A stretch of DNA of 64,000 bases from positions 1 to 64,000 of the forward strand of contig CAVXKA010000003.1 in NCBI GenBank assembly GCA_963762255.1. The letters run 5' to 3'. Under the pieces are notes generated by a model. It made no database searches and was not told where the DNA came from. It saw only the letters and a list, made by a program, of their open reading frames with translations. This document shows positions 1 through 64,000 of this stretch, piece after piece; the stretch's first letter is position 1, and the number at the start of each line of letters is the position of its first letter. This DNA comes from Candidatus Eiseniibacteriota bacterium (GTDB lineage: Bacteria > Eisenbacteria > RBG-16-71-46 > JABDJR01). The translations under genes and the position numbers were made by a program.

Positions 1-242
1 CGACGTATTCCGGCCAGGAGCGCGCTGCCGAGCTCCGGCTCGGCCTTGAGGTCGCAGACGACCGACTCCTTGCCCGCGTTCAGCGCCGCCTCCCAGGCGG
101 GCGCGGCGGTGCGCAGGGCGTCCCCTTCCGGCGGCTCGAGCCGCACCACGCGGGCGCCGAGCCGCAAGAGCTCGCGCGTGGCGTACGGGCCGGGCAGGAG
201 CCGGGTGAGGTCGACGACCAGGAGACCGGCGAGCGGTTCCAC
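1..242 (-). CDS. CaiB/BaiF family CoA-transferase, N-terminal fragment (runs off the window)
   Basis: Manual translation from GTG at 242: VEPLAGLLVVDLTRLLPGPYATRELLRLGARVVRLEPPEGD...LNAGKESVVCDLK, the typical CoA-transferase III N-terminus. Not in the ORF track. Confidence 0.85.
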   Translation of the reverse strand, partial: MEPLAGLLVVDLTRLLPGPYATRELLRLGARVVRLEPPEGDALRTAAPAWEAALNAGKESVVCDLKAEPELGSALLAGIR

Positions 243-275
243 TGTCTTCGATTGTGTCACTACACTCGGAGCACG

Positions 276-895
276 TTGACTGACCGGTCAATCGCCCAGG
301 AGGAGAAGCGCCGGCTGATCTTGGCCGCCGCCGTCAAGGTGTTCGCCCGCAAGGGCTACCACACGTGCCGCGTCGGGGACATCGCCGAGGAGGCCGGGGT
401 CGCGCACGGGCTGCTCTACCACTACCTTCTCGTCCAAGGACGAGGTGCTCGAGACGATCTTCCGCGAGACCTGGGCCGACCTCCTCGAGGCGATGCGCTC
501 GGTCGGGGCGTCGGACGCGCCGGCCGCCGACCAGCTGCGCCGGGTGGGCGCGATCCCTGCTGCGCTCCTGGCGGCGCGACCCCGATCTCGTCACCGTGCT
601 CGTCCGCGAGGTCGTCCGCAGCGGCGATCTCGGCAGCCGCGTCGTCGAGCGAGACGAGGCGCTCGAGGCGATCGAGCGGATCGTGGCGCAGGGGCAGGAG
701 CGGGGCGAGTTCAGCGCGGAGGTCGACCCGCGGCTCGCGAGCCTGATCGTCTACGGCGCGCTCAAGGAGATCCTCACCGGCTGGGTGCTCGGCCGGCGGT
801 CCGACGGGGACGAGGAGATCGCGCGCGCCGAGCGCACGTTCACGGAGATGTTCGTGAGCGGGTTGGCGCAGCGCAAGTCGCCTGTGCAAACCTGA
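276..895 (+). CDS. TetR/AcrR family transcriptional regulator (two apparent frameshifts, ~425 and ~555)
   Basis: HTH KRRLILAAAVKVFARKGYHTCRVGDIAEEAGVAHGLLYHY; the product continues in other frames (LETIFRETW..., LLRSWRRDPDLV...GQERGEF). Confidence 0.85.
278..293. promoter_or_regulatory. Palindromic putative TetR operator overlapping the tetR start
   Basis: GAC-TGACCGGTCA-ATC with a perfect 10-bp palindrome at 281-290; -10-like TACACT at 261-266; lies between divergent genes. Confidence 0.5.
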
Positions 896-899
896 CCCG

Positions 900-1617
900 A
901 TGGCGACGGCGACCCCGAAGGCGACGGGCGTCCCGGCGACCTTCGGGTGGCGGCTGCCCTGGGTGCTCGGACTGGGGGCGTTCGGGCTCGCCTTCTCGAT
1001 CACCACCACCGCCGCGTACCTGCCGCCGCTGCTCAGCAACTTCACGGAGTCGCGCACGATGATCGCGGCCGTGCTCGCCGCGGAGGGGATCTTCGCGCTC
1101 ACGCTTCCCGTCGTGATCGGGCCCTGGAGCGACACGTTCCACACGCCGCTCGGCCGCCGGGCGGCCGTTCATGCTCGCCGCGCTCGGGCCGATGGGCTTC
1201 TGTCTCGCGCTGATGGCGTTCATGCCGAGCCTCTGGACGACGACGCTGATCGTGCTCGCGTTCTTCTTCGCCTACTACGTCTACGAGCCGCCCTACCGCG
1301 GGCTCTACCCGGGACCTGCTGCCCCCGTCGGCCTACGGGCGCTCGCAGGGCATCCAGCACGTCCTGCGCGGGCTCGCGCTCGGGCTGGCGCTCGTCGGCG
1401 GCGGCTTCCTCTTCCACGTCTGGAAGGCCGCGCCGTTTCTGATCGCGGCGTTCGTGACCACGGTCGCCTGCGGCGCGACGATCGTCTTCGTCGTCGAGGA
1501 CGGCGGCCACGGCCGGGTCTTCGAGGGCGTCCGCGCGTACGTCGCGCACAGCTGGCGCATCATGCGCGGCGACATCGACGTCCGGCGGTGGCTCGTGGCC
1601 AACGCCGCCTGGGAGGG
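900..1617 (+). CDS. MFS transporter (GPH/sugar-like), frameshifted and truncated at the junction
   Basis: Hydrophobic helices and motif A-like IGPWSDTFHTPLGRR; continues across ORFs 900, 1171 and 1454 to NAAWEG, where composition switches. Confidence 0.8.
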
Positions 1618-2363
1618 GTTCCAATTCGGTGCCATCTTCCAGCACAACAGTGGCCACAGAATTATCTTTCACATTGATCCGGCTCACGCCTGCCCGAAGA
1701 CGCAGCTCGCCGCCGAGCGTTTTGAATTTCTGGAGAAGCTTTTTGAGAATCAAACGAACGCCTGCCAGCGGACTGGCAAGTCCTTCCAAAAAGATTGAGC
1801 GAAATAGGATGCTGAACTGGCCGAAATCCATGTCGTGTTCTTAGCGCTGCCGTAAAACAGGGCAGGGGCAGAAGAGCATCTCGACAAGCAACGGGTCTTT
1901 GATTATCTCGCTTACGATTTCACGGGCTGAGCGGCGGCATGCTGGATTCGAGTTGATCGTAATCGCTCAACTCGACCGTTAAGCGGCGAAAGTTGTCTTT
2001 TTCCCTGGGAAAACATCGACCTACTTCCGATTCGAACAATTCAAATTATTGTTGAATCGCAGACTAACGCTAGGAAACTTGATCTCTGATCCGAGTTGCG
2101 GGAGCCAACGCCAATTCATCCCAAGCTAGCCGAAGTTGCCGGAGAAGACGGACCAGCGGCCCGTTCTGGGCACCCTTTGGAGTGAAGTTCGTCATGGCGT
2201 GAAGGCCCACGTCCAAATCCCGGCCGCTGCGGCGATAGAATGAGTTTAGTCCACCGATGACCGTATGGCGTTCAAGTATGCACACACGTTTATCGAAATG
2301 GGCCAAGCGAATACCCGCCGCCAATCCCGACATACCAGCGCCAATGATAATCGTATCGTACAT
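1618..2363 (-). CDS. Phytoene desaturase-like NAD(P)/FAD-dependent oxidoreductase, frameshifted, 3' truncated
   Basis: MYDTIIIGAGMSGLAAG...ILERHTVIGGLNSFY...DVGLHAMTN (Rossmann fold plus GG motif); a later frame reads MDFGQFSILFRSIFLEGL...GGELRLRAGV. Confidence 0.8.
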
Positions 2364-2375
2364 AATACGGTGGAA

Positions 2376-2408
2376 AGATGAAGGATGAATAATGAAGGAT
2401 GGATGATT
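2376..2408. repeat. Degenerate ATGAAGG/ATGAAT heptamer-like tandem repeat
   Basis: AGATGAAGGATGAATAATGAAGGATGGATGA in the spacer between the ACP and desaturase genes. Confidence 0.5.
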
Positions 2409-2503
2409 TAAAAACAAATCATCTACGCAAGAGCGTGGGAACGAGTTGTTTTCCATTCATTCGTCGTTTGGCACTACCTTCATGATTCAGTTTTCGATAT
2501 TCA

Positions 2504-2764
2504 TTATTTTTTAACAACATCTTTCATGATTGGTTCAAGATATTTGACCGTGCTAGCCATACTGGCCAATTCCGTGTACTCTTCTTCGGGAATTTGGATG
2601 CGATATCGCTTTCGCAATTCCATTACGATGTCGAGGAAATCCATGCTGTCCATTTCCAACTGATCGCGGAAGGCAACGTCATCTTTCAGGTTGCTCAAGT
2701 CCTCATCCGGCGCTATGTCAGATAATATATCGAGCACGGCTTGTTTGATTTCGGCGGCAGTCAT
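2504..2764 (-). CDS. Acyl carrier protein
   Basis: 86 aa, acidic, with the phosphopantetheine motif LEMDSMDFLDIVMEL. Confidence 0.92.
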   Translation of the reverse strand: MTAAEIKQAVLDILSDIAPDEDLSNLKDDVAFRDQLEMDSMDFLDIVMELRKRYRIQIPEEEYTELASMASTVKYLEPIMKDVVKK

Positions 2765-2872
2765 TCAAAAAATACTCGCTGGTTCAAGGTTTTTAATTGC
2801 AGTTAATTCATATTACTCATCACTCCTGGCACAGATGCGAAGCATTGGTCGGGAGAGGATAGGTATTCTTTT

Positions 2873-4119
2873 TTATACTTTCTTTACAATCACGACTGAA
2901 TTGATTCCCAGCATTCCGAAGGAATTGTTGAGAATAGTTTGCACATTGCCAAGTTCACGCGGTTGGTTGGCGATTATGTTCGGTAAGTTGCATTCCGGAT
3001 CGATGCTGTCAATGTTGATCGTCGGATGGCAAACACCGTCATCGAAGGAGGGCAAGTTCCCGGCAAGTTCCGATGTGCCGGCCGCGCCCATCGCATGTCC
3101 GATGTAGCTTTTGGTGTTATTAAAAGCCGTATGGCCGTTAGGTCCCCAAACCTTTTTCAAGGCTTGACATTCTTGAATATCGCCGGATGTTGTGCCTGTG
3201 GCATGTGTGCTAACAATGCTAATGTCATCAGGACTAAGGCCCGCACGTTTTAGTGCCAAACTGATGCATTCTGCTTGCCGTGTTGGATCTGGAAGGACAA
3301 AGTCGGTGGCATCGCTGTTTATGGCATAGCCGGCAATTTCGCCGTAAATTTTCGCGCCCACGGGCTTTTGCGTCGCATAAACGCTCAAGCACGAAGATGC
3401 ATCCGCCTTCGGCCACGACAATGCCGTTTCTCGACAAATCGAATGGTCTGGAGGCCTTCGAGGGATCTTCATGTTTGGCCAATGCACCTTGACTGTTGAA
3501 GCTGGCAAAGATTCCAAAAGTGTGAATGCTTTCGGAAACGCCGCCGCACAGAGCCACGTCGCAATCGCCCAGGCGAAGCATTTGCGCAGCCCTGGATAAT
3601 GCCGGCATTCCCGGCTGCACATGCAGCACCGAGCGTGTAATGCGGGCCGGTAATGCCCATGTTCACAGATATTTCGCCAGCCGGATTATTTGCTACTGTG
3701 CGAGGGTTGTGGTGATGCGACCAGAATTGAGTGTCGTAGTCGTATTCCTTTAGGAGAAACAACTCGTTTTCCGTTTCCACATTTCCGTGTTCAGTCACGC
3801 CGATATAGATGCTAACTGTCGATTTATCGATATTAGGCCAATCCAGTCCGGAATTTGCGACTGCTTCGTGAGCGCAGAAAATGCCAATACTACCAGCCCG
3901 AGTGCCACGCCGAACTTCCTTGCGATTTTGAAATTTAAGTTCATCAAAGTTGCAAACGCCGGCCAAAGTAGATCCGAAATAGCGAATTTCGTATGGTACT
4001 ACTCCGCTACGGCCCAAAAGCAGGTTTTGGCGAAATTCGGAGATGGAGTTACCATTAGGCGCGGTAAGGCCCACACCCGTAATGACTATTCTCTCGCGTT
4101 CTGACCTTTCGGCAACCAT
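2873..4119 (-). CDS. fabF: Beta-ketoacyl-ACP synthase (FabF-like), split by frameshifts
   Basis: RIVITGVG, AACAAG (catalytic Cys), SRPFD..RNG...EG, HATGT, KSYIGHAMGAAG and NSFG, spread over ORFs 3469-4119, 3234-3629 and 2873-3622. Confidence 0.88.
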
Positions 4120-4439
4120 TACCTTATATCCTCGAAAAATATTCCAAACAGGTGAGGTTACATCGTTGGACGTTTTCTGGCAAGCGGCAAAACAACAGGA
4201 TTCAAAAAACCCTTGAATATTGAGCGGGTTTTATCGATCTAAAAAATTTCAAAAGCCAGAATACTTTTATATTTGGTGTGTCAGTCACCCTTAAGGGTGG
4301 CGGTGGATGGGGAAATGTTGAATACCTTTTTTTCAGCTAATGATTATAACAAAAAACCAACATGTGGTTGTTGTGGTTTAATCGTTTTTTGACAGATTAC
4401 TTTTTTGACAGATCGCCTTGTCTGCCTTCTATCAAAGAA

Positions 4440-5425
4440 TCAAACCTCTTGCATGCGGCGGATGCCCTCATTGGTGGAGATCGCGTGGGCAGTAGCCAAA
4501 GTCGTTTTTTGCTCTGTTTATGTTGAAATAATGCGAACGAGCCATTTGTGCGGCAAGAAATCGTGTCATTGGTGGGTCTCGCCGCAGGCGTAATAATCGA
4601 TAAATTGATTCAAAACATGCGCCTAGTTTCCAGGCAGTTGAAAACGAAACGGTCTTCTTTACGGGAGGTAAGCCGGCAATATCTAGTTGCTTGTTGATCC
4701 AACCCCAACAATTTACCGGTTCTCCTTGGCTGATGAAATATGCATTGCCGGCCACAGACGAGCCAGGACATAAGGCATCAGCAGCCTGAATATGTGCAAG
4801 AGCGGCGTTTTCTACATAAGTAATATCAATCTGATTCTTGCCGTCGCCTACCTGCATAAGCCAGCCGCGTCTGGCACGCTTGATAAGGCGTACATTAAGT
4901 GCTTTATCGCGTGGTGCCCAAATTAGATGTGGACGTAAAACACACATTTCGGCTCTTTTGCCGTTAGCCTTTATTACATCTTGCTCAGCCTTATCCTTTA
5001 GTATGGGCGTAATTACAGAGCCATTTACAGGGGATAATCAACCGATTCGTCCACTCCACAAAGGTCTTTCCCGTCAAAACCACACTAGGACTGCTGGTAT
5101 AAGCCAATCATTTTTAACGCCGTGCTTAAGACAACCTTCGATAATCCAACGTGTGCCAAGTGTGTTGGTTTGATAAAAGTCGGACCAACGACCGCCTAGA
5201 CCGGCAATTCCGGCAGTCTATGAAACACAGTACCAACCGAACGGCATGCATCTATGACCGAAACGCGATCACGAATATCGGCTTTGATGAAATTAACACC
5301 GGGTACTTTTAAATGTGGATGACACTGCCTGCCTAGAGCTTTGACTTTATATCTTCTGGCAAGAAGCTGCTCGACAATATATTGTCCTAAAAATCCTCCT
5401 GCACCGAGTAACAAGTATTTCCCAC
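4440..5425 (-). CDS. NAD-dependent epimerase/3-beta-HSD family (OleD-like) reductase, frameshifted
   Basis: GAGGFLG Rossmann motif, LRPHLIWAP, VGDGKNQIDITYVENAALAH, AYFISQGEPV, PPMTRF. Confidence 0.8.
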
Positions 5426-5571
5426 AGAAAACCTGACGAACGAAAAAATTGGAATGGAGTTGGAGTTTTATCAAGATGCTCAAAAGTAATCTGCTAACGA
5501 TTTTAACCTTTTAAGTTACTACCTGTGAAGTGGGATATATGCTTTATTAGTTTCTGTTGCGTAATATATTT

Positions 5572-5653
5572 GTAGGGCGGGACAAGCGGAGGCGAGATCC
5601 CACCAAAACGAGTATAAAATGCTGGTGGGACTGCATTTGGCTTGCCTACCCTA
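5572..5653. repeat. REP/REPIN-like GTAG inverted repeat
   Basis: GTAGGGCGGGACAAGC...TCCCACCA [spacer] TGGTGGGA...GCTTGCCTACCCTA; the arms are imperfectly complementary and start with GTAG. Confidence 0.6.
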
Positions 5654-6113
5654 GTTTTTGCAGTCTTTCCGCAATAGATACTAATTAGTTACTTTCCTGC
5701 GGCTCGCAGATATTCCCTCACCAGACTTACTGACGCGGCCATTTGACGTTTTATGTGTTGAAAGAATTATAACCGGCCCGTCAAAATAGATAAAATGATT
5801 AGTATAGGTCATTATTGTTGGTTGGCAAAAGCTGGAAATACAAGTGACCGATTATAGTTCAGAAAATTCTATGGTTAGATTTTGACAAATGATTTTATAA
5901 AAAGAACCGGCTTGTGATAGAACCGTTTAATCAAAGCTGACTTATATACATTATTAAGTAGTGATTATTAAGGATTAACTAGCATTTTTAAATTGGTTAC
6001 ATCAATCTTCCCAAGCCGCGTGTAAATAGCCCAACACATACAGCCAAAAAAATAACTAGTACAGCCACCTTAACTGCAAGCTTTAAAAGACATATCGACG
6101 CCGGAAACAAATT

Positions 6114-6297
6114 ATGGACGCCGTGAAAAAAGAATGTAAACCAAGTTATTCGCTGCTTGTAGAAACAGGCCGGTCGGATAATCCTGGCTATTGGAAGTTC
6201 GTTTTAAAGGATAACAGTGGCTTAACCAGGTTCCAAGCCATGGACTTTGAACCGAACGTCACAGGCGAACGACTGGATTTGCTTACCGTTATTCACA
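6114..6297 (+). CDS. RNase H-like family protein, N-terminal fragment (truncated at the junction)
   Basis: YSLLVE...GYWKFVL...AMDFEPNVTGERLDLLTVI resembles the RNase HI N-half (strands 1-3 plus an 'xRxELxAV'-like helix). The rest of the ORF-track entry is read-through into segment C. Confidence 0.5.
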
Positions 6298-6302
6298 CAT
6301 CA

Positions 6303-6335
6303 ACCGCCCACGACCAGCACCTTGAGTCCCCGCAT
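6303..6335 (-). CDS. First 11 codons of a probable phosphoribosylamine-glycine ligase (PurD-like), cut by the junction
   Basis: MRGLKVLVVGG just downstream of uvrD; matches the PurD start (KVLVVGxGGREH) but also other Rossmann-type starts. Confidence 0.4.
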
Positions 6336-6427
6336 CGGCCGATCCTCCATCGGCCGATCCCTTTCCGGCGTCTCGCGCCAGCTCACGGTCTCCTGCGATC
6401 GCTCACACCGTCCCGCTCGCGCCCCCG

Positions 6428-8596
6428 CTAGAAATCGACATGGCTGTCTTCCCACTGCGCGTAGCGCGCGACGATCTTCTTCTTGATGTTGCCGGCGAAG
6501 ACGACCACGAGCCGCGCGTCCGGGCCGCGTCCCTCCTGCCCGACCACATCGCCACGCCCGAAGGTGGGGTGGATGATCGTGCCCAGCGTCCGCCGCGGGC
6601 CCGCCTCGACGACCTCCGGCTCGCTCTCGCGCATGAACCGCCGAGAGGGCGCGGCTCCTCCCCATCCTCGCGGGGTCTCTTCGATCTCCACCAGCTTCTC
6701 GGGAATCTCCTGCGCGAAGCGCGAGAGGAGGGCAACGCTGACTCCGCCCCAGCGCTGCCGGCTCATCGCCGAGAAGAGGTGCACGCGATCTTTCGCGCGA
6801 GTCAGCGCCACGTAGAACAGGCGACGCTCCTCTTCCAGGGAATCCGGGTCGTCCATGGAGGAGACATGGGGAAGCAGGCCTTCCTCGAGTCCCGACAGGC
6901 AGACCACGCGGAACTCGAGACCCTTGGCGTTGTGGATGGTCATGAGCCGCACCTTCTCGGCGGCGTCGTCCATGCGATCCACGTCGGTGAGGAGCGACAC
7001 CTCGTTCAGGAAAGAACCCACGTCGGTCGTCTCGCTTCGCTCGGCAAAGATGCGCGCGCCGGCCACCAACTCCTCCACGTTCTCCCCGCGGTCGCCGGCG
7101 GTATCGGGATCGTCGTGGTCGAGAAAATCGAGGTACCCCGTGCGCTCCACCACCTCTTTCAGCACGGCGTCCACGCGTTCATCCGCCCGGGCGCGCAGCT
7201 CCTCGAGCATCGCCCGGAACTCGCTCAGCTTCTTCCTGGCGCCGGGTGGAATCTCCAGGGCCTCGTCCACCGCCTCCAGCGAGCGGTAGAGGCTCGTGCC
7301 CGCTTGATACGCGCGAAGCTGCAAGCGCTCGATCGACGCATCGCCGATCCCCCGTTTCGGGACGTTCACGACGCGAAGAAACGCGACGTCGTCCTGGTCG
7401 TTCACCAGGAGCCGCAGGTACGCGATCAGATCCTTCACCTCGCGCCGCTGGTAGAACGCGGTGCCTCCCACCAGCTCGTACGGCATCGCGGCGTTGCGGA
7501 ACGCGGTCTCGAGCGCGCGGCTCTGGGCGTTGGTGCGGTAGAGGATCGCAACCTCGCGAAGCGGCACCCCCTCGCGGTTCACCTCTCCGGCCACCGTACG
7601 CACCACCCTCAGCGCCTCTTCCTCCGCATCGCCGACCAGGGTGAGGCGAAGGCAATCGCCGCCCGCCCGATCCGTCCAGAGGGTCTTCTCTTTGCGGGCC
7701 CGGTTGTTGCGCACGACCGCGTTGGCGGCATCGAGAATGGTCGAGGTCGACCGGTAGTTCTGCTCCAGGCGGATGACCGTGGCATCGGGGTACATGCGCT
7801 CGAAAGACAGGATGTTGCCGATGTCGGCGCCGCGCCATCCGTAGATCGACTGATCGTCGTCGCCCACCACGCAGAGGTTGCGGTGCCCGGAGGCGAGGTG
7901 CCCGATCAGCCTCACCTGGGCCGCGTTGGTGTCCTGGTATTCGTCCACCAGCACGTAGCGGAAGCGCTCGGCGAAGAGATCCCTGACGTCCGGGTGCTCC
8001 TCGAAGAGGCGGATCGGCTCGCCGATGAGATCGTCGAAGTCGAGCGCGTTGGCCGCGCGCAGCCGGGTCGCATACTCACGGTAGATCCTGGCCAGCTTCT
8101 CGTCGCGAAAGGTCTGCGCCGCCTCTTCGAACTCCGTCGGCGAGACGAGCGCGTTCTTCGCCGCGGAGATCGCCGAGCGCGCCGCCTTGGGCGTGAGGTC
8201 CTTCTCGGCCAACTGAAGTTCCTTGAGGATGCGCTTGACCAGCGACTCCTGGTCGTCGGTGTCGTAGATCGAGAAACCGGGATCGATGCCGATCTTCTGC
8301 CCCTTGAGCCGCAGGATGCGCACGCCGGTAGCGTGGAAGGTGCCCACCCACAGATCGCGCGGGGACCCGCCGAGGAGCCCCGACACGCGCTCCCGCATCT
8401 CCCCCGCCGCCTTGTTGGTGAAGGTGAAAGCGAGGATGGCGCGCGGCTCCACACCAAGGTCGTGGACGAGATGCGCGATGCGGAAGGTGAGGACGCGGGT
8501 CTTGCCGCTTCCCGCGCCGGCCAGGACCAGGAGCGGGCCCTCGGTGCAGAGGACCGCCTCGCGCTGGCGGTCGTTGAGCGCTTCGAGAAGACTCAA
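6428..8596 (-). CDS. uvrD: UvrD/PcrA superfamily 1 DNA helicase
   Basis: LAGAGSGKT, TFTNKAA, VDEYQDTN, VGDDDQSIYGWRGA, QNYRST, MTIHNAKGLEF, EEERRLFYVALTRA and a C-terminal HPTFGRG Tudor-like domain. Confidence 0.97.
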   Translation of the reverse strand: MSLLEALNDRQREAVLCTEGPLLVLAGAGSGKTRVLTFRIAHLVHDLGVEPRAILAFTFTNKAAGEMRERVSGLLGGSPRDLWVGTFHATGVRILRLKGQKIGIDPGFSIYDTDDQESLVKRILKELQLAEKDLTPKAARSAISAAKNALVSPTEFEEAAQTFRDEKLARIYREYATRLRAANALDFDDLIGEPIRLFEEHPDVRDLFAERFRYVLVDEYQDTNAAQVRLIGHLASGHRNLCVVGDDDQSIYGWRGADIGNILSFERMYPDATVIRLEQNYRSTSTILDAANAVVRNNRARKEKTLWTDRAGGDCLRLTLVGDAEEEALRVVRTVAGEVNREGVPLREVAILYRTNAQSRALETAFRNAAMPYELVGGTAFYQRREVKDLIAYLRLLVNDQDDVAFLRVVNVPKRGIGDASIERLQLRAYQAGTSLYRSLEAVDEALEIPPGARKKLSEFRAMLEELRARADERVDAVLKEVVERTGYLDFLDHDDPDTAGDRGENVEELVAGARIFAERSETTDVGSFLNEVSLLTDVDRMDDAAEKVRLMTIHNAKGLEFRVVCLSGLEEGLLPHVSSMDDPDSLEEERRLFYVALTRAKDRVHLFSAMSRQRWGGVSVALLSRFAQEIPEKLVEIEETPRGWGGAAPSRRFMRESEPEVVEAGPRRTLGTIIHPTFGRGDVVGQEGRGPDARLVVVFAGNIKKKIVARYAQWEDSHVDF

Positions 8597-8639
8597 GCCG
8601 GATCCCCCTTGGTCGTCGTGCGCGGCCCGGGACTCCGGA

Positions 8640-11600
8640 TCAGTACTCGTGCCGCACTTTCAGGTCGAGGTTGTACTCCTGGGCCAATCCCGTCGTCAGC
8701 GACGTGGTCTGCCGCCGCGCGTAGCCCGCGCGCAGGAAGATCGCCCGGCGGAGCCGGTACTCCACCGCCACGTCCTGCTCGAAGTTCTGGCTCAACCCCT
8801 GCCGGTACGCCACCGAAAGCGCCGGGGTGAGCCACTTGCGCACCCCGAGGGTGAGCGCGAAGTTCCCCGTCTCGCCCGAACCGCTGTCGATGTTGAACTC
8901 GTCGACCAGACCGACCCGCCGCAGCACCTCGCGTTCGATCCGCCCTCCCAGGAGGGTCGTCCCCGCGGCCACGCCGGTCACAAGCGCTTCGGACGACGTC
9001 GGACCCGCGGCGCTGCCGTTCTGTCCCGTCCCGAGTCCCACGGTCCTCGCGCCCAATCCCACGCTCCCCGCGGCCAGAACCTGGAACACTTCGCTCTCGG
9101 TGAGACCGGCGTCCGCGCGTCCATCCAGCAAGAGAGCGGAGGACTCTACCACAGGCTCGTCGGCGCGGCCATTGAGCCGCACGACGATCACGTACGGGGG
9201 CACCGTTGCTTCCGCAGTGACGTCCATCACCGGGATGACCGAGTAGGGATCGCTCCAGGTGATCGTGCCCTCGGTGATGCGGAACTGCTCGAAGAAGAGT
9301 TGATAGCGCCCGCGCAGGATCTCCAGCTCCCCCAGCACCGAACGCATGTCCACGTCCTGGCGGACCTGAAGTTCGCCCCCCAGCTCCGCGTCCACCTGCT
9401 CGTTGCGCACCAGGACTTGTGACGGGGCTTCGATGCTCACCTGGTACAGGATCGGCTGCGGTCTGAAGGTCGCGAGATCCTGCGGCTCGAGGGATCCCGC
9501 GTACTCCAGGCGGTGCACGTAGAGACTTCCCTCCGCATAGGGGTAGATGCGGCCGTCCTTGGCCCGCAACGGCCGCAGCGTCAGCGTCCCGGAGACGCGT
9601 GCCGCGTAGAGCCCCTCGTCGCGCACCACGGCGCGGTCGCCGCTGAGGACAAGCGCGTAGGCCTCGGTCTCCGCGACCCACAGGCGGTACGTGCCCTCCG
9701 CCCGCACCGCGCCGCCGCCGAGCGTGCCCGTCGCGTGATCGATGGTGAGGAGGTTGTGAGCCATGCTCACCCGCGCGGTGATGTTCTCCACGATCTCGTC
9801 CCGGTCGCGGATCGAGATACGACCCTTCTCCAGGCTTGCGTCGCCGTCCACGATCGGTTGCTTCGGCGTACCGGTCATGGTGACCCGGGCGTTGAACGAT
9901 CCCGAGACGTCCCCGATAAAGGGAAGCAACCGCAGCAGGTCGGGGCTTCCGTCCTCCGCATCGACGCGCAAGTCCAGCGGTCGCTCGGGGAGACTCCAGC
10001 GGAACGGGTAGAGGGTGAGATCCAGCGGCCCCGTGCCGCGCACCTCCGTGCGCTTTCCTCCCTGGCGCAGAGTGAGCGTATCCACGTGAACGGTGCCGTT
10101 TTCGAAGGCCAGCGCCGCGGTGAGTCCCTGGGCGGCGAAGTCGCGCCAACCGAGATCGACCCCCTCCCCGCGCAGCACGATGCGCGGCGCCGCCGCCGTG
10201 CCGGAGAGCGTGATCTGCGCATCCACGCGCCCCTGGGGACGGTTCGTGCGCGGCACGAACGAGAGCCACCGGCCGAGCTGAACGTTGGATACCGAGCCGC
10301 TGAGATCGAAGGCGAGGCTGTCCGGGAGGAACTCCGGCCCGACCGCGATCGACTCCAACGTGGCACGGAGCGATAACGGGAGCCGGACGCTCCCGCGCAC
10401 ACCCATCGTGCCTCCCTCCGCCCATCCGTCGAGTTCTTCGATCCCGACGTCGCGCCCTCGCAGGGTGACCCGCGCGCTCACGCTGTCGAGTCGCCCCCCT
10501 TCCCACTCGATGGCCCTGAGATCGAGATCCGCGGAGCCGTCCACGTCCGGAAACACGCCGCTCACGCGGGCGGTCCCGCTCGCCGACCCGACCCGCAACG
10601 GCAGCGGCTTGTCGGGCGGGAAGAACACCGAGGGATCGAGCCGGTTGAGGACGAAGCTCGCGTCGGCGCGCCGTGTCTTCACGTCGTAGACCCCGGCCGC
10701 CTCCACCGATCCTCGCGCGGTCTGGATCACGAGATGGCTCCCGCTCAACCGGTTGTTCTCCCAAGTGATCGTGCCCGGCGTTTCGATCCACAGTCGCCGC
10801 CCCTGCGAGCGAGCCTCCGCGCTCGCCACGTCGATGGTGACCACCGGCGCCCAGCGTACTCGCCCGGTCGCCGTCAACACGGTATCGCCGCGCGCCGCCT
10901 CCAACTCGGTCACGACTGCCTCGTCCTCGCCGACCGTCAGGTAGGCCTGCGCGCGGTCGAAGGCGAATCCCGGGAACCTCACGCCCTCGGCGGCCACCAG
11001 ATCGAGCACGAAGTTCCGCCCCTCGAGCAGCGGCCCCTCCGCCCGCACGAGATCGAGCCGCGGGACGACCATATCTCCGAGGGCGAGATCGGCGATATGT
11101 CCTCCGACCCGCGCCACCGGGCGTTTCAGCGTTCCGGTCACGACCGCGTCGAGGTCGGCGATTCCGCCGAGCGTCTCGTTCTTCAACACGGGTCGCAGCG
11201 GTCGCAGGTCGCCGCGATACTGCACCCGCAGATCGAGCGCCTCCGGCCCCGCAAGTCCCTTCGCTACCACCGACGCTCCCACCAGATCGACCCGTGCGCT
11301 ATCCGCGGTCCACGCATCGCCAACGCCGTGGAGTCGCAGTTCGGCCCTCTCGAAGACGAGGCCGTAGAGATCTCCGGCGTCGAGGCGCGCCTCGACGGTG
11401 AGACCCCGCTTGTAATCCATACGATCGACCATCACGGCGTGAACCTCTCCGCTCAGCGTGCCGGGTACGGTGATGGCGGGCTCTATCGGCAGCGCATCGG
11501 GCCGGACGTTTCGGAAACGTCCCTGGACTTCGAGACCGCTCTCGCGCAAGGGGACGACGATCGCCACGTCCTCGACCGTGACTTCCCCGTCGTGAGCGGC

Positions 11601-12557
11601 CACGCCGGTGAGGCGAAGCACGTGGTCGCGCACGTCTCCCTCGCCGTGCACCGATTCCACCGACCACGGCCCCCAGCGGCCCGCACCCTCCCCTTGGAAC
11701 GTGATGACCTCGCCCTCACCGGCCACGGATCCGCTGACGCGATCGATGAAACCGGGCCCCAGATCCGCGCGACCGAGCAATCGCCCCAGCAACGCCAGGG
11801 GCAATCGTTCGCTCGCAAAGTTGAACTGGAAGGCATGCGTCGAGACGGAGCCGTCCAAGCTGAGCGGCGACCCGGCCCAGGTACCGCGCACGTTCTCGAA
11901 GCGCACGCGCTCCGGCTGCGTGCCCCCCGTGGCGATCGTCATCTTCGCGCCGGCGAGATCGATCGCGCCGAGGCTATCGGCGAACACTCCGCTGAGCCGC
12001 TCGAGGCCGACGCGGATCGCGCCGTCCGCCGCCTGCGCATCGGCCAGGAAATCGAGCGAGTCGATCCGCACCGTGCGCCACGGCAGGACGATCTCGGCCG
12101 TGCCGCCGATCGCTTCGAAGTGCCCGACGCCGAACCGAGGCCCCGCGCCGGCCGCTCCCGGCTTTCGCGTCGCGCGGAACCCGGGAAGCGCGTAGCCCGC
12201 CTCGCCGCGCCGGCGTATGTGGAGCTCGGGCGCGATGACCGTCAGCCGGCTCACTTCGTAGCGGCGATGCAGGAGACCCCACGGGTCGTAGCGCAACTCG
12301 ACGCTTCGTGCGGCCAGGAAGGGCTGCCACCCATCCGGCTCGCGCGTCTCCACACGCACATCCCTGAGCAGCAGGCCGGTCAGGGGAAAGCCCTCGACCC
12401 ACCCGATCGTGATGCGGGTGTCCTCGTCGAGCAGAAGTCCGTTGGCGAGGCGCGCCGAGCGCTCGGCGACGACCCCGCCGCCCAGAATCCAGAACCCCAC
12501 CAACCCGACCACCACCAGGGCCGCCAGGAGCGCCACGACGATCATGACGCGCCGCAT
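8640..12557 (-). CDS. tamB: TamB/AsmA-like translocation and assembly module protein
   Basis: About 1300 aa, N-terminal TM anchor, glycine-rich beta-strand repeats, DUF490-like C-terminus (..LKVRHEY); directly downstream of an Omp85 gene. Confidence 0.88.
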   Translation of the reverse strand: MRRVMIVVALLAALVVVGLVGFWILGGGVVAERSARLANGLLLDEDTRITIGWVEGFPLTGLLLRDVRVETREPDGWQPFLAARSVELRYDPWGLLHRRYEVSRLTVIAPELHIRRRGEAGYALPGFRATRKPGAAGAGPRFGVGHFEAIGGTAEIVLPWRTVRIDSLDFLADAQAADGAIRVGLERLSGVFADSLGAIDLAGAKMTIATGGTQPERVRFENVRGTWAGSPLSLDGSVSTHAFQFNFASERLPLALLGRLLGRADLGPGFIDRVSGSVAGEGEVITFQGEGAGRWGPWSVESVHGEGDVRDHVLRLTGVAAHDGEVTVEDVAIVVPLRESGLEVQGRFRNVRPDALPIEPAITVPGTLSGEVHAVMVDRMDYKRGLTVEARLDAGDLYGLVFERAELRLHGVGDAWTADSARVDLVGASVVAKGLAGPEALDLRVQYRGDLRPLRPVLKNETLGGIADLDAVVTGTLKRPVARVGGHIADLALGDMVVPRLDLVRAEGPLLEGRNFVLDLVAAEGVRFPGFAFDRAQAYLTVGEDEAVVTELEAARGDTVLTATGRVRWAPVVTIDVASAEARSQGRRLWIETPGTITWENNRLSGSHLVIQTARGSVEAAGVYDVKTRRADASFVLNRLDPSVFFPPDKPLPLRVGSASGTARVSGVFPDVDGSADLDLRAIEWEGGRLDSVSARVTLRGRDVGIEELDGWAEGGTMGVRGSVRLPLSLRATLESIAVGPEFLPDSLAFDLSGSVSNVQLGRWLSFVPRTNRPQGRVDAQITLSGTAAAPRIVLRGEGVDLGWRDFAAQGLTAALAFENGTVHVDTLTLRQGGKRTEVRGTGPLDLTLYPFRWSLPERPLDLRVDAEDGSPDLLRLLPFIGDVSGSFNARVTMTGTPKQPIVDGDASLEKGRISIRDRDEIVENITARVSMAHNLLTIDHATGTLGGGAVRAEGTYRLWVAETEAYALVLSGDRAVVRDEGLYAARVSGTLTLRPLRAKDGRIYPYAEGSLYVHRLEYAGSLEPQDLATFRPQPILYQVSIEAPSQVLVRNEQVDAELGGELQVRQDVDMRSVLGELEILRGRYQLFFEQFRITEGTITWSDPYSVIPVMDVTAEATVPPYVIVVRLNGRADEPVVESSALLLDGRADAGLTESEVFQVLAAGSVGLGARTVGLGTGQNGSAAGPTSSEALVTGVAAGTTLLGGRIEREVLRRVGLVDEFNIDSGSGETGNFALTLGVRKWLTPALSVAYRQGLSQNFEQDVAVEYRLRRAIFLRAGYARRQTTSLTTGLAQEYNLDLKVRHEY

Positions 12558-12591
12558 CCACTTCACGACGGGGTGCGCGACCCGCGCGCGA

Positions 12592-14544
12592 CTAGAACGC
12601 ATGTCCGAGCCCCACGTACCACGAGTCCTTGGTACCCGCCTGCGCCTCGTTGTTCCACCGGCGCGCGTAATCCAGGCGCACCGGACCCACCGGCGTCAAC
12701 ACGCGCAGCCCGCCGCCGAAGCTGTAGCGCACATCGTAGGGACTCACCTCGTCACGGTCGGTTCGCGGCACGAAACGACCCCACGTGATGACCTTGCGAT
12801 CCGGCCACACGTTGCCCGCGTCAAGGAATCCCACCACGGAGACCACCCCCACCACATGCAGGCGCGCTTCCGCGTTGAACAGGAACTCGGCGAGCCCTCC
12901 CAACCCGTTGGGCCCGGAGAGTTCGTCCTGCGCGTATCCCCGCACGGTGTTGGGCCCGCCGAGCCGATAGCGATCCTCCTGCGGGATCAGCTCCACGCGC
13001 GAGGCGATGGGTCGCCCCGCGACCGATGTCGCGCCGGACGACGGCTTGATGTAGCCCACCTGCGCGCGAGCCCCCACCACCCAACGGTCTCCCGGCCAGG
13101 GTCGGAACTCCGCCACTCCCACCGTCGCCTTGCGGAAGTCGTTGTTCCCCCCGAAGGCGCCGCCGGCGAGCTGCCCCAGCACGGAGCGATACCCGCCTCG
13201 GCGCGGCTCGAAGAGATCGCTGCGGTTATCGAGTTCGAGTCGCCCGCTCAAGAGACGCGTCTGGTAGCTGTCGCGATAGAGCTGAGGGTCCAGGTTCCGG
13301 GCGCCCTCACCCGCCTGGTTGTTGACCCAGTTGTTGACGAGGGAGAACACCACCTGGTTGCGCACGCCGTGGAACAGCCGGCGCACGCTGAACCCCGCGC
13401 CCACGACGTTCTGGCTGTAGTCGAGCGAACCCGCGGTCGCGGCCACGCTGTCCGGCACGTCCTCGAGACGCGCGTTGTCGAAGACGTGAAAGACGTTGGG
13501 CTGCCCCTCCCAGCGTGTGCCGAACAACGACGGCAACGTCACCAGCGCCGTCGTGGTGACGCGGTCGAGCACGGAGGGGACGCGATCCGAGAAATCGAAG
13601 TCGGTGCGATTCAGAAGCGCGAAGCGATAGCCCGTGCCGAGGAAGCTCCGCGCTCCCCACTCGCCGGAAAGGCGGAACTGCTCCTGGCTGTTCACGCCGA
13701 CGCCCCCCTCTACCCAGTGCAGGCGTCGCTCCCTCACCCGAAACGAGAGATCGATGGTGTGGGTGACGGTGTCCACGGCGGACGTGTCCCACTGCGCGTC
13801 GAGGAAGATCCCGCTCTGCAAGAGAAGGGTCTGGCTGTCCAGGATGTCCTTGAGGCGAAGGATCTCCCCCGGCTTCGCGCGCACGTGCCTCAGGACTACC
13901 GACCGCGCGACGTTCTGGAGCCCGGTCACCTCCACCGTGTCGACGCGAACCGGATTCCCCTCGACCACATCGAAGAGCGCGATCGCCCGGTCGCCGTACA
14001 GGATCATCTTGGCCCTCACCGAAGCTTCCCAGTACCCCAGGTCGGCGAGCTTGGCGAGGATCTTCCGCCGGTCGTCCTCGAGCTTGAATGGGTCCGCGGG
14101 TTGGTCGCGTCTAAGCGAGAGATGCATTCCCTCGGCGCTGGCGACGCGCAGCCCGTGCACGCCCACCCCGGCCACCGTCGTCGGTTCGCCCTCCTCGATG
14201 CGGATCAGGATGTAGACCTTGTCTTCGCTACGGCGAACCTGACGGTCGGCGATGTGCGCCCGCAGGTAGCCGTGACGCATGTACGAGGTGAGGATGGCTT
14301 GAAGATCGGTTTCGAGTTGGGTCTTGCGATACTTCGTGTCCTGGAAGGGATTCCAGCGGTTCTGCACCCGCAGGATCATGAGCCCGCGCAGCTCGCCGTC
14401 GCTGAAGGCGCTGTTTCCCTCGAAGTCGATCCCCGCTACGTCGGGGAGATCCTCAAGCAGAAGGAGCGAGTTCTCGGCGCGGCCGCACCCGACCACTCCA
14501 AGGATCAGTGCGGCGCAAACAACGAGGGCGCGTCTCAAGTCCAC
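12592..14544 (-). CDS. Omp85 family outer-membrane protein (TamA/TamL-like, lipobox)
   Basis: Lipobox LGVVG-C, POTRA-like segments, L6 motif GGPNTVRGY, TPVGPVRLDYA and C-terminal GHAF. Confidence 0.88.
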   Translation of the reverse strand: MDLRRALVVCAALILGVVGCGRAENSLLLLEDLPDVAGIDFEGNSAFSDGELRGLMILRVQNRWNPFQDTKYRKTQLETDLQAILTSYMRHGYLRAHIADRQVRRSEDKVYILIRIEEGEPTTVAGVGVHGLRVASAEGMHLSLRRDQPADPFKLEDDRRKILAKLADLGYWEASVRAKMILYGDRAIALFDVVEGNPVRVDTVEVTGLQNVARSVVLRHVRAKPGEILRLKDILDSQTLLLQSGIFLDAQWDTSAVDTVTHTIDLSFRVRERRLHWVEGGVGVNSQEQFRLSGEWGARSFLGTGYRFALLNRTDFDFSDRVPSVLDRVTTTALVTLPSLFGTRWEGQPNVFHVFDNARLEDVPDSVAATAGSLDYSQNVVGAGFSVRRLFHGVRNQVVFSLVNNWVNNQAGEGARNLDPQLYRDSYQTRLLSGRLELDNRSDLFEPRRGGYRSVLGQLAGGAFGGNNDFRKATVGVAEFRPWPGDRWVVGARAQVGYIKPSSGATSVAGRPIASRVELIPQEDRYRLGGPNTVRGYAQDELSGPNGLGGLAEFLFNAEARLHVVGVVSVVGFLDAGNVWPDRKVITWGRFVPRTDRDEVSPYDVRYSFGGGLRVLTPVGPVRLDYARRWNNEAQAGTKDSWYVGLGHAF

Positions 14545-14556
14545 GGCTTCGCTTCC

Positions 14557-15900
14557 TCAGGGAGCCGCATCTCCGAGGCGGCCCAGCGCGGAGTGACGCT
14601 GGAGGATGCGAAGCGGATCGTTGATGAGCACGAAGAGAAACAGGGCTCCCAGCACCACGATGCCGATCCCCTGATAGACCGTGAGACCGCGGCTTCCCAG
14701 AGGCCGCCCCCGCACCGCCTCGACGACGCTCAAGACCACCATGCCGCCGTCCAGGATCGGGACGGGGAGAAGGTTGAAGACCATGAGGGCGACGCTCAGC
14801 CAGACCGCGAGGTTCAAGAGGCGGTCCCAGCCGCGCTGCGCCGCGTCCCCCGACGCCTGGATGATCGCCACCGGACCGCTGAGTTGGGAGAGGGTCGACG
14901 GCGTGGTGAAGAGGGTGCCGATGCTGCGCGCGGTCTCGACTACGGTGGAGAGTGCTCCGCCGGTCCCCTGCACGATCCCGTCCAGAAAGCCGAACCGGAC
15001 CAGGTACGTCGACTGGACCACGGGGCCGATCCCGATGCGTCCCACCGTGGAATCGCCCGAGGCGTCGCTCATCGGCGTGATGGGCAGCGTCAGCGCCCGC
15101 CCGTCGCGCTCGAGCGAGAGCATGATTTCCTTGCCGGGGCTCTTCAGGATGAGGCGCGTCATGTCGGACCAGACATGCACCGGAGTTCCGTCGATGGCGG
15201 TGATGCGGTCCCCCTCCAGGAGTCCCGCCTGATAGGCGGGGGTTCCGCGGATCACGTCCCCCACCACGGCGGGCATCGGGAACTCGAGGCCTCGGATCAC
15301 CTCCGCCGCCCGCTCGCGCGGCACGCGGATCGTCATCGGGCCCTCGGCGCGTGCCACGGCAACAACCATGTCCTGGCCGCGCTCATCCTCGTCCAGGCGC
15401 CGGCCAACCTCATAGTAGAACGCCTGCAACGAGGCCACCGGCGTTTCGTCCACCGCGGTCAGGCGATCCTCGGCCCGGAAACCCGCGCTGTCCGCCGCGC
15501 TGCCCGCGGTGACGCCGCCGATCACGTTCGGCGCGTCGGGGAGCCGCACGCCCACCCACGCGAGCACGATGCTCACCACGATCGCGAGCACGAAGTTCGC
15601 GCCCGGGCCGGCCAGCGCGATCAGCACGCGGCGCCACCACGCGGCGGCGAAGAAATCGTCCGGCTTGAGAGCGGCGCGATCGCGAGGGTCGTCTCCGCCC
15701 ATCTTCACGTACCCGCCCAGCGGAAACGCGGAGACGGCGATCTGCACGCCGTTGATCACACGGGAGAAGATCACGGGGCCGAAGCCCACCGAGAACCGCT
15801 CGACGCGCACGCCCAACCGCCGCGCCACCAGGAAGTGCCCCAATTCATGAATAATGACCAGCGCGCTGAAAACAAGAAGACCGAGGATGATGGTGATCAC
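14557..15900 (-). CDS. rseP: RIP metalloprotease RseP
   Basis: IHELGHF, FSVGFGP, PLGGYVKM, two PDZ domains, NLLPVPILDGG. Confidence 0.96.
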   Translation of the reverse strand: MITIILGLLVFSALVIIHELGHFLVARRLGVRVERFSVGFGPVIFSRVINGVQIAVSAFPLGGYVKMGGDDPRDRAALKPDDFFAAAWWRRVLIALAGPGANFVLAIVVSIVLAWVGVRLPDAPNVIGGVTAGSAADSAGFRAEDRLTAVDETPVASLQAFYYEVGRRLDEDERGQDMVVAVARAEGPMTIRVPRERAAEVIRGLEFPMPAVVGDVIRGTPAYQAGLLEGDRITAIDGTPVHVWSDMTRLILKSPGKEIMLSLERDGRALTLPITPMSDASGDSTVGRIGIGPVVQSTYLVRFGFLDGIVQGTGGALSTVVETARSIGTLFTTPSTLSQLSGPVAIIQASGDAAQRGWDRLLNLAVWLSVALMVFNLLPVPILDGGMVVLSVVEAVRGRPLGSRGLTVYQGIGIVVLGALFLFVLINDPLRILQRHSALGRLGDAAP

Positions 15901-16988
15901 GAAGTCGGGCCGCTCCTTTTCTGAATTGCCTCGTATACCGCGATGGTGCCCTCCACCATCCGGTCCGCCGTGAACCGGCGCACGCGGGCGAGCCCCCCCT
16001 CGACCAGCCGGCCGGCGAGCCCCGGCTCCTCGAGGACCCGGCGTATCGCATCGGCCAACGCCTCGGGGGCCGCCGGCCGAACGAGAAGGCCGCTCACCCC
16101 GTCCTCCACCATCTCGGGGATCCCCCCGCCCGCAGACGCCACCACCGGCGTTCCCGCCGCCATGGCGTCCAGCACCGAGGTGCCGAGCCCCTCCAGCCGC
16201 GAGGAAAGACAGAATACGTCGATCGAGCGCACGAGGCGCGCCACATCTTCCCGGTGGCCGAGAAAATGAACCCGTCCGGAGAGATCCGGTCGCGCGGCCC
16301 GTTCGCGAAGCAGGCTCTCCAGGTCTCCCGCTCCGGCGAGAACTCCGTGAACCGGAGCAGCCGACCGGGCCAGTGCCTCCAGAAAATCCTGGGGCGCCTT
16401 GTGGGAAACCAAAGCTCCGATGAATCCTACCAGCTTGGCATCCATCGGGATAGCGAGCTCCCGGCGAAGCCCGGCGGGGTCCCTCGGGACCGCCATCCGC
16501 GCCGGGTCGATGCCGCTGTGAACGGTGGTCACGCGATCGGCGGGCACCCCCGCCGCGCGCAGAATGCGCGCCACGCCATCGCTCACCGCGATGAAACGAT
16601 CCACCCCGGGACCGTACTTGAGCCGCCGCAGCGGTCCGCGCGGGATGAAATCCACGCGCCGAGAAACCACGATCGCGGGTCGGGGGCGAAGTCCGGCCGT
16701 GGCCAGGAGCCCGAGCGCGTGCGCGTGCCCGGTGTGGAGATGGAGGAGGTCGAACCCTTCACGAGCCAGACGCCGCAGGCGAAACGCGGCCATCGGATCC
16801 GCATCTCCGTGCGATGCGATGGGGACAACGCGCACGCCCGCCTCCGTCGCTCGGCGGGCCAGCGGGCTCTTGCCCGGCGTGGCGAGCACGGGATTCCAAC
16901 CGCGCAGCGTCAGCCCTTGAAGCAGATAGAGAACCTGCTGTTCGCCCCCGCGCCACGTGCGCGCGGTGGCCACGTGAAGCGTGCGCAC
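15897..16988 (-). CDS. GT4 family glycosyltransferase
   Basis: From GTG 16988: WRGGEQQV...SSRLEGLGTSVLDAMAAGTPVV...GGIPEMV. Confidence 0.9.
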   Translation of the reverse strand: MRTLHVATARTWRGGEQQVLYLLQGLTLRGWNPVLATPGKSPLARRATEAGVRVVPIASHGDADPMAAFRLRRLAREGFDLLHLHTGHAHALGLLATAGLRPRPAIVVSRRVDFIPRGPLRRLKYGPGVDRFIAVSDGVARILRAAGVPADRVTTVHSGIDPARMAVPRDPAGLRRELAIPMDAKLVGFIGALVSHKAPQDFLEALARSAAPVHGVLAGAGDLESLLRERAARPDLSGRVHFLGHREDVARLVRSIDVFCLSSRLEGLGTSVLDAMAAGTPVVASAGGGIPEMVEDGVSGLLVRPAAPEALADAIRRVLEEPGLAGRLVEGGLARVRRFTADRMVEGTIAVYEAIQKRSGPTS

Positions 16989-16989
16989 G

Positions 16990-18180
16990 TCAGGGCCGGC
17001 GCGCCGCGACCGCGTCCAGCGCGGCCGCGCGGGCGTCCCGGTCGGCGGCGACCACCGCGTCGAGCGAATCGGCGGGGCCTTGAGGGGCGCGATCCAGCAC
17101 CTCCTCGACCACTTCGGCGATGGCGGGAAAACGGAGACGACCCTCGAGGAACGACTCGACCGCCACCTCGTCGGCCGCGTTGAGCACTGCGGGCGCCGTT
17201 CCTCCCCGCTCGGCCGCGCGATAGGCGAGCCGCAGTGCGGGAAACGCATCGAGGTCGGGAGACTCGAAGCCGAGAGATCCCCACCGCGGAAGATCGCAGA
17301 CCGGCGCCGCGCAGTCCCATCGTTCCGGGTAGCTCATCGCGTACTGCACCGGGATCATCATGTCGGGCGCGGAGAGCTGCGCGATCATCGAGCCGTCGGT
17401 CAACGTGACCAGCGCGTGCACGACGCTCTGGGGATGCACCCAGACCTCGATGCGATGGAGCGGCACGTCGAACAACCGCTGGGTCTCGATCACTTCCAGC
17501 CCCTTGTTGAAGAGGGTCGCGCTGTCCACCGTGATGCGCGCGCCCATGGGCCATATCGGGTGGCGCAGCGCCTCCTGAGGCGTCACCGCAACCAGATCCT
17601 CGCGGCGCTTCCCGCGGAAGGGACCGCCCGAGGCGGTGATGACGAGCCGCTTCACCTGAGCGGGATCGCGCCCGTCCAGACACTGGAAGAGCCCGGAGTG
17701 CTCGCTGTCCACCGGGATCACCCGCGCCCCGTGCGCGCGCGCGGCGCGCATGATGAGCTCGCCAGCCAGCACCAGCGATTCCTTGTTGGCCAGCGCCAGC
17801 ATCTTGCCGCGCTCCGCGGCGAGAAGACTCGCCTCGAGCCCGGCGCGGCCCATGATGCCGTTCACCACGAGATCCACGTCGTCGAGCGCGGCCAGCGCGG
17901 CGACCGCCTCCGGGCCGCCGTCCACGCGCGTCCCCGCGGGGAGAAGCGCGCGCAACGCCGCCACCCGCTCGGGGTCGGCCACCGCCACGTGCGCCGCACC
18001 GCATCGCCGAGCCGCCGCCGCCAGCGGCTCCACAGAGCCGTGCGCTGCCAGCGCGATCACTTGCACGCGGTCGGGATAGCGCTCGGCCACCGCCATCGCC
18101 TTCTCGCCGATCGACCCGGTCGCGCCGAGGATTGCGACGCGGCGCGGAAAGGCGGGCAGAGGCGACAGCGGCGCGCTCAT
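16990..18180 (-). CDS. dxr: 1-deoxy-D-xylulose 5-phosphate reductoisomerase
   Basis: ILGATGSIG, LALANKESLV, PVDSEHS, TASGGPFR, ITVDSATLFNKGLE, NAADE; start at ATG 18180. Confidence 0.97.
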   Translation of the reverse strand: MSAPLSPLPAFPRRVAILGATGSIGEKAMAVAERYPDRVQVIALAAHGSVEPLAAAARRCGAAHVAVADPERVAALRALLPAGTRVDGGPEAVAALAALDDVDLVVNGIMGRAGLEASLLAAERGKMLALANKESLVLAGELIMRAARAHGARVIPVDSEHSGLFQCLDGRDPAQVKRLVITASGGPFRGKRREDLVAVTPQEALRHPIWPMGARITVDSATLFNKGLEVIETQRLFDVPLHRIEVWVHPQSVVHALVTLTDGSMIAQLSAPDMMIPVQYAMSYPERWDCAAPVCDLPRWGSLGFESPDLDAFPALRLAYRAAERGGTAPAVLNAADEVAVESFLEGRLRFPAIAEVVEEVLDRAPQGPADSLDAVVAADRDARAAALDAVAARRP

Positions 18181-19007
18181 GTCAGCAAGTACCTGAAGAG
18201 ATAGAAGCTGACGGGCGCGACCAGAAGAAGGCTGTCGATGCGATCGAGCACACCCCCGTGCCCGGGGATGATGTGCGAAGCATCCTTGGCGCAGAGGTTG
18301 CGCTTCAAGAGCGATTCGAGGAGATCGCCGAGCGGCGAGACAAGGCCGATGACGAGGCCGGTGAGCAACGCCTCGGGGAGCGTGAAGCCGGAGACGAATC
18401 GGGCCGCCACGCCCGCCACAAGGATCGTCCCCGCGAGCCCGCCGAGGAATCCCTCCACCGATTTCCCGGGGCTGACATGAGGAGCGAGCTTGCGCTTCCC
18501 CCACCGGATCCCCACGAAGAACGCGAAGGTGTCGGCGGCCCAGGTGCCGAGCAGCACGACGAGCAACAATCCCAGACCCCGCTCCAGCTCTCGCAGCCAG
18601 AGCAGATGCACCGCGAATCCCGCCACGTAGAGCACGCCGAATACGGTCAGCGCGAGCCCGTCGAGGCGCCCCTCGATCGGCGGGCGCAACGACGCCGCAA
18701 TCATCCAGAGCGCGATCGCCACCAACACCGCGCCCGCCTCGGCGGGGCGATGCAGAGCGCCCAGGATCACGATCGCGGCTCCGCCCGCGAGGCCCGGCAG
18801 CATGAGGACGGGATGCCCGGCCCGCTTCGACATCCGGAAGAACTCGAGGAGCGCGGCCATCACCCCGATCAGGAGAAGAAGGGCCAGGAAGAGTCCCCCC
18901 GCCCACGCCGCGGCGAGGGTGATGCCGGCGAGCGCGAACCCCGCAACGACCCGCGCCCCTACCGACTGGGCGTGCAAGCGGGCCCGCACCGTGGCTTCAG
19001 CGCACAC
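18177..19007 (-). CDS. cdsA: Phosphatidate cytidylyltransferase
   Basis: WAADTFAF, SPGKSVEG, GDLLESLLKR..KD...PGHGGVLDRIDS. Confidence 0.95.
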   Translation of the reverse strand: MCAEATVRARLHAQSVGARVVAGFALAGITLAAAWAGGLFLALLLLIGVMAALLEFFRMSKRAGHPVLMLPGLAGGAAIVILGALHRPAEAGAVLVAIALWMIAASLRPPIEGRLDGLALTVFGVLYVAGFAVHLLWLRELERGLGLLLVVLLGTWAADTFAFFVGIRWGKRKLAPHVSPGKSVEGFLGGLAGTILVAGVAARFVSGFTLPEALLTGLVIGLVSPLGDLLESLLKRNLCAKDASHIIPGHGGVLDRIDSLLLVAPVSFYLFRYLLT

Positions 19008-19761
19008 GACCGAAACGACGCTCCCGATGCTGGTACTCGAGGACGGCGCGGAACAGGTGCTCCTTCTTGAAATCGGGCCAGAGAACCGGGGTGACCAGGA
19101 TCTCCGAATACGCCACCTGCCAGAGGAGAAAATTGGAGATGCGCACCTCGCCGCTCGTGCGGATGAGGAGATCGGGATCGGGGAGCCCCGCGGTGTAGAG
19201 ATGCTGCGCCACCGTCGCCTCGTCCACCTGCTCCGGGTCGAGCGTCCCCGCCCGGACTTCGCGCGCGATCGCCTGCGCCGCCTCGGCGAGTTCGGTCCGC
19301 CCGCCGTAGGAGAGGGCCAGGTTCAACAGCATGTCCCGCCCGCCGCTCAGGAACTCCATGCTCTCGGTGAGGGTCCTCTGCACCGCGGCCGGCAGATCCG
19401 CCATCCTGCCGACCACATCGAGACGGATGCCGTTGTCGCGCATCTCGTCGCGCTGCTCCCGCAGGGTCTGCTGCAGGATGCGCATGAGGGAGCTCACTTC
19501 GGCGGGAGGACGCTGCCAGTTCTCGACGGAGAAGGTGTAGAGCGTGAGCACCTGCACGCCCAGCTCCCGGCACCCCATCACGGTCTGGCGCACGGCGTGG
19601 CGTCCGGAGAGATGGCCGAAGACGCGCGGGCGGTTGCGGCTGCGCGCCCAACGCCCGTTCCCGTCCATGATCACCGCGATGTGGCGCGGGATGTCCCCGC
19701 CGGCCAGGATATCCTGCTTGAGTTGCTCCTCAAGCTCGAGGCGTTCGGTTTCGGGCAACAT
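18997..19761 (-). CDS. uppS: Undecaprenyl diphosphate synthase
   Basis: HIAVIMDGNGRWA, FSVENWQRP, RTSGEVRISNFLLWQ. Confidence 0.97.
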   Translation of the reverse strand: MLPETERLELEEQLKQDILAGGDIPRHIAVIMDGNGRWARSRNRPRVFGHLSGRHAVRQTVMGCRELGVQVLTLYTFSVENWQRPPAEVSSLMRILQQTLREQRDEMRDNGIRLDVVGRMADLPAAVQRTLTESMEFLSGGRDMLLNLALSYGGRTELAEAAQAIAREVRAGTLDPEQVDEATVAQHLYTAGLPDPDLLIRTSGEVRISNFLLWQVAYSEILVTPVLWPDFKKEHLFRAVLEYQHRERRFGRVR

Positions 19762-19821
19762 CGATGGCCCTCCGCGGGGCCGGTGGGAGGACGTCGAGGA
19801 TCGGGAGGCGGGCCGGACGGC

Positions 19822-20376
19822 CTACACCTCCATGACCTCGGCTTCCTTCTTTTTCAGAATGTCGTCGACCTGGGCGATGTACTTGTCGTGCAGCTTCTGC
19901 ACCTGATCGGTGGCGCGGCGGGCATCGTCCTCGGAGACGTCGCCGTTCTTCTGCGCCTTCTTGTAGTGTTCGTTGGCGTCGCGGCGCACGTTGCGCACCG
20001 CCACGCGCCCTTCCTCGGCCATCTTGTGCGCCATCTTCACCAGCTCCCGGCGCCGCTCCTCGTTGAGGGTCGGGATCGGGATCTTGAGCACGTTCCCGTC
20101 GTCCTGGGGATTGAGTCCCAGGTCGCTGGTCTGGATGGCCTTGGAGATCGCGTGCAGCAGGTTCTTCTCCCAGGGCTGCACGATCAGAAGCCGGGGCTCG
20201 GGGGCGGAAACGCTCGCCACTTGCTTGAGCGGCGTCGGCGTGCCGTAGTAGTCCACGCGGATGTTGTCGAGCAACGCCGGGGAGGCCTTGCCGGCCCGGA
20301 TGCTCCCGAGATCGCGCTGAAACGCTTCCACCGCTTTGGTCATCCGGCCTTCGTGGGCCGCCATCTCCTTGTCCAT
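19822..20376 (-). CDS. frr: Ribosome recycling factor
   Basis: IRAGKASP, VDYYG, LNEERRRELVK, RNVRRDAN. Confidence 0.97.
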   Translation of the reverse strand: MDKEMAAHEGRMTKAVEAFQRDLGSIRAGKASPALLDNIRVDYYGTPTPLKQVASVSAPEPRLLIVQPWEKNLLHAISKAIQTSDLGLNPQDDGNVLKIPIPTLNEERRRELVKMAHKMAEEGRVAVRNVRRDANEHYKKAQKNGDVSEDDARRATDQVQKLHDKYIAQVDDILKKKEAEVMEV

Positions 20377-20381
20377 GTTCC

Positions 20382-21125
20382 CTATCCCTCTCCCACCAGG
20401 GTGCCCACCGGATCCCCGAGGACCAGGCGGCGCAGGTTACCGGCGATAGTGAAGTTGAAAACCAGGATCGGAAGCCGGTTGTCCATGCACAGCGATACCG
20501 CGGTCGAGTCCATCACCTTGAGGCCCTTTGTGAGGACGTCCATGTAGGTGAGGCGCTCGAAGCGCTTCGCCGTCGGATCCTTCATCGGGTCTCCGGTAAA
20601 GACGCCATCCACCTTGGTGCCCTTGATGATGACCTCGGCTCCGATCTCGACCGCCCGCAGAGCGGCCGCGGTATCGGTGCTGAAGTACGGGTTGCCGGTC
20701 CCCGCGGCCAGGATCACCACGCGTCCCTTTTCGAGGTGGCGCACGGCACGGCGGCGGATGAACGGCTCCGCGACCTGCTCCATATTAATGGCCGACATCA
20801 CTCGGGTAAAGAGGCCGAGCCCCTCAAGCCGATCCTGCAGGGCGAGCGCGTTGATCACGGTGGCGAGCATGCCCATGTGATCGGCCGTGGTTCGGTCCAT
20901 GCCGCCCGCGGCGCCGGAGAGCCCGCGGAAGATGTTGCCGCCGCCGATCACCAGCCCGACCTCGACTCCGAGGTCGCGCACGCCCTTCACTTCCTCCGCG
21001 ATCTGATCCAGGCGGGGGCTGGCGATGCCGAAGCCCTGCTCCCCGGCCAGGATCTCGCCCGAGATCTTGAGGAGGATCCGGCGGAAGCGCGGCTCGCCCG
21101 CCGCGGCTTGAGCCGCGGCCGACAT
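20382..21125 (-). CDS. pyrH: Uridylate kinase
   Basis: [36 protein letters not shown]; its ATG overlaps the tsf stop. Confidence 0.97.
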
Positions 21126-21727
21126 CAGTCCTCCTGCCCGAGCTCGAAGCGCGCGAAGCGGCGGACGACGATGTTCTCGCCGATGGTGGCGATGTGCTCT
21201 TTGACCACGTCGTCGACCTTCTTGTCCGGGTCCTTCACGAAGCCCTGCTCGAGAAGCACGGACTCCTCGTAGAACTTGGCGAGGCGACCCTCCACCATCT
21301 TGTCGATGACGTTCTGCGGCTTGCCGCTCTCCCGGGCCTGTGCCTCGAAGAGGGCACGCTCGCGCGCGACCAGCTCGGGATCCACTTCCTCGCGGCGCAC
21401 CGCCAGCGGCTTGGCCGCGGCCACGTGCATGGCAAGATCGTGCACCAGGGTCTGGAACTGCTCGTTGCGGGCCACGAAGTCGGTCTCGCAGTTGATTTCC
21501 AGCAGCACACCGACGCGTCCGCCCGGATGGATGTAGGCGTGAACGAGACCTTCCGCCGTGGTGCGGCCGGCCTTCTTGGCGGCCTTGGCGATACCGGTCT
21601 TGCGGAGCTGGTCGATCGCCTTCTCGATGTCGCCCTCGGTGTCGGCCAGCGCTCTCTTGCAGTCCATGATGCCGGCCCCGGTGCGGGCTCGCAGCTCGCT
21701 GACCATGTTTGCGGTGATGGTGCTCAT
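21125..21727 (-). CDS. tsf: Elongation factor Ts (short, ~200 aa form)
   Basis: [42 protein letters not shown]. Confidence 0.97.
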
Positions 21728-21830
21728 CGTCGATCTCTCCTTCGTTGTCACGGAATCCGGCGGAGCGATCCGCCGTCAATGCTTGGGGGAATCGGGTCGA
21801 GGGAAAGCCGGGGCGGCGCCCCGGTTCCGC

Positions 21831-22589
21831 TCAACCCTTGAAGGCCAGCTCTTCGTCGGCGTCGCCGCCGGCCGAGTAGCCCTCCGAGAAGTCGGCCTTG
21901 TCCGACGCGACCCGCTCCGCCTCCATGGTGGCGTCGGCAACAACCCGGGCGATCAGCTTGATCGCGCGCAGGGCATCATCGTTGCCGGGGATCGGGTAGT
22001 TGATGAGGTCCGGATCGCAGTTGGTGTCGACGATCCCGACGATGGGGATCTCCAAGCGCCTGGCCTCGGCCACCGCGATGCGCTCCTTGTTGGTGTCGAC
22101 GATGAAGACCAGCGAGGGGATGCGCTCCATGTCCTTGATGCCGGAGAAAACCTTCTCCAGCTTCCCGCGTTCCTTGTCCAACCCCGCCGCTTCCTTCTTC
22201 GTGAAGGACGCGATGGTGCCGTCGGCCACGATGCGGTCCAGTTCCTTCAAGCGCGCGATGGACGCCTTGATGGTCTTGAAGTTGGTGAGCATGCCGCCCA
22301 ACCAGCGCTCGGTGACGTAGTACTGGTTACACCGCGCCGCCTCTTCCTTGATGATCTCCTGGGCCTGCTTCTTGGTGCCCACGAAGAGGACCACGCCCCC
22401 GTGCGCGACCGACTTGCGCACGGCGATGGCCGCGGCGTCGAGCGCCTCGAGGGTCTTGGAGAGATCCATGATGTGGATGCCGTTGCGCTCGATGAAGATG
22501 TACTTCTTCATCTTGGGATTCCAGCGGCGGGTCTGATGGCCGAAGTGAACTCCCGCTTCCAGGAGTTCGTGCATGGTAGGCATGGGCAT
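21831..22589 (-). CDS. rpsB: 30S ribosomal protein S2
   Basis: [34 protein letters not shown]. Confidence 0.98.
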
Positions 22590-22594
22590 AAGGG

Positions 22595-22735
22595 TGCCTC
22601 TTCTCCTTGGGTCGTGTTGTGCGTTGCTGCCGCCGCCTCGCCATGAAGAGATCCCCCTCGGCGCCGCGCGCCCCGTCCGAGGACGGAGGCTGGCGGGCCA
22701 CGCCGGGAGATGGCGGGGCGTGTGTATTTTCGAAC
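22595..22735 (-). promoter_or_regulatory. Structured rpsB 5' leader (t44/S2-leader-like)
   Basis: About 140-nt leader starting AAATACACACGCCCCGCC with complementary GGCGAGGCG downstream; position is typical of S2 autoregulatory leaders. Confidence 0.45.
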
Positions 22736-22749
22736 CGATCCGAACCGAG

Positions 22750-22781
22750 AAAACCGGGGGGCCGCCGAAGCAGCCCCCCGC
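22750..22781 (-). terminator. Rho-independent terminator after rpsI
   Basis: Minus strand GGGGGGCTGC-TTCG-GCGGCCCCCC followed by GGTTTTCT. Confidence 0.75.
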
Positions 22782-22786
22782 CGTTC

Positions 22787-23179
22787 CTAACGCTTCGAGA
22801 ACTGGAAGCGCTTGCGGGCGCCGGGCTGCCCGTACTTCTTGCGTTCCTTCATGCGCGAATCGCGCGAGAGGAAGCCGTTGCGACGCAGGGCGGGGCGGAG
22901 ATCCGGGTCCACCTGAGCGAGCGCTCGCGCGATACCCATCCGCATGGCGCCGGCCTGACTGGACAGCCCGCCGCCGTTGCAGATCGCGATGACGTCGTAC
23001 CGGTCCATGGTCTGCGTTTCCTGCAAGGGCAGGTGCAGCTCACGAACCAGGGTGTCCCGGCGAAAGTACTCCGCCGGAGTTTGACCGTTCACGGTGACGA
23101 GGCCCTTGCCGGGGGTCAGGCGCACGCGCGCGACCGCCGACTTCCTCCGTCCCGTGGCTTGTGCGAGATGTTCCGCCAA
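22787..23179 (-). CDS. rpsI: 30S ribosomal protein S9
   Basis: [40 protein letters not shown]. Confidence 0.98.
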
Positions 23180-23215
23180 ACGAGCTTCCTCCTTCTCCGA
23201 ATCTCTGAGCCGGGA

Positions 23216-23662
23216 CTAAGCCCCGGCCTTATCGCTCTTGGGCAGCGGCTTGGGCCCCTGCGCCTTGTGCGGGTGCTCGGGACCGGCATAGACCTTGAGC
23301 TTGCGGATCATGGCGCGGCCGAGACGGGTCTTGGGGAGCATGCCGCGCACCGCTTTGCGCACGACCTCCTCGGGACGCTCCGTCATCATGTCGTCGAGGG
23401 TGTCGATCTTCACACCCGACATGTAGCCGGTATGCCGAAAGTACGTCTTCTTGATCCGCTTCTTGCCGGTGAGCTGGACGCCGGCGCAGTTCACCACCAC
23501 CACATGGTCACCGTGGTCCAGGTGAGGCGAGTAGATGGGCTTGTGCTTGCCGCGCAGGATCGTGGCTACCCGACTGGCCAACCGCCCCAGCGCATACTCG
23601 CGGGCGTCGACCACATACCAGGAACGGTTCTCCGGCTGGGCCGGAATCGTGGGCGTGGACAT
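23216..23662 (-). CDS. rplM: 50S ribosomal protein L13
   Basis: WYVVDA, LGRLAS, LRGKHKP, AVRGMLPK, KLKVYAGPEHPH. Confidence 0.98.
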   Translation of the reverse strand: MSTPTIPAQPENRSWYVVDAREYALGRLASRVATILRGKHKPIYSPHLDHGDHVVVVNCAGVQLTGKKRIKKTYFRHTGYMSGVKIDTLDDMMTERPEEVVRKAVRGMLPKTRLGRAMIRKLKVYAGPEHPHKAQGPKPLPKSDKAGA

Positions 23663-23706
23663 GAGACGCTGCCAACTCCTTTCGAGCCAAAACTAAGAGC
23701 CGAGGC

Positions 23707-23735
23707 AGTATAGGGATCGACTCCCCCGCTGTCAA
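23707..23735 (-). promoter_or_regulatory. Sigma70-type promoter of rplM-rpsI
   Basis: Minus strand TTGACA-N17-TATACT. Confidence 0.85.
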
Positions 23736-23808
23736 CGGGCTAAATGGTCAGAACCGCTTCGCCGCGAAGGGCTTCGAGGACGCGCCGCCCTTGGCCGGGG
23801 CCGGAGCG

Positions 23809-24237
23809 CTATTCGGGCTTGGTCGCGCAGAAGCGATCGAACGCCTGGATGAGATCCGCGGCGATATCGGGGGCGGGGCGCCCCTCGATGTCCTTGCGTT
23901 CGAGCATCAGGACGAGCTCGCCGTCGCGGAAGAGCGCCATGCAAGGCGAGGAAGGCGGGTAGCCCCGGATGAACTCCCGGGCCTTGGCTACGGCCTCGGT
24001 ATCCTGCCCCGCAAACACGGTGAACAGGTTGTCCGGAACGACATTGTGGGTGAGGGCGAGCCCCACCGCCGGGCGCGCGTTCCCGGCCGCGCACCCGCAG
24101 ACCGAGTTCACGACGAGGAGCGTGGTGCCGGAACGGCTCAGGGCCTCCTCCGCCTCCAAAGCGGTGCGGGCCTCCCTGAGCCCCATCTGGGTCAACTCCT
24201 GGCGCATCGGATCGACAATCTGAGGCGGGTATGGCAT
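23809..24237 (-). CDS. BrxA/BrxB family bacilliredoxin (YphP/YqiW-like)
   Basis: MPYP..VDPMRQELT, VVNSVCGCAAGNARP (CGC motif), TVFAGQD, PPSSP. Confidence 0.92.
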   Translation of the reverse strand: MPYPPQIVDPMRQELTQMGLREARTALEAEEALSRSGTTLLVVNSVCGCAAGNARPAVGLALTHNVVPDNLFTVFAGQDTEAVAKAREFIRGYPPSSPCMALFRDGELVLMLERKDIEGRPAPDIAADLIQAFDRFCATKPE

Positions 24238-24288
24238 GGACTGATGTCTCCTCTGAGGGGGGAGCAAATGACAACCCTACTGAATCTA

Positions 24289-25338
24289 TCAGGTTGTCGG
24301 CCCCGAGGCCAAGGCGGGATTGAAGGGGGCCTGGAGAATCCCGAGTTCGGTGATCCACCCGGCGATGAGGAGGGCCGGAGTGACGTCGAACGCCGGGTTC
24401 ACCGCGCCGGCGCCCTCGGCGGGGTGCTCGCCTAGAACTTCGGCCGCGGAACGCTCCTCCACCGGGATATCCGCGCCGGAGGCGATGGCGAAGTCGAAGG
24501 TGGAGAGCGGAGCCGCCACGTAGAAGGGCACCTTGGCGTGGGCGGCACCGAGGGCGACGGAGAGGGTCCCGATCTTGTTCGCGGTGTCGCCGTTTCGCGC
24601 GATGCGATCCGCGCCCACGATGGCCAGGTCCACTCCTTCGCGGGCAAGCACCGAGGCCGCGGCGCCGTCGACAAGGATCTTCACCTCGATCCCCGCGCGC
24701 GCGAGTTCCCACGCGGTGAGCCGCGCCCCTTGCAGGAGCGGGCGCGTCTCGTCGGCGTAGACCAGGACCCTTCGGCCGGCGCGTGCCGCCGCGTAGATGG
24801 GAGCGAGCGCGGTCCCCCACCCTCCCGTCGCGAGCCCGCCGGCGTTGCAGTGGGTGAGCACGACGACGCGCTCCTTGTCAGGGAGCACGGCAAGCCCGTG
24901 CGCGCCGATGCGCCGCCCGGTGTCGAGGTCCTCCGCGAGGATCGCGTCCGCTTCGAGGCGCAGCGTTTCGGACAGGTGCGGCGTGCCGCCCAGGGGCGGC
25001 GCATCGGGCGCCGCCGCGACGGCGGCCAGCATGCGATCGAGTGCATGAAAGAGGTTCACCGCCGTGGGGCGCGTGCGGCGCAGGCGCTGTGCGGCGGCGC
25101 GGGCGCCCGCGGCGGGATCCGCGCCGCGTTCGTGAGCGCGCAACGCGCCCAGTGCGACACCATACGCCGCGGCGACGCCGATCGCGGGCGCCCCGCGCAC
25201 GGCCAGCGTCTCGATCGCAAGCGCGAGGTCCTCCACCTCACAGCAATCGCGCCACACGAGCTCGCGAGGAAGGAAGCGCTGGTCGATGAGGCGCACGGCA
25301 CCGTCCCGCCAGCGGACGGTTTCGATCGGGGCTTCCAT
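24289..25338 (-). CDS. mtnA: Methylthioribose-1-phosphate isomerase
   Basis: IDQRFLP, VRGAPAIG, RPTAVNL, LTHCNAGGLAT, ETRPLLQGARLT, NKIGT, NPAFDVTP. Confidence 0.95.
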   Translation of the reverse strand: MEAPIETVRWRDGAVRLIDQRFLPRELVWRDCCEVEDLALAIETLAVRGAPAIGVAAAYGVALGALRAHERGADPAAGARAAAQRLRRTRPTAVNLFHALDRMLAAVAAAPDAPPLGGTPHLSETLRLEADAILAEDLDTGRRIGAHGLAVLPDKERVVVLTHCNAGGLATGGWGTALAPIYAAARAGRRVLVYADETRPLLQGARLTAWELARAGIEVKILVDGAAASVLAREGVDLAIVGADRIARNGDTANKIGTLSVALGAAHAKVPFYVAAPLSTFDFAIASGADIPVEERSAAEVLGEHPAEGAGAVNPAFDVTPALLIAGWITELGILQAPFNPALASGPTT

Positions 25339-25379
25339 AGAAAACACGTCAACGCCTCCCGTGAGAACGAATACCTTCG

Positions 25380-26108
25380 CTACGGCTTCTCGGTGTGCCC
25401 CGCCGAGCGCGCGGCGAGCAGGAGCCGGTGCAACAACCCGAGCGGCAGCCCCACCACGTTGGAGTAGTCGCCTTCGATGCCGTCCACCGCGAGCGCGGCC
25501 AACCCCTGAATGCCGTACGCCCCGGCCTTGTCCATCGCCTCTCCGGAATCCACCAGCGCGGCGATGTCGTCCGCGTCGAGAACGCGGAAGCGCACCCTCG
25601 TCGTTTCCACTCCGGAACGCACCGAGCGATCCGCGCCCCGCACCACCGCCACGCCGGTCACGACCTCATGGGTGCGCCCGGAGAGCAGCCGCAGCATGCG
25701 GCGCGCGTGCTCGGCGTCGAGCGGCTTGCCCAGCGCGTCGCCATCGACGACCACCAGCGTGTCCGCTCCCACGATCAGGGTCGCGTCATTTCCCGGCGCG
25801 CCCACGGTCCGCGCATCGTCGCCCGGGGTCCGCGCCGCCGCGGCCAGCGCTTTCTCCTCCGCAAGCCGGCGCGCGGCCGCCGCCGGGGCCTCACCGGGGC
25901 GAGGCGATTCGTCCACGTCCACCGGGCGCGCGGTGAACCGCACCCCAAGTCCGGTCAGAAGCTCCGCGCGCCTCGGCGACGCCGAGGCCAGCACCAGCCG
26001 CACACCCTCCACGCCCAAGAGCCGCGCCCCCCAGGGCGCGGCGGCCCCCGGCGCCGGCCGCGCATCGCTCAAGCCCCCACCGGAAACCGGCCGCGGCGCC
26101 TCGCTCAC
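25380..26108 (-). CDS. maf: Maf family nucleoside triphosphate pyrophosphatase
   Basis: [33 protein letters not shown]. Confidence 0.93.
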
Positions 26109-26563
26109 GCCCAGGTCTCATACGGCGTGTCGATGACCAGCGTCACCGGCCCGTCGTTCTCGAGGCTCACCAGCATGTGCGCCGCAAAGGTGCCGGTCTC
26201 CACCCGCGTCACGCCCAGCTCGCGCAAGAGCGCAGCCGTGCGCAGATAGAGCGAATCGGCGATCTCGTGGGGCGCCGCGCCGATGAAGGAGGGACGACGG
26301 CCTTTGCGGGCATCCCCGTAGAGCGTGAACTGGCTCACCACCAGCGCCTCTCCCCCGATCTCGAGAAGGCTTCGGTTCATCTTCCCCTCATCGTCGGCGA
26401 AGATGCGCAGGTGGGCGCACTTCTCGGCCATCCACTGCGCCTCGCGCTCACTGTCGTCCGGCGCCACCCCGAGCAGGATCAGGAGACCGGTCCCGATGGC
26501 GCGGGTCGGCTCGCCCTCCACCGCGACCTCGGCGCGCCGCACGCGCTGAACGACCGCCCTCAC
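26105..26563 (-). CDS. dtd: D-aminoacyl-tRNA deacylase
   Basis: From GTG 26563: RAVVQRV, LRIF..GKMN, VSQFTL, NDGPVT. Confidence 0.96.
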
Positions 26564-28746
26564 TCTTCCTCTCCGGTGAACTGCGTCCGCTCGACCGCTC
26601 GCACTCCCTTCACGCGCTTGACCGTGGCGATCACGCGTTGCAGGTGATTCAGGTTGTTGACCTCGACAAGGAACACGCCGCGCGCGTCGCCGTCCACCCC
26701 GTGCATGGACGCGTTGCGGGTGTTGGTGCCGGTGGCGCTGATCGCGTTGGCGAGGTCGGCGAGAATGCCGCGGCGGTCGTCGGCGAATACGAGGAGTTTC
26801 ACCACGAACGCGCGCTGGTCCGCCACGTCCCACGAGAGATCGACGCGCCGTTCCGGCTCGATGCGGTCGACCATGGCGTTGGGGCAGTCGACGCGGTGCA
26901 CGCTCATCCCTCGTCCGCGCGTGATCATGCCCACGATCTGCTCTCCTGGCACCGGTTGGCAGCACTTGGCGAGGCGCACCATGAGGTTGTCCACCCCCTG
27001 GATGCGGATCCCCTCGCTGCTCCTCCCCGAAAGCTCGCGCAGTCGCGCGAAGGGGCTCTTGCGCTTCGGCTTCTCCCTCTCCGCCTCGATCTCCGGGTGC
27101 AGGCGCTGCACCACCGGGGTCACGGACAGGTCGCCCTGACCGAGCGCGGCCAGAAGATCCTCGGCCGATTCGAGTCCCATCGCCTGCGCGATGTTGATCA
27201 GCTCCTTGTCCCGCGCCGGGTCCTTGCGCAGCCGCTTGAGCTCGCGGGCGAGGATCTCGCGCCCCAGCCCGACGGAATCCTCGTGGCGCTGCTCCTTCAG
27301 CCAGTGCCGGACCTTCTGTTTTGCCCGCGACGTGCGCAGGATCGTGAGCCAATCTTCGGAGGGGTGCGCCGAGGGCTGGGTGACGATCTCCAGCGTGTCG
27401 CCGTTCTTCATCTCGTAGCGCAACGGCACCAGACGCCCGTTGGCCCGTGCTCCCACCGCCTTCAGCCCGACCCCGGTGTGAATAAGGAACGCGAAGTCGA
27501 GCGCGGTCGCTCCCTTGGGAAGATGACGCAGCTCGCCGCGGGGGGTGAACACGAAGACCTCATCCTGATAGAGCGAGGTCTTGAGGAAGTCGATGTACTC
27601 CTGCGGAGTCTCTCCGTCTTCCCACTCCTCGGTGCCGCCGACGATGCCGCCCAGCTTCTCGTCCAGCTCCCGGTCGGGGCGGCCCCCCTCCTTGTAGGTG
27701 TAGTGCGCGGCGACGCCGTACTCGGCCACCCGGTGCATGTCGCGCGTGCGGATCTGCACTTCCACGAAACGGCCGGCCGGCCCTATCACCGTGGTGTGCA
27801 GCGACTGGTAGCCGTTCGCCTTGGGCGTGGCGATGTAGTCCTTGAAGTGGTCCGGGACCGGCGTGAACCGGTCGTGGATCACCCCCAGTGCTCGGTAGCA
27901 GTCGGTCTTGCTCTCGGTGATGATGCGCACGCCGATCAGATCCTGGATGCCCTCGAAGGTCCGCTCCTTCAACTGCATCTTGCGAAGAATGCTGTCGAAG
28001 TGCTTCGGACGGCCCACGATCTCGCCGTCGACCCCCTCCGCGAGCAGGGCTTCCCGCATGGGGCCCATCACCCGCGCCACGGCCTGTTCCCGTTCGCCGC
28101 GCTTCTCCGCCACCAGGCGCGTCAGCTCCCGGTAGGAGGCGGTGTCGAGGAACTTGAGGGCCAGATCCTCCAGCTCCCACTTGAACCGCCCGATGCCGAG
28201 CCGATGCGCGAGCGGCGCGTAGATGTCCCGCGTCTCGGTGGCGATCGCGCGCTGGCGATCGGGGGGGAGGAACTCCAGCGTGCGCATGTTGTGCAGGCGG
28301 TCGGCCAGCTTGATCAGGATGACCCGGATATCCTTGGCCATCGAGAGGAGCATCTTGCGGAAATTCTCCACCTGCTCCCGCTCGGTGCTCTCGAACTGCA
28401 GCCCCTCGATCTTTGTCACCCCGTCGACGAGCAACGCCACATCCGGCCCGAACTCCCGGCGGATGTCCTCGATGGAGATGCTGGTGTCCTCCACCACGTC
28501 ATGGAGAAGGGCGGCGGTCAGGATCACGGCGTCGGTGCGGCGGTCGAGCAGCTCCACCAGAAGCCGGGCCACCGCCACCGGGTGCGCCATGTAGGGCTCG
28601 CCGCTGCGACGCTTCTGATCCTGATGGGCCTCGGCGGAAAAGGTGAACGCCTTGACGACCACGGCCTCGTCGAGGGGCACGCTTCGCCCCCGGATGTCGT
28701 CGATCAGCGGCTGCAGGAGATCCTTGGTCGCTTCCACCGGGTTCAC
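26560..28746 (-). CDS. rel: Bifunctional (p)ppGpp synthetase/hydrolase (Rel/SpoT)
   Basis: Intact HD motif [34 protein letters not shown] and ACT domains; start at GTG 28746. Confidence 0.96.
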
Positions 28747-30437
28747 CGCGTCTTGAGATCGCGCACGACGAGCTGGACGTGAGCGCCGCCCCGCCAGGTG
28801 TCGAAGGCGGCATGAAAGAGAGCATCCACCTTCTGGCCGCGCTTGAGCTCGTTCACGCGATCGCCGAAGTTGAAGGCTATGGCCCGCTGGCGGTGCTCGC
28901 CCTGGCCCAGGGTGAACCGCAGGTGCCGCTTGCCGACGACCGAAGGTTGGTCGGAGAGCACCATTCCCTCGCAGCCGAAGAGCGGCTCGGGGTTGCCGCG
29001 CCCGAACGGAGAGAGCATCTCCACCCAGCGCACGCACTCGGCATCCATCTCCCCCAGACCGACCGCGGCGTCCACCTGGAGCGCCTCGGGGGACGTGTCG
29101 AGAACGGCGCCGCCGGCCAGGCTTTCCATCCGATCGCGAAACGCGACGAGTCGGTCGCGCCGGATCGTGAAGCCTGCGGCCTCGGCATGGCCGCCGTGCC
29201 CCTCCAGAAGATCGTCGGAAGCTTGCAGCGCTTCCGGAAGCGGGAACGCGCGAAGGCTGCGCGCGGAACCGCGCCCCATCTCGCCGTCGAGAGAAACCAG
29301 AAACGCGGGGCGACGGTATCGCTCGAGCACGCGGCTCGCCACGATGCCGATCACGCCCACCGCCCATCCATCGGACCAGAGCACCACCGCCGGAGGGACC
29401 GGATCGCGCTCGCGGATTCGGGCCGATGCCTCTTCCATCACGCCGTGCTCGACCTGGCGGCGCTCGGCGTTCAACCGCTCGATGTGATCGGCCAGGCGGT
29501 AGGCCTCGGCGGGATCATCCGTCAGCAGCAACTCCAGAGCGTTCCGCGCCTCCCCCATGCGGCCCGCCGCGTTGATCCGCGGCGCGAGGAAGAACGCCAC
29601 ATCGGACGATGTGAGCCGGCCACGGTCGAGCCGAGCCAGCGCCTTCAGCGCCTTGATCCCCGCCCACTGCGAGTCGGAAAGCTGCGCGAGGCCGTGGCGA
29701 ACGAGGATGCGGTTCTCCCCCACCAGCGGCATCGAGTCGGCGATCGTGCCCAGCGCCACCAATTGCAGCGCTTCCTTGTAAGTATCGTGAGGCAACCGGC
29801 CCGGACGCGCCGCCGCCAACGCGTGCACGAACTTGGCGGCCACCCCCACTCCGGAGAGATGCGCGAAGTTGTGAGCATCCCGGTTCCGCTGCGGGTTCAC
29901 GAGCGCGTACGCGACGGGGAGCGATTCCGCAAGCTCGTGATGGTCGAGCACGACCACATCGAGGCCCGCGTCCCGCGCGCGCTCGATTTCCGCGAACGCG
30001 CGCGTGCCGTTGTCCACGGTGATGAGCACCCGCGCGCCGGCGTCCCGGGCCACATCGACACCGTGATCGCTAAGACCGTAGCCGTCACTCCGATCGGGCA
30101 CATACGGGATCACCTGCGCGCCCATCGCCCTCAGCGTGCGGGCGAGAAACGCCGTGCCGGTGATGCCGTCGACATCGTAGTCGCCGTGCACGAAGATCGT
30201 CTCGTTCGCGTCCACCGCGCGCCACACGCGCTCCACCGCGCGATCGATGTCGTCCAGCGTCGCGGGGTCGCCGAGCCGCCCCAGCTTGGGATGGAGGTAG
30301 CGAGCCAGATCCTCGTCGTGATGAAACCCGCGGCGGACCAGCGTGCGGGCGACGGCGCGGGGCATACCAAGATCGCGCACGAAGCCCATCGCTTCGGGTT
30401 CGAGATCCTCGGTCGGCCAACTCCACGGGCGCAGCAC
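28743..30437 (-). CDS. recJ: ssDNA-specific exonuclease RecJ
   Basis: GDYDVDG, ITVDNG, LDHH, GTIAD, PRINAAGR, GGHAEAAG, PFGRGNPEP; GGAGGT RBS before GTG 30437. Confidence 0.96.
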   Translation of the reverse strand: MLRPWSWPTEDLEPEAMGFVRDLGMPRAVARTLVRRGFHHDEDLARYLHPKLGRLGDPATLDDIDRAVERVWRAVDANETIFVHGDYDVDGITGTAFLARTLRAMGAQVIPYVPDRSDGYGLSDHGVDVARDAGARVLITVDNGTRAFAEIERARDAGLDVVVLDHHELAESLPVAYALVNPQRNRDAHNFAHLSGVGVAAKFVHALAAARPGRLPHDTYKEALQLVALGTIADSMPLVGENRILVRHGLAQLSDSQWAGIKALKALARLDRGRLTSSDVAFFLAPRINAAGRMGEARNALELLLTDDPAEAYRLADHIERLNAERRQVEHGVMEEASARIRERDPVPPAVVLWSDGWAVGVIGIVASRVLERYRRPAFLVSLDGEMGRGSARSLRAFPLPEALQASDDLLEGHGGHAEAAGFTIRRDRLVAFRDRMESLAGGAVLDTSPEALQVDAAVGLGEMDAECVRWVEMLSPFGRGNPEPLFGCEGMVLSDQPSVVGKRHLRFTLGQGEHRQRAIAFNFGDRVNELKRGQKVDALFHAAFDTWRGGAHVQLVVRDLKTR

Positions 30438-30549
30438 GCAACCTCCCTGAACGGGTGCATCGTCGGATTGCGAGAACAACCCGCTAGCATAGCAGCGCCG
30501 GCGCGCCTCAGCACCGCACGGATCGCGGCCGCCTCGATTCGCCGCGGGG

Positions 30550-31782
30550 TCAGGGGCGGGGGCGACCGGGGGCGAAGGCCACGGCGATCGAGGTGGGGAA
30601 AGCGAGCGGCTCGCTCCGTGAAAGCTCGGTCCCGTCGCGGCGCATGCGGATGACCCTCCCCAGTCCCGGGTCGGCGATCCAGAGCGTCCCGCCATCCGGG
30701 GAGACGGCCATCGAGGAGGGCGCCGTAAGCCCCGTGATCTCTGCGAGCGCAGACCCGTCGGGATCGAAGAGCGCCACGCTGCGGCGCACGCGGTCGACGG
30801 CCCACACGCTGCCGGCCACGACCGGATCGGGGTAGAGCGCCACGACGCCGGGACGGTCGTCGATGCGAGCGAGGATGTCTCCTGCGGCCGAAATCCGGAC
30901 CAGCGCCTCACCGGCGCGATCCGCCACCCAGAATCCCCCGTCCGGCGCGGCGCTGACGGCGACCGGCTCCGCGGCGGTGGAGTCGCGACGGGTCACCCCG
31001 ACGTTGCGCTCGAGCCGCGCGACTACCCCGTCGCGATCGGCCACCCACACGGCGTTCTCCCCCGCCGCGGCGAGATCGATGATCTGCACGAAGGATGAGT
31101 CGGACCAGACGATTCCCCCCGCATCATCGACGAAATGAACGGCTCCCGCGCGAGCGTCGGCCACCCACCATCCCTCGAAGACGCGCAGCGCGACCAACGG
31201 CCCCAGCAGGGAGTCGTTGCTCCAGCGCTCGACCCCGTCACGATCGATGAGACGCACCCTCCCCGCATAGAACTCGCTCAAGAGGGCGAACCCGGAATCG
31301 GGATCGGCAAAGACCGCGTTCCCCGACGGGTAGCCGGTGCGCGATCTTCGGCTCCGTCCGTCGGGGGTCAACCGGGTGAGGATTCCCGAGCCGTCTTCGA
31401 ACACCCACACCACCTCGGGTCCCGGTTCCGCGATGACCACGGGGAGGTCGAGAACGCGCGCAGTCTCGAGAACGAGATCGAGTCGGTATCGCCGCTCCTC
31501 GCCGTTGGCAAGCCCCGCGTGGCGGAACGTCCCCTCTCCGGTCGACGTCCGCGCGAGAACGGTTTCGGTGTCGGCGTCGACGAGGCGGACCTCCCGCAGA
31601 TCGTCGTAGCCCGGGACATCCCACGCCACATCCACCGCACCGTCGTCGGCGAGGGCGGAGAGCCATGCAGGTTTTCCGTGCGTGTCGGGATTGTCGGGGT
31701 CGAGCGGGTTGGCCGCGTCGCGCGTGGTGCACCCCGCAACCAGAACGCAGAGCAGGACGGCAAGAGAGCGGCGCTTCGTCAC
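30550..31782 (-). CDS. Lipoprotein with an FN3-like domain and NHL-type beta-propeller
   Basis: Lipobox LVAG-C, NPLDPDNP, and repeated WVAD/WIAD propeller motifs. Confidence 0.7.
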   Translation of the reverse strand: MTKRRSLAVLLCVLVAGCTTRDAANPLDPDNPDTHGKPAWLSALADDGAVDVAWDVPGYDDLREVRLVDADTETVLARTSTGEGTFRHAGLANGEERRYRLDLVLETARVLDLPVVIAEPGPEVVWVFEDGSGILTRLTPDGRSRRSRTGYPSGNAVFADPDSGFALLSEFYAGRVRLIDRDGVERWSNDSLLGPLVALRVFEGWWVADARAGAVHFVDDAGGIVWSDSSFVQIIDLAAAGENAVWVADRDGVVARLERNVGVTRRDSTAAEPVAVSAAPDGGFWVADRAGEALVRISAAGDILARIDDRPGVVALYPDPVVAGSVWAVDRVRRSVALFDPDGSALAEITGLTAPSSMAVSPDGGTLWIADPGLGRVIRMRRDGTELSRSEPLAFPTSIAVAFAPGRPRP

Positions 31783-32309
31783 GGCGCCACCCGAATGCCG
31801 ACTTCGACGCCCGCGGCGTCCGCGCGTACGATCGGTTCGCCCCGCGTCGGAATCAGCGGACGCTTCTCCTCGCGCGTGAGGAAGTAGAACAACGCGAGAA
31901 ACGAAACCTGCGCCGTCCCCCATCCGATCAGCGAGGCGCGGTCGTAGCGCTGCGCGGATCGGCGCGCCTCCCTCGCCCGCGCGGGATCGGCCAGGCGCAG
32001 ATAGTCCTCGTACCGATCGTCGGCTTTGCTCTTGAGCCAGGCGGCGAGACCGACCCCCGCGGCGAGCCCGACCCCTGAAGCCACGATTCCCGCGATGGGA
32101 CGCGACGATGCAGAAGGCAGCGCGAATGCGCGCGCGCTGTCCGCGGGTGCCGCCCCGGGATACGCGAGCGCTGCGGGCGAGGATTCCGGGTATGCAAGCG
32201 ATGCCTGCGACTTGGCCGGCGGAGCGGCGACGCCCATCGCCGGGATCGCGAGCGCGCAGACCTGCGCGATCAGGCAGATGAGGGCGGCCCGGCACCGGCG
32301 CGATTTCAT
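31779..32309 (-). CDS. Hypothetical exported/membrane protein
   Basis: Signal-like N-terminus, two hydrophobic segments around ADDRYEDY; 4-bp overlaps with both neighbours. Confidence 0.65.
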   Translation of the reverse strand: MKSRRCRAALICLIAQVCALAIPAMGVAAPPAKSQASLAYPESSPAALAYPGAAPADSARAFALPSASSRPIAGIVASGVGLAAGVGLAAWLKSKADDRYEDYLRLADPARAREARRSAQRYDRASLIGWGTAQVSFLALFYFLTREEKRPLIPTRGEPIVRADAAGVEVGIRVAP

Positions 32310-33388
32310 CGTTCTCTCCGGTAGACGATCAAGGTTCCCTTGGCTCCGCCTGCGACGAGGAAATCCCCGAGGACGAGCGGTGCGGCCAGGAGCAGTTCCG
32401 AATGATGATACGTCGCGCCCGGCTGCCCGTCGGCTCCGACCGCGGCCAGGGTCCCGCGCGGGCAGGCCTGGACCACGCCATCGCCGTCCGGCGCGGGCGG
32501 CGTCACCAGCGGCGACGCCAGCGCGCGCGACCACACGATCTCCAGTCCGGCGGCGCGAAGTCGCAGGAGGCGACCGTCGCGCAACGCGACGGAGACCGAT
32601 TCGCCGAACACGATCGGAGGTCCGGCCGGCGCGCCTCCCAGATCCCGCCGGGCGATCGGCTCGCCGGTCAACGGATCGAGGAGCATGAGTTCGCCCGTCT
32701 CGGTCAGCGCGGCGAACGGATCGCCGCTCGGCGCCAACCACGGAAGCCCGCCGAGGCTCCGTCCCCACACGCGCTTCCCCGTGGCCAGATCGAGCGCCAC
32801 CAGCGAGTCGGGGCGCACCGGCACCAGGACGCTCCCCTCGGCGGGCCGCACGACCGGAGGCCTCCAACCCGCACCGGGAAGACGCGCCTCCCATCGACGC
32901 GCACCGGTGGCCGCGTCCAGGCGCACGATGCGCCCGCCGCGCGCGACGACCACCAACGCGGTGTCCGCTGCTGCAGGGACCGCCGGAAACGCGAAGGACT
33001 CCTTCCAGAGAACTTCGCCGGTCTCGAGGTCCACTCCCTCCACGATGTAGCGCGGAGCGTCGGTGGCGACCACCACTGTCGACCCGCACACGAGCGGACT
33101 CGCCATGGGCGATGAGAAGAGCTTGCACTTCCAGCGCTCTGCACCGTCGTCCAGAGCGAGCCGCCACAACTTGCCGTCCGTGGTGGCGGCGAGGAGCGTG
33201 CCTCGGGCGACGACCGGCGGGTGCTCGAGCGCGCGACCGAGGTCTCGTGACCACACCCGCGCGGGGCCCGTTGCGTCCGGCATGCCGAGCGGATCTCGCA
33301 ACTCAAGATCGGGCCGCCCCGCGCAGCCGGCCAGCGCCGCCGCCGCCGCGCACGCGAGGACGACCTTCCTAGTAGTTGTAGCCCACAA
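32306..33388 (-). CDS. PQQ-like beta-propeller lipoprotein (BamB-like)
   Basis: GGAGGT RBS and TTG start, lipobox LAG-C, repeated 'LD..TG...W' PQQ-type repeats. Confidence 0.8.
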   Translation of the reverse strand: MWATTTRKVVLACAAAAALAGCAGRPDLELRDPLGMPDATGPARVWSRDLGRALEHPPVVARGTLLAATTDGKLWRLALDDGAERWKCKLFSSPMASPLVCGSTVVVATDAPRYIVEGVDLETGEVLWKESFAFPAVPAAADTALVVVARGGRIVRLDAATGARRWEARLPGAGWRPPVVRPAEGSVLVPVRPDSLVALDLATGKRVWGRSLGGLPWLAPSGDPFAALTETGELMLLDPLTGEPIARRDLGGAPAGPPIVFGESVSVALRDGRLLRLRAAGLEIVWSRALASPLVTPPAPDGDGVVQACPRGTLAAVGADGQPGATYHHSELLLAAPLVLGDFLVAGGAKGTLIVYRRER

Positions 33389-36179
33389 AGAAGTCCACCT
33401 CCGTGCGGGGCCACACCCGCGTGAAGTCGGTGCGCTTGGCCAGGTCGAGCCGCAGCACCAGGAAGCCTGCGAGGTTCGTTCGGAACCCCAGCCCGAAGCT
33501 CCCCAAGACGTCGTCGACGTGCTCCCCTTCCTCCCACGCTTGCCCGGCGTCGAGGAACAGCGCGCCCTGCACTCCGGGCAGTCCGATCGCGCCGATGGGA
33601 AGCCCGAGCACGATGCCGTCCAACAATGGGAACCGCCATTCCTGGTTGAGGAGCACCGCGCGCGTTCCAACCAGTCCACGCCGCGGATAGCCGCGGAAGG
33701 ACCACGAGCCGCCGAGCAGAAACCGCTGCGGAAGCGATCCCTCGGAGATACGGCCCTGCGCGCGCACCGCGTAGGCGGTGCGCAGCCCCGTGCGGAAGTA
33801 GCGCCGCACGTCCACCAGCGCGAAGACGTTCTCGACTTCCACCCGCTCCAGGTTCGTGTGAAGCCCGACGGTCAGGTTGGTCCGCATGCCGTCGATGGGG
33901 CCGGTGTCGAACCACAGCGAGGTGTCGTGGACATAGGAGAGCGTGTTCTGAACCAGCACCGCCGAGCGCGCGGGGCGGAACGAGTCGGCCTCGCGATCGG
34001 AGTGAAGGAAGCCGAGGCTCGATTCGATGCGGGTGTAGCGGGAGTACGGATAGGAGCCGATCACCGAGGCCCCCGCGCGCCGCTCGAAGTACCACTGCCC
34101 CAACTCATCGAGAAAATCCCCCGCGAAGTGATAGGCGGAGACTCCATAGTTGAAGCGGCGCTTCATATTGAAGTAGGTCACCCCCAGGTTGAAGCGACTC
34201 ACGAGATCGCCGAACTCCTGCGCGGTGTTCGCCACCTGCACGAAGATGAGCCGATCCCCGAGTTGATCGGAGAAGAGCGCCTGCAACCCTTCCGCCGACC
34301 CCACCGAGGGCTCGACGGCGATGCCCCCCTGCGCGAGGTCGAGCGTGAACCGACTTCGATAGGGCGACTCGCGGGCGACCAGGCTGTCGGCGCCCCCGCG
34401 CCAGGTCCAACCGGGCCATCTGAGCGCGGGGAGGCTCGGCGCCAGCGTGTCCCCCTTGGCCTCGACGCGTCCCTTGTAGATCCCGAATCGCCCTTTCGCC
34501 ATGCCGGTGAAGAGGAGTTCGCGGCCGTTCGGACGCCACACCGGGTCGGTCGCTCCGCCCAGGAGCGCTGTCACGCGTGTCGATGCGCCTGTCGAGTCGG
34601 CCACATAGATCTGCGAGAACCCCTCGCGCGTGGACGCGTACGCGAGTCGCTCCCCGTCCCACGACCAGGACGGCGCACTGTCCTCCCAGCGCCCGAAGGT
34701 GAACGGCTTCACCGTCCCCGCGGCCACGTCCAGGAGAAAGATGTTGCGCGCCCCCTCCTCACCCCATGGCACGCGGTCGGAGACGAAGGCGATCGTTCGC
34801 CCGTCCGGGGACCAGGCGGGGTCGTCGTCCTGATAGCGATCCGCCGTGACGGGACGCAGCGACTGGGTGTCCAGGTCGAAGAGGTAGAGATCCTGCATCC
34901 CCAGACCGGAGAGCCCCACGAACACGACCTCGCGGCCGTCGGGACGGAACGCGGGCGAACGCAGAGAGATCAGCCCCTCGAACTGCCACTTCCCCACCAG
35001 CCGGTCGGCGCGCAGGTCGTAGAGGAAGAGGCCGTCCCTCTCGTGGAACTTGCTCACGAAGGCGAGCAATCCGTCCTTGCTGATCGACATCCGGCTTTCG
35101 AACCCGTGGAATGACTCGAATTCCGGGCGGCGCTGTCCGCGCACCACTTCCTCGACATCCTTCTCCTCGCCGCGCAGCGACCCGCGGTAGATGTTCATGA
35201 AGCCGTTGCGGGGAGAGAGGAAGTAATAACGCTCGGAATCGAGCGCGCTCCCCGGCGGAGGAACGGCGGCCTGGAAGTTCGCGCCCTGCTTCACGGCGAG
35301 CGGAGCGGCGGCGAGCTTGAGCGGTTCGCCGCTCTCGACACGCGGGTAGTAGCGGCGGTGGAGATCGTGATGCCAGCGTTCGCTCAATTGATCGAGCGGC
35401 GTCTCGGTCACGCGCGCCAGCGCTTCCTCGAAAGTCGCCGACCGCCACAGTTCGTCATAGAGGGCCGGCACCACATCCGGCCCGAACTCGCGCTCCAGAA
35501 AGCGCACGAGATCCTGGCCGATCTTGTAGATGACGAACGTTCCCGAGTATCGCCAGAGGCCGTCGATGGGGGGCAAGAGATCGTTGAGAACGAGATCGCT
35601 CAGGAAGAGATCGCCGGTCGCATCCCATTCCGCCGACCAGGCCTCGGCCATCCCCTCCGTGAGCCAGAGCGGCGGGCCGGCGTACGCGTTCCGGTAGTGC
35701 AGGCGGAAATCCTCCGCCGAGCGGGAGAGCTGGAACACGTGCACCAGCTCGTGGTGGATCACCTGCTCGAAATCGTGGTAGGAGCCGTTGAAGGGAATCG
35801 CTACGCGGCCCTTGAGGAATTCGGTGAACCCGGCCACGCCTTCGGGGAGGAAATAGGACGAGACGTTCGTCTGCTGAAACTCGTGGTGACTGGAGTAGAT
35901 GATGAGCGGGATCTTCCGCGCGACCTCGTGGCGGAAGCGCGCCGAGATGTCGCCGTACGCCTCTTCGGCGATGCGCAGCGCGGTGTGAGCGAGGGTGTCC
36001 TCTCCGGTGTAGAAGTAGAGCTGCAGGTGCTCGCTCTCCAGCACGCGCCAGGTGAAGTCGACGTACTGGATCTTGTTCTTGCCGAAGAGCGCGGTCTGGG
36101 CATGCGCGGCGCGCGCGCCGGCGGACAGGGCGAGGGTGACGGCGAGGACGACGATGCCCCGACTGCCGAGACGGCTCAG
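33369..36179 (-). CDS. Omp85-family protein with an N-terminal gluzincin peptidase-like domain and TolB/WD40-like propeller; probable non-canonical CTG (or ATC) start
   Basis: The frame extends upstream of the track start to a signal peptide ending AHA-Q then FGKNKIQY; HHELVH...TEGMAE; PD40-like PAWSPDG repeats; C-terminal barrel with GGSWSFRGY and terminal VGYNY. Confidence 0.85.
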   Translation of the reverse strand: MSRLGSRGIVVLAVTLALSAGARAAHAQTALFGKNKIQYVDFTWRVLESEHLQLYFYTGEDTLAHTALRIAEEAYGDISARFRHEVARKIPLIIYSSHHEFQQTNVSSYFLPEGVAGFTEFLKGRVAIPFNGSYHDFEQVIHHELVHVFQLSRSAEDFRLHYRNAYAGPPLWLTEGMAEAWSAEWDATGDLFLSDLVLNDLLPPIDGLWRYSGTFVIYKIGQDLVRFLEREFGPDVVPALYDELWRSATFEEALARVTETPLDQLSERWHHDLHRRYYPRVESGEPLKLAAAPLAVKQGANFQAAVPPPGSALDSERYYFLSPRNGFMNIYRGSLRGEEKDVEEVVRGQRRPEFESFHGFESRMSISKDGLLAFVSKFHERDGLFLYDLRADRLVGKWQFEGLISLRSPAFRPDGREVVFVGLSGLGMQDLYLFDLDTQSLRPVTADRYQDDDPAWSPDGRTIAFVSDRVPWGEEGARNIFLLDVAAGTVKPFTFGRWEDSAPSWSWDGERLAYASTREGFSQIYVADSTGASTRVTALLGGATDPVWRPNGRELLFTGMAKGRFGIYKGRVEAKGDTLAPSLPALRWPGWTWRGGADSLVARESPYRSRFTLDLAQGGIAVEPSVGSAEGLQALFSDQLGDRLIFVQVANTAQEFGDLVSRFNLGVTYFNMKRRFNYGVSAYHFAGDFLDELGQWYFERRAGASVIGSYPYSRYTRIESSLGFLHSDREADSFRPARSAVLVQNTLSYVHDTSLWFDTGPIDGMRTNLTVGLHTNLERVEVENVFALVDVRRYFRTGLRTAYAVRAQGRISEGSLPQRFLLGGSWSFRGYPRRGLVGTRAVLLNQEWRFPLLDGIVLGLPIGAIGLPGVQGALFLDAGQAWEEGEHVDDVLGSFGLGFRTNLAGFLVLRLDLAKRTDFTRVWPRTEVDFFVGYNY

Positions 36180-36246
36180 GATGCGGTACCTCCTCGAACG
36201 ACGGTCGGCCGCGCGAGGGGTGCGCGACGCAAAAGAAAGATCGCGG

Positions 36247-36630
36247 CCGAGACTTCCATAAGCCGAATTCTGTCGAGCCCGAGGCCTCTTTGGGAAGCCC
36301 CGAGCCGGATGGTCATTTCTCTAGGAGGCGCGTTACCGCGCCCCTCAAGCGACCTACCCGAGGGTCATAGCGAGGCGGGCCACCTCATCCCCTCCTATTT
36401 GGTCTTGCTCCGGGTGGGGTTTACCGAGCCGCCGGAGTCGCCCCCGACGCTGGTGAGCTCTTACCTCACCGTTTCACCCTTACCGGCGGGCTTGCGCCCG
36501 CAGGCGGTTTGCTTTCTGTTGCACTTTCCGTGGGATCGCTCCCCCTGGGAGTTATCCAGCACCCTGCCCTGTGGAGTTCGGACTTTCCTCAGCGCCCTCA
36601 AGGAGCGCCGCGACCATCTGGAAGTCTCGG
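36247..36630 (-). ncRNA. rnpB: RNase P RNA (type A)
   Basis: Minus strand GAGGAAAGTCCG, AGTGCAACAGAAAG, GGTGAAACGG, GGTAAACCCC and ACAGAATTCGGCTTAT; terminal P1 pairing CCGAGACTTCC / GGAAGTCTCGG. Confidence 0.97.
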
Positions 36631-37094
36631 TTCGCGAGAGCCTTGCGGCTCGCGCCTGAGTATACGCTAGAAGTTGCGGGGATGGGGCACCAGGGAGCCG
36701 TCGGGTACCGCCCTGTTCAGTTCGTGTCGATCCGCGCGAACGTGTCAAAGATCACCCGGGTGAGCATCGTGTCCAGCCGAGCGGACTGTTGCTTGCGCGG
36801 GCGCGGCGCAGCCGGATCGCCCCGCGAACGACGAAGGGCCTCTGAGGCGCGGCGGGCGCGACGCGGCGCCGTTGAACTAACGCCGGGCGGCACGAAATTG
36901 AAACGCAGAAATGCGCCATTTTCCCCGGGGAAAGTGCGCCGCGAAGCGGGGGCCCGCCGCGGCGAAGGAGCGAGCGATGAACGCTCCAGCGGAGCGTTCG
37001 CGCGAGCGCGCCCGAGGAGGGCGCGGGGCGAGATGGCGAGAGCCGCGCTCCGCGCAACGCGCGGGGCGAGACGGCGACAGTCGCGCCCGCGTGC

Positions 37095-37505
37095 CTAGCG
37101 CCGCTTGTCCAGCGCCTCGTTCGCCAGCTCGTCCGCACGGGCGTTCTCTTCGCGCGGCACGTGCCGGAACTTCGCGACCAGGAAGCGCGTGAGCTTGCGG
37201 CGCACCTGCTCGTTCAGGAACTTCATCTTCGCGTCGCGCACCTTGTACTCGCCGTTCATCTGCTTGACGATCAACTCGGAGTCGAGCAGGAACTCGGCAT
37301 GGCGCGCGCCGAGGTCGATAAGCAGCTCCACCGCGCGCAGGAGTGCGCGATACTCGGCCACGTTGTTCGTGGCGAAACCGATCGCCTCCGAGGCGGTGGC
37401 GATCTCGGTTCCCGCCTCGTCCTCGATCGTCACCCCGAGCGCGGAGGGGCCGGGGTTTCCCCGCGAGGCCCCGTCGGTGCGTGCGCGATAGAGCGGAAAA
37501 CTCAA
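37095..37505 (-). CDS. rnhA: Ribonuclease HI family protein
   Basis: TDGASRGNPG, TNNVAEY, LDSELIVKQ, HVPREENARADELAN (all four acidic residues present). Confidence 0.9.
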   Translation of the reverse strand: MSFPLYRARTDGASRGNPGPSALGVTIEDEAGTEIATASEAIGFATNNVAEYRALLRAVELLIDLGARHAEFLLDSELIVKQMNGEYKVRDAKMKFLNEQVRRKLTRFLVAKFRHVPREENARADELANEALDKRR

Positions 37506-38227
37506 AAGGTAGCCTCGGCCACGTCCCACACCAGGAACCGGCCGCAGCTCTCGCAGGTGTACACCACCAGTTCCTTGCGAATCTCGTTCACCTTCTGCGG
37601 CGGCTGCTGCGTGAAGCACCCGCCGCAGGAGCCGCGCACGATCGGGACCACCGCGGTGCCGCGGTTGCGGACGCGGACGGCGTCGTAGCGGCTCAAGAGC
37701 TTGGGATCGACCGAGGTCACCGCGGTCAGCCGCTGGGCCTGGAGTGCCGCCAGCCGCTTGCGATCCTCCTCGGAACGCTCCACCAACTCCTTCTCGCGCG
37801 CCTTCACCGCTTCCGTCACGTGCACAAGGTCGTCCTTGATCTGCTTCACCCGCTTCGTCGCGCCATCCTCCACCTCGAACGAGGCCAGAACCTGATCCTC
37901 CAGCTCGGATCGGCGGTGCTTCTCGTGCGCGATCTGGTGGTTGAGGGCGGTGTACTCCTCGTTGGTCTTCACGCTCAACTTCTGGGTCTCGAATTTGGCC
38001 ACGTTCTGCTCGGCGGTCTTGATCTCCACTTCGAGGGCCCGGCGCTGTTTGAGGACCTCCTGCAGAGCGGCATCGGCGGCCTTGAGCTGGGCCTCCACCG
38101 CTTGCTGGTCCTCGCGGGCCGCTTCGAGGTTGAGGGGAAGCTGAGCCAGCTCCTCCTCCAACCCCTTGATGCCTAGATCGATCGCTTGCAGGACACGAAG
38201 GCTTTCCAGAGTCTCACTTACGGACAA
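37502..38227 (-). CDS. Coiled-coil C4 zinc-ribbon protein (CT398/FlgZ-like)
   Basis: Long coiled coil with KTNEEYTAL, then CGGC...CESCGR; AAGGAG RBS before TTG. Confidence 0.9.
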   Translation of the reverse strand: MSVSETLESLRVLQAIDLGIKGLEEELAQLPLNLEAAREDQQAVEAQLKAADAALQEVLKQRRALEVEIKTAEQNVAKFETQKLSVKTNEEYTALNHQIAHEKHRRSELEDQVLASFEVEDGATKRVKQIKDDLVHVTEAVKAREKELVERSEEDRKRLAALQAQRLTAVTSVDPKLLSRYDAVRVRNRGTAVVPIVRGSCGGCFTQQPPQKVNEIRKELVVYTCESCGRFLVWDVAEATF

Positions 38228-38320
38228 GGCGGTTCTCCTTTGCACGGGGGACAGGCAAGGTGGACCCGGGTGTCGGGAACCCGAGTCGGAGACCCGGCAT
38301 TCGGGCACAAGAAGGGGCAC

Positions 38321-38351
38321 AAAAAAAACGTGCGCCCGAGGGCACACGTTT
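38321..38351 (-). terminator. Rho-independent terminator downstream of tRNA-Val
   Basis: Minus strand AAACGTGTGCCC-TCG-GGCGCACG followed by T8. Confidence 0.75.
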
Positions 38352-38466
38352 GGGGGGGGATCCGCACCCGCGCCGCACCGCGCTTGGGGCGGGCGGACCG
38401 GGCCGGCGTACCGCGCCGCTCGCAGCAGGCTGGGGATCCCCGCGCCTCGAGAGGCGCAGCAAAATA

Positions 38467-38542
38467 TGGTGGGCGAAAGAGGACTTGAACCTCTGACCCC
38501 GTGCATGTGAGGCACGTGCTCTGCCAACTGAGCTACTCGCCC
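38467..38542 (-). tRNA. tRNA-Val(CAC)
   Basis: 76-nt cloverleaf GGGCGAGTAGCTCAG...CGTGC-CTCACAT-GCACG...GGTTCAAGTCC...TCGCCCACCA. Confidence 0.96.
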
Positions 38543-38556
38543 GCATAGAGCGGAAG

Positions 38557-38585
38557 ACTGTAGCACGCGTTCCCGGGTCTGACAA
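38557..38585 (-). promoter_or_regulatory. Sigma70-type promoter of tRNA-Val
   Basis: Minus strand TTGTCA-N17-TACAGT. Confidence 0.65.
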
Positions 38586-38657
38586 GGAGGCCGCGCCCGG
38601 GATCGGCCTCCGCGAGCCCGTGGGGCGGGCCCGAGTCACCGTAGGCGGCCGGAAACC

Positions 38658-40420
38658 TCAGGGCTCCGCCTCCGGCTCCCGCTCCGGTGCGGGGCCCTCC
38701 CGGCGTAACAGATAGACGACCCGCTCCCGCGAGCGGTTCCAGACCTCGGCGCGCTCCTCGAAGAACGCGGTCACCTGCTGCCAGGCCTCGGTGGGCACGC
38801 CGGCACGATGCAGAACGAAAAACGCGACGCCGATGCGTCGCATATCGTCCAGAGCGGCGCCCGCCGTGGCCGCGTGGGTCAGACGGCCGCGAAGGTCCAG
38901 CTTCGCTTCCAACTCCAACGCGGGCATGGATACGCGTGGAAGATGGCCGCTCACGAGCGGACGCCGGTGCACGATCTGGCGGAAGGCGTAGATGTTCGGA
39001 TTCTCCCGCTGCAACGTGAGCTCGAACACCGCCCCCGGCGAGGGATCCTCGAGCATCTCGACGTAGAGGTTCTCCGTGCGGACGGCGTCGTATCCGCGCG
39101 GAATCACCAGCGATTCAGCGAGTGCGAGCGGCACGAGGAGATACGCGAGCCTCCCCCACCTTCCGCGCACCGCCGCGAAGCCCGCCGCAACGAGCGGGGC
39201 CAGGGCGATGAAGATCATCGGGACGAATCGCGAGGGGACTCGGCAGGCGCCTACGAACGGGAAGATCTTCTCGAGCGCGGCGTAGAGGGAGATGGGCGCG
39301 TCGAGGCGCTTCCCGCCGATCCAGACTCCCGGTCCCAGCGCAAGCAACAACCCGGTGGCGGCGGTGAGGAGCAGCACGAGCCCGGGGCGTCCCATCCGGC
39401 GCGCGCCCAGGACGGCCAGCACGGTGAAGACGATCCCCAGGAACACCTCGTTCCCGCCGACGCCGTGAAGGCGACCCGCCCACGCGCGCGGAGACCCCGC
39501 CAAGGAGCGCCGCCCTGCGGCGGCGTAACGAATCCCAAGAGGTCCGGAGACCAGCGGGTAAGTTCTTCCGCCGACCAGGTTTGTGCCCGAGACTTCACAA
39601 GCCACACCAACCATTCCCAGATGAAGGGAAGGGTCCCGATCGCGACCGCGGCGCCCGCGACGGGGATGCGCCAGCGCCAGCCCGTGCGGATCCGACTCCG
39701 ATCCAGGATCGCCGTCCAGATCAGCCATACGCCGATCAAGGTCGCGGTCACCGCGAGGTTGGTGAAGCTCGTTCCGGCAAGACCGGCGCCGCACCCGACC
39801 AGCGCGAGGAGGGTCCACCCCGGCTTGCGCTCTTGTGCGCGCGGGCCTCCCATGCCGAAGTCGAAGATCCACGGCGTGACGGCCAGCGCGGCGAGCGGGA
39901 TCCAGTAGTTGGAGAGGAGGTTCAGGTGCTCGAGGTGATGGATGCGAAACGGCGAGAAGGCGACCAGGAGCCCGGCCAGCATCGCGCCCGCCGTGGAGCC
40001 GGACAGGCGGCGCGCGAAGAGGAAGGTCGCGACTCCGCAGAGCACGAAGGTGACCGACACCCAGAGGTTGTGAGCGAAGGCGGCAGTGGCGATGGAGTTG
40101 GAGATCGCGAAGAACGGCACGGAGAGGAGCCCGTAGAGCGGACCGAACTCGGTGAAGGAGAGGCTCGTTCCCGCCGGGTAGTAGAGCAGGTTCGTGAAGA
40201 AGATGCTGCGGCCCTGGGAGATCGCCTCGTGGACCCACCACAGGTTCCAGAAGTCCGCGAAGTTGTCGCCGGAGAAGCTGCGGAAGGTGCGGTGGGCAAG
40301 GTCGGGCATCACCGCGGAGAGCACGACGAGGGTCGCGACGACGTACACGGCGAGTGCGACGAGATGGGGACTCGTCTGACGCCCGCCGGCGCGGGTCTTG
40401 TCGCCGTTCGCTCGTGCCAA
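38658..40420 (-). CDS. Polytopic membrane protein, GT-C/YfhO-like putative glycosyltransferase (frameshift ~39470)
   Basis: SGD...FWNLWWV, FFTNLLYYPAGTSL, AFSPFRIHHLEHLNL; the second frame has EVFLG, LALGP, RVPSRF, HRRPLVSG. Confidence 0.7.
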
Positions 40421-40441
40421 CCGTCACCCCGGAGAGAAGAG

Positions 40442-40518
40442 TGGTGGGCCCAGTTGGACTCGAACCAACGACCAGCGGTTTATGAGACCGCCGCTCTAAC
40501 CACCTGAGCTATGGGCCC
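40442..40518 (-). tRNA. tRNA with CAT anticodon, most likely tRNA-Ile2 (lysidine)
   Basis: 77 nt GGGCCCATAGCTCAG...GCGGT-CTCATAA-ACCGC...TGGGCCCACCA; paired 1:72 and no three G:C anticodon pairs, so not an initiator; the acceptor stem is Ile2-like. Confidence 0.9.
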
Positions 40519-40614
40519 GTCGTAACGCGGTAGAGGAGGCTAACAGGCGCACCGGGCCCCATCAACTCAGCGATGCCGGCGTGTACAAGTTCGGGAATTC
40601 CCCGACGCCGCCCC

Positions 40615-41971
40615 CTACCAACCCTTGGTCTCTACGCCCAGCTCCCCCAGGCGAACATCGACCTGCCGGCGAGAGGTCTCCGCGAGCGATTCATCGACGA
40701 GGACGGGGGTGAGAAAGACGAGCAGCTCCACCTCGCTCTGCTCGGTGCGCGTGGAGCGGAAGAGCGCCCCGATGATCGGAAGGCTCCCCAGAATCGGCAG
40801 GCGCCGCACCGTCTCGGTGCGAACGTGGCGCTTGAGCCCGCCGATGACGAGCGTCTCGCCGTCGCGGACCATCACCTCCGTGCTCGCCTCTCGCGTACCG
40901 ATCCGCGGCACGCCCTGCACGGCCGTGTCGAGCACCTCGCTCACTTCGGGGTGCACCGTCATGGTGATGAGGCCGTCCTTGGCGATTCGAGGCGTCACCT
41001 CGAGCCGGACGCCGACCTCGACGAACTCGATCTCCTGCAGGGTGCCTCCGGTTTGGGTCTCCGTCGTGGCGCGCGGGTAGGGTACGCGCTCGCCCACAAG
41101 GATCTCCGCGGTGCGCCCGCTCGCGGTGACCACGCGCGGACTGGAGAGGATCTTCGATTCCACCACTTCCTGCAGGGTGCCCAGGAAGGCCCGGAATTCG
41201 TTGGTCCCGAGCCGGGCGTAGCTGAGCGCGAAGTCGGTCACGGAGGTGAGAGGGTTGCCGGTCGCGTCCACGTCGTGGTTCACACCGTCACGGGTCTGAT
41301 TGAGCCGATACTCCCAGTTGATTCCGATCTCTTGGTCGTCGCCCAGATTCACTTCCATGATGTCGGCGCGGATGAGGATCTGGGGAACGGAAATGTCCAT
41401 GCCCGCGATCATGTCTCCGATCATCCGGATCTGCGAGGGGACGCCCTGGACGATCAGGGAATTGGTGCGAGCGTCGGCGGCGATGGTCGAGCCACCGAAG
41501 GCCTGTACGAGAATCGGGGCCATCTCCGCCGCGCTCGCGCGCTGCAGCGCGAACCCGCGACTCACGGGCTGATCCGCGGCGCAGACCATCAGATGGCGCC
41601 CCACCACGAAGCCGTCGTAGGAAGTGCCGGAGAAGATCAGCCGGAGCGCGCTGTCCGCGTCGATGTCATGGACCCTGAGCGTCACCGGGGTCTGCGGGAG
41701 GTCGATGCCGGCCAGCACGAGATCGGCCTGGTCGGCGAGAAGACGCAGCACCTCGGGAAGCGGCACGCCGGAAACATCGAGGGTCACCCTTCCCGCTCCA
41801 GGGTCCGCGCTCACGATCGCCGGCGCCTCGGAGAGCGGCTCCGGCGCCTCGGGGAGCGCGGGCGAGCGACTGCGCACTCACCGGCGAACAGGCCAAGAGC
41901 AGCATCGCGGCAACGGTCGAGACGATCCACCATCCGCGGGCCGCAGGGCTCCCGTTTGCTGGCGTCCTCAT
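40615..41971 (-). CDS. Secretin (GspD/PilQ-like, short); frameshift ~41870 separates the signal peptide
   Basis: ADARTNSLIV, QILIRADIMEV, ILSSPRV, VGVRLEVTP, DGETLVIGGL, LPILGSLPIIGALF; ATG 41971 overlaps the upstream stop. Confidence 0.88.
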
Positions 41972-42735
41972 GATTCATCCTCCGCCGGGGCAAGAAGCGC
42001 CCGGCCATCCTCGATAGCCACGAGCCGCCGGCCGGCCACGAACTCACCAACTCGATACGCCCGCCCTCCGAAGAAGGCGATCGGAACTCCGCCCAGCGTG
42101 CCGGTTCCCTGGAACGCGGGGCGAAGCTCCTCTGCGGGCGCGCTCTCGACGGGGCCTTCGCCGAACGATTGCGGCGCGAGCCCCGCGATCTCGTTGCCGA
42201 AACGGAACGGGTCCCTCGCGGGAGCGTCGGAGAGCGGGCCCGATTCGCCGAGCGAGGCGGCGGGCACGTACCCCTGAAGCGCAAGGCTTCCCTTGAGGGA
42301 GACGTGGAGCCCCTCCCCCTCCGGGATTTCCTCCAATTCGAGATCCGCGAGCTGCACCGCCGGCCACAACCCTCCGAGGCGCTCCAACGTGTGGTAGAGC
42401 TGGCCGAAGCTCGCCTCTCCCTCGACGGTGAAGGAGACGCGATCGGGAGCCTCTTCCGTCGCCGACTCTTCGATCTTGAGATCGCCGAGACGGCCGGGCG
42501 AATCCCCTGCCACGGTGGCGATCAGCCGCTGCGTGAGATCGGCGCGGTGGATCTCCACGTAGTCTCTTCCCGGGGAGCGACGGTCGTGCAGAACGTTTGC
42601 GGGAACGACTTCCGCCGCGAGGGCGTCCATCGCGCGTTGCATCCGCGCCGCGCGAACGAGCCGTGGAACGACCAGCATGCCGAGCGCGGCCGCGGACAGA
42701 CAGACGATGACCAGCTTGAGAAGTCTGGGGTTCAC
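41968..42735 (-). CDS. PilO/GspM-like protein with a PilP-like C-terminus
   Basis: N-terminal TM, ferredoxin-like GEASFGQLYHTLERL, then RDPF and YRVGE segments; operon position. Confidence 0.55.
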   Translation of the reverse strand: MNPRLLKLVIVCLSAAALGMLVVPRLVRAARMQRAMDALAAEVVPANVLHDRRSPGRDYVEIHRADLTQRLIATVAGDSPGRLGDLKIEESATEEAPDRVSFTVEGEASFGQLYHTLERLGGLWPAVQLADLELEEIPEGEGLHVSLKGSLALQGYVPAASLGESGPLSDAPARDPFRFGNEIAGLAPQSFGEGPVESAPAEELRPAFQGTGTLGGVPIAFFGGRAYRVGEFVAGRRLVAIEDGRALLAPAEDES

Positions 42736-44435
42736 GACCGTGCCTCCGGCGCCGGCTGCCCACCGGCAACAAGCACCAACACCGAGAAGCCCATGTACCG
42801 ACCGGAATCGCCGAGCTGATCGGCCACGGGGCGCTGAGTCCACTCGAGTCGCACGCCCGCAAACGCTTGCTCCTTGGACAGGGCTTCCAGGAAGCTCACC
42901 AGGTCCTCCCTTCCCCGCGCCCGTCCTTCCAGACGAAGCAGCAGCGCGCCGGGATCTCCGGGCGGCGGGGAAACGAAGAGACGGTCGAGCTCGGGATCGA
43001 GAAATCGGGCGCCGGCGTCCGCCGATTCCTCGGCGGAGAGGCGCGCGCTCCCGATCCGCTCCAGACGAACGCCCGCGGGCATGCAGGATGCGAGAGCGAG
43101 AATGGCGGGAACTCCGGGATCGGCCCGGAGCGTTCCTTCCTGCGACGAGACGGAAACCTCGGTCGACGCAGCGACCTCATTGTTGGCCCGGGCTTGCAGG
43201 AGCGCTTGATAGCTCCGGGAGAAATAGCGCTCCGTGGAATGAGCAAGAACCGTCAGCGCGAGGATCAAGAGCGCGGCATAGACGGACACTTTCACCAGAC
43301 CCCTCGGGGAAGCGCGCATCGCCCTCGGGGTCTTGCGAACCGATTGCCTCCTGAGGAGGTTGAGCTTCCGACTCGGAAGCGCCTGAATGCCCAAGTAGGC
43401 GGCGCCCACGGCCTGGGTCAGCCGATGAGAAACGGATTGCAGGAGCGGGCTGTTCACCCCTTCGGCAACGTCGTTCAACACCGCGAGAGGATCGGCCACG
43501 CCGGTCTGGATGGTGTTGGGAAGGTTCAAGTATCCGACGAGGCCTCCCAACCGGCTGCCTCCTCCGGTCAGCACCAGCCGTGAGATCGGCAGGCCCACGC
43601 GATCCTGGATGTAGCGAAGCGTACGGAGAAGCTCCTCCCGCATCTGATGCATGGACTCGATCCGCGCGGGATCGAGAACGTAGGGCTTGCCGCCGAGCAA
43701 GATCGGTTGAAGTTCTTCGCCGGGGGCAGGAAGCACCCAATTTCTCTTGAGCGACTCAGCGAGGGCCCGATCGCCATCGAACATCTCGGCGATCTCGTCT
43801 GTGATCGGATCGCTTCCCACGCGGGTGTCACGTGCATAGAGAAGCCGCTCGCCCTGGAAAACGGCTACGGCGGTGGACCTGGCCCCGATGTCCATGACTA
43901 CTACGTTTCCACGCGTTTCCCCTTCGGGGACCAGCGTGCCGAGGGTGAGCGGCGCCACCGTGATGAGATCCAGGCTCAGCCCGGCTCCGCTCATCACTCG
44001 CTCCAGCTCCGTCACGTCCGCGAGAGTACTCACGGCCACAAGCGTGGGAGAGACGTCTCCGGAGCCCGGGCCCTGGCGAACCGCGTCCCAGGCGGTGGTC
44101 TCGGGATCGAAGGGGACCAGCGAGGCCGCTTGCAAGAGCGCCGCCTGCTTGAATTCCTTCTCCGGGATGCGGCCGGGAACTTGAACGAAGTTCACGTCCA
44201 CATGCGCGCCGTCGATCACGAGACAGGTGCGAAGTCCCTTGCGGTCGATGCGCGCGGTGAGTTCCTGCAACGCATCGGCCACGGCGTTGGCCCGCCCTTC
44301 CGCCCCCGGGGGCACCACCTCCATGAATCCGAAATCTTCGAGGACGATTCGGTCGCCCTCCTTGCGGAGCACCGCCGTCTTGACCGCGGTCTGCCCCAGC
44401 TTGACCCCCAACCAACGGTTTCCCTTCGGGAACAT
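42732..44435 (-). CDS. pilM: PilM actin-like protein fused to a PilN-like domain
   Basis: GVKLGQTAVK, MDIGARST, LVLTGGGSRL, then LNLL plus a TM and a periplasmic LEGRA domain in one 567-aa frame. Confidence 0.82.
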   Translation of the reverse strand: MFPKGNRWLGVKLGQTAVKTAVLRKEGDRIVLEDFGFMEVVPPGAEGRANAVADALQELTARIDRKGLRTCLVIDGAHVDVNFVQVPGRIPEKEFKQAALLQAASLVPFDPETTAWDAVRQGPGSGDVSPTLVAVSTLADVTELERVMSGAGLSLDLITVAPLTLGTLVPEGETRGNVVVMDIGARSTAVAVFQGERLLYARDTRVGSDPITDEIAEMFDGDRALAESLKRNWVLPAPGEELQPILLGGKPYVLDPARIESMHQMREELLRTLRYIQDRVGLPISRLVLTGGGSRLGGLVGYLNLPNTIQTGVADPLAVLNDVAEGVNSPLLQSVSHRLTQAVGAAYLGIQALPSRKLNLLRRQSVRKTPRAMRASPRGLVKVSVYAALLILALTVLAHSTERYFSRSYQALLQARANNEVAASTEVSVSSQEGTLRADPGVPAILALASCMPAGVRLERIGSARLSAEESADAGARFLDPELDRLFVSPPPGDPGALLLRLEGRARGREDLVSFLEALSKEQAFAGVRLEWTQRPVADQLGDSGRYMGFSVLVLVAGGQPAPEARS

Positions 44436-44473
44436 GGGGTCCCGGCGACGGAGGCGGAGATGCTCACGTCCGA

Positions 44474-44893
44474 TCATGAGGGCCATTCCCATGCGCGCGG
44501 GTCCTGCCACGCGGTCACTTCGACCTCACCGGCGGGATCCCTCTCCAGCGTGACACGAATTCCAAGAGTGTCGGTGCCGACCCACCCGAAGGCGGTGACG
44601 ACCGCTCGGTCCGTCTCCAAGAGGAACGCCTCCACTCTCATGTATCCCCCCGCGAGGGCCGTTTCCGGCAGAGGCGGGTTCGAGACCGTCGTCCAGTCCG
44701 CGCTGGCCGAGAAGACATCCCCGACCGCCGCTTCCAGTCCCGCCTGCGCGAGGTAGAGCGCCCGCTCGGAGCGGTGACGCCGGAAGACCGAGTCTTCCAC
44801 CAGTGTGGAAAGCTCCAGCGCGGCAATCACCAAGGCGGTGAGCACGGTGAGGATCATCAACGCCAGCATGAGGGCGGAGCCTTTGGAGTTCAC
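44474..44893 (-). CDS. PilX/GspK-like minor pilin
   Basis: KG-SALMLALMIL (no Glu5), ALYLAQAGLE. Confidence 0.8.
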   Translation of the reverse strand: MNSKGSALMLALMILTVLTALVIAALELSTLVEDSVFRRHRSERALYLAQAGLEAAVGDVFSASADWTTVSNPPLPETALAGGYMRVEAFLLETDRAVVTAFGWVGTDTLGIRVTLERDPAGEVEVTAWQDPRAWEWPS

Positions 44894-45366
44894 GGTGCGA
44901 CGCTCCGAAAGGCCACCACCGCGCGCAGCGGTCGTTCCAGACCCAGGACTGCGATCTCCGCCGAACCGGCAGACACTTGAAAGGTCAGGGTGGTCCCTGC
45001 TTCCAGGCAGGCCAGGGGCCGCATCGGGACCGCTTTCCAGGCAACGATCCCCGTCTTGCGCATCTCGCGATACACATCCGCTCCCTTCACCAGATAGCGG
45101 ACCTCGCCATCGCTCCGCGTGAGGACGACGCCATCGGTGATCCCAATCCCCGTCTGGGCTCCGGCGACATCCAGGGCCCATTCCTCGAACAGCACTCCGT
45201 ACGTCAGCTCGCGATGCACGCTCTCGCGCTGGCGGGTCAACCCGGCGAACCCGGTGTCCATCAGTACCGGCACCGAGGCCGCCACCAGACCCAGGATCGC
45301 GGTGGAGACCAACAGCTCGACGAGCGTCAGCCCCCCTTGGTCGACGGAGCGGCGCAGCGCACGCAT
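44890..45366 (-). CDS. Minor (pseudo)pilin, PilW/GspJ-like
   Basis: Class III signal G-LTLVELLV. Confidence 0.82.
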   Translation of the reverse strand: MRALRRSVDQGGLTLVELLVSTAILGLVAASVPVLMDTGFAGLTRQRESVHRELTYGVLFEEWALDVAGAQTGIGITDGVVLTRSDGEVRYLVKGADVYREMRKTGIVAWKAVPMRPLACLEAGTTLTFQVSAGSAEIAVLGLERPLRAVVAFRSVAP

Positions 45367-45367
45367 A

Positions 45368-45739
45368 TCAGGGACTCCTGCGTCCCTTGAGACAGGTGAG
45401 CGTCGACTCTTCGTCTCCCACGCGAACCTCGATCGTGATCTGCCGAACTCGCGCGCTCCAGGCCGCTACGGTCACGGTCCTCGTCGCGTCCGGATACCCG
45501 GAAATCGCGGACGGGCCCAGCGTGCCGGGAGCGAGATCCTCGAAATCCAGACCCAGCACCTGCTCCAGCGTCGACCGGGCCTCCCGCTCGGCGCTCAGCC
45601 GCTCCTCGCGCCGCTCCCCGTTCCGCGTGGCGGGGATCACGGCGCCTGTGACAAGGAGCACAGCCAACCCGAGGACCAGGACGGTCACCAGGACTTCGAC
45701 CAGCGTGAAACCGGCGGACCCCGGGACGGATCTGCGCAC
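45368..45739 (-). CDS. Minor (pseudo)pilin, PilV/GspI-like
   Basis: Class III signal G-FTLVEVLV. Confidence 0.82.
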   Translation of the reverse strand: MRRSVPGSAGFTLVEVLVTVLVLGLAVLLVTGAVIPATRNGERREERLSAEREARSTLEQVLGLDFEDLAPGTLGPSAISGYPDATRTVTVAAWSARVRQITIEVRVGDEESTLTCLKGRRSP

Positions 45740-45742
45740 GGG

Positions 45743-46270
45743 CTAGAAGCCCGCGTACACCGCGGAGTAGGTCCTTCCAAGATTGGCGACGATGTTGCCG
45801 CTCTTGGCCTCGTAGTACCAACCGCCCGTCCCCGTCCCCGCGGCCACCGCGGTTGAGACCGCCGACAGGATGCGCTCGTTGGTGATGTTGACGGTGACGG
45901 TGCCCAGCCCGGAGATGCTCTCCGTCGGCCACTTCTTCAGGTAGGGGCCCAAGCGCGCCGTGGTCGTGCGGGTGAGGCTCGGCCGGCCGGCGCCGTCGGT
46001 GTACTGGGTGAGCTGGTTCACGAAGATCGTGGGGTCAGCGCCGACATTGAAGTCGCGCGGATCGCAGGGGTACCAGCCATGATCCGAGCGATACAGGTTC
46101 AGGGCCTCCCGAAGCCCGGCCACGTTGGACTTCAGGGTCGATTCTTTCGCCCCTTGATCCGAGCCGGCCAAGTTGAAGATCACGACGCCGGCGAGGATGC
46201 CAAGCAGCGTGATGACCACCAGGATCTCGGCCAGCGTGAAACCTCTCTGGTTTCGAATATGCGCCATCAT
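45743..46270 (-). CDS. Major (pseudo)pilin, GspG-like
   Basis: RG-FTLAEILVVITLLGILAGV, LREALNLYRSDHGWYP, GPYLK. Confidence 0.88.
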   Translation of the reverse strand: MMAHIRNQRGFTLAEILVVITLLGILAGVVIFNLAGSDQGAKESTLKSNVAGLREALNLYRSDHGWYPCDPRDFNVGADPTIFVNQLTQYTDGAGRPSLTRTTTARLGPYLKKWPTESISGLGTVTVNITNERILSAVSTAVAAGTGTGGWYYEAKSGNIVANLGRTYSAVYAGF

Positions 46271-46450
46271 GCGAAGAACCCCCTTGGGTGGGAGCGGGTC
46301 GGGGTGAAGCGACCAGCACTCTGCGTGGCCTTCAGCCCTCTCGGTCATGGATTGATCGGCATCGGGGACGATCGCCTTAGTGCGAATTGCGATTCCGGGA
46401 GCATTAGTTCGCGAATCGCACGATTCCGGACGCACGGAGGGCGTCCCGGG

Positions 46451-47665
46451 CTAACCCTGGAAGCTCTTTGTGGCCCGCAACATGGGGAGGATGAGGGACA
46501 GCGCGACGATCCCGATGACCACCCCCATGAACACGATCAGGACGGGCTCCACCAGCGTGACAAGACGTTGGTAGTGGCGGCGCACCTCGTTGTTGTACGA
46601 GCGCCCGATGCGGGAGAGCATCTCGGGGAGGCGCCCCGTCTGCTCCCCCACCATCACGATGCGCGCGAGATCCGGGGGGAAGTGGTTGGCTTGGGCCATC
46701 GCCTCGTGCAACGAGGAGCCGTTCTCCACTCGGTCGCGCGCGTCGCGGATCTCCGCCTCCAGGCGGAGGTTTCCCATCGCTTCTCCGCAGAGGTCGAGGG
46801 TTTCGAGCAGAGGAACTCCGCTCGAATGAAGCAGGCTGAAGGTGTTGGCAAACCGAGCGGTCGCGCGGCGACGGATCAAGTGGCCGGCCACCGGCAGCCT
46901 CAGCGCGAGATCGCAGAGGAGCAGTTTCACCCGGCGATCGCGGCCGGCGAGAGCCAGTGCGCCGATCCCGAGCGCGATTCCCACCCCGGCCAGGAGCCAG
47001 TTGTCGCCAACCCAGGACGAGACGGCGAGCAGGATCCGGGTGATCTGCGGGATCTCCACGTTCATCCCTTCGAGTTGCTCGACATATCGGGGAAGAATCC
47101 AGCCCGTAAGAAAGGTCACCGAGGCCAGCGTCATCAATACGAGGACACAGGGGTATACCAGAGCGGTCCGAAGATCGGAGGTGAGCTTGGACTGCTCCTC
47201 CAACTGCTCGGAATACTCCTGAAGGATCACGTCCAGCTTGCCGCTGTTCTCCCCCGCCTTGAGAACGCTGATCAGCAGATCGCCGAAGGCATAGCGATAG
47301 CGACGGAAAGCCCCCGCCACGCTGTTCCCTTCCTCGATGTCCTCGGTGATGCGAAGGAGGGTCCGCGAGAGGGCCGCATTGCGGGTCCGTCCCGCGAGGA
47401 TCCCCATGGTCTCGTGCAACGAGAGCCCGGCGGAGATCATGGACGACATGTGGAAGCACAGGTCCGCGATCTCCCGCGCGCTCGCCGCCAGCTTCAGGTT
47501 GAATTTGCTCCAGGTCGAGGTGCGCACGACGCACGGGCTGATCTCGATGGGATACTGCTCGCGCGCCTTGAGAATGCCGAGCATCTCCTGCATGGAGGCC
47601 GCCACGAGTTCGCCGTGGGAGTGCGTCCCCTCTCGATCCCGAGCCTCGAATCTGAAGCGCGGCAT
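46451..47665 (-). CDS. T2SS F / PilC inner-membrane platform protein
   Basis: AGENSGKL, ALVYP, SSGVPLL, VGEQTGRL, LVEPVLIV. Confidence 0.93.
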   Translation of the reverse strand: MPRFRFEARDREGTHSHGELVAASMQEMLGILKAREQYPIEISPCVVRTSTWSKFNLKLAASAREIADLCFHMSSMISAGLSLHETMGILAGRTRNAALSRTLLRITEDIEEGNSVAGAFRRYRYAFGDLLISVLKAGENSGKLDVILQEYSEQLEEQSKLTSDLRTALVYPCVLVLMTLASVTFLTGWILPRYVEQLEGMNVEIPQITRILLAVSSWVGDNWLLAGVGIALGIGALALAGRDRRVKLLLCDLALRLPVAGHLIRRRATARFANTFSLLHSSGVPLLETLDLCGEAMGNLRLEAEIRDARDRVENGSSLHEAMAQANHFPPDLARIVMVGEQTGRLPEMLSRIGRSYNNEVRRHYQRLVTLVEPVLIVFMGVVIGIVALSLILPMLRATKSFQG

Positions 47666-47666
47666 G

Positions 47667-49397
47667 TCAGGAAGCCACCAGCGTCACCCGAGCCACTTCC
47701 TCCAGGGAAGTCACGCCCAGGCGAGCCTTCGCCACCGCGTCTTTGCGGAGGGTGGACATCCCCTCCTCCACCGCACTGGCTCGCACGGTGGCGGAGTCCG
47801 CGTTCTGCAGCATGAGGCGGCGGATGCCGTCGCTCATCCGCATCAGCTCGAACACTCCGATTCGCCCCGCATACCCCACGTTCAGACAGCGCCGGCATCC
47901 CGACGCGGCGAAGAAGGGGCCCCTCTCCTCCCCGGGCTCCAGCACCCGGTTCATCAGGACCTCGTCGGGCCGCGTCTCGTGCCGGCAGTGCGGGCACAGG
48001 ATGCGCACGAGCCGCTGCGCGAGCACCGCGCGCACGCTGCTGGCCACAAGGTAGGGCTCCAGCCCCATATCGCGGAGCCGCATCAACGTCCCCGCCGCTT
48101 CCGTGGTGTGGAGCGTGGAGAAGACCAGGTGACCGGTCAGAGCGGCCCGGATGGCGATGTCCGCGGTCTCCTGGTCTCGGATCTCACCGACCATGATGAC
48201 ATCGGGATCCTGACGGAGAATGGAGCGCAGGCCGGTGGCGAAGGTCACCCCGGCGCGCGGATTCACTTGGATCTGCCCGATGCTGGGGAGCTTGTACTCG
48301 ACCGGATCCTCCACGGTTACGATGTTCAGTTCCGGGCTGTTGATCTCGTTGAGCGAGCCGTAAAGGGTCGTCGACTTGCCGCTTCCGGTGGGGCCGGTCA
48401 CGAGAAGGATGCCCCCGGGGAGGCGAATCAGGTCCCGCCAGATCCGAAGTTCGTCGGGGCCGATCCCCGTGTTGTCCAGGCCCACGAGCACGCTCCGCGA
48501 GTCCAGGATGCGCATGACCACCTTTTCCCCGCGAACGGTGGGCAGCGTGCTCACCCGCAGGTCGATTCGATGGCCGCGAAAGGTGACCGTGAACTGCCCG
48601 TCCTGTGGAGCGCGCTTCTCGGAAATGTCCATGCGGGAAAGGATCTTCACGCGCGTGACGATGCCGGAGTGCAAGGGCTTCGGAGGGTGCGCCTTGTCCT
48701 GCAAGACGCCGTCGATGCGAAACCGGACGCGAACGTGGTCATCCTCCGGTTCTATGTGGATGTCGCTCGCCCGATCCTTCAGGGCTTGATTGAGGAGGAG
48801 GTTCACGATCTTGACCACGGGGGCGTCCTCGGAGCGCGAGGCGACCTCATCCATGATCATGAGGTCCTCGTCCGTCTCGTCGAGGTCGAGATCGGTGTCG
48901 CTCTCCCGGCGTCGTGCGGCGTCCACGAAGGCCGCCTGCATCGTGGCGTTCACCGAGTAGAAGCGCGCGATGGCGTCGGTGATCTCTCCGGCGAGACCCA
49001 CCGCCGGTTTCACTTCCAAGCCGGTCAGGAACCGCACGCGGTCGATGGCCACCACGTCGAGCGGGTCCACCATGGCCACCGTCAGCCAGGAACCCCGGCG
49101 ATAGACGGGCATGATCTGTAGCTCGCGGGCGAGCGATTCCGGCACGTCATGCGTGACGTCCGAGTCGATCGACTCCTCGTCGAGTCGAATCGCCTCCACT
49201 CCGAGCACCGCGCTCCAGTGTTCGAGCACGATTTCGCGCGCCAGCCCCGCCTGGTGGACCAGGTAGTCCCCGGGTGGGTCTGCGGACTGCGCCATTCCCC
49301 TGGATAGCACATCCATTTTCTCGCGGGTCAGGTGCTTGTACTTGACGAGGCGCTCCAGGAGTTCATACCCCTGGGTATGCAAGCTGGTTTGAGGCAT
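47667..49397 (-). CDS. GspE/PilB assembly ATPase
   Basis: ASDIHIEP, GPTGSGKSTT, EDPVEY, LRQDPDVIMVGEIRD, TGHLVFSTLHT, CxxC...CxxC. Confidence 0.95.
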   Translation of the reverse strand: MPQTSLHTQGYELLERLVKYKHLTREKMDVLSRGMAQSADPPGDYLVHQAGLAREIVLEHWSAVLGVEAIRLDEESIDSDVTHDVPESLARELQIMPVYRRGSWLTVAMVDPLDVVAIDRVRFLTGLEVKPAVGLAGEITDAIARFYSVNATMQAAFVDAARRRESDTDLDLDETDEDLMIMDEVASRSEDAPVVKIVNLLLNQALKDRASDIHIEPEDDHVRVRFRIDGVLQDKAHPPKPLHSGIVTRVKILSRMDISEKRAPQDGQFTVTFRGHRIDLRVSTLPTVRGEKVVMRILDSRSVLVGLDNTGIGPDELRIWRDLIRLPGGILLVTGPTGSGKSTTLYGSLNEINSPELNIVTVEDPVEYKLPSIGQIQVNPRAGVTFATGLRSILRQDPDVIMVGEIRDQETADIAIRAALTGHLVFSTLHTTEAAGTLMRLRDMGLEPYLVASSVRAVLAQRLVRILCPHCRHETRPDEVLMNRVLEPGEERGPFFAASGCRRCLNVGYAGRIGVFELMRMSDGIRRLMLQNADSATVRASAVEEGMSTLRKDAVAKARLGVTSLEEVARVTLVAS

Positions 49398-49538
49398 GGA
49401 CAACCCTCCAGATCCGGTATCGGCCTTCCAAGTACGGTCCTGAACCGCGGCCCGGCAAGCGAGGTCGGAGGCGGCCCGGGGTCGGCGGGCGAAGATTCAC
49501 CTTTGCCTCCCGCGCGCGCTTGGCTACGGTGTTGGCCC

Positions 49539-51524
49539 ATGAACCCGGCACCCAGTTCGACCCAGGCCCCCGATGCTCACTCCCCCTCGGCGAGCCGCGC
49601 CACGGCGGCGATCTGTGTGGCCGCGGCGCTTCTCATGGCATTCTTCGCAGCGGTCCCCCTGGAACGGTTTCCACACAGCGGCGACGAGTACGCCTACCAG
49701 TACCAGGCGCGCACGTTTCTCGCCGGGCGGGCGGTGAACCCCCCCGCTCCCGACCCGGCGGCGTACGAGCAGGTCCACATCATCAGCACGCCCGAGCGCA
49801 TGTACTCCAAGTACCCGCCCGGGTGGCCCGCGGTGCTGGCTGCCGGCGAGGCGGCTCGAGTTGGGTTCCTGGTCAACCCGCTCCTCGCCGCGCTCACGCT
49901 GTGGGTCGCGTTTCGCCTCGCAAGACGAGTCGCCGGCGACACCGTCGCGCTGGCGTTTCTCCTACTTCTCGCGACCAACGGGTTCTACCTGCTCAACGGC
50001 GCCACGTTCTTCTCGCACCCGATGGTCGGATTGGCGCTCGTCCTCGGACTGGATGCACTCTACCGATACAGCGCAGCGCCCCGCTCTCGGTATGCGCTCG
50101 CCGCCGGTGCGTGCCTCGGCGCGATCCTCCTCACGAGGCCTCAGGATGCGTTGCTCGTCGGCGCGGGGTTCGCCGTCGCCGGGATCGCGCTCCTGCGGCA
50201 GGCGCCCCACTCGTCACGACTCGCCCATGGTCTATCGGCGCTGATCGGTCCGGCGCTGGCCCTCGGGGCGTTCCTTCTCTACAACCGCGCAACGACCGGC
50301 GACGCCCTGCTCTTCGGCCACATCGCCCGCAGCGCGAGCGACCGGCCGACATGGAACCCGCTTGGATCGGTGCTGTCCACGGTGAACCGGCTGCAGGAAT
50401 ACGTGGTCGTCGCTTCGGTGGGATTGGCGGCGTTTCTGCTCCGGCCTCGATCTTCCGGCTCGGCCGCCGAGCGCCCGCCGGCACGCATGCTGGCCCTCGC
50501 AGCGCTCATCGTGTTCCTCTACTGGTTGGGCTACTCGACCTACACGCAGCCCGACGGCCCGCCGCGCTTCGGCCCGCGCTACCTCTATCCCGCGCACATC
50601 CTCACGTTCTTCCTGGCTGCCACCGCACTGGTGCGGTCGCTGCGACCGGGCGCGCTGCGTCCTCTATTGCTTCTCGTCGTCGCGGCGCAGCTTGTGCAGA
50701 CCGGGGTCGTGATCGACTCCGCGCACAAGACCATCCATGCCGCCACAGGGCCGGAGCGCGCGGCGAACGTGCTCGCCAAGGCGATCGCTCCCAATCGTGC
50801 GATGGTCCTCGTCGAGGGCCCGGCGGGATCCGTGCCGACGTACGATCTCATTCGCAACGGCATCGACTACACGCACCCGGTCGTATTCGTGGGGCGAGTG
50901 CCCCAGGCGGGGGCGATGGATCGCATCCCGTATCTCTGGGACGGAGCCGGCGGGCTCCCGATGCTGCGCTCCCTCGACCCGCACGCCGACGTGCAGGCCG
51001 TGGCCCTCACCCAAACCGGGGCCACCGTCCTGCGGCCCGAACCGCAGCAGGGGTGGATCGTGACCCGCGGCTCCAACCGGTGCTCGAAGTACTTCTGGGA
51101 GTTCCCCGGATCGAGGCCCACGGATTGGTCGACGCTGGGACCCTGCGGCGAGGGCATCGTGCAGGCGGGACATCCGCCCGCGCCGGGAGAAGCCTGGGAA
51201 GATACGGGGCGCAAGTGGTTCTTCGCGGTCTTTCGGACATTCCTGGATCTGGACGAACCCGGGTCCTACGCCTTCCATCTCCGCGTCGCCGGCGCGATCC
51301 GGCTCCGCCTGGATGGCCGGACGCTTCTGGAGACGCAGGCCGCAATCGGCGATTGGGCCCCGGAGATGCGTGTGGACCTCGATCCCGGCATCCACCGGGT
51401 TGAACTCTCGTACTTCACCACGCGACGGCCGGCCCTCCTCGAGTGGTCCGCGCGCGGGCCGAGCGGCGAAGAGCTGGAATCCTGGCGCTACTCCGCGCTC
51501 CGAGCGATGGCCGGACCCCGCTGA
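49539..51524 (+). CDS. ArnT/PMT-like (GT-C) membrane glycosyltransferase with a C-terminal PA14-like domain
   Basis: SGDEYAY, SKYPPGWP, multiple TMs, FGPRY; C-terminal PGSYAF...RLRLDG...PGIHRVELSY. Confidence 0.72.
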   Translation: MNPAPSSTQAPDAHSPSASRATAAICVAAALLMAFFAAVPLERFPHSGDEYAYQYQARTFLAGRAVNPPAPDPAAYEQVHIISTPERMYSKYPPGWPAVLAAGEAARVGFLVNPLLAALTLWVAFRLARRVAGDTVALAFLLLLATNGFYLLNGATFFSHPMVGLALVLGLDALYRYSAAPRSRYALAAGACLGAILLTRPQDALLVGAGFAVAGIALLRQAPHSSRLAHGLSALIGPALALGAFLLYNRATTGDALLFGHIARSASDRPTWNPLGSVLSTVNRLQEYVVVASVGLAAFLLRPRSSGSAAERPPARMLALAALIVFLYWLGYSTYTQPDGPPRFGPRYLYPAHILTFFLAATALVRSLRPGALRPLLLLVVAAQLVQTGVVIDSAHKTIHAATGPERAANVLAKAIAPNRAMVLVEGPAGSVPTYDLIRNGIDYTHPVVFVGRVPQAGAMDRIPYLWDGAGGLPMLRSLDPHADVQAVALTQTGATVLRPEPQQGWIVTRGSNRCSKYFWEFPGSRPTDWSTLGPCGEGIVQAGHPPAPGEAWEDTGRKWFFAVFRTFLDLDEPGSYAFHLRVAGAIRLRLDGRTLLETQAAIGDWAPEMRVDLDPGIHRVELSYFTTRRPALLEWSARGPSGEELESWRYSALRAMAGPR

Positions 51525-51604
51525 CGGGAGGCCTGGAACCGGGTACAATGCCGCCCGCGGTCTCGAAGCGAGACGATCCTCCACGCCTGCACACGGGAAC
51601 GATC

Positions 51605-52255
51605 ATGAACCACTTCGAAAACCTGTTCATCGGCATCGCCGGCATGATCGGCGCCGGCAAGTCCACCCTCGCCACCTCCCTCGGCAAGCACCTCGGCATC
51701 GACGTGTACTACGAGCCGGTGGAGAACAACGAGTACCTGGAGGACTTCTACCGCGACACCAAGCGGTATTCCTTCGCCACCCAGATCTACCTCCTCAACA
51801 AGCGATTCCAGCAGCACCAGGAAATCATCTGGCGCAAGCGTCCCGCGGTGCAGGACCGCACGATCTACGAGGACTCGGTGTTCGCTAAGATGCTGGCCGA
51901 GACCGGGCTCATGGAGGAGAGGGACTACCGCACCTACGTCGAGCTGTTCCAGAACATGAGCAACTTCATGCGCAAGCCCAACGTGATCGTCTACCTGGAC
52001 GTGTCGCCGGCGCGGTCGATGGAGCGCATCAAGGCGCGGTCGCGTGGCGTGGAGAGCGGCATCACGCTCGACTACCTTCACGCTCTCCACCAGGGATACG
52101 AGGACTTCATCGCCGAGATCTCGCGCGTCATCCCGGTAATCCGCGTGGACTACGACCGGTTCGCCACCGCGGAGGAGATGACCGAGGTGATCACCCGGGA
52201 CTACCTCAAGCAGAGCTTTCTGCGCGAGGCGACGCGCTTCGATCCGGTTCGGTGA
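51605..52255 (+). CDS. Deoxynucleoside kinase
   Basis: GMIGAGKST, QIYLLNKRF, DRTIYED, RIKARSRGVE; CTGACG-N17-TACAAT upstream. Confidence 0.92.
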   Translation: MNHFENLFIGIAGMIGAGKSTLATSLGKHLGIDVYYEPVENNEYLEDFYRDTKRYSFATQIYLLNKRFQQHQEIIWRKRPAVQDRTIYEDSVFAKMLAETGLMEERDYRTYVELFQNMSNFMRKPNVIVYLDVSPARSMERIKARSRGVESGITLDYLHALHQGYEDFIAEISRVIPVIRVDYDRFATAEEMTEVITRDYLKQSFLREATRFDPVR

Positions 52256-52296
52256 CGGTGTATACTCCTGTCATCTCCCATGCGACGAGGTGGTGT

Positions 52297-52851
52297 ATGC
52301 GCTTGCTTGCTCTGGTGGTCGTGGTGGTGGTCCTTGCGGTCGTGGCGGCGCCGTGTCAGGCAGCCGGGTTCCGGATCGAGGCCGAGTCGTTCATCGATGC
52401 CAACGACCTCGGCGGCACTCAGATTGTTGTTGTTGGCTGCACCTACGCATCGGGCGGGGTGGCGGTCGGGGGGCTCGACGGCCCGGGCGAGTGGATCGAG
52501 TTCCGCCTCGAACTCTCCTCCACGACCACCTTCGTCGACTCCCTCCGCAGTGCAGGTCTCGTCGGCGAGGTCCGCCACTTCAGCGTCCTCTTCCTGAGCG
52601 GAGGCGATCCCGTCGGAGCCCCCGGCGACACCGTCACAAGCGGGCCGGGTTTAGGATTCAGTTGAAGGTACTCCAATTACGACTGGGTCCAGTCGTCCCG
52701 AGTCCACACCCTCCCCGCCGGCTCCTACTCCGTCCGCGTCACCTGCCTCGACACGAGCTCCTCGCGCGTTGATTGCCTGGACTTCTCAACCAATCCGGTG
52801 GCCGTCGAGCCCGCGACCTGGGGAAGGATCAAGACCTTCTACCTGCCCTAG
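52297..52851 (+). CDS. Secreted CBM6/35-like protein with an in-frame TGA at codon 123 (candidate selenoprotein) and C-terminal TWGxIK motif
   Basis: GAGGTGG RBS, signal peptide, RIEAESF, GEWIEF; after TGA (52663-52665) the frame reads RYSNYDWVQSSRVHTLPAGSYSVRVTCLDTSSSRVDCLDFSTNPVAVEPATWGRIKTFYLP to TAG. Confidence 0.8.
52667..52705 (+). promoter_or_regulatory. Bacterial SECIS-like hairpin
   Basis: Upper stem ACGACTG/CAGTCGT (52679-85/52690-96) closing a GGTC loop 21-24 nt after the UGA; lower stem GG(T)ACTC/GAGTCC. Confidence 0.7.
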
Positions 52852-52867
52852 CGCTCGCGCGCGGGCG

Positions 52868-53332
52868 CTACCAGCGATGGTAGGCGGGATGGCCGGGCTG
52901 CACGGAGACGAAGGTTCCCCGGCAGGTGGCGCACACGTCTCCGTCCGCCTCCACGCTCGCTTCCACCTCGGCGCGGTTCCCATCCACGGAAACAACGCGG
53001 GCCCGCAGCGTGAGCATGCGGTCGGAAGGTGTCGGCTTGCGGAGCTTGATCGCGTACTGCGCCGTCACCGTGCTCGGCAGATGGTCGAGGCCCTGCGTCT
53101 CCATGAGGCGTAGCGCCGCCGCCCAGTTGGAGTGGCAGTCCATAAGGGCGCCGATGATCCCGCCGTTGAGCGATCCAGGGAAAGCCTGATGATGCGGTTC
53201 CGGTTTCCACGTCGCCAGCAACTCCTCCCCGTGGAGGAAACTTCGAATGCGCAGCCCTTTCGGGTTGGCCGGGCCGCATCCGAAGCAGATGTTGTCGGGG
53301 GCGTAACGCTCCTGCACGCTTTGTTCGGTCAT
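52868..53332 (-). CDS. PaaI-like hotdog thioesterase
   Basis: CFGCGPANPKGL, HQAFPGSLNGGIIGALMD. Confidence 0.88.
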   Translation of the reverse strand: MTEQSVQERYAPDNICFGCGPANPKGLRIRSFLHGEELLATWKPEPHHQAFPGSLNGGIIGALMDCHSNWAAALRLMETQGLDHLPSTVTAQYAIKLRKPTPSDRMLTLRARVVSVDGNRAEVEASVEADGDVCATCRGTFVSVQPGHPAYHRW

Positions 53333-53386
53333 ACAACCTCCGGCGCACGAGTATAGTGCAGCGCGCAGGACTCGCTCAGGGCTTCC

Positions 53387-56267
53387 TCACGGAGCGGCCT
53401 CGGGGGCGCCGGGGAGCAGGAAAGAGAGGGTGGCCCCTCCGTCCTCAACGCCCTCGGCCCAGACCCTCCCCCCATGGCGGCGAACGATGCGTTGCACCAG
53501 GGCGAGGCCGATTCCGGTCCCTTCGAACTCCTCTTGAGAGTGCAGACGCTGGAAGACGCCGAAGAGTTTCTCGGCGTGGCGCATGTCGAATCCGATTCCG
53601 TTATCGCGCACGGTGTAGACCGTCCCATCTTTCTCCGCCCGAGCCCCGATCTCGATCACGCGCCGTTCCCGGGGTGCGCTGAACTTGAGTGCGTTGTCGA
53701 TGAGGTTGACCCAGACCTGTCGGATGAGGGTCGCGTCCGCCCACGCCTCGGGTATCTCTCCGAGCCGCAGTTCCACCGAGGGTTGCTCCGCCGGCGGGCA
53801 CAGCTCATGGAAGACCGAGTGGGCCAGCGTGCGCATGTCCACACGGTGCCGGTCGATCTCGTGTCGCCCAACGCGGGAAAGATCAAGCAGGCCGTCGATG
53901 AGACGCTGCATGCCGGCAGCGCTCTCGCTCACGATGCGGAGCAGCCGGCGGCCTTCCTCATCGAGCGCACCCTGGTGATCCTCGATGAGGATGCGGCTGA
54001 AGCCGTCGATGGCCCGCAGCGGGGCCCGCAGGTCATGGGAGACGGAGTAGCTGAAGGCCTCCAGCTCGTGGATGGAGGCGGCGAGTTCGGCCGTGCGCTC
54101 TTCCACGCGCCGCTCCAACTCCTGATTGAGGCGGCGGATTTCATTCTCCGCCCGCTTGCGGCGCCCGATATCGATGACGTAGGCCACCGAGCGCTCCCGC
54201 TCCGCCTCCAGGAGCGCAAACCCCAGTTGAACCCAGATCCTGCTTCCGTCTTTGCGTATGCACTCCTTCTCATAGGGGGCGCACACGCCCCGCAGCTTCG
54301 CCTGGGCGATCGCCTCATCGTCGAGCGCCAGATACTCCGGCGGGGTGATGTCCACCCACCGTATCCGCCCCTCCTCGAGGTCGGTGCGGGAATAGCCGAT
54401 GATGCGCAAGAACTCGTCGTTGGCCTCGAAGACCGAACCATGGATGTCGCCGAAAAGCATCCCAAGGGCCGAGGCACGGAAGAAGAGGTCCAGCTTCTCC
54501 TGGGCCTCATGGGCACGGCGCTCGGCGCGGTCACGCTCGGTGACATCCACCTGGAGCGTGAGGATACCGGTCACCTCGGCGCCCCGCTCCCGGAGGGGAG
54601 CCACGGTGAGAAGCACGTGGACGTCCCGCCCATCCTTGTGACGCCGAAGCTGCGGCAAGTTGATGAGAACCTCCCCACCCCATGCTCGCTCGAGCAGCTT
54701 TCGGAACGTTCCATCGTCCGCCTCCCGGACAACAGGGCAGGACTGTCCCACAACTTCCCCGGCTTCCCACCCGAACACGCGCGTCGCCGCGGGGTTCCAG
54801 AACACGACTCGGCCATCGCGGTTCAGGGTCACGATAGGGATCGGGGAAGACTCCACCATGGCCCCAAGCGCATCCGTCGTCGAGCGCAACGACTCCTCCG
54901 TCTGCCTGCGCAGGGTGATATCGCGCACCACGGAAACGATGTATTGCTCGCGGCCCTCCGCGACCAGGCGGGAACTCACTTCCACGGGGAAGTTCTCTCC
55001 GTCCCCCCGTCGGTGGGACGTCTCGAAGAGCGTCCAGCCGTGCTCGATGACGGTCTGCATCTGAATCCGACAAGCCGGTTGCTCGACTTCCGGGCAGAAA
55101 TCCTGCACCAAATTTCTCGTCATCAATCGTTCGGCGGGTTCGCCGTACAGCTCTTCCGCCCGCAGGTTGAGACGGAGGATGGTGCCCTCCAGGTCCGTGA
55201 CGAGGATGGCATCGTGCGTCTGCTCGAGTAGCCGGGTCAGCCGGGCTTCCCGCGCCCCCAGGGAAGCCGCCCGCAGGCGGCGCCGGCGCGCGCTGAGGCT
55301 CGCGGTCGTCATCGAGAAGACCATCGCCACCGCCGTCCAGGCCAGGACCGCGAGCCAGGCGACTCGAATCGGGGAGCGCAGCACTTCTTCCCGGTCGACC
55401 TTGATTACGACTTGCCATGGGACGAAAGGAAGGCGAGAGACGGCAACGAGGAGCGGCGCGCCACCGTCGTCCCTCGCCTCCGATGTGCCCTCGGGAAACG
55501 CGGCGGTGGCGGAGCCTTCCCCGGGCATCGCGCACCGCCCGGCGCGGTGTGAGCCCTGCGGAAGTGCCCCCGGGCGATAGCGAGAAATACTGCACGCTGT
55601 CCGATAGAATTCGGGCGAAGAGGAACTCCTCGCTGCGGAACGACCATGGCCGCCGGTTGAGAAACGGCGTCAGCCACCTCCGCACGTCCATCTCCGCCAG
55701 CACCCATCCCCACGGCGGTCTGCCGGTCGATGTCGACTCGGGGACGGCGAACAGGAAGACGGTCTCGCCAGATGCGTCGGCGTGAAGCCCGCTGAATGGA
55801 GCGTTCGCGTCCATGGCGCTCCGTAGGTCCTCTCGGCACCCGGGTTCCAGTTCGGCGGAAGCAGGGCTCGCGAAGCGGGGTTCTCCGGCAGAGCCGATGA
55901 GGAAGATCCGGGAAAGCCCTTGGAGGCCCCTCAGGCGGTCCAGCACCACCGCAAGGTGTTCCTCGCTCCCCTCGCCATGCAGCGGGGGCGGGGGCGCCCC
56001 CGCGAGGATCGCCTTCACGGAGGGGAAGGACGCGATAGTGGCCACGTCGCCCAGCGCATCCTCGGTGATTAGATCCACCGACTCGGAAACCGCGGCCGCA
56101 TGTTCGAGGAGCTCCTGGCGCCAGTGGGCGAGCGCGTCGGCGCGAGCGTGAGGCACGTACCATGCTGCCCCGAGCAGCGCGACCGAAGCGGGTAGGCCCA
56201 GGGCCAGCAGGAACTCCCGCAGTCCCGAGCGGCCAAGAAAAATCCATGCTCGGGCGGTTCGTTTCAT
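53387..56267 (-). CDS. Membrane sensor histidine kinase (Cache-like domain, 3 PAS); frameshift ~55530
   Basis: Two TMs flank a periplasmic domain; three PAS/PAC repeats; FSYSVSHDLRAPLR, NLIDNALKF, DNGIGF, GTGIGL. Confidence 0.85.
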
Positions 56268-56455
56268 GGTCCCGTCCTCCCCACAGGGCGGCGCACCCGC
56301 GGTCCCACACTCGCATCCACCCGGGCCGGGGGTCCCGTCCCGCTTGATTGTGACAGTCATTTTTGATCGCGGCGCGCAAGAGTGCTAGCCTATATGTTCC
56401 GGGCCGGCCCCCGGCCGGACCCGGGGATTCCCCACCTCACCACGGGGAGGGCTCC

Positions 56456-57604
56456 ATGCATGGCCACGTTTTGATCGTGGATGACGAGAAGGATCTCGCC
56501 GCCTGGATGGCCGAGGTCCTGGGCGGAGCGGGCCTGGAAGCTAATCCCGTGTCAGAGGCGACGGAGGCGATGGATCGCGTCCGGAGCGGAGGATACGACG
56601 TCGTCGTCTCGGACATCATGATGCCCGATATGGACGGGATCCAGCTTCTCTCGGCGGTCCGCGCTTTCGACCCGGATCTCCCGGTCATCCTCGTCACCGG
56701 CAAACCCACGCTCGATTCCGCGATCCAAGCCCTCGATCTGGGCGCGGTTCAGTATCTGCTCAAGCCGGTCTCGGCTGACGAACTGGAAGCGTCTGTGGCC
56801 CGCGCCTTGCGCATGCGCCTCCTGGCCAAGGTTCGCCGGGACGCACTCGGCTACATGGCGCGCCATCGGCGGGCCGGCGGCCGGCGGCTCGCCCTGTCTG
56901 CTGCGTTCGACCGCGCGATGAGCACGCTCTGGATCGCCTACCAGCCCATCCTGCGCGCCGAGGACCGATCCGTTTACGGCTATGAGGCGCTCCTGCGCAG
57001 CGAGGAGGAAGACCTCCTCCGGCCCTCACCCTTGCTCGATGCGGCCGAAAAACTCGGCAGAATACCCGAGCTTGGCCGGGTGGTGCGGAACACGGTGGCG
57101 ACGGCCATCGCGGCGGGCGCCGTGGGGGAGACGGCCTTCGTGAACATCCACGCTCTCGACCTTCTCGACGAGCACCTGGCTTCCCCGACGTCTCCCCTCT
57201 CCGCTCACGCCGGACACGTCGTCCTGGAGATCACCGAGCGGGCCTCGCTGGATGAGATCCCCAACGCGAGGGCTCGCGTGAGGGCACTGCGAGCCCTCGG
57301 GTACCGCATTGCGGTCGACGATCTCGGAGCCGGCCACGCGGGTCTGTCCAGCTTCGTCGCCCTGGAACCCGACGTCGTCAAGCTCGACGCCTCGCTGGTG
57401 CGCGGCGTCAACGCCCAGCCCATGAAGCAGAAGCTTCTCCGCTCCATGGCCGAGTTGGGCCGGGACCTGGGGATCCTCACCGTAGCCGAAGGCATTGAGA
57501 CCGCGGAGGAGTGCGACGCGGTGCGGATGCTGGGTTGCGATCTCCTTCAGGGGTTTTTCCTCGGACTTCCGGAGAGCCGACGCGCCGGAGTCGTCGCAGG
57601 CTAG
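56456..57604 (+). CDS. REC-EAL c-di-GMP phosphodiesterase
   Basis: VLIVDDE, SDIMMP; YQPI, YEALLR, FVN, LEITE, DDLGAG, KLD, AEGIE, LQGF. Confidence 0.92.
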   Translation: MHGHVLIVDDEKDLAAWMAEVLGGAGLEANPVSEATEAMDRVRSGGYDVVVSDIMMPDMDGIQLLSAVRAFDPDLPVILVTGKPTLDSAIQALDLGAVQYLLKPVSADELEASVARALRMRLLAKVRRDALGYMARHRRAGGRRLALSAAFDRAMSTLWIAYQPILRAEDRSVYGYEALLRSEEEDLLRPSPLLDAAEKLGRIPELGRVVRNTVATAIAAGAVGETAFVNIHALDLLDEHLASPTSPLSAHAGHVVLEITERASLDEIPNARARVRALRALGYRIAVDDLGAGHAGLSSFVALEPDVVKLDASLVRGVNAQPMKQKLLRSMAELGRDLGILTVAEGIETAEECDAVRMLGCDLLQGFFLGLPESRRAGVVAG

Positions 57605-59536
57605 GACGCCATCGCCTTTCGGACGGCCTGGAGCAGAGCGGTTTCGGTGAAGGGCTTGAGCAGCAGCCGCACCTCTGGCTCCAGGACTCCTCGGCGCACG
57701 AGGGCTTCGTCGGTGTATCCGGAGATGAAGAGGACTTTGACCCCGGGATAGTGACGTCGAAGGACCCGCACGAAGTCGGGGCCGCTCATCCCCGGCATGA
57801 TGACGTCGCTGATGACCAGGTCCACCATGGTCCCGTGGGCCGCCGCGACTTCGAGGGCGCCGATCCCGGTCGGTGCGACACGAACCGAGTACCCACGACC
57901 GGTGAGGAGTTCGCGGACGAGGTCACGAAGGGTATCGTCATCCTCCACGAGAAGGATGGTCTCCCCCTTCCCCGAAGGAATGTCCTCCCCCACCGTCGAT
58001 TCCGGAGGCGCTGACCGGCTCGTCCACCCTGGGGAAGCAGACCTTGAAGGTCGTGCCGATCCCCTCCCGGCTGTCGACCCAGATGTGCCCCCCGCTTTGA
58101 TTCACGATCCCATAGACGGTGGCCAGGCCGAGGCCGGTCCCCTTGCCGATCCCCTTGGTCGTGAAGAACGGCTCGAACATGTGTGCCTGGATCTCCGGGA
58201 CCATCCCGCAGCCGGTGTCCGTGATCGAGATCGAGACATAGGGTCCGGGTGCGACCTCCTCATGAGCGGCATCGTGACCGCCGAGGAGATCCACGTCCGC
58301 AAGCTCGATGGTGAGCGCGCCCCCGTCCGGCATCGCGTCCTTGGAGTTGACCGCTAGGTTCATGAGGACCTGCTCGACTTGGCCGGGATCCGCCTTGATC
58401 CTGCCCACCTGGGCCGGGCTGACCACGCTGAACAGGATGTCCTCGCCGATGAGCCGCCTCAACATCTTCTCCAGGTCGGCCACGAGGACGGAGAGGTCCA
58501 CGACCCGGGGCTCCAGGATCTGCCGCCGGCTGAACGCCAGAAGCTGGCGCGTAAGGTCCGCGGCGCGACGCGATGCTTTGAGGATCTGCTCGACCCTCTC
58601 CCGCACCTTCGGATCCTCGCTCTCCGCGCGAAGCAACAATTCGGCGTAGCCATGAATCACATTGAGCAAGTTATTGAAATCATGGGCCACGCCGCCCGCG
58701 AGCCTGCCCACCGACTCCAGCTTTTGAGCCTGAATGAGTTGCTCCTGCGTCCTCCGATGCTCGGCTTCCGCCAACTTGCGCTCGGTGATGTCCTCCTTGA
58801 TGGCCAGGAAGTGGGTGATGCGCCCGCCGGGATCCCGGATGGCGCTGATGGCCGCGCTCTCCCAGTACAATTCTCCCGACTTCTTTCGGTTCTGGAACTC
58901 CCCCCTCCATTCAAACCCCGCGGTGATCGTCTCCCACAGGTGCCGGTACTCCCCCGGCAGGGTCGTGCCGGACTTGAGGATGCGCGGGTTCTTTCCCTGC
59001 ACCTCGTTGCGCCGGTAGCCCGACACTTGCGTGAACTTCGGGTTCACGTACTCGATCTGCCCCTCGGCGTCGGTGACGATGATGGAGGCCGGACTCTGCT
59101 CGACCGCCCGCGAGAGCTTGCGCAACTCCTCCTCGACGCGGAGCTTCTGCTCCAGGATGCGCCCTCGCTCCAGGGCCCCGATCACGGCGGGGACCAGTCG
59201 AGCGATGTGCTCCTTGAGCACGTAATCGAAGGCTCCTGCCTTCATGCACTCCACCGCGGTCTCCTCGTTCATGGAGCCGGTAACGACGATGAAGGGGATG
59301 AGAGGCGCTCGCTCCTGCGCGATGCGCAGTGCGGAGAGCCCGTCGAAGGTAGGGAGCCGGAAGTCGGATAGGATGAGTTCGGGCCGAAATTCTTCAATGG
59401 CAGCGAGGAAGGCGTCTTCGGTATCCACCAGCAGCGAGACGAATTCGAACCCTCCACGCTTGAGTTCGCGCTCCATCAACTCCGCGTCGGTGGGCAGATC
59501 CTCGATGATGAGGATCCTCAGGTGCTTCGGCGTCAT
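57601..59536 (-). CDS. Hybrid sensor kinase REC-PAS-HisKA-HATPase-REC (frameshift ~58000)
   Basis: [40 protein letters not shown]; the C-terminal REC ([15 protein letters not shown]) is in the adjacent frame. Confidence 0.88.
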
Positions 59537-59693
59537 CGGTCCGCGACACGAGTCATCCGGGTCTCCTCAACCGCGGCGGGTTCCGAGTCCGGGCGCGGCA
59601 ATGCCGGCCGCGATCACGCCCCCGGGGGATGGGGGCGGCGGCAGGCCCAGCCACTGCACTCTAGCCCCCTCCCCGCGCGCGAGCAAGCCCCGC

Positions 59694-61448
59694 TCATGGC
59701 TCCGGTTCATCCGGGGATCCCGCCGAGAGGTGGATCACCTGGAAATAGACCAAGTCCTCGGGTAGCCCGGGGATGGAGGCTCCGTCCGGAGGCGGGGCGC
59801 CCCGCAGCCGTGCGGCCGTCGCCTCCGCTTCAGCGAAGTACCGAGCGTAGTCATCCTTTCGGGAATCCGCCGACGGCTGCCCCGTCGGCCGTGCCGATGC
59901 CGCGAGCGCCTCGCGGATTCCGAATCTGGGTGTTTCCCCGCCGCACTCCTTTTCGTGGCACCAGGCCCCGGTTGCCATATCGAACCGGTAGAGCGGTAGG
60001 AACAGGTGCCCCACCTCCGCCAGGAACTCCACCGCCCGGCCGATGTAGTCCACGTCCTCGTCGTCCATACAGTAGTGCAACGATAACCGCACCCAGCCGG
60101 GTTTGATCCCCTGGCATCCGGCGTGGATCGCGTCGCGGTAGCGATGCGACTCCTCCGGGCCGATGTTCAGGAGTCGATGCCCGTACGGTCCCGCGCACGA
60201 GCATCCCGCGCGGGACTGAATGCCGAAGAGATCGTTGAGGAGCCGCGTCACCAGCTTGGGGTGGAGGTAGCGGTCCTTGTGGCGAAGATTGAACGAGACG
60301 ATTCCGATCCGCCGGTCGGGGTCGGGATTGCCGAGAACTTCGATCCCCGGGTGGCGCAGCAAGCGCTCCATCATCCGCCGCGTCAAGTCCCGCTCGCGGC
60401 CCTCGATGACGTCCTGCCCGATCGCTTCCTTGAGTTCGATGGCGAGCATGGCCTTGAGGAGTTGCAGCGTACCCGGCGTGCCCGGCTTTTCGCGGGTCTC
60501 GATGTCCGCCGTGTAATCCTGATCGTCTGGACCGACGTAGTCCACGGTGCCGCCGGATGCAAACGTGGGAGGGAGATCGTCGCGGTAGATACGACGGTTG
60601 AAGAGCAAGAGCCCGCTCGTGCCCGGCCCGCCCAGGAACTTGTGCGGCGAGAAGAACACGGCATCGAAGTAGGCTTCAGAGTCCCGATTCATGTCGATCG
60701 TGACGTAGGGCGCGCACGCGGCAAAGTCGAAGCAGGCCAGGGCGCCGTGGCGGTGCAAGATGCGCGCGGCATCGTAGACCGGGGTGCGCATGCCGGTGAC
60801 GTTGGAGGCCGCCGAGAGCGACCCGATCTTGAATCGTCCCTCGTACCTCGGATCGCCCGCCTTGCGATCGAGGTCGACCATGTCGAGGCCTCCGTCCGGA
60901 GCAAGACCGATCTCCACCACCTCGGCCAGCGACTCCCGCCACGACACTTCGTTCGAATGGTGCTCGTAGGGGCCCACGAACACGACCGGACGGCAAAGTC
61001 GGATGTGGGCCATGAACGAGCCGAAGGCGTCGACACCGGTGGTCTCGGCCTGCACCCGACCTTCGCGCTCCAGGAACGCGCGGGTAGCCGGCGGGATGTA
61101 CACCCCGAGGATCTCCTGCAAGCGCTTGATCGCGCCGGTGGCTCCCGTCCCCACCGCGATGATGCGGGTGTCGGCATCGCCGTTCACCGAGCGCTTGATC
61201 ACGTCCTCCGCGTGGTGGAGCATGCGAGTGGTGCTGCGGCCGGTGACATCGTCTTCCGTGTGGGTGTTGGCGTAGCTCTCCTGGATGCGGACGAGATGAT
61301 CCTCGATGAAGCGCACGCCACGCCCGGAGGCGGTGTAGTCGGCGTAAACCATCCGCCGTTCTCCGAACGGGGTCCGGAAACGGAAGTCGCAACCCAGGAT
61401 CTCCTCGCGGAGCCGATCGATGTCGAGCCGAGGCAGGGCAACGTCCAT
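59694..61448 (-). CDS. Class V PLP aminotransferase (cysteine desulfurase/selenocysteine lyase-like)
   Basis: YADYTASGR, YANTH, EHHSN, ASNVTG, SPHKFLGG (PLP Lys), SRAGCSCA. Confidence 0.9.
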   Translation of the reverse strand: MDVALPRLDIDRLREEILGCDFRFRTPFGERRMVYADYTASGRGVRFIEDHLVRIQESYANTHTEDDVTGRSTTRMLHHAEDVIKRSVNGDADTRIIAVGTGATGAIKRLQEILGVYIPPATRAFLEREGRVQAETTGVDAFGSFMAHIRLCRPVVFVGPYEHHSNEVSWRESLAEVVEIGLAPDGGLDMVDLDRKAGDPRYEGRFKIGSLSAASNVTGMRTPVYDAARILHRHGALACFDFAACAPYVTIDMNRDSEAYFDAVFFSPHKFLGGPGTSGLLLFNRRIYRDDLPPTFASGGTVDYVGPDDQDYTADIETREKPGTPGTLQLLKAMLAIELKEAIGQDVIEGRERDLTRRMMERLLRHPGIEVLGNPDPDRRIGIVSFNLRHKDRYLHPKLVTRLLNDLFGIQSRAGCSCAGPYGHRLLNIGPEESHRYRDAIHAGCQGIKPGWVRLSLHYCMDDEDVDYIGRAVEFLAEVGHLFLPLYRFDMATGAWCHEKECGGETPRFGIREALAASARPTGQPSADSRKDDYARYFAEAEATAARLRGAPPPDGASIPGLPEDLVYFQVIHLSAGSPDEPEP

Positions 61449-61652
61449 GCGTGGTGTCCTCCGAGACCGCGCAGAGAATACCCGCACCGCGGGAATCAGG
61501 CCACACCACCGCACCGGCCGCCGCGGCACCACCTGGTTGCCTCACGACCCGGGCCCGGTTACGGTTATGCTCCTCGGTCGGTCCCGAGGGCCCGATTCCG
61601 CCGGCGATCGCGCGAGGGTCGCCGTACCCCCTTGCATGGAGGAGGCAACGCT

Positions 61653-62909
61653 GTGTTCGGAAAGCACGAGACGGAGATCCTGGTCGTCGGTGCGGGCCCG
61701 GTGGGTCTGTTTGCCGCGGCGGAGTTCACTCGGCGCGGGTTGAAGACCGAGATCGTCGAGGCCGAGTCCCAGGGGGCCGGCTTGAGCTACGCCCTCGCCC
61801 TCCATCCCCGCTCGGTCGAGCTTCTCGAGCCGCTGGGCCTGGCCGACGACGCGGTGCGGGCCGGATACCGCGTGGACCGCCTCGCGTTCTACGAGGGGGC
61901 CGCGCGCCGGGCCGATGTCGATCTCGCCGCGATCGGCGGCAAGCATCCCTACCTCACCATCGTCCCGCAGAGCCTCCTCGAAGCCGCTCTCGAAGAGTGG
62001 CTCCACCGGCACAAGGTCCAGGTCCAATGGCGACACAGGGTCACCGGAATACGCCAAGCGGACAGCCCCGCCGAGGTCACCCTTGAGCGCTGGGGCGAGG
62101 ACATGGTGGGCTACGCGGTAGCCCGCCGCACCCGCGTGATCGAGAAGACCTTTCCGATGCGGGCGCGTTTCGTCCTCGGCGCCGACGGGCACAGCTCGGT
62201 CGTTCGCCGCCGTCTCGACATCGGCTACCCCGAACTCGCGCCCCCAGCGCTCTTCGCCGTGTTCGAGTTCGAAACCGACGCGGACCTGCAGCACGAGGCG
62301 CGGGTCATCCTGGACGACGGCGCGACGAGCGTGCTCTGGCCCTTGCCGAACGGCCGCTGCCGCTGGAGCTTCCAGCTCACCGATCCCGAGGCGTTCGAGG
62401 GGGAACGCGTGAAGAACCGCCTCTCCGAGATCGGCCGCTGGGTCTTCCCCACGTTGGACGAGGATCGTCTGCGGGCTCTCATCGCCGAGCGCGCGCCTTG
62501 GTTCACGTACGCCATCAAGGATGTCATCTGGTCGGTGGCGATCAAGTTCGAGCAGCGGCTGGCATCCTGCTTCGGGCGCGGCGGCCTCTGGCTCACAGGC
62601 GACGCCGCCCACCTCGCCGGCCCGGTTGGCGTCCAGAGCATGAACGTGGGATTCCAGGAGGCGCACGACCTGGCCAAGCGCTTCGAGTCCATCCTGCGCG
62701 GCGGCGCTTCACCGGCGACGCTTGCCGAATACGACACGATGTGGCGCAGGGAATGGCGGCGATTGCTCAACCTGGACGGGGCACTGCGGGTAGGGGCCGG
62801 CGCCTCCCCCTTCGTGGGCAGGAACGCGCCGAGGATCCTCTCCTGCCTGCCGGCCTCCGGCGCGCACCTCGATGCACTGCTCCGGCAGCTCGATCTCACC
62901 GTCGGCTAG
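61653..62909 (+). CDS. FAD-dependent monooxygenase (UbiH/PheA-like)
   Basis: GGAGG RBS and GTG; VVGAGPVG, GADGHSSVVR, GDAAH..GPVGVQSMN. Confidence 0.9.
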   Translation: MFGKHETEILVVGAGPVGLFAAAEFTRRGLKTEIVEAESQGAGLSYALALHPRSVELLEPLGLADDAVRAGYRVDRLAFYEGAARRADVDLAAIGGKHPYLTIVPQSLLEAALEEWLHRHKVQVQWRHRVTGIRQADSPAEVTLERWGEDMVGYAVARRTRVIEKTFPMRARFVLGADGHSSVVRRRLDIGYPELAPPALFAVFEFETDADLQHEARVILDDGATSVLWPLPNGRCRWSFQLTDPEAFEGERVKNRLSEIGRWVFPTLDEDRLRALIAERAPWFTYAIKDVIWSVAIKFEQRLASCFGRGGLWLTGDAAHLAGPVGVQSMNVGFQEAHDLAKRFESILRGGASPATLAEYDTMWRREWRRLLNLDGALRVGAGASPFVGRNAPRILSCLPASGAHLDALLRQLDLTVG

Positions 62910-62929
62910 CCTTCAGCCGGAGCGATCGA

Positions 62930-64000
62930 TCACTGGACCCTCTCGGCCTCCCGGCGCGCCCGCTCGCCTCGCGTGAGTCGCATCTTCACCGCGTTTCCGA
63001 GATCGTCGAAGAACGTGTAGACCACCGGGAGCACGACCAGAGTCAGGATACTGCTGGTGATGAGCCCGCCCACCACGGCACGCGCCATCGGCGCGCGGAA
63101 CTCCGCACCCGCCCCCAGAGCCAGTGCCAGCGGCATCATGCCGAAGATCATCGCGAGGGTCGTCATGACGATGGGCCGGAGCCGGATCTCCCCGGCGTCG
63201 ATGAGCGCGGTGCGCCGGTCGATCCCCTTCGCCCGCCTCTGGTTGGCGAACTCGACCAGGAGGATCGCGTTCTTGGTCACGAGCCCGATGAGCAGGATGA
63301 CTCCGATCATGCTCATGAGGTTGAACGTGCTGCCGCTTACCAAGAGGGCGATCATCACGCCGACCATGGACAGCGGCACCGCGACCATGATCGCCAACGG
63401 GTGGAGGAACGATCCGAACTGACTGGCCAGCACCAGGTAGATGAAGATGATGGCCAGGATGAGACTCTCGACGATGTATCCGACGGTCTCCGCGAAGTCC
63501 TCGCTCTCCCCTCCGAAGGCCACTCCGTAGCCTGTGGGAATCGCGATCGACGCGATGTTCTTCTTCATGTCCCCGGTCACCGCCGTCATGGAGCGACCGT
63601 CGTAGTTCGCCTCCACCATCACGACCCGTTGCATGTCGCGCCGGTCGATCTTCTGCGGGCTGGCGCCCGGGATGATCGACGCCACGTGGCCGAGACGGAT
63701 CACCCGGGACGCTCCGGTCGCGGGATCGATCCCGCCCGCCGCCAGAGGCAGCGAGGCGAGCTGCTCCACCGAGCGGCGCGCCGTCTCCGGCAGGCGAACG
63801 ATGACGTCGTGCTGTTCCCCGCCGGGGTCCTCCCAGGTCGAGACCTTTTCAGAAGCCATGGCGGGTCGGAGCATCTGCGCCACCGCGCCCACCCCCACCC
63901 CCAACTCGCTCGCCTTCTGGCGGTCGATGCGCACCTGGACCTCGGGGCGGTCCTCCTCCAGGCCGGACTGCGCTTCGATCGCGCCGGGCGTGGACCGCAC
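62930..64000 (-). CDS. RND efflux permease (AcrB/MdtBC family), C-terminal part
   Basis: YLVLASQFGS, GLVTKNAILLVEF, RLRPIVMTT, GGLITS. Confidence 0.93.
   Translation of the reverse strand: MRSTPGAIEAQSGLEEDRPEVQVRIDRQKASELGVGVGAVAQMLRPAMASEKVSTWEDPGGEQHDVIVRLPETARRSVEQLASLPLAAGGIDPATGASRVIRLGHVASIIPGASPQKIDRRDMQRVVMVEANYDGRSMTAVTGDMKKNIASIAIPTGYGVAFGGESEDFAETVGYIVESLILAIIFIYLVLASQFGSFLHPLAIMVAVPLSMVGVMIALLVSGSTFNLMSMIGVILLIGLVTKNAILLVEFANQRRAKGIDRRTALIDAGEIRLRPIVMTTLAMIFGMMPLALALGAGAEFRAPMARAVVGGLITSSILTLVVLPVVYTFFDDLGNAVKMRLTRGERARREAERVQ

Follow-up and report, generated by a model that had tools for sequence, protein, structure and literature searches.

The SECIS loop of the E. coli fdhF gene has the sequence GGUC. 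[quoted passage not shown] Bacterial SECIS elements have also been characterized by a 6- to 8-bp stem and a conserved loop G located ∼20 nt from the UGA (PMC4605307). Several catalogued selenoproteins are exported or reside in the envelope, including DsbA-like and DsbG-like proteins, a thiol:disulfide interchange protein, and an FCYXU-type TonB-dependent receptor (Table 1 of PMC13188914); in these, Sec stands in for a redox or ligand Cys, and the families were predicted from Sec/Cys pairs together with SECIS elements.

A gene in a window of 64,000 nt from a member of the phylum Candidatus Eisenbacteria (the whole stretch of DNA analyzed, from contig CAVXKA010000003.1) shares the architecture of the intragenic-SECIS genes: a UGA with a hairpin immediately downstream in the coding region, a stem of 6 to 7 bp, a small loop starting with GG ∼20 nt past the UGA, homologs with Cys, and selA, selB, selC, and selD in the genome. 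The product resembles the catalogued envelope selenoproteins in its predicted extracytoplasmic location, in the use of Sec for a redox or ligand Cys, and in the comparative logic of its prediction, but its fold and sequence family differ, and the NCBIfam models of those proteins give no match at E ≤ 10. In contrast to known bacterial selenoproteins, it appears to represent a new, exported family with a fold that is not thioredoxin-like, most members of which lack both UxxC and CxxU motifs. Judged from comparative sequence data, the TGA within the frame very probably encodes selenocysteine, and we hold with considerable confidence that the locus is one gene encoding a 184-residue exported selenoprotein of an uncatalogued family. 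The case for a selenoprotein is strong; a redox function is what we infer for it.

The initial annotation did not recognize a described selenoprotein family here, and indeed no catalogued family in Pfam, NCBIfam, or Table 1 of PMC13188914 matches. The read-through protein gave no match at E ≤ 10 in Pfam and none at that threshold in NCBIfam release 20. The whole of Table 1 of PMC13188914, a 2026 review covering 119 families, has no CBM-like entry. No description of the family was found in the literature on carbohydrate-binding and jelly-roll or secreted selenoproteins or on selenium use by Eisenbacteria. Such a family would add selenoproteins built on a lectin-type beta-sandwich, not a thioredoxin fold, and exported, not cytoplasmic, widening the range of settings known or predicted for selenocysteine use.

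Reading frame and downstream hairpin

The features of the locus are collected in the table below. As first proposed, the frame opened by the ATG contains a single in-frame TGA, read directly from the sequence, and stays open for 61 further sense codons before ending at a TAG (52849 to 52851). A homolog from the same genus has an identical Shine-Dalgarno-like motif ahead of its ATG. Approximately residues 1 to 23 form a putative signal peptide: a helix is predicted at residues 3 to 16 in the AF2 model, and the N terminus is hydrophobic in all homologs, two of which have a lipobox-like sequence ending in Cys.

Features of the candidate selenoprotein gene (positions in the window)
Feature	Position	Strand	Basis
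Shine-Dalgarno-like GAGGTGG	52287..52293	+	read in the sequence, upstream of the ATG
Probable full selenoprotein CDS, 184 codons plus TAG, Sec at codon 123	52297..52851	+	full-length homolog alignment across the TGA
Putative N-terminal signal peptide, approximately residues 1-23	52297..52365	+	hydrophobic core, then A-x-A-like CQA|AG
Predicted CBM6/CBM35-like beta-sandwich, residues 24-165	52366..52791	+	AF2 model and Foldseek
Cys48 (TGC), conserved candidate partner of Sec123	52438..52440	+	column conservation
UGA very probably read as Sec123	52663..52665	+	TGA/Cys column in homologs
Candidate bacterial SECIS element	52666..52705	+	RNAfold, conservation, bSECIS constraints
C-terminal tag ...PVAVEPATWGRIKTFYLP	52792..52848	+	lineage-specific; common to many exported proteins

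The C-terminal tag motif is found at the ends of 53 six-frame open reading frames in the genome, 46 of which are ≥120 amino acids (aa) long, most with signal-peptide-like N termini. In some homologs, the tag is replaced by a FlgD_ig/Por_Secre_tail domain, and in longer relatives the module sits after Ig/fn3 stalks and before T9SS-type sorting domains. Together, the tag (or T9SS-type domain) and the stalks of the longer relatives point to cell-envelope or surface display.

The hairpin was drawn by RNAfold with the pairs that had been proposed for it. In the upper stem, ACGACTG (52679 to 52685) pairs with CAGTCGT (52690 to 52696) over 7 bp; the loop, GGTC (52686 to 52689), occupies positions +21 to +24 past the TGA; and the lower stem, formed by 52667 to 52668 and 52670 to 52673 with 52700 to 52705, is identical in the RNAfold structure. 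The hairpin lies 13 nt 3′ of the UGA, and with a 4-nt GGUC loop, a 7-bp stem, a spacing of 20 nt, and an energy of −15.2 kcal/mol, it falls within all of the bSECIS constraints. By energy, however, the hairpin does not stand out from dinucleotide shuffles (z = −0.97; 36/200 shuffles fold as well), nor does a comparison with synonymous-codon shuffles reach significance (mean z = −0.78; P ≤ 0.05 in 2/23). Energy was therefore dropped as evidence, and the significance of the hairpin derives from its conservation across homologs. An Rfam search at E ≤ 10 over positions 52500 to 52900 returned only three matches, all at chance level.

Across the family, the hairpin has a stem of 6 to 7 bp and a GG-initiated, four-base loop ∼20 nt past the UGA. 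Of 24 distinct Sec-form DNAs, 23 retain the core of the stem, and 93.9% of cells pair; in the remaining one (G010), another hairpin, rich in GC, is found about as far from the UGA. Covariation, which the initial annotation had proposed looking for, amounts to one compensatory pair (18-33, C-G in 20 sequences and G-C in three, through Tyr to Trp and TCG to TCC), the three sequences belonging to a single taxonomic family. The hairpin is encoded by the motif Y-D-W-V-Q-S, and all 20 genes with this motif use TAC-GAC-CAG-TCG, even though TCG accounts for only 29% of the Ser codons in the family. In the Cys forms, the motif is absent and the hairpin is lost. The Y-D-W-V-Q-S hairpin clearly illustrates the constraint that a SECIS element places on protein sequence: the motif is fixed where Sec is used, and the Cys forms are free to depart from it. 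A further property suggested for this region, the AT-rich codons near the UGA, holds at the locus itself (10 G+C in 27 nt, or 37%, versus 66.7% for the genome) but is not common to the homologs; on this comparison it is a peculiarity of the source genome, not of the family.

Conservation of the TGA column and the selenocysteine machinery

Homologous loci were identified in 21 of the 206 genomes of the phylum, 26 loci in total. Exactly one TGA is present at the Sec column in 23 of them, two have TGC (Cys) there (G063 and G154), and one is a short form without that half of the protein; the TGA-or-Cys pattern that would be expected of a selenoprotein column is thus what the homologs present. Metagenome loci were found with an N-terminal query from which the TGA and hairpin were left out, a scan that yielded only five loci; all five have the TGA, and two of them add sequences not seen before. 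A profile search of genome contigs used X at the Sec column, with a pattern that demands Y-D-W-V-Q-S and is therefore uninformative on forms without the motif. Among 155 database relatives, 112 end precisely at the Sec column, 16 are full length with Cys, and the rest comprise four generic CBM6 domains and 23 fragments. When the Cys forms are aligned (17 rows), this Cys is invariant. The tree does not separate Sec from Cys forms but interleaves them; parsimony requires eight changes, and at least four are forced by well-supported branches.

Truncation by gene callers had been anticipated, and all five close database relatives are annotated as proteins of 122 to 125 aa that stop at the TGA. The family is systematically misannotated in this manner: at least 112 public protein sequence clusters are truncated at the Sec codon, so that half of the domain is missing from the databases.

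Sequencing data were also surveyed. None of the runs contained more than 0.15 of the sampled words. One contig from an RNA library, ∼95% identical to the locus and derived from a relative, covers positions 52372 to 52787 across the TGA, and the remaining contigs are short pieces from relatives. The RNA-library contig may stem from DNA in the library.

The annotation of the gene callers would be correct if the UGA were a true stop. The locus would then be a pseudogene with a nonsense mutation, a gene for a 122-residue protein with noncoding or independently translated sequence behind it, or the product of misassembly. Against this, 23 loci whose protein identities are 27 to 58% share the stop and its column. 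Coding conservation extends past the stop without a start codon: homologs align over the full length, the strands at residues 129 to 164 are predicted with a mean pLDDT of 77 to 95 as part of a single domain, and the last three strands of the predicted beta-sandwich are encoded downstream, where the initial annotation had placed its final strands. The RNA-library contig, from an independent run, reads across the TGA, and the 17 differences listed for it (of 22) all lie outside that codon. A true stop is therefore exceedingly improbable and is contradicted by the comparative data; the gene is not a pseudogene.

The source genome was searched for the selenocysteine machinery and encodes tRNA-Sec (67.5 bits; read by ARAGORN with the anticodon tca) along with selA, selB, and selD; SelD itself has an in-frame TGA. 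SelA was detected in 17 of the 19 genomes with the UGA form, and the two without a detected SelA are 75% and 54% complete. SelA is near-universal in the phylum (189/206 genomes, a tally that takes in the unpublished genome G054), so its presence is not discriminating and its co-occurrence with the family is uninformative.

Decoding of the UGA by a near-cognate tRNA (for Trp, Cys, or Arg), or lineage-specific recoding without selenocysteine, would likewise keep the downstream frame under selection. This explanation is very improbable given that the homologs without UGA have Cys at the column in 18 of 18 cases, that the hairpin is conserved only in UGA forms and fits the bSECIS rules, and that the full Sec machinery is present. 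Moreover, a second TGA is the terminator in 14 of the 22 complete Sec-form genes, which indicates that these bacteria continue to use UGA for termination. In the selenoprotein reading, SelB and Sec-tRNA(Sec) would bind the hairpin and insert selenocysteine at the UGA.

Predicted fold and candidate Sec-Cys pair

The protein would then be exported by the Sec translocon and fold into a CBM6/CBM35-like beta-sandwich. A CBM6-like fold had been suggested from the sequence, and the predicted structure (AF2 model, mean pLDDT of 78.8) does match CBM35 and CBM6 domains in Foldseek searches of the PDB: CBM35 2w1w_B (E = 1.1e-6) and CBM6 1gmm (E = 3e-6) are among 123 matches at E ≤ 0.001, and 2w1w, 1gmm, and 2cdp were matched by the predicted model with a probability of 1.00 and a target-normalized TM score of 0.74 to 0.80. 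The Sec loop is modeled with moderate confidence (pLDDT blocks of 70 to 79). Compared with CmCBM6-2 (1uxz), CtCBM6 (1gmm), and CtCBM35 (2w1w), the predicted jelly-roll is of like size and keeps the N-terminal I-E-A-E and G-E/D-W strand motifs but has no significant sequence match; a profile search against PDB sequences gave a best CBM6 match of only E = 0.14.

In CBM6, cleft A is lined by Tyr33/34, Trp92, and Asn120/121 (PMC10284105). A weak, two-step alignment through a 12.5-bit domain places the Sec column at Trp92 of CmCBM6-2, the Trp that stacks against the cleft A ligand. The same two-step alignment, also weak here, places Cys48 at residue 22, beside Glu20, in the first cleft A loop (Glu20-Thr23). 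The mapping onto cleft A is approximate because the loop alignment is weak; taken as it stands, Sec replaces Trp92, Cys replaces a residue of the cleft loop, and the pair of aromatics plus Asn that lines cleft A is not found, with Sec at the Trp92 position.

Cys48 was proposed as the partner of Sec123, and the homologs support this indirectly. Of 22 Sec-form loci, 20 retain it, and the two that do not carry a Cys at U+2, forming a U-x-C that occurs in none of the other 21 Sec-form loci; those 21 likewise contain no UxxC or CxxU motif. Cys is also present at the Cys48 column in 99 of the 112 truncated database relatives. Cys48 is thus the likely partner of Sec123, on the evidence of column conservation. 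In the proposed mechanism, Sec123 would stand where cleft A has the Trp that stacks on the ligand, with Cys48 contributed by a neighboring cleft loop, and the two would form a redox-active selenol/thiol pair, a selenylsulfide; the subtype without Cys48 would supply its local partner as U-x-C. The cysteines of columns 79 and 139 show perfect covariation (both Cys in 15 sequences, neither in eight, and mixed in none), as expected of an extracytoplasmic disulfide.

The predicted fold also suits a genuine selenoprotein that is still a carbohydrate-binding module, in which the Sec-Cys bond is merely structural and shapes the binding loop. The placement of the module after Ig/fn3 stalks in longer relatives is like that of surface lectins, and one relative has a sub-threshold CBM_35 match (24.5 bits versus a cutoff of 28). 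However, the residues exchanged for Cys and Sec are, by the alignment and the cleft residues described in PMC10284105, the aromatics that define cleft A, and a purely structural bond leaves unexplained both the costly Sec in at least 112 sequence clusters and the dedicated thioredoxin partner described below. We consider a retained sugar-binding role improbable.

A co-inherited thioredoxin-porin fusion

A gene for a thioredoxin-barrel fusion protein is present in 15 of the 21 genomes with the family, compared to 3 of the 185 others; it was not found in G005, G006, G007, G010, G084, and G150. Behind a signal peptide, the protein carries a domain of the AhpC-TSA/Redoxin fold in which W-x-R-G-C-P-x-C is invariant; against NCBIfam, it has a weak DsbE match (E = 1.6e-4). 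Its structural model comprises a thioredoxin fold and ∼20 long strands, with a predicted porin-like barrel of about 18 strands; Foldseek matched it best to the MOMP, OprD/Occ, and AlgE barrels (E = 8e-11 to 1e-8). The barrel carries its own conserved C-x-x-C loop. This fusion architecture was not found in Pfam or NCBIfam.

The fusion protein shares with TlpA/DsbE/ResA-type oxidoreductases the AhpC-TSA/Redoxin fold with a CPxC behind a signal peptide, a resemblance that by analogy suggests reduction of a specific envelope client. It differs from them in that the thioredoxin domain is fused to the ∼18-strand porin-like barrel with the C-x-x-C loop and in that the presumed client is a selenoprotein. 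The likely reductant of the Sec123-Cys48 pair would be the periplasmic TlpA/DsbE-like CPxC thioredoxin domain of this co-inherited protein, joined to a predicted 18-strand outer-membrane barrel. As a tentative proposal, which may well need revision, the two genes could constitute an undescribed envelope redox module. Reducing power would pass via the CPxC, and possibly the C-x-x-C of the barrel, and would reach, either at the outer membrane or across it, a surface selenoenzyme on a lectin scaffold, with the Sec/Cys pair in the former sugar cleft and a substrate that is extracellular or glycan associated. The conserved partnership offers a concrete starting point for testing whether this uncultured phylum has a redox pathway in its outer envelope.

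It is also conceivable, if rather unlikely, that the protein is a genuine selenoprotein in which the old sugar cleft now holds a soft metal or metalloid (Cu, Hg, Zn, Cd, As, or Se species) bound by Sec and Cys, making it an envelope metal binder or scavenger and not a redox enzyme. Two chalcogen ligands in a surface cleft (by the CmCBM6-2 alignment), a U-x-C variant equally readable as a metal-binding motif, and the C-x-x-C loop on the partner barrel would suit such a role, and several recently described bacterial selenoprotein families are metal or organometal related (Table 1 of PMC13188914). However, no recurrent metal transporter or metal regulator was found in the 10 neighborhoods examined, the conserved candidate ligands number only two, and a conserved partner with a TlpA/DsbE-like CPxC thioredoxin domain points to disulfide exchange, as in the redox reading.

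A complex prediction for the Cys-form protein of G063 and the neighboring thioredoxin-barrel protein scored 0.00, which constitutes no verdict, neither for nor against binding. The fusion gene lies ∼620 kb from the selenoprotein gene in the source genome. In nine genomes from five taxonomic families, the two genes are divergently adjacent, including beside a Cys form.

Conservation of the in-frame TGA

The gene at 52297 to 52851 very probably represents a genuine and new selenoprotein family. The mode of decoding is the standard bacterial one, but the protein family is not. As described in the initial annotation, the frame stays open past the TGA for 61 codons to a TAG, and RNAfold draws the same hairpin (Table). 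The share of sampled words present in any public sequencing run is at most 0.15. In a metatranscriptomic library, one contig spans 52372 to 52787 across the TGA (419 nt, 22 differences, ∼95% identity); none of the 17 listed differences, of the 22, falls in 52663 to 52665, which counts against an assembly error. The same contig hints weakly at transcription in a relative.

Features of the selenoprotein locus and associated genes
Feature	Position	Strand	Details
Selenoprotein frame	52297-52851	+	ATG 52297, TGA 52663-52665, 61 further sense codons, TAG 52849-52851; 184 residues
Shine-Dalgarno-like GAGGTGG	before ATG 52297	+	from sequence
Upper stem-loop ACGACTG / GGTC / CAGTCGT	52679-52696	+	begins 13 bases past TGA
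Lower stem	52667-52673 with 52700-52705	+	RNAfold
C-terminal tag, window copy	52792-52848	+	P-V-P-V-x-x-x-[S/T]-W-G-x-[I/V/L]-K-x-x-[Y/F], then 0-5 residues and stop
730-residue ORF	49332-51524	+	5′ of deoxynucleoside kinase gene; many hydrophobic segments
Deoxynucleoside kinase (PF01712)	51443-52255	+	immediate neighbor
154-residue convergent ORF	52868-53332	-	no Pfam match
PAS-domain histidine kinase	53387-55528	-	immediate neighbor
Partner gene copies			loci L074, L075, L079, L080, L088-L093

When 206 genomes belonging to the phylum Candidatus Eisenbacteria were searched in all six frames with a family profile, 28 places were returned, two of which match the C-terminal tag only. The 26 true homologs, spread over 21 genomes, are 27 to 58% identical to the window protein, and the frame is kept open beyond the TGA column. 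Exactly one TGA, always following the motif P-G-x-G-x-[G/S/T], is present in 23 of the 26 (Sec forms); two (genomes G063 and G154) are stop-free with TGC at this column (Cys forms), and the remaining one (G006) is short, missing the Sec half but retaining the tag. The short form (L056, G006:C2:284249-284527 and flanks) has 121 residues, with a signal peptide and the first half-domain (to about residue 96) followed directly by the tag, without the Sec loop and last strands, and may be a deletion derivative.

A metagenome scan with an N-terminal query that stops short of the TGA found five loci, two with new sequences, and all five carry the TGA. Among 1.84 billion cluster representatives, 467 matched at E ≤ 0.001. 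The best 150 of these, plus 5 from another search, were analyzed: 112 of the 155 stop exactly at the Sec column, where gene callers ended them, 20 cross it (16 with Cys and 4 that are ordinary multi-domain CBM6 proteins), and 23 are fragments. When 20 Sec and 18 Cys forms were placed on a tree that omitted the Sec column and residues encoded by the hairpin (along with G005, G006, both partial copies from G072, and every truncated representative), the two forms were interleaved, with eight changes by parsimony, at least four of them forced by well-supported branches. A second TGA is the terminator in 14 of the 22 complete Sec-form genes; thus, these organisms still use UGA as a stop, and recoding is confined to the internal UGA. 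A contig publicly titled Terriglobales bacterium (L068, G150:C266) belongs to a genome that GTDB-based classification assigns to the phylum of the window; this is a labeling discrepancy and does not count as evidence for the family outside Eisenbacteria.

The source genome (4.14 Mb in three contigs, the window being bases 1 to 64000 of contig 3) encodes the complete machinery that was sought: tRNA-Sec (Rfam, 67.5 bits; SeC with anticodon tca by ARAGORN), SelA, SelB, and SelD. The organism can make selenoproteins. Its SelD (G000:C2:841489-842421) has its own in-frame TGA in the context G-A-G-U-A-C-K (G-A-G-U-x-x-K) and is itself a selenoprotein; the hairpin 3′ of that TGA differs in sequence, with a GC-rich stem and an AAG-type loop in the minimum free energy (MFE) fold. 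SelA is encoded in 189/206 genomes, a tally that takes in the unpublished genome G054, so Sec use is a phylum-wide trait and SelA presence is not discriminating.

The impression that this is not a described selenoprotein family held up. NCBIfam release 20, which supplies the models for most selenoprotein families named in recent years, gave no match at E ≤ 10. Table 1 of a 2026 review comprises 119 selenoprotein families (PMC13188914) and has no CBM-like or comparable entry, although its supplementary tables might list one. A term search of the deep-Sep and BSepDB papers, supplements aside, found no mention of carbohydrate-binding modules or Eisenbacteria, and no description of such a family was found in the literature on carbohydrate-binding, Eisenbacteria, or jelly-roll topics.

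The downstream hairpin

Judged by its conservation among homologs, the hairpin behaves as a SECIS element, in agreement with the initial annotation. The six inner stem pairs are preserved in 23 of 24 distinct Sec-form DNAs, with standard pairing in 93.9% of alignment cells, compared to 16 to 49% when the 3′ partner is shifted by one to three columns. In the sole outlier (G010), a different hairpin, GC-rich and comparably spaced from the TGA, has a G at or near the loop start. The stem is invariant and the loop variable (GGUC, GGCU, GGUU, GUCU). Y-D-W-V-Q-S is written as TAC-GAC-...-CAG-TCG in each of the 20 genes that encode it, while TCG accounts for only 29% of Ser codons in family genes, and the peptide motif has decayed in all 18 Cys forms examined, the nearest remnants being Y-D-C-V-Q-S and Y-D-W-V-S-S. 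The expected covariation was found at one pair, 18-33, with C-G in 20 sequences and the reverse, G-C, in three; in these three, Tyr→Trp (TAC→TGG) is matched by a synonymous TCG→TCC, but all belong to one taxonomic family and may reflect a single evolutionary event.

The window hairpin satisfies all of the bSECIS constraints quoted from section 5 of PMC13188914 (loop of 3 to 9 nt, stem of 4 to 16 bp, G in the first two loop positions, spacing of 16 to 37 nt, MFE ≤ -7.5) and is consistent with the 6- to 8-bp stem and conserved loop G ∼20 nt from the UGA described in PMC4605307. Folding energy is a different matter: RNAfold reproduced the proposed structure at -15.2 kcal/mol, but this is unremarkable against shuffled sequences (z = -0.97; 36/200 equally stable), and redrawing synonymous codons gave a mean z of only -0.78. 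The motif written in common codons already forms the hairpin; therefore, the evidence for selection on the RNA over and above the protein comes from codon choice and the Sec/Cys contrast rather than from energy. The AT-richness remarked on around the TGA is real in this genome (37% G+C versus 66.7% genome-wide) but is not common to the homologs.

Predicted fold, candidate redox site, and partner gene

The window protein has no significant sequence similarity to CBM35 or CBM6 (Pfam and PDB profile searches). The proposed jelly-roll was instead recovered structurally: an AlphaFold2 model from nine sequences is an all-beta domain (mean pLDDT, 78.8) with 123 Foldseek matches at E ≤ 0.001, including CBM35 2w1w_B (E = 1.1e-6) and CBM6 1gmm (E = 3e-6). 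All homologs have a signal-peptide-like N-terminal segment, two with a lipobox-like ...C. The only domains added in longer relatives are Ig, fn3, or Big on the upstream side and FlgD_ig/Por_Secre_tail downstream; none is fused to a catalytic domain. A two-step alignment to CmCBM6-2 (PDB 1uxz), bridged by P0140, a true CBM6 domain from the more distant matches, is weak in loops and only approximately maps the Sec column onto Trp92, Cys48 onto residue 22 (between Glu20 and Thr23), and the conserved family R-x-D onto the W-N-x-N-W motif holding Asn121. According to PMC10284105, Trp92, Tyr34, and Asn120 (CtCBM6 numbering) are sugar-binding residues of cleft A, and Glu20 is a ligand contact in the Cellvibrio module.

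The suggested pairing of Sec123 with Cys48 gains indirect support from residue patterns. Of 22 Sec-form loci, 20 have Cys48, and both exceptions (G015 and G084) have a Cys two residues past Sec that is absent from the other 21 Sec-form loci; among the 112 truncated database relatives, 99 have Cys48 and the 13 others resemble G015 and G084. Cysteines at columns 79 and 139 covary perfectly (both present in 15, both absent in 8, and none mixed), as expected for a disulfide. Taken from alignments, these patterns support a putative extracytoplasmic redox site. The main rival explanation is that the Sec/Cys residues bind a metal instead of having a redox role.

A redox role would fit a candidate partner. 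In 4 of the 10 neighborhoods examined first, the gene directly upstream on the opposite strand encodes a 650- to 750-residue protein with a signal peptide, an AhpC-TSA/Redoxin domain, an invariant W-x-R-G-C-P-x-C-T motif, and a long C-terminal region with a conserved G-G-x-S-G-C-G-x-C-G loop. Pfam covers only the thioredoxin part in four neighbor copies; in NCBIfam, the copy of the window genome had no match and that of G069 had only a DsbE match below threshold. The AlphaFold2 model (pLDDT, 74.1) has a thioredoxin fold followed by ∼20 long antiparallel strands, which Foldseek matched to 18-strand outer-membrane barrels such as MOMP, OprD/Occ, and AlgE (E = 8e-11 to 1e-8). The partner is thus predicted to carry, behind a signal peptide, a TlpA/DsbE-like CPxC thioredoxin fused to a porin-like barrel of ∼18 strands.

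The partner was detected in 18/206 genomes (E ≤ 1e-30), 15 of them among the 21 family genomes, counts that are not independent because the genomes are mutually related. The other three (G058, and G026 and G078 with weak matches) have tag matches only and no family member, and the partner was not found in G005, G006, G007, G010, G084, or G150. The pair is adjacent and divergent in nine genomes from five taxonomic families (G015, G022, G039, G061, G062, G063, G069, G085, and G154), adjoining a Cys form in G154. The window genome's ortholog (G000:C3:671390-673399) lies on the same contig, ∼620 kb from the selenoprotein gene. A redox pair of Sec123 and Cys48 served by this thioredoxin-porin is the best-supported mechanism, to which we assign about an even chance.

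Gene surroundings, C-terminal tag, and Cys-rich modules

Homologous upstream sequence occurs only in the copy of a same-genus genome, and no family of the immediate neighbors recurs in ten other-genome neighborhoods scanned with Pfam. No Pfam family matched the 730-residue ORF at E ≤ 1e-5, and overlap with other ORFs at its 5′ end leaves the true start uncertain.

The C-terminal tag matched no Pfam or NCBIfam model in the window protein. It closes 53 six-frame ORFs in the window genome (e.g., C1:68809-69789, C2:869009-869746, and C3:650468-651196), 46 of them ≥120 aa and mostly 200 to 470 aa with signal-peptide-like N termini, and is frequent in other Eisenbacteria (13 to 26 matches each in G026, G078, and G058). 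Its sequence, which has no transmembrane helix, resembles a tag for sorting or secretion that is specific to this lineage. Two homologs also bear Cys-rich modules of ∼35 to 40 residues (G-A-C-C-x-x-D-G-S-C ... C-D-P-N-P-C) that have no Pfam match: at L059 (G039:C93, 5′ of the second copy), five in tandem precede one selenoprotein copy, which also has a lipobox, and at L042 (G022) a single module sits ahead of the tag as an insert.
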